The notes: generated by a model from the sequence alone, not told the origin. Positions 1 to 32,000 are shown, numbered from the stretch's first letter. The stretch: DNA of 32,000 bases from Candidatus Scalindua sp. (GCA_031316235.1 JALDRA010000001.1:1680001-1712000), one strand, 5' to 3'. Made by a program: numbers and translations.

Positions 1-688
1 CTCCAACATTTGGATAGCTTCTAAGCCTGTCACATGCGTGGGCATAGTCGCTAAAAACCCTTTGATGGAAAAAGGGATCAGATGGTTGCACTTTTGTTCT
101 ATCGGTATTCATAATCTTTGCCGCATCTGAAGCATTGCTCTCAAGTAATGTTCTGAATACCGCTGAAGCTTGAAGTGCATCAAGGAGCAGTATCTTAACA
201 TCCAGACCGCAAGCTATCTTTTCATCAAGAGAAGAGAGCAAATCGTCCAGATGAACAATTTCAGAATGTGCGATACCGATAAGCCACAACCTTTTCTCGG
301 CATTTTTTATCGCATGGTATATATCATATTGTGCATCTTTACGGGAACCGTATATATTCGTAAGCCCGCAGTTTGCTGCAGAACCAATGAGCTGATTGGA
401 AGTAGTTAAAAATTTTTCTATGGATGTTCTATTATCATTAATAAGCTGATTTGTGGGAAAAAGAGCCTCTTTAAAAATACCTTTCAAATGTCCGAATATC
501 TCCCACCAGAAAAATGCATACTCAATGATGTGAATACACATTATTGCGCTAAGGACAAGGAGCAGGTGCTTGACTATTTCAGGTATGTTGTGCCAGTAAC
601 GCGGTAACAGAATGTAGAGTGCGACGGTGGTAAGAAAAAAGAAACATACGATCAACATTCGTACAAAGGGTCTTGGTTTCTCGCTCAT
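1..688 (-). CDS. Membrane-anchored protein of unknown function; only the 5' portion is present because the gene runs off the left edge
   Basis: Absent from the ORF track because no stop lies in the window. My own minus-strand translation from ATG 688..686 is open for 229 codons: MSEKPRPFVRMLIVCFFFLTTVALYILLPRYWHNIPEIVKHLLLVLSAIMCIHIIEYAFFWW...HAIKNAEKRLWLIGIAHSEIVHLDDLLSSLDEKIACGLDVKILLLDALQAS... It has two N-terminal hydrophobic helices. The AIxxAxxRLWLIG...GLDVKILLLD stretch resembles the first half of a PLD-like fold, but no HKD motif is visible within the window. Confidence 0.55.
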   Translation of the reverse strand, partial: MSEKPRPFVRMLIVCFFFLTTVALYILLPRYWHNIPEIVKHLLLVLSAIMCIHIIEYAFFWWEIFGHLKGIFKEALFPTNQLINDNRTSIEKFLTTSNQLIGSAANCGLTNIYGSRKDAQYDIYHAIKNAEKRLWLIGIAHSEIVHLDDLLSSLDEKIACGLDVKILLLDALQASAVFRTLLESNASDAAKIMNTDRTKVQPSDPFFHQRVFSDYAHACDRLRSYPNVG

Positions 689-954
689 CGATCTGCCCTC
701 CCCAACCGGATGGCGTCTTGCCTTTCCAAATAACCTTTTTCTGAGTTACTGGAAGCAACTCCCGGTTCACTCTGTAACACTGAACCTTCGACGTCACACG
801 GGTACTAAACGCTATATAAACTTTCATCGATCGATGGTATTATACTCTTTTTGGTTTTACAAAGCAAAAACCAATTTACAGCATATCATGCTTGTAACAT
901 GAGACAGGGACAGAGCGAATAAAAATCAGGAGTGCCTGACACTCTTCACCTGTC

Positions 955-1103
955 TAGTGCGTAAACGAAAACCCCGTGTTTGAACCAAAACTGCCCGGGT
1001 ACAAGGCGCGAAGTAATCACGTAACCGGAGCGTAATCTAGTACATGAGCATTACGTCATTGTTGCAGCAACGCCGTAGATGGGTAGTTTTCGTTCAAACA
1101 CTA
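955..1103. repeat. MITE-like element, family A, copy 1 (149 bp, 18-nt terminal inverted repeats)
   Basis: Aligns end to end with 11376-11524, which has the same length and several substitutions. Termini are tagtgcgtaaacgaaaac ... gttttcgttcaaacacta. It lies 20 bp downstream of the htpG stop. Confidence 0.7.
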
Positions 1104-1123
1104 TCTACGCACAGTAAACCTTC

Positions 1124-3040
1124 TCATCTATTCTGCTGTGCATTCTCAACCATAAGCTTCGCAATAGACTTGGCAAATGAAATAGAGTCTTTTGGTCTTG
1201 ATCCTTCCACCAAGAGCGCCTGATCATACAGGAGATCAGCATACTCCTTCAGGACCTCGCTTTTTTTATCTTTCTCAAAAATTCCGTTCATGGCTTCGAA
1301 GAGTGGATGTTCCGGGTTGATTTCAAGAATCCTTTTTCTTCTGGGAACGTCCTGACCCATTGATATTAAGAGCTTTTCCATCTGCGGATCCATTTCACCT
1401 TCGTCTGCAACAAGGCAACAGGCGGAATCTTTCAACCTCCCGGAAAGCCTTACCTCCTTCAGTTCTTCTTCCAGGTGGTCTTGGATAAGCTTAAGGATCT
1501 TTCCATATTTTTTCTGTGCCTTTTCCTTTTCATCCTTTTTCGATTCATCCAGAGTAATATCACCCTTAATAACAGACTTGAATTTCTTACCCTTGAATTC
1601 AAACTGACCCATGACAATATCGTCAATATCATCCAAGAGAATAAGGACTTCGTAGTCTTTATCTCTTAAGGCCTCTAGGTAGGGAGACTTAAACACTTCA
1701 TCTCGTGATGTCCCGGTAATATAGTAAATGTCTTCCTGCCCCTCTTTCATGTTGTCTAAGTACTCCTGGAGTGTTCTGAAGGTGTCCTTATCTGTTTTCG
1801 TTGAAGGAAAAAGGAGGAGTTCTCCAATCGACTCCCGCTTGGAAAAATCAAAATGAATACCTTCTTTTAAAATCCTGCCGAATTCTTTATAAAATTTGAG
1901 GTACTTATCAAAATCATCCTTTTTCATATCACTGAGAGTGTCGAGCACTTTCTTGGTGATACTGTTCTTTATCGTTTCAACCTGCCGATTATTCTGCAGC
2001 ATTTCTCTTGAAACATTTAACGGCAGATCTGAAGAATCTATTACACCTTTCACAAATCTCAGATATGGCGGAATGAGCGCCTCACAGTGTTCGATGATTT
2101 TCACCCTCTTCGCATAGAGGGTGAGGCCCATCTTATACTCTTTATAGAAAATATCCATGGGGCGAATTGCCGGAATATAGAAAAGCGCCGTAAATTCAGA
2201 AGCACCTTCAGCTTTATAGTGAACGACTTTTGCGGGATCTGTATAATCATGAGATAAGTGTTTATAAAATTCATTGTATTCAGTTTCGGTGATATCCGAT
2301 TTATTCTTAAGCCAGATCGCCTTCCTGGCATTTAAGGTCTCTTCTTCTTTGACCTTTACTTTCTGGCTCTTGTCTATCTTCCCCTCTTTCTCCCGTTCAA
2401 TGTCCATGACAATAGGGTGCTCTATGAAATCTGAATATTTTTTTACCACACTTCTTATCTCCCACTCCTCAAGATATTTTTTCTCTTCATCCTTGAGATG
2501 TAGAATTATTTCGGTCCCCTTTTCTTCTTTTTCAAAGTCTTCTATGGTAAAGGAGTCGTCTGCAGTCGATTCCCATTTTATTCCCTTCTTATCATCAGTT
2601 CCTGCCTTCCTGGAAATGACGGTAACCTTATCTGCAACCATGAATGATGAATAAAATCCGACACCAAATTGCCCGATAAGTTCAGGATTTTCTTTAACCT
2701 CTTTGCTCTGCATTACTTTCAGAAACTCTTTGGTCCCTGAATGAGCTATAGTTCCAAGCTCCCTGATCGCATCTTCTTTTGTCAAACCGATCCCATTGTC
2801 ACGAACTGTTAACGTCCCCGCATCTTTGTCAGGTATTATCTGGATCTTCCAGGGCTTCCCATCATCAAGGATCTCCTTATTGGTCAAAGACTCAAAATGT
2901 GCCTTATCGATTGCATCCGAAGCATTTGAAATCAGCTCCCGAAGAAATATCTCTTTATGTGAATAAAGAGAATGCACCACGAGATCCAGGATCTGTTTAG
3001 TCTCTGTCTTAAAATTCATTTTCTTTACCGTCATTGTCAT
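1124..3040 (-). CDS. htpG: Molecular chaperone HtpG (Hsp90 family)
   Basis: 638-aa ORF. The N-terminus TETKQILDLVVHSLYSHKEIFLRELISNASDAIDK is the hallmark GHKL ATPase N-box of HtpG, followed by DNGIGLT and GQFGVGFYS. Length is typical. The true start could be one of several in-frame Met codons near the 5' end. Confidence 0.95.
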   Translation of the reverse strand: MTMTVKKMNFKTETKQILDLVVHSLYSHKEIFLRELISNASDAIDKAHFESLTNKEILDDGKPWKIQIIPDKDAGTLTVRDNGIGLTKEDAIRELGTIAHSGTKEFLKVMQSKEVKENPELIGQFGVGFYSSFMVADKVTVISRKAGTDDKKGIKWESTADDSFTIEDFEKEEKGTEIILHLKDEEKKYLEEWEIRSVVKKYSDFIEHPIVMDIEREKEGKIDKSQKVKVKEEETLNARKAIWLKNKSDITETEYNEFYKHLSHDYTDPAKVVHYKAEGASEFTALFYIPAIRPMDIFYKEYKMGLTLYAKRVKIIEHCEALIPPYLRFVKGVIDSSDLPLNVSREMLQNNRQVETIKNSITKKVLDTLSDMKKDDFDKYLKFYKEFGRILKEGIHFDFSKRESIGELLLFPSTKTDKDTFRTLQEYLDNMKEGQEDIYYITGTSRDEVFKSPYLEALRDKDYEVLILLDDIDDIVMGQFEFKGKKFKSVIKGDITLDESKKDEKEKAQKKYGKILKLIQDHLEEELKEVRLSGRLKDSACCLVADEGEMDPQMEKLLISMGQDVPRRKRILEINPEHPLFEAMNGIFEKDKKSEVLKEYADLLYDQALLVEGSRPKDSISFAKSIAKLMVENAQQNR

Positions 3041-3253
3041 TCACCTTCTTAAACAGTTTCTTAGTAATAAAATTTTTCGCTGAATAGTTGCTTGGTACCA
3101 GGATTTGTAATAATACATAACGCGTAAGAGTAATTTTCTTCCCTAGCTCGTACAGAAGAACTACGCATCCACCCGGCTGAACAGTTTCCGTACACCAGCC
3201 TGTCCCTTCTCTGCATCATACACGTTGATTGAAATGGTTGTTGTTAATCGAAC

Positions 3254-3283
3254 ATTATGGGAAAAAATGGCAAAAAAATCAAG
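3254..3283 (-). promoter_or_regulatory. Possible sigma-32-type heat-shock promoter upstream of htpG
   Basis: The minus strand reads CTTGATT-N13-TCCCATAAT, close to the E. coli sigma-32 consensus CTTGAAA-N13-15-CCCCATNT. It sits about 215 nt upstream of the htpG start. This is a motif match only. Confidence 0.3.
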
Positions 3284-3462
3284 TACAAGATTGAAAAATT
3301 CAAAGGTTTTTACTCTTTACCGATTATTTCCTGGCGGAACCGGAATCCTGCGGCTGAACCAGAACTGACAATCGGTTTTAGTATAATTCCATAATTTGGG
3401 TCTGGCAAAACCAGGGCTTTGTTGCAATAATACGCTACCCTTTACCTAATTATTTTTACCGC

Positions 3463-4854
3463 ATGAGAAATACTTTCATGAATAACCGTATCACACAACC
3501 AAAACCACTCTTTGTGAATGATGAGAATATGGCCATTGCTACAGACCTTTATCAATTAACAATGGCTGCCGGTTATTTTGAATGCAGGCGTAATCACACC
3601 GCAACCTTTGAATTATCTGTCAGAAAACTGCCGGAAAACCGCGCATACCTGGTTACGGCCGGCCTTGAACAGGCCATTTATTACCTCACCAATCTTTCGT
3701 TTACCGATACCTATGTAGACTACCTGAAACAGCTTCCCATTTTCAAAAACGTAAGCGGAGAATTTTTCAGATATCTCCGAAAATTCCGATTTCAGGGAGA
3801 CCTGTTTGCCGTTCCAGAAGGTACGATCGTTTTTGCGAACGAACCTCTCTTAAGAGTAACGGCACCGGTAATCGAGGCACAGATAATCGAAACCTATCTG
3901 TTATCGACGATATGCTACCAGACCCTGATAGCTTCAAAGGCATCGAGGGTAGTACATGCCGCCAAAGGAAAAGAGGTTATTGATTTCGGAACGAGACGCG
4001 CTCATAGTCCCCAGGCTGGTGTGCTGGCAGCCCGGGCATGTTATATCGGGGGTTGCGCAGGAACCTCCAATGTCCTTACGGCGTATGAATTAGGCATCCC
4101 CGCTATCGGTACCATGGCCCACTCGTGGATCATGGCTTACAGCGATGAATATACATCTTTTGAAGAGTTCCAGAAGGTCTTTCCGGAAAATACCATTCTC
4201 CTCATTGATACCTATGATACTATCAGGGCGGCACGGTTGGCGGCAAAGATTGGAAAAAATTTGATGGGAGTCCGGATTGACAGTGGAAATCTCTCTCTTT
4301 TGAGCAAAAAGGTACGAAGAATTTTAGACAATGCGGGCCTTGAAAAGACAAAGATCACCGTAAGCGGCGATCTCAACGAATATAAAATCTCTGAGTTGCT
4401 GAAGAAAAATACGCCGATTGACTCTTTCGGTGTAGGAACAGAAATGGTTACCGCAAAAGATTCACCTGCCCTCAATGGGGTATACAAGCTGGTAGAGCAG
4501 GATGTGGGCGAAAGATTGATACCGAAAATGAAATTTAGCAAGGATAAAGTTACCTACCCGGCAAAGAAACAGGTTTACCGCTTTTTTGATAAAAACGGGC
4601 GGTTTACAAGGGACACAGTAGGATTAGCAGATGAAGTATATGATGCAGAAGCGCTCCTAGTACCTGTTATCAGGAGCGGAAAGCTTTCCTATACCATTCC
4701 AACGGTGCGGGAGATACAGAAGGTTGCACGGGAAAACTTCTCTCACCTGCCGGAAAAGTTTAAAAGACTAAATTGCAGGACTTCCTATCCGGTACTCTTC
4801 AGCGAACGTTTAAAGCAGATTAAAGAGAGGATAAGCAGAAACCTGGTTGCATAG
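3463..4854 (+). CDS. pncB: Nicotinate phosphoribosyltransferase (NAPRTase)
   Basis: 463-aa ORF. The N-terminal TDLYQLTMAAGYF motif, GTRRAHS, GTSNV, GTMAHSWI and a VRIDSG segment are characteristic of the NAPRTase family. Confidence 0.85.
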   Translation: MRNTFMNNRITQPKPLFVNDENMAIATDLYQLTMAAGYFECRRNHTATFELSVRKLPENRAYLVTAGLEQAIYYLTNLSFTDTYVDYLKQLPIFKNVSGEFFRYLRKFRFQGDLFAVPEGTIVFANEPLLRVTAPVIEAQIIETYLLSTICYQTLIASKASRVVHAAKGKEVIDFGTRRAHSPQAGVLAARACYIGGCAGTSNVLTAYELGIPAIGTMAHSWIMAYSDEYTSFEEFQKVFPENTILLIDTYDTIRAARLAAKIGKNLMGVRIDSGNLSLLSKKVRRILDNAGLEKTKITVSGDLNEYKISELLKKNTPIDSFGVGTEMVTAKDSPALNGVYKLVEQDVGERLIPKMKFSKDKVTYPAKKQVYRFFDKNGRFTRDTVGLADEVYDAEALLVPVIRSGKLSYTIPTVREIQKVARENFSHLPEKFKRLNCRTSYPVLFSERLKQIKERISRNLVA

Positions 4855-5089
4855 CCTCCGCTTATTTATTCATCTTCTTGTGTTTAAAAAAACCAATTCC
4901 TTATACTTTACCCTTGATTACTGTTGAGCTTTATTGGAAATTGGGGATGGAATTACTGATCCTGATGGTTGTTTTAAATTACCAATTAACGTGACGCCGG
5001 GGCGACCCACTGCTTCCTCTCTCATTACCGCGGGGGTTTTGGGAGTCTTTCAGGCAACACTCCTGCTGCCTGCTCCGAAAGTTAGTTGA

Positions 5090-5201
5090 TATACTAAAAC
5101 CGATTTGGTTTTCGGTTTTACCGGAAACAAAATCTTGGTGAAGGTATACTCGCTCAAATTTTTCTCGGATTTTATCCGAAAACTATTATGAGATGAGTAT
5201 A
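5090..5201. repeat. MITE-like element, family B, copy 1 (112 bp)
   Basis: Matches 11660-11771 with about 7 substitutions by my count. It starts tatact and ends gatgagtata. Internal hairpins are ccgatttggttttcgg / ccggaaacaaaatcttgg and ttcgga-tttta-tccgaa. An internal tatactcgctca ... tgagatgagtata pair looks like a nested mini-element. Confidence 0.7.
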
Positions 5202-5400
5202 AACAACTCACAGCTCTGATCAAAAATATCCGTTACCCTTCCCGGAATGCCGGGAAATATGATAAGAAAGGAGGTCAGTACAACCTGGCCAGAAATATAT
5301 TTACACGGAAATTTATATTGGTATTATTATTTCAATTTTCAGGTAATACAGAAAAAGGCGTTTCGATGCTTCGCAATCAAATTTGTTAAGGATGATACCT

Positions 5401-7083
5401 ATGAGCAATACAGCTGAAAAAATAATATATTCAATGATGAGAGTTGGCAAATCTTACCAGAAGAGAGCAGTGATCAAGGATATATCTCTCTCATACTATT
5501 ATGGTGCAAAGATCGGTGTCCTGGGACTCAACGGATCGGGGAAGAGTTCCCTTTTACGTATTATGGCAGGTGTTGATAAGGAACATGATGGAGAGGCAGT
5601 TCTCTCTCCCGGTTATACCGTAGGGTATCTTGAGCAGGAACCGGTTCTTGATTCAGACAAAACAGTAAAGACCGTTGTAGAAGAGGGGATGCAGTCGGTG
5701 GTAGATATCGTCAATGAATACAACGATATCAGTGAAAAATTTGGAGAACCCATGTCTGATGATGACATGGACAAGCTGATAACACGTCAGGGTGAGCTGC
5801 AGGAGGAGATCGAGAATCTGGATGCCTGGGATATTGACTCTCGCATAGAGATGGCTATGGATGCGCTGCGCTGCCCTCCGGGCGATACTTCCATCAAGGT
5901 CCTTTCCGGTGGCGAAAAAAGACGGGTGGCCCTCTGCAGGCTTCTGTTACAAAACCCGGACATTCTCCTCCTCGATGAGCCTACGAACCATCTTGATGCA
6001 GAAACCGTCGCATGGCTCGAAAGGCATCTACAGCAGTATGCGGGTACGGTAATAGCAATTACCCATGACCGCTATTTTCTGGATAATGTAGCAGGCTGGA
6101 TCTTAGAACTTGAACGAGGGATGGGTATCCCCTGGAAGGGCAACTACTCCTCCTGGCTTGAACAGAAGCAGATGCGACTCAAACAGGAGGAGAAACAGGA
6201 AACGGAGCGGCAAAAAACATTGCAGCGGGAATTAGAGTGGATCCATATGTCGGCGAAGGGACGACACGCAAAGGCAAAGGCACGCATAAACTCTTACGAA
6301 AAGCTCTTAAACCAGGACAATGAGAAACAGGACAAAACACTTGAACTGTTTATCCCGGCAGGGCCTCGTCTTGGAAGCGTGGTGATTAAAGCGGAAAACG
6401 TGAGCAAGGCATACGGCAATCGACTTCTCTTTGAGGGCATGACGTTCTCACTGCCGGCGGGGGGTATTGTCGGCATCATCGGGCCGAATGGTGCAGGCAA
6501 AACAACACTCTTTAAGATGATCACAGGTCTGGAAAAACCGGATTCGGGCACGCTTAAAGTCGGCGACTCTGCCAAACTTGCCTATGTTGACCAGGAGCGG
6601 GACACCCTCCAACCGGAAAAAACGATATGGGAAGTGATTTCCGGAGGAAAAGAGGCGATCAAGCTCGGAACAAACGACGTAAACTCCCGCGCATACGTCG
6701 CCCGTTTCAATTTCTCAGGATCTGACCAGCAGAAGAGAGTAGACGTCCTTTCAGGCGGAGAACGCAATCGCGTCCACCTCGCATGCATGCTCAAGGAGGG
6801 TGCCAATGTTTTACTGCTTGACGAACCGACAAACGATCTGGACGTGAATACCATGCGAGCCCTTGAAGAGGCCCTGGAACATTTTGGGGGTTGCGCCGTC
6901 ATCATCACCCATGATCGCTGGTTCCTCGACCGCATCGCCACACACATCCTCGCTTTTGAGGGTGATGGTACGGTGAAATGGTTTGAAGGCAACTTCTCAG
7001 AGTATGAAGCAGACAGGAAAAAGCGGTTAGGAAAGGAGGCGGACCAACCTCATCGTATGAAATACCGACAGTTAACCAGATAA
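5401..7083 (+). CDS. ettA: Energy-dependent translational throttle protein EttA (ABC-F ATPase)
   Basis: Collinear with E. coli EttA as I remember it: YSMMRVGK, GVLGLNGSGKSS, LSGGEKRRVALCRLLL, LLLDEPTNHLD, WLEQK, GIIGPNGAGKTT, LSGGERNR, ITHDRWFLDRIATHIL. The track ORF starts at TTG 5383. ATG 5401 is preferred because AAGGA at 5388-5392 sits 8 nt upstream. Confidence 0.95.
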   Translation: MSNTAEKIIYSMMRVGKSYQKRAVIKDISLSYYYGAKIGVLGLNGSGKSSLLRIMAGVDKEHDGEAVLSPGYTVGYLEQEPVLDSDKTVKTVVEEGMQSVVDIVNEYNDISEKFGEPMSDDDMDKLITRQGELQEEIENLDAWDIDSRIEMAMDALRCPPGDTSIKVLSGGEKRRVALCRLLLQNPDILLLDEPTNHLDAETVAWLERHLQQYAGTVIAITHDRYFLDNVAGWILELERGMGIPWKGNYSSWLEQKQMRLKQEEKQETERQKTLQRELEWIHMSAKGRHAKAKARINSYEKLLNQDNEKQDKTLELFIPAGPRLGSVVIKAENVSKAYGNRLLFEGMTFSLPAGGIVGIIGPNGAGKTTLFKMITGLEKPDSGTLKVGDSAKLAYVDQERDTLQPEKTIWEVISGGKEAIKLGTNDVNSRAYVARFNFSGSDQQKRVDVLSGGERNRVHLACMLKEGANVLLLDEPTNDLDVNTMRALEEALEHFGGCAVIITHDRWFLDRIATHILAFEGDGTVKWFEGNFSEYEADRKKRLGKEADQPHRMKYRQLTR

Positions 7084-7328
7084 ATAAAGATACTCTTTCT
7101 GCTCTTTGCCTGCCGGTTCACAGGCGGTTCTCCTGTGCTCAAGCTAAGCATAGGGCTCAGAAAAGAATACAAAGGTGATTTAGTTTTTGGACTTTGTTTT
7201 TCTTAGCGAACTTTGCGCCTTGGCGTGAGAATGAGTATTTTAATCTGAAATTATCTGTTTAGATATAAGTTATTTAACAACTTATAAAACGAACAAAAAC
7301 ATGTTGGTAACTTTGGTGCTGTAAGCGC

Positions 7329-7475
7329 CTAAGGGTCCGGGAATCGAAAACACTCCTCATTCGCCTTCGTTGCGGCAAACAGCCCTGACAAGGCAAATAC
7401 ACCTAATTTAAACCCAAGCTCCTCCAGCTCCCGAGCAGTGAGATCTGGAGTCTTTCCTTCCCCTATCAAAATGTT
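7329..7475 (-). pseudogene. C-terminal fragment of a PEP mutase / isocitrate lyase family gene (methylisocitrate-lyase-like)
   Basis: The track ORF 7329..7520 contains NILIGEGKTPDLTARELEELGFKLGVFALSGLFAATKANEE. This matches the C-terminal GKTP...EL.ELG....P.s..raa pattern of that family. About 250 N-terminal residues are missing, and the similarity starts exactly at the addA stop codon. Confidence 0.35.
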
Positions 7476-10400
7476 ATTTACATATAGGTTCAAATTCACA
7501 CCACCTGCATTTACCCCCACTCACTTTTTCAAAGTCTCCATCCTTATGTGCGGAAAAAAACTTATCCAGCGTAGTATCGAGTTCTCTCCTAGCATGTACT
7601 GAGGTATCAATGATTACGGATCTGTCCGGAACGAGAAAATAGAGGATCGCTTCATCTACCTTTTCCCCATAAACAGCTTCAAGCGCCCTGGCATAAAGCT
7701 GCATCTGTATTCTATAGTGTTTTATCTTGTCGGGTATTTCACCCACCGTAATATTATTCGCCTTGTAATCAACGATCTTTACGCTGTTTTCATCTGTCAC
7801 ATAGAAAAGGTCTATCTGGCCTCGTATGGGAAATCCTTGACAATGAAAGATAAATGATATTTCCCTCTTCTGACATTTGCTGGCCTTTACCTCCTCACCA
7901 ACGGAACTACGGTAAAATGAGAGTACCCAGTTTGTAATGGTATCTATACTTTTTTGGCACGGGTCAAGTCCCGTGATCAGCAACTCTCGCTCTATATAAT
8001 CTTTGAGTTTACGACTGTTGTCTGAAAAATGGTACCTTTTAAAGATACGATGCACAATGTTCCCAAGTTCGTTGCTGGGTATTTCATCATCATTCTTCTC
8101 ACTCCTGTCCCCTTCCCTATCTGGCCCAGACCAATCTCGCTCTTGCACCCCTTGTAATCCCAGAATGGAATTAAAATAGTATCGTTGTGGGCAAAAGTGG
8201 AACGTAAGGATCTCGGTAACCGTGTAAAGATAGTGACTATGGTCGGCGGGTACAGTACAATTCACCATTGAGATGATATTTTTACCCGCATCAGCTATTA
8301 TTTTTTGAGGCGATGGAGTCTTAATTTCATTACCTGTTTCAATCTCTTTTTTGTATTGCGTGAGGAGTTTCACTCTCTTCGTTTCCTTCACCCCTTCTGA
8401 AACACGCTGGCCGCTCGAAGTTGTTAGTCCACCATCATCTTCTCCATTTATCGATGTATATCGTATCTCAAGCGTTTGAGACGGATCCTGCCCCTCTTTA
8501 TTGAGCCGTATAGTCTTGAGGGTCTCATCGTGGTCTTTATCGAGGCAAAGGATTGAGACGACATAGCTGAGCCAATTACCACTGTCTTTGTCTCCTTTCG
8601 CCTTACTCTTACTTGTGCCCCCTGTCAGTATCAGATGTTCCTGCGCCCTCGTCATTGCAACAAAGAGCAGCCGTTTTGATTCCTGTAACTCTTTTTGAGA
8701 GATTTCATTTCTAATTTGTTCATAACTCAGGGGTACTTCAGCTTCACTGGTTGAAGGATTCATTGTCTTAAAACTGATCCCATACTTTTTTGAAAAAACA
8801 AAATAATCGGAGGGTCGCGTATTGTCTCTATCAAGGTCGGCAACAATAACGATCGGGAATTCTAACCCTTTCGCAGAGTGGGTAGTAATTAATTTAACCA
8901 CATCATCCTCCTCAGATTCCACCGGCGCCTCTGATTCTCTTATCTCCCGAAACTTGTACCCTTCTACAATCGTAATAAAATCTCTGAGTGCCAAAGGTTC
9001 AAAATCTTCCTGACTCTTACACAGATCAACAAGCTTCAGGAGGTTTGCATAGCGTTTCTTTCCATTTGAGAAGAGAAGCATCTTTGATTGAAATTCCGTC
9101 TTCTTGAGGATAAAAGAGATCAATTGCCACAATGAGACTCTGGGTTTAAGGTCCTGTACCTCATGGAGGAGTTTCGTAAATTGTACAATCCTCTCTTTTG
9201 AACCGGTATCAATCTCTTGAATAGCCTCAACATCGGTCAGGACCTGGTAGAGGAGTCTCTTCTGCAGTTTACGATGAGCTCCCTCCCGGTTTTTATGAGC
9301 CGCATGGTTATGATGCGCATGATCAGAGAGCCAAAAGAGAGCGTCGTCATCTATTCCAACAAACGGTGACTTTAATACCGCGGCCAGATCTATTTCGTCA
9401 AGGGGAGATTCGACGACCTTGAGAAAGTTAATGAGGTCCTTTATCTCTGTCGTATTAAAGAATCCTCTTCCGCTCACAACATAATACGGTATCTCAGACT
9501 GCAAAAGGCTTTGTTCGTAGAGCTTTATGTCCGTCGTGCTCCGGAACAGAATAGCAAAATCTCTATACGAAACCTTCCTCCCCTCTTCCTTTTGGTTTGT
9601 TATCTTGATCTCACCCTGCTCAACAATTTCCTTGATCCTGTTCGCTATCTCTGTAGATTCTCGTCTCCTGGCCCTGATCTTATCTGCGCCATCCACTACA
9701 ACTATTTCAATTGATGGCAGTGATTTTTCCGAAAACTGTGCCCCCGCCTCTAGTTGATGTGAATTATGTAAGGAAGGAGTGGAGCTACTACTCGTATCCT
9801 TTTGTGCGTTACAATCTTCGTGTTCCCCATGTACACTCTCCGGCCATAGCTTTCCAAATAGGTGGTTTATAAAATCGAGCACCTGGGGGCGGCTTCTGAA
9901 ATTCTCATTCAAACGGATCAGAGACCCCGGGGCCATACCCTTCTGCATATCTTGAAATATCTCAACATCTGCATTTCGAAAACCATAAATGGATTGTTTT
10001 GCATCACCCACAACAAATAAATTCTCCTTACCCCTTATCAGGTCTATTATGCTCTTCTGCAATCTGCTGGTATCTTGAAATTCATCAACTAATATGAACT
10101 TGAATCTGTGTTGTATTTCAGCTCTTATATATTCGTTGCCTTGCAATAACGCTATCGTTTTCTCCTCAAGATCGGTAAAATCGACAAAACTCTCAGACAG
10201 CTTTCTCTCTCCGTAAGCAGTTTCAAAGTCCATAAGGAATTTCCTTACTACCATTTTGATTCTTGTTGAATACCCCTCCACGAGTAATCCTACCAGGGTT
10301 TCCAGCTCTTCGCGCAGGGAGCTCAATAGGTGTTTCACCTCGTTTGACACACTCAAATTTATGGAAGAGTGAATGGCCCTAACATCATTTAATAATAGAA

Positions 10401-11241
10401 GGGTGAGGTTATCCGCAGTTGGATCCCCAGTGGTTTTGATCGCCCCGGTTCTCCCTCCTTCTAAAGGAGACGAAAAGGGGTTGTGTTTTCCGTTTTTCCC
10501 GTATCTTTCATCAATACTCTTTTGAAGGTCTGCAGCATTCCATTGATTTAAGACCTGTCTTATCTTTTCCCTGCTCTTCGGCGTGATTTTTTTTTCAGAA
10601 TAGACTCTTTTGATTTCTCCTATCAACTCCCGAATCGTTTCATACAAACGCATAATATCACGTGACAGATCAGGCGTAATTACCGCATCAGAAACGGGAA
10701 CACAACCATTCCTGATCTTCTCGTAAAGGAGTATCAGATTCTCCTTGAATGACTTTATCCTGCCTCTTTTTGAATCTGTCTGTTGCCAGAATATGTCGTT
10801 GAGAAACGTATCTATTGATCCTTTCTCTACCCACTTTTCCAGCGTCTCTTCCAGTGAGTACTCTTTTATTCTATTCGCTTCAAGTTCATCCATAACAGAA
10901 AACTGAGGGTCAACACCCGCTTCTATGGCGTTTTCTCTCAACAATCGGGCGCAGAAGCTGTGGATGGTGGAGAGAAAGGCAAACTCTATCTCCTGGCGCT
11001 CTTTCTCCATCCCTTTTTGCTCAAACGAGTTGGCAACCCTCATCTTCATTTCATTTGCTGCCTTTTCGGTAAAGGTGAGAGTCAGGATTTCATTGATTGA
11101 AGCCTTTCGTGTAACTACAAGATTGACAAAACGCTCCACCAGGACACTTGTCTTCCCTGATCCGGGGCCTGCTACCATACAGAGGTCCCTGTCCGTAATC
11201 TTCACACCCTTTTCTTGAGACGGAGTTAGTTTGCTTTCCAT
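7474..11241 (-). CDS. addA: AddA-type ATP-dependent helicase/nuclease (UvrD-like helicase plus C-terminal PD-(D/E)XK nuclease)
   Basis: 1255-aa ORF. It has Walker A AGPGSGKTSVLVERF, LTFTEKAANEM, ILVDEFQDTS, VGDAKQSIYGFRNA, TTHSAKGLEFPIV and RLLFVAMTRAQEHL. The C-terminal nuclease has GQIDLFYV...IVDYK plus Cys motifs FCPQRYYF ... CRWCEFEPIC. Confidence 0.85.
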   Translation of the reverse strand: MESKLTPSQEKGVKITDRDLCMVAGPGSGKTSVLVERFVNLVVTRKASINEILTLTFTEKAANEMKMRVANSFEQKGMEKERQEIEFAFLSTIHSFCARLLRENAIEAGVDPQFSVMDELEANRIKEYSLEETLEKWVEKGSIDTFLNDIFWQQTDSKRGRIKSFKENLILLYEKIRNGCVPVSDAVITPDLSRDIMRLYETIRELIGEIKRVYSEKKITPKSREKIRQVLNQWNAADLQKSIDERYGKNGKHNPFSSPLEGGRTGAIKTTGDPTADNLTLLLLNDVRAIHSSINLSVSNEVKHLLSSLREELETLVGLLVEGYSTRIKMVVRKFLMDFETAYGERKLSESFVDFTDLEEKTIALLQGNEYIRAEIQHRFKFILVDEFQDTSRLQKSIIDLIRGKENLFVVGDAKQSIYGFRNADVEIFQDMQKGMAPGSLIRLNENFRSRPQVLDFINHLFGKLWPESVHGEHEDCNAQKDTSSSSTPSLHNSHQLEAGAQFSEKSLPSIEIVVVDGADKIRARRRESTEIANRIKEIVEQGEIKITNQKEEGRKVSYRDFAILFRSTTDIKLYEQSLLQSEIPYYVVSGRGFFNTTEIKDLINFLKVVESPLDEIDLAAVLKSPFVGIDDDALFWLSDHAHHNHAAHKNREGAHRKLQKRLLYQVLTDVEAIQEIDTGSKERIVQFTKLLHEVQDLKPRVSLWQLISFILKKTEFQSKMLLFSNGKKRYANLLKLVDLCKSQEDFEPLALRDFITIVEGYKFREIRESEAPVESEEDDVVKLITTHSAKGLEFPIVIVADLDRDNTRPSDYFVFSKKYGISFKTMNPSTSEAEVPLSYEQIRNEISQKELQESKRLLFVAMTRAQEHLILTGGTSKSKAKGDKDSGNWLSYVVSILCLDKDHDETLKTIRLNKEGQDPSQTLEIRYTSINGEDDGGLTTSSGQRVSEGVKETKRVKLLTQYKKEIETGNEIKTPSPQKIIADAGKNIISMVNCTVPADHSHYLYTVTEILTFHFCPQRYYFNSILGLQGVQERDWSGPDREGDRSEKNDDEIPSNELGNIVHRIFKRYHFSDNSRKLKDYIERELLITGLDPCQKSIDTITNWVLSFYRSSVGEEVKASKCQKREISFIFHCQGFPIRGQIDLFYVTDENSVKIVDYKANNITVGEIPDKIKHYRIQMQLYARALEAVYGEKVDEAILYFLVPDRSVIIDTSVHARRELDTTLDKFFSAHKDGDFEKVSGGKCRWCEFEPICK
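11175..11228. repeat. Left copy of the 54-bp direct repeat (inside the addA 5' end, codons 5-22)
   Basis: ccatacagaggtccctgtccgtaatcttcacacccttttcttgagacggagtta is repeated at 17600-17653, an offset of 6425 bp. There is one mismatch (11194 c versus 17619 a), which is synonymous in the addA frame (ACG/ACT Thr). Confidence 0.95.
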
Positions 11242-11375
11242 AAATTAGTTCCATTCAGCCATGACAACGAGACCCTCTTTCAGGGGATCAGATAAAAATG
11301 GCTCTGTTTTTCTTCAACCAGCACGTTTTGTATACGACAGGTTTGAAAGCTGCACGTATAATAGTATAATGTAAT

Positions 11376-11524
11376 TAGTGTCTGAACGAAAACCCTGTGT
11401 TTGAATGAAAAGTGCCCAGGTACAAGGCACGTAACAATATCGTAACCGGAACGTACAATTGTACTTGAGGATTTCAAAATTGTTACAGCAACGTAGTAGA
11501 TGGGTAGTTTTCGTTCAAACACTA
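11376..11524. repeat. MITE-like element, family A, copy 2 (149 bp)
   Basis: Termini tagtgtctgaacgaaaac / gttttcgttcaaacacta form an 18-nt inverted repeat with 1 mismatch. It is alignable throughout with 955-1103. It lies about 135 bp upstream of the addA start and accounts for the spurious 80-aa track ORF 11280..11522. Confidence 0.7.
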
Positions 11525-11612
11525 ATTACTAAAATTTCACCTATTAATAATATACAAATCATACTATAGAACAATATTCAGTATTTCAATAGAAACCTCC
11601 CTGTTATTAGTA

Positions 11613-11641
11613 TTGACAACGGATTTGGCATTACATAAAAT
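11613..11641 (+). promoter_or_regulatory. Near-consensus sigma-70-type promoter reading rightward into the island
   Basis: TTGACA (11613-11618), a 17-nt spacer, then TAAAAT (11636-11641). This is a motif match only. Confidence 0.35.
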
Positions 11642-11659
11642 TCCGATTGTTGCAGAATA

Positions 11660-11771
11660 TATACTTAAACCGATTTGGTTTTCGGCTTTACCGGAAACCA
11701 AATCTTGGTGAAGGTATACTCGCTCAATTTTATTTCGGATTTTATCCGAAAACCATTATGAGATGAGTATA
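11660..11771. repeat. MITE-like element, family B, copy 2 (112 bp)
   Basis: Near-identical to 5090-5201. Confidence 0.7.
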
Positions 11772-11842
11772 GATAAAAATGCATGGCAAGGATAAAAAGG
11801 GAGCTTATTCTGATTCAACAGCATCTAATCGTATCTTTTTGA

Positions 11843-12462
<620 letters not shown>

Positions 12463-12558
12463 TGAATGGGCTACAGTTTTTCCTAGATAAACCTGTGATT
12501 TTTCGTAATATACACATTGACCTTAATATCAAACTTTCCGAAGCGGGGAATGTAGCCG

Positions 12559-12582
12559 GATAATAACCATTTTGGAAAATGT
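12559..12582. repeat. Left copy of a 24-bp direct repeat (extended similarity 12547-12582)
   Basis: gataataaccattttggaaaatgt versus gataataaccattgtggaaaatgt at 16832-16855 (1 mismatch). Looser similarity extends about 12 bp to the left (ggaatgtagccg / ggatgtaatca). Confidence 0.8.
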
Positions 12583-12893
12583 GTCGTATTTTGTTGATTA
12601 GTTTTATTGCTATTGATCGTCCTGATGATTGGCGAGATACAAAAATTCATGTGAACAGGGGAATATTGGAGAAAAATCATTATAAGGTTCCGGAAACGGT
12701 TAGAAACTTTATGTATTACAAAGCTAAGAGAGGACAAAAAGTATTAAGGTCAATGTCTGACCGTCAATGGGATCGCATAGGTCAAGATTATAAGAAAAAC
12801 CCTGAGAAGTTTCGAGACTCTGAAATGTTTCACGCTATTACACGTGATTCTATAATGTTTGGAGATGAAGCATTTGATGATCTCAGAAAATAA
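12579..12893 (+). CDS. Hypothetical protein (104 aa; start uncertain)
   Basis: An ORF only, with no motif I recognise (…KAKRGQKVLRSMSDRQWDRIGQDYKKNPEKFRDSEMFHAITRDS…). It begins inside the 24-bp repeat. It could be a gene fragment. Confidence 0.3.
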   Translation: MCRILLISFIAIDRPDDWRDTKIHVNRGILEKNHYKVPETVRNFMYYKAKRGQKVLRSMSDRQWDRIGQDYKKNPEKFRDSEMFHAITRDSIMFGDEAFDDLRK

Positions 12894-12911
12894 CAAAAGA
12901 TAACAAACGGA

Positions 12912-12925
12912 TGCATTCGAATGCA
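12912..12925. repeat. Perfect 14-bp palindrome tgcattcgaatgca
   Basis: Read directly from the sequence. It lies 19 bp after the stop of the 12579..12893 ORF. It may be a protein-binding site or a loop-less hairpin. Confidence 0.4.
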
Positions 12926-13024
12926 CACCAGCGGTGACGATTTATTTGCGACGTTAAATATTTTCACCTATATCTGCAACCGTCCAAACTGATTTGAAAC
13001 TCTACGGTGTATCATTCCTGATTT

Positions 13025-13032
13025 TGTATAAT
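13025..13032 (+). promoter_or_regulatory. Extended -10 element (TGTATAAT) upstream of the TIR/caspase operon
   Basis: TGnTATAAT-type motif about 150 nt upstream of the TIR gene start. There is no good -35. This is a motif match only. Confidence 0.25.
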
Positions 13033-13183
13033 ACCCTTATTGTGAACGTCTTATAAGGGCACCATATGCTGTATTATTTTCTTGGAACAGAAATTTGTCA
13101 TGCTATCCGAAATATATGGCAGCTGTATATTTCTGATAGCACAGTTGCAGTCCATTTGACTGTTGAACGGCAAATTGAATCAA

Positions 13184-13570
13184 ATGTTTATGTGTTTAAC
13201 AACTAACAAAAAGGTTATCTTTGTGGCATTTGCTATCGAAGACGAAAGGCAAAGAGATTTTCTTAAAGGTCAATCTTTAAACACAGATTCGCCATTCGAG
13301 TACATTGATATGTCAGTAAAAAATGCATACGATTCAGAATGGAAAGAACGTGTTCGCACACGTATTCGTCGTTCAGATGGCGTCATTGCGCTTGTAAGTA
13401 AAAATTCCTTTACGTCAAGCGGTCAAAAATGGGAAATTTCATGTGCCAAAGAGGAAAAGAAAAAGATTCTTGGCATTTGGGCCTACAAAGATGACCGGAC
13501 AAACCTTGTCGGTGTGAATACTGTGGTTTGGACATGGCCCGCAATAAAGAAATTCATCGATAGCCTTTAA
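13184..13570 (+). CDS. ThsB-like TIR domain protein (DUF1863 / MTH538 TIR-like family)
   Basis: KKVIFVAFAIEDERQRDF...SEWKERVRTRIRRSDGVIALVSKNSFTSSGQKWEISCAKEEKKKILGIWAYKD is collinear with Bacillus ThsB as I remember it (KRVFFSFHYQD ... TCVLIGSQTFNRRWVRYEIMKSIEKGNKIIGIH). That includes the catalytic Glu (KWEI, codon 13433-13435). The start is uncertain: TTG 13163, ATG 13184 or ATG 13190. Confidence 0.75.
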   Translation: MFMCLTTNKKVIFVAFAIEDERQRDFLKGQSLNTDSPFEYIDMSVKNAYDSEWKERVRTRIRRSDGVIALVSKNSFTSSGQKWEISCAKEEKKKILGIWAYKDDRTNLVGVNTVVWTWPAIKKFIDSL

Positions 13571-13588
13571 AAACCGGAGGTATTTTAT

Positions 13589-14563
13589 ATGCGAATAGCA
13601 CTTATCGTAGGTATCAACTGCTACGAGCATGGTAGCAACCTATTTGGTTGTGTGGACGATGCACATGCCGTCAAAGCGATTTTGGAACGCCACGATGGTG
13701 GCGCTGTGAACTTCGATTGTCGATTACTCACCGGTACAGGTCTAAGTGATCGAGTAGATCGTAGTGAGTTAAAAGATCAGATTGAGGAGCTTTTCAAACC
13801 CGATGCAGAAATTGCTCTATTTTATTTTGCTGGACATGGCCATATCGAAGCGTCGGGGGGCTATCTTCTTGCAACAGACTCTAAACGTGGTGATGATGGA
13901 GTGTCTCTTTCCGAAATTTTGAATTTTGCAAACACTTCGCCAGCAAAAAACAAGGTCATTGTATTGGACAGCTGTCACTCAGGTATCGCAGGCACACCTC
14001 CAACCGGTGATCAGTTGGCCTCATTATCAGAAGGCCTTACCGTTCTAACCGCATCCACAAAAGATCAGTACGCAACTGAAGAGAACGGCCGTGGCGTATT
14101 TACATCTCTCTTTGTGGACGCACTATCTGGGAGTGCGGCCAACCTGACTGGCGATATTACTCCAGGTAGTGTATACGCTCACATAGATCAATCGCTGGGA
14201 GCATGGGAGCAACGACCAGTATTTAAGACTAATGTCAAACAATTCGTTTCATTGCGGAAATCATCACCTATGATAGAAATTTCTGATTTAAGACGATTAA
14301 CAGAGTTTTTTTCTGCTCCTGGGGCTGAGTATGCACTTGATCCTACTTATGAGCCTGAGATGAAAGGTCGAGATGCGGGAATGCCTTTGCCAGACCCTGA
14401 TAACACTCGCATTTTTGCAGTCTTGCAACGTTACAATCGTCTAAACCTTCTTGTCCCAGTCAATGCTCCACATATGTGGAACGCTGCCATGGAGAGTAAG
14501 TCTTGCAGACTTACAGCACTCGGAGAACACTATAGAAGATTGGTAGAAAATAACCGAATATAA
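13589..14563 (+). CDS. Caspase-like protease (peptidase C14 domain) with an uncharacterised C-terminal domain
   Basis: 324 aa. GGAGG at 13575-13579 precedes the ATG, and the gap after the TIR gene stop is 18 bp. The N-terminal half is [10 protein letters not shown]...CVDDAHAV...[11 protein letters not shown] (His codon 13835-13837) ...[11 protein letters not shown] (Cys codon 13973-13975), which is the canonical caspase/metacaspase His-Cys dyad context. Residues about 175-324 carry no motif I recognise. Confidence 0.8.
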
Positions 14564-14641
14564 TAGGAGCGTATGCCGCCCAACTATATATTTAGTTGCC
14601 AGGTTAATAAGTGAGGCGTTACGATTTTGTTAAGTTTTGAA

Positions 14642-15208
14642 TTATTTGGCCGCTTTTTGGCTTTCTCGAATGTAGCTATAAAGCGTTGGTTTTGAAATTC
14701 GCATCAGTTCGCAAATTTTGCCAACGGTCATTTTTTTCTCGAGGTAAAGATTTACAGCAACGCCCCGCTTTTCCTTATCCAGTGTCTTACGACGACCACC
14801 ACGACGGCCGCGCGCGCGAGCAGCAGCTAAACCGGCCTGCGTTCGCTCTTGGATAAGGTTGCGCTCGAATTCCGCAAGTGCGCCAAATAGATGAAATGTG
14901 AGTTTTCCGGTAGGAGTGCTGGTATTAATGGTTTCATGGAGGCTTTCGAGGCCCACGCCCTTTTTATCGAGATAGCGCACCCACTCAATAAGGTCACGCA
15001 ATGACCTACCCAGCCGATCAAGCCGCCAAACCACAAGAGTGTCACCCTTGCGCAATAGCTCTTTTGCTTTCTCTAAGCCTGGGCGTTTGGCTACTGTGCC
15101 GCTAACCTTGTCGATGAGTACCTTTTCACATCCGGCTTTCTTCAAAGCTTTCTTTTGCATATCAGTATTTTGTTCAAGGGTTGAAACCCGAGCATAACCG
15201 ATCTTCAT
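14642..15208 (-). CDS. Small serine recombinase (resolvase/DNA-invertase family)
   Basis: MKIGYARVSTLEQNTDMQ (catalytic Ser), GDTLVVWRLDRLGRS, FGALAEFERNLIQERTQAGLAAARARG, and a C-terminal HTH (TVGKICELMRISKPTLYSYI). It is collinear with Hin/Gin and Tn3-type resolvases and about 188 aa long. The track start TTG 15223 is replaced by ATG 15208. Confidence 0.9.
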   Translation of the reverse strand: MKIGYARVSTLEQNTDMQKKALKKAGCEKVLIDKVSGTVAKRPGLEKAKELLRKGDTLVVWRLDRLGRSLRDLIEWVRYLDKKGVGLESLHETINTSTPTGKLTFHLFGALAEFERNLIQERTQAGLAAARARGRRGGRRKTLDKEKRGVAVNLYLEKKMTVGKICELMRISKPTLYSYIRESQKAAK

Positions 15209-15331
15209 GGCAGGTACTTCCAAATAGTAAAAAAACTCGAAAATCTTTTTTGAATTGTTACTTAGATTACTTTACTGGCTATCTTGCCTTTTTATGCCAC
15301 CAAATACAAGGTAAAAACCGGTATTAGCATG

Positions 15332-15361
15332 TAGTAAAACAAACCCCCGTTTTCTTTACTA
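15332..15361. promoter_or_regulatory. Candidate recombinase binding/crossover site (imperfect palindrome TAGTAAA-N16-TTTACTA)
   Basis: tagtaaaacaaacccccgttttctttacta, about 125 bp upstream of the recombinase start. Related half-sites lie nearby (tagtaaaaaaac 15225-15236, ttacttag 15258-15265, tttact 15271-15276). The assignment is by analogy to res/hix site architecture. Confidence 0.3.
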
Positions 15362-15448
15362 GGGTTTCATGGTGTGGGGATAGGATAATAAACAGCTTTA
15401 GGAGAAGGGCTTCGCGGCATTGCTGCCCGGATGTGGTCTTGAAACCTG

Positions 15449-15751
15449 TCAATCATCGAACATAGTTTCTATGTCTCTGTGGCCTTCAATAATAGTTACA
15501 ATATCCAAATAGTCATTATTGTACATGAAGAAAATGACATAGTTGCCATGCACAAAACTGCGCAGCCCTTCCATTAATTGCGGCCTTGGCCGTCCTATTT
15601 TTCCGGGCAGGCGAGCCAGATTTCTACATTGTTGGCGTAGTTTGTCTGTGTATTGTAAAGCGATTTGTAGACTGCCGCTTTCTTTGGCAATGTATCTTTT
15701 AATTTGAATAAGATCGTCTTTAGCTTGATCCAGATAGCGCAATTTATGCAT
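15449..15751 (-). CDS. parE: ParE/RelE-family type II toxin
   Basis: 100 aa. It has A..DL..I..YI near the N-terminus and a HGNYVIFFMY...LDIVTIIEGHRD C-terminus, typical of ParE. It lies 11 bp downstream of the ParD gene. Confidence 0.8.
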   Translation of the reverse strand: MHKLRYLDQAKDDLIQIKRYIAKESGSLQIALQYTDKLRQQCRNLARLPGKIGRPRPQLMEGLRSFVHGNYVIFFMYNNDYLDIVTIIEGHRDIETMFDD

Positions 15752-15762
15752 ACGAAGACTTT

Positions 15763-15990
15763 CTATTGGCCTTTATCATTGGCGAGGGCTTCTCCTATAT
15801 CGTCATCGCTATTGCTTCCACCACGCTTAATTGCTGTGCCAATATGTTTTCTTAATGCTTTTAGTTTAGCTTCTCTCTCTTCTACAAGTCGTAAACCTTC
15901 ACGCACTACCTCACTGGCGTTATTGTAACGTCCTGCTTTTACCTGATTACGAATAAATTTGTTGAAATGTTCACCTATTGCAAAACTCAT
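15763..15990 (-). CDS. parD: ParD-family (CC2985-type) antitoxin
   Basis: 75 aa. FIRNQVKAGRYNNASEVVREGLRLVEEREAKLKALR is the conserved ribbon-helix-helix ParD signature. AGGAGG precedes the ATG. Confidence 0.85.
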   Translation of the reverse strand: MSFAIGEHFNKFIRNQVKAGRYNNASEVVREGLRLVEEREAKLKALRKHIGTAIKRGGSNSDDDIGEALANDKGQ

Positions 15991-16345
15991 GATAATTACC
16001 TCCTAGTTCATTGTAACAACTGTTGGCAACTATTGGAAGTATATTTTTACTCTGTTTCCTCTTAAATCTCCTTCATCCGGTTTTATCAAAGTTATGATTT
16101 CTTTTACCCAAAGCAAGTCACGTGTCAATATCCTGCCCGCTCCAAGTATCCGTGTTGGTTGACACTTTGGCTTTTTGCTCCGTGTTGCATTCCTCATAAC
16201 ACTTTTGTTAAAACCTAAAATGAAGTATGGGGATTGGGGTCAAACCTTGATCAGTGATTTAGTCCTTGGTATTAATTTTAGTCGGCGGTCGGGCCGCGCT
16301 AACGTGTTTATATGTAATGAGAGATAATTAAAAAGGGGTCATATA

Positions 16346-16405
16346 TAGGGCTATAATGCTCTTTTTAGGGTTAGAATGGTGACTTTAGGGTAAAAGTAAG
16401 TAAAT
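16346..16405 (+). repeat. Three iteron-like direct repeats with exact 20-bp spacing
   Basis: TAGGG occurs at 16346, 16366 and 16386. The units are tagggctataatgctctttt / tagggttagaatggtgactt / tagggtaaaagtaagtaaat. They sit in a 940-bp stretch with no credible ORF. Confidence 0.5.
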
Positions 16406-16791
16406 GAGAGCAAGGGGGCAAGTCTGGCGATGGCTAAATTGTTTATAATGTATAATACATCTGCTATTAATCAGTAACTTTTTGATGAAACCGGGTCACC
16501 CTTAACTACAAAGTTTTGATGCCTAAATATGCCAATCTTGGCAAGCCTCTACGGATTGAATTTTCGCGGGTTCATGGTGTCCTGTTATAAGTCGAGGCGC
16601 AAACTGAAAACAGATATTTTCCAGGGATTCTTCTTCTGTCTTTTGAATGCTTACTTTGTATCGCATGAATTTCTCCAAATTATTGTACTTCCAAACCAAT
16701 AAACCTCTTTTTTATAATGCTTTTCAGATTTATTAATATTAAGATAGCATTATCCTGTACATAGTCAATATTAATCTAACGTATTTTTCAG

Positions 16792-16819
16792 TTAGTAATC
16801 TAGGGTTTGGCATTACTAA
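16792..16819. promoter_or_regulatory. 28-bp palindromic site TTAGTAAT-N12-ATTACTAA (second candidate recombinase site)
   Basis: Perfect 8-bp inverted arms. It shares the TAGTAA/TTACTA arms and a CTAGGGTTT / AAACCC core with the 15332-15361 site. It lies 12 bp left of the right 24-bp direct repeat. Confidence 0.3.
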
Positions 16820-16831
16820 AGGATGTAATCA

Positions 16832-16855
16832 GATAATAACCATTGTGGAAAATGT
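16832..16855. repeat. Right copy of the 24-bp direct repeat
   Basis: See 12559-12582. Confidence 0.8.
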
Positions 16856-16931
16856 ATAAGGGAATTCTGGTACATTTTAGCTGTACTTATAATGCAGTAT
16901 ATGATACGCTGCAAACAAAGGAGGTTAGATT

Positions 16932-17222
16932 ATGGCGCGAATTGATATTGATGATCCCTATACGGCTTTTCTGGAAAGTCAGGTTAAAGCCGGGCTTTTT
17001 AGTTCTATTTCGGAAGCTGCACGCGATGCAATCCGCAAGCAAATGGAAGAGCACGAAAAACGAAGAGTTACCTCTATTTATGCCGCAATTGCAAAAGGTG
17101 AAGACTCTATACAAGCCGGTCGGACATTACCTTACTCACAAAACCTTATGGCAGAAATATCTAAAAAAGGGAAACAAGCTGCGCTTGCTGAAAAGTCTGT
17201 AAAACATGAAATCAGGCCATAA
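16932..17222 (+). CDS. parD: ParD-family antitoxin (second copy, divergent)
   Basis: 96 aa. FLESQVKAGLFSSISEAARDAIRKQMEEHE matches the ParD/CC2985 signature. AAGGAGG at 16918-16924 precedes the ATG. This is preferred over the overlapping track ORF 16843..17202. Confidence 0.75.
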   Translation: MARIDIDDPYTAFLESQVKAGLFSSISEAARDAIRKQMEEHEKRRVTSIYAAIAKGEDSIQAGRTLPYSQNLMAEISKKGKQAALAEKSVKHEIRP

Positions 17223-17524
17223 ATATGCCTTAGAGTTATCAGAATAAGCTTTTGATGACCTTGTTAATATCCAGAACTAACCTATAGCGTTCATGGTGAA
17301 AATCAGTGGAAAAATTATGAGGGTCTTTTAGACAAAGCTATGCTCCAGATATTGGATAATCCCTTTTCTGTCCATGTCCGTGACGATATACCAAAAGGCT
17401 ATCAAGCCTGGAACGTAGAGGCGGACACGTCATGATTTACCGCGTTGCAGAGGATACAATATATATCGTTCGAGTTCTACACGGCCGCATGGACTTTAGT
17501 TTTCAATTCGATTCAAAGTATTAA
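17206..17524 (+). pseudogene. parE: Decayed ParE-family toxin gene
   Basis: ATG 17206 overlaps the ParD 3' end. The reading is MKSGHKYALELSE-stop(17245)-AFDDLVNIQN-stop(17278). A frameshift leads to YSVHGENQWKNYEGLLDKAMLQILDNPFSVHVRDDIPKGYQAWNVEADTS-stop. A second frameshift leads to HVMIYRVAEDTIYIVRVLHGRMDFSFQFDSKY-stop (17524). Pieced together, this is a full-length ParE. Confidence 0.75.
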
Positions 17525-17599
17525 GGCTAAGGCACCCGTTATTTCCCGTAAGTTATCTTATCACACAACACAATCACATACACACAACTCAATACAATC

Positions 17600-17653
17600 C
17601 CATACAGAGGTCCCTGTCAGTAATCTTCACACCCTTTTCTTGAGACGGAGTTA
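17600..17653. repeat. Right copy of the 54-bp direct repeat (orphan copy of addA codons 5-22)
   Basis: See 11175-11228. On the minus strand it reads ATG AGT ATA ACT CCG ... = MSITPSQEKGVKITDRDLCMGLY-stop. The ATG is supplied by the terminal inverted repeat of the adjacent MITE. Confidence 0.95.
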
Positions 17654-17833
17654 TACTCATCGCAAATTGGTTTTCGGTTTTCAGAACCCGATTTCACCAG
17701 ACCTTTAGATCTTTCTCAATCACAATATCCTCGCCTTGATAGCACCAAGGCTCTGGTTTTGTTCAATCGAAAAATCAAAATTTCAGGCAAACTCATGCCC
17801 AGAAATTCCAAAAATCAATTCGCGATGAGTATA
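17652..17833. mobile_element. MITE-like element, family B-related (182 bp, 17-nt terminal inverted repeats)
   Basis: tatactcatcgcaaatt (17652-17668) versus the reverse complement of aattcgcgatgagtata (17817-17833), with 1 mismatch. It shares tatactcatc termini and the attggttttcggtttt segment with the 5090 and 11660 copies. It has no coding capacity. Confidence 0.7.
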
Positions 17834-17857
17834 GTTTGTTATGCATAGTCTTTTAAA

Positions 17858-18041
17858 TTGACAGTAGGCAATAGGCAGTTAACAGTAAGCAATTATTTGC
17901 TACAAAACCACACGGGTAATCACTGCGAAAATATCAAAATCACCCCCTAAACCCCACAAACAATGCCCACCTGCTTACTACCAATTTAATTGCCTACTGC
18001 TAACTGCTCATTGTCTATTGCCCACTGTCAACTGCCTACTG
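17858..18041. repeat. Long imperfect inverted repeat (family D) abutting the addB stop codon
   Basis: The arms are built of cagtaggca / ctattgcc motifs. The best pair is ttgacagtaggcaatag (17858-17874) versus the reverse complement of 18015-18031, with 1 mismatch in 17. About 90 bp of unrelated sequence lies between the arms. Confidence 0.6.
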
Positions 18042-21000
18042 TTTTCGCATAACCCTCCACTTATCAATACGGCAGACACTTGCAAAATCACAATTCCCCT
18101 CACCACAGCGGTCTAAATCATGTGGAGCAAGTGCAATCCTTCCTTTCCGAATTTCTTCGGAAAACTTTACGATGAGCTCCTTTGTCTCCTCCAACCGCTT
18201 GTTAATCTCTTTTGTATCTCCAGAAAGTGATTTCTTCGATTGCCCTATCTTGAGTCTATATCTTTCTATCAATTCCCGATTATAGATCCCCGTTTTTTTA
18301 GAGGTCTTCAGTGCATAAAATTGAGCGGCAACGGGCTCAATCTTAAACACCTCTCTCAACGCAAGTGCATAAACGGGGAGTTGGAGATCTATTCCCTCTT
18401 CAATGTCTTGTATCCCAAACTCTGTCTTGCCGTATTTATAGTCAATAATTATACCGATTTTTTCCCCGTTCACCGTAGCAACATCAACCCTGTCTATCTT
18501 TCCGGAAACCTCTAACCGTCCCGGTTTTTTGTCTACTATTTTTAAGGGAGCATTCGTTTCACCCCCAAACTTTTCCTCAAACAGCAAAGGAGCGAATAAC
18601 GAAAATTCGACCTCTTTTTCTGTAGACTCAAATGCCAAGAGGGCCTTAAGCATCTCGTTCTTAATCTTCAACTCTTCAAAACCGATTACTATTCCTCTGG
18701 TTTCTTGTTCAAAACACCTCTCAAATAACTCTTGAATCTCTTGTTCTTTTTTTCCTTTGATATACTCTTCCAGAACTCCATGAATTATTTTTCCCTGCAA
18801 TAATGAATCGAGAGCTCGTGCGGCGGCCTGTCTTAGGTTTAGCGTATCCCCACCAAAGAACTTGTATGGGCACTGGGCATAATCTTTTAAATTTGAAGGT
18901 GAAAATCTTGTGGTTGTTTCACGAATCTTTTTTATTACTCTTCTGTCGAAGAGTTTGACGTTTACGTTTCCGTAAGAATCCATGAGCCTTTTTAATCTGC
19001 TCAGCTCTTCCCTGAACCGACTTCCATTCTCACTGTTATTATAGAGCCACAGGGCAACATCCTCTTCGGATTGCTCATGAGTTGTTGTGTAGGGAACGGT
19101 AAAATGGTAATAGACAAAGCTCTTTAGATCGGCAGGAGTAACTATCTCCTCCGGTTCAGGAATTACCTGAGAGAGGCCTCTTTTCACTAACATTTTCTGT
19201 GCCATCTCTTTCGTGAACATTTTTTTTATCTCGGAGAGGAAAAAGGAGGGGAGCGTCACATTACCATCTCTGTTTGCTGATGGGTAGGAGAGATAGAGCC
19301 TATCCTTTGCACGTGTAAGAGCGATGTAGAAGAGATATCTCTCATCATCCATCTGTGCAATTGCCTCTCTCAAGACGACCTGTCCGGCGCTTTTAAGTCT
19401 CTTTCTGTAGAAGTCTTTCAGGAACAGATCCTCCCGCACCTGCCTTGGGAACTCTTTTTCAAGGAGTCCTCCGACAAATACCACCGGGACCTCCCACTGC
19501 CTTGCCTCCAAAACATTAATAACGTTGACAACATCCTTTCTCCTGTCTCTTTTCCCATGCAATGTTAACGCCAACTGGGACATAACGATCCGATTGAATC
19601 CCTCAAATGGAAGATCCTCCATCTCGTTATAGAGTTCTCTGAAGATTGTACTATTAAGGATATTGAGGAATTCCCCCAAGGCAGATGCGTCCCATTTCAT
19701 ACGGTCTACTATTTCTTGATTATGATTACGGGCCCTCATTTCACCGGCACCTTCTTCATCTCTGCATGTATCGGAAAGCGTAAACGCCGCCTTATAGAAG
19801 AGATTCAGGATTGCTGCATAGCACTGGTAATGTACACTGAAAGGATGTATCCCCTCCATGTTCCTGAAGATATTTTTCAGTTGTCTCAAAAACTTGTTAA
19901 CCGGCATTAATTCAAAAGACGAGGTCAGTTCAAGCCATCTGTCACAATCGTTTATCGTCCCTTTTGACAAATGCGCTAATTCTAACCTATATAACAGGTC
20001 TCTCTTAATACCGGAATAGGAGTTCAGGACATCCCAGACAGATTTATCCTGCCAATTTTCCAGATAGACTTTTGTTGTCTTCACGACTGCCTGAATGAGT
20101 GGATTCTTAAGCAAGGGTCTTTTTCCATAAATCCTTACGGGAATTGAGAATCTCGTAAATGTCTCCTCTACCATGTCCTGATATTTTTCGACATTTCTCA
20201 ATATTACGGCTATATGACTGAAACGGTAGCCATTTTTATAGATTAATTTTCTTATCCTGCGGGCAATCTGTTCTACCTCATCCTGAATGTTTGCTGCCTC
20301 AATAATTTGAAATGTCGTTACTTCCTGACTCGGTATGGTTGTTGATGAACAGGGAGTATTCGAAAAACAGCCAGCTTCGATATTCAGTAACATTTGACAG
20401 GAAGTTCTTCTGTTCTCTTTTAACTGTATTTCGTGAAGTCCCAATTTTACAAGTCTGGCGTATGTCTTGCGAGCAGTCCGAAAGAGAGGCGTGTGAGATC
20501 GAGAAGGGTGATACGGCAGGGTAATATACACGTCCGGAACAAGTGAAGATAATTTCTCTATACATTTAAATTCAAGATGGGTGTAATCGTGGAAGCCATC
20601 AATTACTAATAATTTGACTGAGGAAAACGCCTCTTCATTGAGATGCTCTATTGCCTCTCTCAGATAATCTTCTTTATCCATTAACCCTTTTTTCCGCAAA
20701 AACCCTTGATACCTATCGTAGAGTGTGACAAGTTCATTGAGTTTTACGTCAAAGAGGGAGTCTTTTTTACCCGTCATAATTGTTCTGAGTGCTGACTGAA
20801 ATGATGGTGGATCGAGTGAAAGTTCTTTGATCTCTCTTACAAAACTGAGAAAAGAGCTCTTAAACCCGGGAAACTCTAAGACCTCTGAGAAATAACCCTT
20901 TTCGATCTCCTTAAAGAGACACGACAGAACCAGGTCCTTTTCACAATCATCAATAGGTCTCCTCAGTTTCGGCACCACACCTTTTTTCTTCCCCTTTATC

Positions 21001-21311
21001 GGTTCCCGAAGGGGAAGAGTGTCAACTATTCTCTCTGCCAATCCGGAAAAGGTAACCAGGCTGGAGTCAAAGTACCCCGCAACTCCTGAGCTCCTCAGGA
21101 TATGATCTCTCAGATGTTCTACCTGACTATGGGTAGGCAAGAGGAAGATAACGTTCTCTTCTTTATGCTCTTTTATATAGTGGATGAATTTGTGAATTAC
21201 CAGGTGTGTTTTTCCGCTACCAGCTCTGCCTAAGACTAAAAACCGCTCTTTCATGATGGGATGTATTGTCTGTTTATCTATTTCTTGCCATTCTACCAAA
21301 ATGTGCCTCAT
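18036..21311 (-). CDS. addB: AddB-type helicase-nuclease subunit (degenerate helicase fold plus Fe-S PD-(D/E)XK nuclease)
   Basis: 1091-aa ORF. It has an N-terminal P-loop LGRAGSGKTHL and YLFYIALTRAKDRLYLSY. The C-terminal nuclease has YAQCPYKFF ... GKIDRVD ... IIDYKYGK ... CGEGNCDFASVC. It sits upstream of and co-oriented with addA, as in the canonical addB-addA order. An alternative start at ATG 21254 (MKERFLVLGRAGSGKT) would remove the overlap with the upstream small ORF. Confidence 0.8.
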   Translation of the reverse strand: MRHILVEWQEIDKQTIHPIMKERFLVLGRAGSGKTHLVIHKFIHYIKEHKEENVIFLLPTHSQVEHLRDHILRSSGVAGYFDSSLVTFSGLAERIVDTLPLREPIKGKKKGVVPKLRRPIDDCEKDLVLSCLFKEIEKGYFSEVLEFPGFKSSFLSFVREIKELSLDPPSFQSALRTIMTGKKDSLFDVKLNELVTLYDRYQGFLRKKGLMDKEDYLREAIEHLNEEAFSSVKLLVIDGFHDYTHLEFKCIEKLSSLVPDVYITLPYHPSRSHTPLFRTARKTYARLVKLGLHEIQLKENRRTSCQMLLNIEAGCFSNTPCSSTTIPSQEVTTFQIIEAANIQDEVEQIARRIRKLIYKNGYRFSHIAVILRNVEKYQDMVEETFTRFSIPVRIYGKRPLLKNPLIQAVVKTTKVYLENWQDKSVWDVLNSYSGIKRDLLYRLELAHLSKGTINDCDRWLELTSSFELMPVNKFLRQLKNIFRNMEGIHPFSVHYQCYAAILNLFYKAAFTLSDTCRDEEGAGEMRARNHNQEIVDRMKWDASALGEFLNILNSTIFRELYNEMEDLPFEGFNRIVMSQLALTLHGKRDRRKDVVNVINVLEARQWEVPVVFVGGLLEKEFPRQVREDLFLKDFYRKRLKSAGQVVLREAIAQMDDERYLFYIALTRAKDRLYLSYPSANRDGNVTLPSFFLSEIKKMFTKEMAQKMLVKRGLSQVIPEPEEIVTPADLKSFVYYHFTVPYTTTHEQSEEDVALWLYNNSENGSRFREELSRLKRLMDSYGNVNVKLFDRRVIKKIRETTTRFSPSNLKDYAQCPYKFFGGDTLNLRQAAARALDSLLQGKIIHGVLEEYIKGKKEQEIQELFERCFEQETRGIVIGFEELKIKNEMLKALLAFESTEKEVEFSLFAPLLFEEKFGGETNAPLKIVDKKPGRLEVSGKIDRVDVATVNGEKIGIIIDYKYGKTEFGIQDIEEGIDLQLPVYALALREVFKIEPVAAQFYALKTSKKTGIYNRELIERYRLKIGQSKKSLSGDTKEINKRLEETKELIVKFSEEIRKGRIALAPHDLDRCGEGNCDFASVCRIDKWRVMRKQ

Positions 21312-21465
21312 TCATCAATAGTGTGAAGAAAATCGGTTCTTCTTTCCACCGTAGACACCTTTGATTTTCAACCTCTAAAATCTTATTCCCTCTCAAGAAA
21401 TTGTTCATTTCATCGAGCGCTGAGCCACTATCACCTATTGGTATGGTAAATAATCTGATTTGCAT
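21274..21465 (-). CDS. Small hypothetical protein (about 63 aa from ATG 21465)
   Basis: MQIRLFTIPIGDSGSALDEMNNFLRGNKILEVENQ... lies between the STAND gene and addB on the same strand. I recognise no family. The C-terminal half may be out of frame relative to an ancestral gene. Confidence 0.3.
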   Translation of the reverse strand: MQIRLFTIPIGDSGSALDEMNNFLRGNKILEVENQRCLRWKEEPIFFTLLMNEAHFGRMARNR

Positions 21466-21621
21466 AGTCTCAATTGTTAAATCCTTTGGTGACTCCATCC
21501 CAACGCCTACCACTGGTTGTTTTCACTCCATTCGTTTGGCGCTCGTCCCTCACGCCCCACTCATTCCGTTCAAACAACTCGTATTTGCTCATAGGTAAAG
21601 ACGGAGCGAGCTACCAACTGA

Positions 21622-24171
21622 CTACGGGACGAACACAAGGCGGAAGCCAACGCTGAAGCTACTGCTCCCCGGGTGGTAGTCGTCGCGAACAGCAGAACGG
21701 CAATACTGCGCATAGCTGCCCCAACTGCCACCGCGAAACACACGGCTCGAACCGGTTTCCGGCCCCTGAGGATCTTCTACAACTCCCTGTTTTTCGCACT
21801 CTTCATAATATGTTCCGCTATACCAATCCATACACCACTCCCAAACATTGCCGTGCATATCGCTCAACCCCCACGCATTTGGAGGGTAAGCGCCAACCGG
21901 GGTGGTTGTGCCAACATATTTCCCCTCTGGATAGTTCTTATACGGAAAATTTCCATAATAATTTGCCTGCTCGGTGGTCAGATTGTCACCGGTATTAAAT
22001 GGCGTTCTTGTACCGGCACGGCAGGCATATTCCCATTCAGCTTCGGTGGGCAAACGGAAACCCTTCGCAGAAATGTCGCAATTCCTGTTATTGTCAACAT
22101 CATAACAGGGTTCAAGATTCTTCCGCTTGTTCAAATAGTTGGCAAATGCCACAGATCCATCCCAGCTCACCGTCACAATGGGATGTTTTTCCATAGATTT
22201 ATTCAGGATAAAAAATAGACCGTCTCTGTTTTTTTTAATTTTGCAATAATCACTCAAAATATTAAACCATTCACTCTCTTTTACTTCTGATGGAGCAAGA
22301 GAATTCAGGAAATCACAGTACTGCTGGTTGGTGATTTCATAGGCGCTCATTGTAAAACCATCTAATTGTACCTGGTGTGTTGGTTTTTCATCGACACTAC
22401 CATATTCCGAACTATCACCCATTTCGAAAGTACCTCCTTTGACCTCGACAAATTGATCCAGCTCCAGCAGGTTTTGGATACGGTGCTCTCTTCTCCAGGG
22501 TTCAACAACCTTATCATTGAATGGCTTCGAGAATTTCACTGAGAGCACGACGAATATCACAATTGAAAAAACCATGGCGATAGTCATCGAACGATTTTTT
22601 TTGCTCTTACGAATAAATTTCAACTGTTCAGGACTCATATCATTACAAAAATGGCTGCGGTATTTCAGCACGTCCCGCAATTCCCGACCGCTCAAGAGAA
22701 ACTTCCGCCGCCTTACCCTCATCCATGTACGAAAACTTTCGTTCAGCAGTCGCTCCGCCTGCTTAGCCGCGGCAAGCAATTCTCCGGCTAACGACTCTAA
22801 TGCCGGAATGAGCCGTTCATGAGCCAGGCGGTACATAACCTGAGATTCGGATTGCGATTGTGCCGGCAGCTGCTCCAGAATACGCACCTTTTGTGAAGCA
22901 AGATAGCGCAGGTTACCCTGCATGCGGTTTATGGGCAGTTGTGCTTTTTTTGCCAATTCCGAGGTCGATTTCCCTTGTGAGAGCCGTTGATGGGAAATAT
23001 CAGGATCGATGAGGTCCAGCAGCGCATTTTGCATTGGAGAGTGCTCATGCTCCGGTATATCAGCTTCGAGTTTGCCTCGTATATAGGTACGCAGTAATCC
23101 GGTAACACCTCCTGCATCCTTGAATTTTCCCAGGCTGATATCGCTATCAGATACACCGTATAGCTCACTGAGTACCATCATGCCAATACCAATTTCCACT
23201 GGAGATACCTTGCCCTTGTCAGACATGGCATTGACCATTTCCAGAAGCACAGCATTATCAGGCGCCAGACCGCTTTCTCTAGAGAGAACGGCCATGTTTT
23301 CGCGTGCCTGCTCATCGGTAAATATTTTTAACGGATATTTTGGAGGATGAAAATCGGGGATGGTGGATTCGAAATCAAACCAGGTGGAGGCATACTCTTC
23401 CCGGAACGCGATGATCCAGGTGGTTGTGTAGGGAGGCTTCTGAGCTACGATCTTTTTGAACAGCTCAAAGAACGCACCATGTTTTTCCGGTGAAAGCTGC
23501 TCGGCCTGATCAATGATGATCACTTTTTTCGTCACGGAAACGTTATTGACGACATCATCAAGTGTCTCTAGGCTCTCCTTTTCATCCGGGCACACAACAT
23601 GGATCGCCCGTAAGAGCTCTCCGGATGGATTCTCGGGTCTCGCTTCCCAGTAAATGGGGACAACACCATACTTTTCTTTCTCCCTGGCAAGCGTGTATGC
23701 CAGGCCTGCCCGTAAAAGCGACGTTTTTCCAGCACCGGACTCCCCTTTCAGGGCAGTAAAACAGATTTGCGAATCCAATACCCAACCGAGAAGTTTACTC
23801 AGGTCTGCCTCCCTGCCCAGTTGCGAAAAGATCTCACCATCCATTTCCCCAAAAGCGAACGGGCCTTTAATTGCACTTGGCTTGGCCGTATCGGTGATAT
23901 CAATTTTGCGGGGAATTGCCTTCTTCCACACCAGCACAATTCCCCAGACAAAAGGCACAATAGCAGCCACATTCAGCCAGGGTAATACGTCCTTGAAAAA
24001 ATCCAGCAACGCAGGATTGCCTTTAAGAAAGCGCGGTAAAACATTTGCCAGAGCAAGAGATAAGAATCCAATGGCAAAGAGTACACGTTCTCTCCTGCCG
24101 TACTTGATAATCCGAACGATATTTTCAACTTGCTCAGAAAACCTGGTTGTCTGTTCTGAGATATTTGGCAT
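21622..24171 (-). CDS. Membrane-embedded STAND-type P-loop NTPase (nSTAND-like) fused to a C-terminal FGE-sulfatase (SUMF1) domain
   Basis: 849 aa. Two N-terminal hydrophobic helices (VLFAIGFLSLALANVL, LNVAAIVPFVWGIVLVW) come first. Next is the FGE...GRE...L-x-GESGAGKTSLLRAGL Walker A and VIIIDQAEQL Walker B, then a helical/wHTH-like region ending YRLAHERLIPAL. A third TM helix follows (MTIAMVFSIVIFVVLSV). Last is a full FGE-sulfatase domain (GGTFEMG...EKPTHQV...HPIVTVSW...GFRLPTEAEWEYACRAG...GLSDMHGNVWEWCMDWY...RVFRGGSW...VGFRLV). Confidence 0.8.
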   Translation of the reverse strand: MPNISEQTTRFSEQVENIVRIIKYGRRERVLFAIGFLSLALANVLPRFLKGNPALLDFFKDVLPWLNVAAIVPFVWGIVLVWKKAIPRKIDITDTAKPSAIKGPFAFGEMDGEIFSQLGREADLSKLLGWVLDSQICFTALKGESGAGKTSLLRAGLAYTLAREKEKYGVVPIYWEARPENPSGELLRAIHVVCPDEKESLETLDDVVNNVSVTKKVIIIDQAEQLSPEKHGAFFELFKKIVAQKPPYTTTWIIAFREEYASTWFDFESTIPDFHPPKYPLKIFTDEQARENMAVLSRESGLAPDNAVLLEMVNAMSDKGKVSPVEIGIGMMVLSELYGVSDSDISLGKFKDAGGVTGLLRTYIRGKLEADIPEHEHSPMQNALLDLIDPDISHQRLSQGKSTSELAKKAQLPINRMQGNLRYLASQKVRILEQLPAQSQSESQVMYRLAHERLIPALESLAGELLAAAKQAERLLNESFRTWMRVRRRKFLLSGRELRDVLKYRSHFCNDMSPEQLKFIRKSKKNRSMTIAMVFSIVIFVVLSVKFSKPFNDKVVEPWRREHRIQNLLELDQFVEVKGGTFEMGDSSEYGSVDEKPTHQVQLDGFTMSAYEITNQQYCDFLNSLAPSEVKESEWFNILSDYCKIKKNRDGLFFILNKSMEKHPIVTVSWDGSVAFANYLNKRKNLEPCYDVDNNRNCDISAKGFRLPTEAEWEYACRAGTRTPFNTGDNLTTEQANYYGNFPYKNYPEGKYVGTTTPVGAYPPNAWGLSDMHGNVWEWCMDWYSGTYYEECEKQGVVEDPQGPETGSSRVFRGGSWGSYAQYCRSAVRDDYHPGSSSFSVGFRLVFVP

Positions 24172-24326
24172 TCCAAATACTCCTATGTCGGTTACAAGTA
24201 TGCATTACGGTTTATCCGTAATTGAGCACAGAAGATTAGCTATGGGCTGAGTTCTATGAACAATAATAAAATACTCTATTAAAGTCAAGGGCTAGTACTT
24301 TATTTTGAAATATACTGAAAATCACC

Positions 24327-24504
24327 TTTAACGCATAGGTGCAGAGCTTGCAGAGTATAGTCGCAAAGCTTATGTCAAGCTGCGCTTGATAGGAAATTTA
24401 CTGTAGTTTATTGACTACCTGGAAAATCACTTCTCGTAATATAGCTCACCATGTTTAGCTTTCAAATATACTATTCTCTGCGACCTCTGCGCCTCTGCGT
24501 TAAA
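24327..24504. repeat. MITE-like element, family C (178 bp, terminal inverted repeats of about 33 nt)
   Basis: tttaacgcataggtgcagagcttgcagagtatag (24327-24360) versus the reverse complement of ctattctctgcgacctctgcgcctctgcgttaaa (24471-24504). A weaker, shorter relative may lie at about 7143-7232. Confidence 0.55.
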
Positions 24505-24778
24505 ATAAAATACGAAGGGTCTTAATTCGCAAAGTTTTAAAATGGAAAATCCTATATATTCAAGTTCGTTATATCAGCCACTAAATAGAAAACTACTTGT
24601 TTTTTTGATTAAAAGGGCAAGTTCAGAATTGAGCAGGTTCATCCATTTACAATAGAGCGGAAGGGTTCGATCAGGAAACAAAGCCTGAGTTTTTCCGTTT
24701 TCTGTTTGAATTTTTTGTCATAAAAGTTTACCCTTAATTCATGTAAGATGGTAAACCAACAATCGAAAGGAGTGAAAA

Positions 24779-25072
24779 ATGGAAAACAGTTATGAGGGAT
24801 ATTGGTACAGGTCACATAAAGACAGCACTTCAGAGTGGCAATGCGGACTCTATAAGGAGAACACATATTACCAAGATAACATTTATGACGATGTTGGAGA
24901 TGACAGCCATATTGACGACCGTGTTGCAGCGAAAGAAAACAAGAAACTCTTAAGTGAGAGTAACATAATCATGGGAATAAAAGAGTTTCTCGAAATCGGG
25001 ATGAAGTATACAATAACAATAAAGAAAAATGACACCAGATATCAACTCGAAATTAATGAAATCGAAAAATAG
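24779..25072 (+). CDS. Hypothetical small acidic protein (97 aa)
   Basis: AAGGAG at 24767-24772 sits 6 nt before the ATG. No recognisable motif. Confidence 0.45.
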   Translation: MENSYEGYWYRSHKDSTSEWQCGLYKENTYYQDNIYDDVGDDSHIDDRVAAKENKKLLSESNIIMGIKEFLEIGMKYTITIKKNDTRYQLEINEIEK

Positions 25073-25696
25073 GAAAAGGGTTTATTGTCCCTGAACTCTT
25101 CCCTGCCACTAAAATGCGGATTTTCTCATTTGATACATTAAACGGTGGCGGAAAGGCCCTTGAGACTTTTTACCATTTCGGGCATGTATCCTGAATTGTT
25201 TGAATGAGTAAACTGAAAGGGACTATCGGGTGATGAAGCACCATTGAGCAGGAAAGAAAAAAGAGTCTCACTCTTCATAAACTGCGCCTGGAAATGAAAA
25301 GATGTGTTACAAGGAGAACTGCCAGACAGCAACTCTTCTAAAATTATTGATAAGAGCTGACCGCTTCGCTCGTATCAGCAACCAATCTGGTGGTTTATCC
25401 GCAGTTCCTGATACAGGTGGGTGTATAAGGTATATCAAACAAATAGCAATTACTATGTAAAAAGTTGAAAAAACTAAGTGTTGCTTAAGTAAAAACATCT
25501 ATTATAAACTGAATCAACATTTCTCTTATACACCCACCCAACCCGTTACTCATTAATTGTCGGCAGCCATATTGTTTTCTTGATAAAAAAATCCTGCGCT
25601 TAAAAACCCCCTACCGAATCCTCTTCTGGACCTGCCCGGCCACCAACTGGAGCCGGAGCAGACCCAAACTGAGGTTAGCAAAGGAGAGTGATAATT

Positions 25697-25915
25697 ATGG
25701 TTATCACGGAATGTATAACAGCATTTATTGTAAATTTGTTCCCAGAATTATTTTCAATTTTTTTCCGTCAGCGCATACGAAAAATAGAACGATATTATTA
25801 CGCAGTATCTGGTATTATTATTGCGGTAGTTCCGTATCAAACCAACACCTCAAATCTCTTGGATTTCGCTGCAGCAGAAACAGCAAAAAATCTGAAAAAT
25901 CTATTTCTCCTGTAA
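25697..25915 (+). CDS. Hypothetical small hydrophobic protein (about 72 aa)
   Basis: AAGGAG at 25681-25686 lies upstream of ATG 25697. It has two hydrophobic segments. The 3' end overlaps the convergent Nudix gene. A competing ORF in another frame (25711..25938) lowers confidence. Confidence 0.25.
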   Translation: MVITECITAFIVNLFPELFSIFFRQRIRKIERYYYAVSGIIIAVVPYQTNTSNLLDFAAAETAKNLKNLFLL

Positions 25916-26365
25916 TAGTGTACAAAGTTCTTCAATAAAACCTACCTGCCCTTTTAATAGCTTCTTTTTAGCCATGTCAGCCGTAAACCATCCCGCTCGA
26001 TCTACTTCCGGAAAATCTTTTTTTCCCCCGGAACGAGGAGGCCACTCCATTGAAAAGGTGTTGCTCTTTATCTTTGAAGCATTACAGTCACCTTCTACAG
26101 CCCATGCACTGATAATCTTACCGCTTGGCTGCTTTCGGGGTGTAAGAGGAATAAATTTGCCATACGACCGAAAACCGGTTTCCTCATGAAACTCACGTTT
26201 TGCCACGGTAAGGGGGTCCTCGCTGTCTGCATACTCCCCCTTCGGGATAGACCAGATACCGAGATCCTTTTTCGTCCAGAACGGACCACCGGGATGGACG
26301 AGCAAAACCTTTAGACCTTCTTTCTGAAACCTGTACATAACTATTCCTGCACTTTTTGAGCGCAT
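25901..26365 (-). CDS. Nudix hydrolase
   Basis: A perfect Nudix box, GEYADSEDPLTVAKREFHEETGF (G-x5-E-x7-REUxEExGU). The start is moved to ATG 26365 (MRSKSAGIVMY), preceded by GAGGAA. The longer track ORF would overlap the upstream gene. Confidence 0.85.
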   Translation of the reverse strand: MRSKSAGIVMYRFQKEGLKVLLVHPGGPFWTKKDLGIWSIPKGEYADSEDPLTVAKREFHEETGFRSYGKFIPLTPRKQPSGKIISAWAVEGDCNASKIKSNTFSMEWPPRSGGKKDFPEVDRAGWFTADMAKKKLLKGQVGFIEELCTLLQEK

Positions 26366-26384
26366 AGTGTTTCCTCTCTCATGG

Positions 26385-27275
26385 TTACTTCCCCTGGTGC
26401 TCTTTATGGCTGAGCCAAAAGCCCTCCGCCATCCCGCCGATTGCACCGAAGACAAGCTCTTCCAGAGAAGGTGTTGAAGATTGCGCGCCGGTCTTATCTC
26501 TTTGGTTTAACTCTTCGATAAAATCGTTTTTGTGCAGAGACAGGGTATCTCCGTTTGCCCTCAGAAACCCATTGGTACTATCCTCTATTATTTCCCTGAA
26601 CGCCTCTTTATCATTAAAGTCGTCTATGGCTTTACATCTTTTGGTAAATCTTACTACGCCATAATTCAAAAGAGCCCCCACCATTTCCGCGAAAGTCTGG
26701 AACGTTTTTGATTCCTCTCCAATCGTAACCGTAAACTCCCTTTTCCCACCTGAGGAGACAACTTTAGTAAAAACATCCGCTAAAAGATCTCCTATATCCA
26801 ATTCAAGCCCTTCAACTTCTATTTTCTGTGTAATAAGTTCGACCACCGCCGTTATCATGCTGGGTGGAAGTAAGCCACCAATCCTGCCCTTGAGATTTTC
26901 CATATGTTCGGTTAACATTTCGTTTATAAGCTTTCCCGAGTCTTCAGCGTCCCCCAACGACTGCCGGCCTGCCAGACCAACCATCTGCTGTACTATCGAA
27001 AATCCTATTCTATATAAATCTGCGTGATTTTGTGAAATATGCTCACGGAGATACTCATACGCCAGAATCACCAATCGTTTGCGTTCAAGCTTTTTCTCTC
27101 CTTTGGTGTCAAAATTATCCAGGATTCTGGAGAGTTCGTCACCGCAGACAAATTTTTCTCGAACCTGTCTGGTGGTTAATTCCTCGCAATGGAGAGCCCA
27201 CTGTAAATAAACCGCTCCTACATTGACTGATAAATCTATAATTTTTTGCAAGTCCGAATCTTTAATATCGTACAT
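26385..27275 (-). CDS. Hypothetical protein (296 aa)
   Basis: A long ORF with GAGGGG upstream of the ATG. It lies 41 bp after the M16 gene and 19 bp before the Nudix gene on the same strand. No motif recognised. Confidence 0.55.
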   Translation of the reverse strand: MYDIKDSDLQKIIDLSVNVGAVYLQWALHCEELTTRQVREKFVCGDELSRILDNFDTKGEKKLERKRLVILAYEYLREHISQNHADLYRIGFSIVQQMVGLAGRQSLGDAEDSGKLINEMLTEHMENLKGRIGGLLPPSMITAVVELITQKIEVEGLELDIGDLLADVFTKVVSSGGKREFTVTIGEESKTFQTFAEMVGALLNYGVVRFTKRCKAIDDFNDKEAFREIIEDSTNGFLRANGDTLSLHKNDFIEELNQRDKTGAQSSTPSLEELVFGAIGGMAEGFWLSHKEHQGK

Positions 27276-27316
27276 GTACCCCTCTTTCTTTTATTTGGCA
27301 ACAGGTATGTGCAAGG

Positions 27317-28612
27317 TTACGGTTCCTTTACTTCAACAACTCCCAGGCCCCTGGCTTCATCAAGGATATCTTCTGCCTTGCTTACGAGAACGGCTACCAC
27401 ATTACCTGGATCAAGCACCCTCTTTGCCGCATGATTTACCTCTTCTAATGATACTTCATTGATATGTATCAGATACTTTGTTACATAGTCCTCAGGCAGA
27501 CCGTAAAATTCCTGTTCAATAATTTTAGCGGCAATTTGGGATGGAGTCTCAATACTTAAAGGAAAGTTCCCGGCATAATAAGACTTGGCACGATCCAGTT
27601 CCGTTCTGGTTACACCTTTCAATGTTATTTTCAGCAATTCATCAAGTACAATCTGGAGGACCTCAACTGCCGACTCATTCTTGCTATAGGTCCGGATAAA
27701 AAACGGCCCTCGCAAATTTCTCGAATCAAACATGCTTGTCACGCCGTAGGTCAGCCCCTTCTCTGCCCTCAGTTTCGTGTAGAGCCTGGATACGGGACCT
27801 CTCCCCAGGACATAGTTCAGCAAGACAATGGCGAAATAGTCAGGTTCGGTACGTTTAATGCCGATGTGGCCGATGTGAATGTCTGTCTGCGTCAGGTCCG
27901 GCTTATCAACTATCCGCACGGTATGCCCATTAATTTTATGAATAGGGGGAAATAGTATCTCTTTTGTATCCCCCTTTTTCCATTTTCCAAAGATTTCCTC
28001 TATGGCAGCAAGTACTGTAGCCGTGTTTATGTCTCCGACCACGGTCAGGATTGAATTATTCGGTAGGAAATGCTCCTTATGAAACGCCAGGATTGCCTCT
28101 CTTTTGATCGACTTGAGCCCATTTACTGTTCCAATGGGTGGATGGCCATAGGGATGCATGCCGTAGAGCATCTGGATAAAATTTCTGCTGCCGAGAGACA
28201 TCTTATTATCTTTTTCCCGTAAAATGGACGCTATGGACCTGTTCCTCTGAAACTCCGTCTTTTCCGGTGGAAATGCGGGAGATCTTGTCACATCAGAAAG
28301 TACTTTAAGAATCAACGTGAAGTGTTTTGCAAGTGCAGAAGCGGTGACAGAGGTTGAATCGCAGTCACTCTCCACACTCAATGTACCACCGATAAAGTCG
28401 ATGGCATCTGCTATCTCCAGGGAATCTTTTTCATGTGTCCCCTCTCTGAGTAGTTGTGCAACGATATTCGCTAGACCTTCATGGCCTTGGGGGTCGTGCA
28501 CTGAACCTGCCCTCACTAAAAGATTGACTGCTACGACAGGAAACTTATGATGTTCGACCACGACAATCCTGAGCCCATTATCTAATGTAGTCTTCTTGAA
28601 ATCTATTGGCAT
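27317..28612 (-). CDS. M16-family peptidase, non-catalytic subunit type (no HxxEH)
   Basis: Collinear with pitrilysin-family proteins, but the zinc-motif position reads GLANIVAQLLREG instead of HxxEH. ATG 28612 (MPIDFKKTTLDNG) is preferred over the track start TTG 28633. Confidence 0.8.
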   Translation of the reverse strand: MPIDFKKTTLDNGLRIVVVEHHKFPVVAVNLLVRAGSVHDPQGHEGLANIVAQLLREGTHEKDSLEIADAIDFIGGTLSVESDCDSTSVTASALAKHFTLILKVLSDVTRSPAFPPEKTEFQRNRSIASILREKDNKMSLGSRNFIQMLYGMHPYGHPPIGTVNGLKSIKREAILAFHKEHFLPNNSILTVVGDINTATVLAAIEEIFGKWKKGDTKEILFPPIHKINGHTVRIVDKPDLTQTDIHIGHIGIKRTEPDYFAIVLLNYVLGRGPVSRLYTKLRAEKGLTYGVTSMFDSRNLRGPFFIRTYSKNESAVEVLQIVLDELLKITLKGVTRTELDRAKSYYAGNFPLSIETPSQIAAKIIEQEFYGLPEDYVTKYLIHINEVSLEEVNHAAKRVLDPGNVVAVLVSKAEDILDEARGLGVVEVKEP

Positions 28613-28785
28613 TAAATTAATATTTCCAGACAAATTTTATCGATAGCAGAAGGGTTCAAGTGCATAAAATCCTCATTTATTAGAAAGTTTTTACGTCTTG
28701 ATAAAAGTTGAAACCTCCTAACGTTTGAAGTTGTCTAAAGCTTTCTGCCAGGCTTTTCGCCATTGAAGCGGCAGCGTATGCCAAG

Positions 28786-30072
28786 CTATGATATTTCCCG
28801 TGTCTTTTTTTTTGGTAATAAACATATTACCGTTCTATTTTCTGGTGTAAAATATTTTTTAGCCACTCTCTGTACGTCTTCAGCAGTTATCTGAAGGTAC
28901 CTGTCGAGATCTTTAAAAAACCCTAGTGGCTCTCCTGTTCTTTCGAGACAAAAACCTATTCGAAGACCTCGCGCAAAGTTGGTCTGCAGGCCAAAGACAA
29001 GGCCTGTTTCAATCTTATTACGCGCCTTCTCAAGTTCACGCTCTGTAACTGCTTCTGTCTTCAGCTTGTCCAGATAATCGGTAATTATGGAATCTATCAT
29101 TTTCGGTGTATGCCCTTGCCTTATGCTTCCAACAGTAATGGAGAACACTCCCGGATCCCTGTTTTTATCTACTGAGGAGAGTATTGATAATGCAGCCTTG
29201 TCCTCGCAGATAATCTTCTGGTAAAGCCTGGAGCTCCTGCCCACCGTAAGGATATTTCCCAGCAGTTCGAGCACCTGTATGTCATCATTAGCTGCATCCG
29301 GTATATGATATGCCACCGCAAACCAGGGAAATTGTGCATCAACAGGTATCTCTTTTTGTCTTTCTTCCGTTTGTTGAGGTTCAGGTGATATTACTTCCTT
29401 AACAATCGGTGCAGGTTGGAGAAAACCAAAGTATTTTTCTACTACTGAAAGAGTCCTCTCGCTGTCGATATCACCTATTACCAGTATGGTAGCATTGTTC
29501 GGTGAGTAATAGGTCTGGTAAAAAGATCTGCAATCATCCAGGCATATGGCTTCCAAATCTGCCATCCATCCTATTACAGGCCAGCGATACGGGTGCTCGA
29601 CAAAGGCGGTATCATACAGTTCTTCATGCAACCTACCGAAGAGAGAATTATCTATGCGCAAGCGTCTCTCCTCCTTGACTACTTCTCGTTCTGATGCAAG
29701 GGTTTCAGCCGTAAGTCGAAGATTCGTCATCCGGTCTGCCTCCAGCCGTGCAGCCAATTCAAGCTGAGAACTGGGTAAATTTTCAAAGTAAGCGGTACAG
29801 TCTTTCGACGTAAAGGCATTGTCTGTGCCCCCGTGTTGATGCACAATACGGCTATGCTCCTCAGGTCTTATATTTTTTGAACCTTTAAACATCATATGTT
29901 CGAACAGATGAGAGATACCCGTTATGCCTGCCCTTTCGTGTATAGAGCCGACATGGTACCAGACTTGAAAGCTGATTATCGGTGATGAATGGTCCACGTT
30001 CATGATCAACCGTAAACCATTTTTCAGGCTGTGCTCCTCCAGGTCTATCTTTATAGGGTTGTCATTAGCCAT
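28786..30072 (-). CDS. M16-family zinc peptidase, catalytic subunit type
   Basis: GISHLFEHMMFKG contains the inverted zinc motif HxxEH. The downstream E in EREVVKEE is typical of M16B. Confidence 0.85.
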   Translation of the reverse strand: MANDNPIKIDLEEHSLKNGLRLIMNVDHSSPIISFQVWYHVGSIHERAGITGISHLFEHMMFKGSKNIRPEEHSRIVHQHGGTDNAFTSKDCTAYFENLPSSQLELAARLEADRMTNLRLTAETLASEREVVKEERRLRIDNSLFGRLHEELYDTAFVEHPYRWPVIGWMADLEAICLDDCRSFYQTYYSPNNATILVIGDIDSERTLSVVEKYFGFLQPAPIVKEVISPEPQQTEERQKEIPVDAQFPWFAVAYHIPDAANDDIQVLELLGNILTVGRSSRLYQKIICEDKAALSILSSVDKNRDPGVFSITVGSIRQGHTPKMIDSIITDYLDKLKTEAVTERELEKARNKIETGLVFGLQTNFARGLRIGFCLERTGEPLGFFKDLDRYLQITAEDVQRVAKKYFTPENRTVICLLPKKKTREIS

Positions 30073-30193
30073 ATCCGGACATCACTTTTGTTTAATGCCT
30101 GTGCAGAAAGAATTTACGGGAAACATGATCAATCATTACATATCGGTCTGCAGGTAAAGCAGACATGGGTGCATTCCCAATTTATTGTAAAAT

Positions 30194-31612
30194 TTATTTA
30201 ACAATTCGAAGACTTCTCTTAAATTTTTTATTTTTAATTCTTTCCTGGTCGTCCCTTTTGTATTTTTCGATAACTTTATCGTAAGTACCGTTATATTTCG
30301 CGCATCTGATCTTGAGTATGTTATTAGCGTTTTGGATATACCACCAAGCTCCTGATCGTTTAAGCCTTGTATGGCTAATGAATTTATTGGCGCTTTCAAT
30401 AGCACCGCTGCCAATGTGATATCCTCCACGCTTGGCGGAACTGTAATCCATCTTTTCACAATGATTTGTGAGATAGGTATAAAACTTGTCAATTTTATCT
30501 TGAATATCTTGAGTTCGGGCTTTCATCTTTCCAAGACCGCCAAGCACCTCTTCATGGTAACCATAATATATTCTTGTCAGAGTCGCCTCACACCACTGTA
30601 GAGACTCTCTTGTCTCTTTTCCGTAATGGGCATTGGCTACACCATGGACATACTCCGAGCAATGGTAATAGTCGAGAATCTCTTTTGCCGAGGGAAATAT
30701 TTCTTTACATCGGTTCCAGATCCAGGGAGCACCGTCTCCTATAATTCCCAGGCGTATCTTCTCGTGGGGAATAAGCCCGGCTTCTTTGATCTTAACCAAG
30801 TATTCTGCTAATTCGTGATCTGCACAAACCTGGTGCCAGCTAATTAAATGAATAATAGTTTGACCATCGATGAGATACAGTCTAAAACCTTTAATCTCTT
30901 TGTATTCTCCCTTGCCTCTTTTCCCTTTACGGGGGTGAGGACTTGGCTCGGGACGCATCGGCCCGTGGGCTCCATCCAGGGCAAGCATCATAATGGGACG
31001 ACGAAACTTATCCACTGAGAGGTTTTCTATCTGCTTATCAATCTCTTCCCTGGGCGGGCAGACATCCAAAATTCCCACTTCTTGACCAATGGCATTCGTG
31101 GTCTCATGCATATGATGTTCACTCAGCTTTACTCCGGTTATTCTCTCGTAGGTTTCGCTGGCCGTCTCATAGGCCGTTTCGCTTGACAACCAGGCTTCCA
31201 CATCTTGCACATCATATTGCTTCGATGATTCAGACAATCCAAGGGCTTCGTCTAAAGGATAGTATCCTAAACGACACGCTCTGCAATAAAAATAAGGCCT
31301 GGTTAATTCAAATTGTCCGGCAAGGGTTTGGATAGTCTTGGATTGTTTTCCTTGTCTTTGCATACCCTTGCCGCATTCGGGGCAATCGCAGCTTTGCTGA
31401 TTCAATAAATGTCCAAATTTCCTCTCTATGAACCCAAGAATCAGTTGTCCTAATATCTCCGCTCTCTCTTCGAAAACAGCTTTTGAGATTTCTCCTAAAT
31501 CTTCCATTGAGTACTCTTCCTCAATCTTATCCAATCGGGTGTCTAAAAAACCATAAAATAAAGCTCTCCAGTTATCGGATGACTCTATCTTTCTTTTCAC
31601 CACACAAGTCAA
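30194..31612 (-). mobile_element. IS transposase gene, ISKra4-family-like
   Basis: 472-aa ORF with a zinc-ribbon-like CDCPECG ... YFYCRACRLGYYPLDEALGL followed by a large catalytic region (LALDGA...IIGDGAPWIWN...ILDYYHCSEYV...). It resembles ISKra4-family transposases as I remember them. The track start is TTG; the first ATG is at codon 36. I could not locate terminal inverted repeats, so the IS boundaries are undefined. Confidence 0.6.
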
Positions 31613-31635
31613 AAATACCCCCTTTCAAAAGACTT

Positions 31636-32000
31636 CTATCGCTCCCTGAATACATCTATGGCGAATAGTAACGCCTGACGTTCTAATACAGGCATGGATT
31701 TAAGTTTCGCTGTCCACCTTTTGGTCTTCCTCTTTATCCGTTCCCGCTCACGAAAGTTATTGCCAAGATAACGATAGTCGTGCAGTCCTACCGGAACACT
31801 AGTTCATCCATAACCACTCCGTTGCTACGCCATGATGACAGACGGCCTGAAAAGAATGTGTCTGCCAGCTACGCAATGATTCTTTGTATAAGGTTGACTC
31901 GTAACCGGATATCATCACCATGCAGGGAAGAGTTTTCAAAACTTCCAAAAGTTCGATGTGCTGCGCACGGCTATAGTCATATTTATATAGCCGTCCATAC
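31636..32000 (-). pseudogene. C-terminal part of a Dam-like (D12 class) N6-adenine DNA methyltransferase, apparently frameshifted; the gene runs off the right edge
   Basis: My own minus-strand translation gives YGRLYKYDYSRAQHIELLEVLKTLPCMVMISGYESTLYKESLRSWQTHSF...TEWLWMN-stop(31799). In a different frame it continues VGLHDYRYLGNNFRERERIKRKTKRWTAKLKSMPVLERQALLFAI...stop(31636). Both pieces match the tail of phage-type Dam methylases as I recall them (Y.Y...eH..LL..L....v.ISGY.s.lY ... LHDYRYLG.NFRERERIKRK). The DPPY motif would lie outside the window. Confidence 0.4.

Follow-up and report, generated by a model that had tools for sequence, protein, structure and literature searches.

We wanted to know whether two adjacent genes of Candidatus Scalindua sp. 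form an antiphage system in which a TIR protein signals to a protease, and to which known system such a pair would belong. The genes lie in a 32,000-nucleotide stretch of DNA (GCA_031316235.1, JALDRA010000001.1:1680001-1712000), read on one strand and hereafter called the window; all positions are counted from its first letter. A preliminary description of this DNA had proposed that the pair is either a member of type IV Thoeris or a divergent relative of it. Type IV Thoeris, composed of ThsB and ThsE, was defined by Rousset et al. (bioRxiv 10.1101/2024.10.24.620036; cited elsewhere as Science 387:510 (2025)), and the literature already covers this system type, with its signal molecule, its protease activity and a counter-defence used by phage. 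The elements of the window pair are as follows.

13184..13570, + strand: thsB, the gene of a small protein with a TIR domain (Pfam ThsB_TIR; identity to PsTIR; E84)
13576..13580, + strand: GGAGG, Shine-Dalgarno sequence ahead of the protease gene (direct sequence reading)
13589..14563, + strand: thsE, encoding a caspase-like protease of 324 aa (Pfam Peptidase_C14; identity to PsCaspase; H83/C129 dyad)

Reading of the sequence gave two co-directional open reading frames separated by an 18-bp spacer, with GGAGG in front of the second, just as had been described. Counted from the ATG at 13184, the thsB product has 128 aa and its frame closes with a TAA at 13568-13570; alternative in-frame starts are an ATG at 13190 (126 aa) and a TTG at 13163. 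The glutamate that the preliminary description had placed in KWEI was found in the motif QKWEI, where it is E84. Likewise, the His-Cys dyad that it had placed in the second gene was found in the motifs FYFAGHGH (residues 78-85, with H83 in AGHGH) and VLDSCHSG (residues 125-132, with C129).

For the domain assignment, we used the profiles that had been named for these genes. ThsB matched Pfam ThsB_TIR PF08937 with 35 bits (cut-off 21.2, E = 1.9e-8), and ThsE matched Peptidase_C14 PF00656 over residues 1-212 with 59 bits (cut-off 21.4, E = 7.4e-16), both matches being significant and above the cut-offs. The second TIR family suggested for ThsB, TIR_2 PF13676, gave 26.8 bits, slightly under its cut-off of 28. 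The ThsB and 'caspase' models of PADLOC, a tool that had also been suggested, matched the gene pair as well. The NCBIfam model 'caspase_w_EACC1' was tried for ThsE and rejected, as it scored 97 bits against a cut-off of 140. Sequence searches of the PDB returned no match for the protease and only noise for the TIR protein (cGAS, E about 0.08).

The window proteins were compared with those of the characterised type IV system of Pseudomonas sp. 1-7, in which PsTIR E79Q and PsCaspase C129A each abolish defence (bioRxiv 10.1101/2024.10.24.620036). The PsTIR sequence was obtained by translating the cloned DNA given in Table S2 of Rousset et al. A search with it recovered JF55_15340 [Pseudomonas sp. 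1-7] (our P0121) at 100% identity, and the gene adjoining it on the Pseudomonas sp. 1-7 contig (GCA_000742775.1) encodes a 328-aa Peptidase_C14 protein, which is PsCaspase. The window TIR protein is 73% identical to PsTIR (89/122, E = 7e-68). Its E84 aligns with PsTIR E79, QKWEI falling on QKWEI, and in the E79Q construct of Table S2 the change from GAG to CAG lies exactly within this motif. From its first to its last residue, the window protease shares 61% identity and 76% similarity with PsCaspase (324/328 aa, E = 4e-153), and its C129 aligns with C129 of PsCaspase, the residue mutated by Rousset et al. On these alignments, the window pair is very probably a type IV Thoeris system orthologous to that of Pseudomonas sp. 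1-7. Between the two possibilities left by the preliminary description, the pair comes out as a member, and a close one.

Two open frames can also arise by chance, and a resemblance to TIR and caspase proteins can be spurious. Such a reading has practically no chance of being right and is already refuted by the profile, homologue and linkage searches. The profile scores exceed curated cut-offs, and public data hold 7,824 relatives of the protease and 7,046 of the TIR protein with E ≤ 0.001, the best 120 protease relatives being 324-325 aa long and 82-94% identical to that of the window. Moreover, the TIR and protease genes are conserved as a pair. When one genome was scanned for each species, 447 loci encoding a protease relative came up; among the best 80 of them (68-94% identity), a TIR-like gene lies upstream of the protease in 80/80, so the two families are linked elsewhere. 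In 63 of the 80 loci this gene is of the PsTIR type, and 5-54 nt separate its end from the downstream protease gene; it is 50-63% identical to EcTIR, the TIR protein of the second validated system, in 13 (L016, L017, L033, L047, L052, L058, L060, L062, L065, L070, L072, L073, and L082), and in the remaining 4 is replaced by other TIR-like genes or by two such genes. The proteases of the 13 EcTIR-type loci are 69-82% identical to the window protease. The presence of a different TIR subfamily beside such similar proteases implies that the sensor has been swapped on a near-constant effector. Two TIR-like genes were seen upstream of the protease in L042, L044, and L071.

In multiple alignments, E84 was invariant across 73 TIR homologues and H83 and C129 across 84 protease homologues; the proposed catalytic residues therefore hold in a proper alignment. 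Profile scores, linkage and invariant residues were the points named beforehand on which computation could overturn the proposal, and all of them came out in its favour. Orthology, intact reading frames, conserved catalytic residues and strict gene linkage were found for the window pair, and the published detection rule of Rousset et al. would pick up this locus.

The copies most similar to this operon come from metagenome-assembled genomes (MAGs) of Planctomycetota and Verrucomicrobia, while the best 80 of the 447 loci include Planctomycetota, Verrucomicrobia, Proteobacteria, Bacteroidota, Firmicutes, Cyanobacteria, candidate-phyla-radiation (CPR) groups, and one archaeon. A window-like protease, 75-80% identical, is encoded in Archaeon BMS3Abin16 (L015) and in six CPR/Patescibacteria MAGs (L025, L029, L031, L036, L038, and L050). 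Such identity in an archaeon and in CPR MAGs points to a very recent and wide horizontal spread. The module is a compact unit of 1.4 kb that is an integron cassette in many genomes, which illustrates how this defence travels, and a compact cassette-borne unit may partly explain why proteins that are 68-94% identical occur in many phyla and in an archaeon.

From the characterised orthologues, we infer the biochemical activities of the pair and its role in defence in the window host. Phage infection would activate the TIR protein; in the case of T6, this step needs the capsid vertex protein (Rousset et al.). Given its 73% identity to PsTIR, the TIR protein would then convert NAD+ to N7-cADPR with E84 as catalytic residue. 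N7-cADPR would activate the caspase-like protease with its H83/C129 dyad, probably via the C-terminal domain. The protease, expected to be arginine-specific and promiscuous, would cleave many cellular proteins after arginine, EF-Tu included. This cleavage would halt growth or kill the infected cell, and no phage progeny would be released, as in abortive infection.

We also looked at the C-terminal domain of the protease, through which the signal would probably act. The preliminary description had given it about 150 aa and no motif that could be placed. It indeed falls outside all known families, and its size had to be corrected, as it covers residues ~215-324, or about 110 aa. A profile of the domain gave nothing significant against Pfam and the PDB. 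Alignments revealed conserved positions at P252, E255, Q280, H295, A299/A300, L308, T309, G312, and Y315, with the consensus LDPxxEP...LQ...HM..AA...LT..G..Y. A search for other architectures, covering 1.84 billion representatives, gave 473 representative clusters with this domain, and in every full-length protein checked with Pfam a caspase domain precedes it. The odd matches were fragments or apparent chimeras and were rejected as other architectures. One of them, P0348 (359 aa), starts with an Eco57I/N6_Mtase part and continues with an incomplete caspase domain and the C-terminal domain of Thoeris IV; a chimera or a frameshift in the gene call is more probable here than a genuine new architecture. 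Another, P0342, has merely a weak sub-threshold match to a transposase HTH. An AlphaFold2 model of the protease, built from 50 close homologues, reached a mean pLDDT of 58.5, with most of the C-terminal half below 50, a quality judged insufficient for comparing folds. Binding of the signal by the C-terminal domain of the caspase was put forward as a hypothesis by Rousset et al. (bioRxiv 10.1101/2024.10.24.620036), and the preliminary description's suggestion of a signal-sensing module amounts to the same hypothesis.

We wanted to place the pair in its genomic context, which the preliminary description had taken for a mobile island with toxin-antitoxin modules and a restriction-modification remnant. 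This was borne out by the following features.

11175..11228: first of two direct repeats of 54 nt (left copy), falling within the addA-like gene at its 5' end and a candidate for the island's left boundary (repeat search)
11849..12391, + strand: N-6 DNA methylase fragment, a restriction-modification remnant (Pfam N6_Mtase, profile positions 184-276 of 311 only)
12579-12893, + strand: 104-aa open reading frame just upstream of the Thoeris pair (no Pfam match; gene call in the identical Logan contigs L085 and L086)
14642..15223, - strand: small serine recombinase (resolvase), the sole recombinase in the island (Pfam Resolvase, 162 bits)
15449..15990, - strand: ParE toxin (15449-15751) and ParD antitoxin (15763-15990) (Pfam ParE_toxin and ParD_antitoxin)
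16932-17222, + strand: solitary ParD-like antitoxin gene in the island, with no obvious toxin partner
17600..17653: second direct repeat of 54 nt (right copy), next to addB and carrying a displaced piece of the 5' end of addA

The two repeat copies (family D1) are identical at 53/54 positions, and their similarity ends abruptly on both sides. An AddA-like helicase-nuclease gene lies at 7474-11241 and an AddB-like gene at 18036-21311, both on the minus strand. The right copy carries 24 displaced codons from the 5' end of addA, headed by an ATG of their own, MSITPSQEKGVKITDRDLCM... The positions of the repeats and the displaced addA remnant indicate that an island of 6,425 bp separates addB from addA, with the methylase fragment, the 104-aa open reading frame, the Thoeris pair, the resolvase, ParE/ParD, and the ParD-like gene as its content. 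Elsewhere in the window, an 849-aa protein (21622-24171, minus strand) has a STAND NTPase part (nSTAND1/NACHT) joined to an FGE-sulfatase domain at the C-terminus, an architecture that is unusual for a sensor, a sensor role being possible. Close to the end of the window is a transposase-like gene of the UPF0236 family (30194-31612, minus strand).

To define the limits of the module itself, we compared the window with homologous loci. BLASTN similarity to other loci runs from 13206 to 14583/14584 and covers the module only. Two short boxes lie at its edges.

13162..13168, + strand: GTTGAAC, fitting GTTRRRY (attC R' box), probable 5' cassette boundary (hand alignment)
14578..14584, + strand: GCCCAAC, fitting RYYYAAC (attC R'' box), the sole attC remnant, where BLASTN similarity ends

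At the place of GTTGAAC, L003, L004, L007, and L015 have GTTGGGC, and their similarity begins there. In many other loci, the box equivalent to GCCCAAC opens an obvious full attC site. A covariance model of attC was built from 13 sites of homologous loci; having no consensus base pairs, it scores sequence only. This model recovered the known estX and aadA1 attC sites of the class 1 integron that an E. coli plasmid carries (L001), and in L007 (1032-2599), L011 (4290-5879), and L016 (2086-3721) it matched attC on either side of the module, L011 and L016 being multi-cassette arrays. A heuristic combining a regular expression with folding picked out no more than 5 loci and proved too strict. In the class 1 integron of E. 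coli plasmid NZ_CP041112 (L001 3891-4760), the TIR gene and a shortened protease gene follow aadA1. Applied to the window, the covariance model found no attC at E ≤ 1, and a complete cassette boundary was not found there. As the boundary boxes are kept and the attC site is absent, the window module seems to have been an integron cassette and to have lost this site since.

The same comparison revealed a change at the start of the TIR gene.

13205..13206, + strand: junction of a 26-nt deletion (alignment with homologous loci)

The window lacks 26 nt that are found in L003, L004, L007, L013, and L015, and this stretch holds an AAGGAG ribosome-binding site and the TIR ATG. In L003, the missing sequence is AAAAAGGAGAATAAAAAATGGCAGAC, and it is flanked by two copies of ACAAAAAGG. 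The preliminary account of the first gene has to be corrected here: the start codon is atypical, and the native Shine-Dalgarno sequence and ATG are deleted. The in-frame ATGs left upstream by the deletion are those at 13184 and 13190, neither with an obvious Shine-Dalgarno sequence, and they keep the TIR open reading frame intact. Two independent assemblies, SRR28338161 and SRR28338162, have exactly this junction, so it is no one-off assembly error. Loss of the native ribosome-binding site and ATG makes the function of the window copy uncertain.

Two other readings concern what the pair does, not what it descends from. The pair could be a divergent TIR-protease system that uses a signal other than N7-cADPR, or whose protease has specific instead of promiscuous targets. 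TIR clusters are common to Thoeris types that use different signals according to the literature, in which the position of a ligand pocket in the C-terminal domain is also still hypothetical. However, PsTIR and the unrelated-looking EcTIR both make the molecule that activates PsCaspase (Rousset et al.), the identities to the Pseudomonas pair extend over the C-terminal domain, and the motifs of this domain are kept across the family. This makes a different signal or target range highly improbable. The pair could also be type IV Thoeris by descent that is now non-functional in its host, with a TIR protein that is poorly or not translated, as a decaying cassette remnant in a degraded island. With the attC site gone beyond its first box, the neighbouring methylase gene reduced to a fragment, and the AAGGAG site and ATG of the five homologous loci deleted, the module could be an eroding copy. 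On the other hand, both frames are intact with all catalytic and invariant residues, the two upstream ATGs still permit a TIR protein 3-5 residues longer, the protease retains its own GGAGG, and the identical sequence in two independent assemblies indicates a stable allele. Altogether, we consider loss of function rather unlikely.

A further reading, improbable as a whole, has two separate parts. In one, the module would be a former cassette whose TIR gene has lost its own translation start and whose protease is perhaps an orphan receptor; in the other, the conserved C-terminal domain, for which Pfam and the PDB hold no sequence relative, would be an undescribed fold that senses a cyclic ADP-ribose isomer. 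If the TIR protein were no longer made, the intact protease could fire only on N7-cADPR from another TIR protein, or would have been recruited to another trigger. Under the preferred reading, that of a type IV Thoeris pair, the window copy is a natural example of a sensor gene that has lost its ribosome-binding site, and with such a copy one could find out what level of TIR expression the system needs.

Finally, we compared the window pair with known systems. Types I and II Thoeris share with it a ThsB-type TIR protein that is both sensor and signal synthase, and the same signal-to-effector logic; their effectors are SIR2-SLOG ThsA or Macro-TM proteins, whereas that of the window is a caspase-like protease. 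In agreement with the preliminary description, thsB has no effector gene of the SIR2, SLOG, Macro or transmembrane type beside it; Pfam scans of the listed open reading frames of at least 90 aa, taken from the entire window, gave none of these domains. The brc22/brc23 system 'Tragantia' (Kieffer et al., bioRxiv 10.1101/2024.07.02.601719) is a mobile integron cassette encoding a ThsB homologue and a second protein of ~300 aa, which was called structurally similar to a membrane protein and not to a caspase; a Marinobacter homologue outside an integron has a pseudo-attC site (bioRxiv 10.1101/2024.07.02.601719). Compared by description, 'Tragantia' and the TIR-protease module are both two-gene, ThsB-type, and attC-associated. 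Our Marinobacter locus of the module, L067, has only a partial attC match, to be set beside the pseudo-attC site of 'Tragantia' in this genus. The E. coli 328 system (EcTIR and EcCaspase; Rousset et al., also used in PMC13243611) is type IV Thoeris, like the window pair, but EcTIR is a member of another TIR subfamily, one with an LFISHSW... N-terminus, while the window TIR protein is of the PsTIR type. EcTIR-type genes were not detected by tblastn with the window TIR protein as query at E 1e-5. E. coli plasmids carry the same TIR-protease pair as the window, with TIR proteins 71-81% and a protease 58% identical.

The Pseudomonas sp. 1-7 system has, like the window, the TIR gene in front of the protease gene, and the proteins are of similar size (TIR protein of 123 aa against 126-128 aa in the window, protease of 328 aa against 324 aa). 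The catalytic Glu and Cys align, the Cys with the identical number (129), and the C-terminal domains of the two proteases align with a single 4-residue gap. In contrast, the genes overlap in Pseudomonas sp. 1-7 (ATGA) and are separated by 18 bp in the window, the N-terminus of the window TIR protein is altered by the 26-nt deletion, and host and genomic context differ. The family of the window pair is published and its mechanism characterised; within it the pair is ordinary, and its type is already known; to this family, it adds, as minor points, a cassette ancestry, a deletion of the ribosome-binding site and an island that splits addB from addA.
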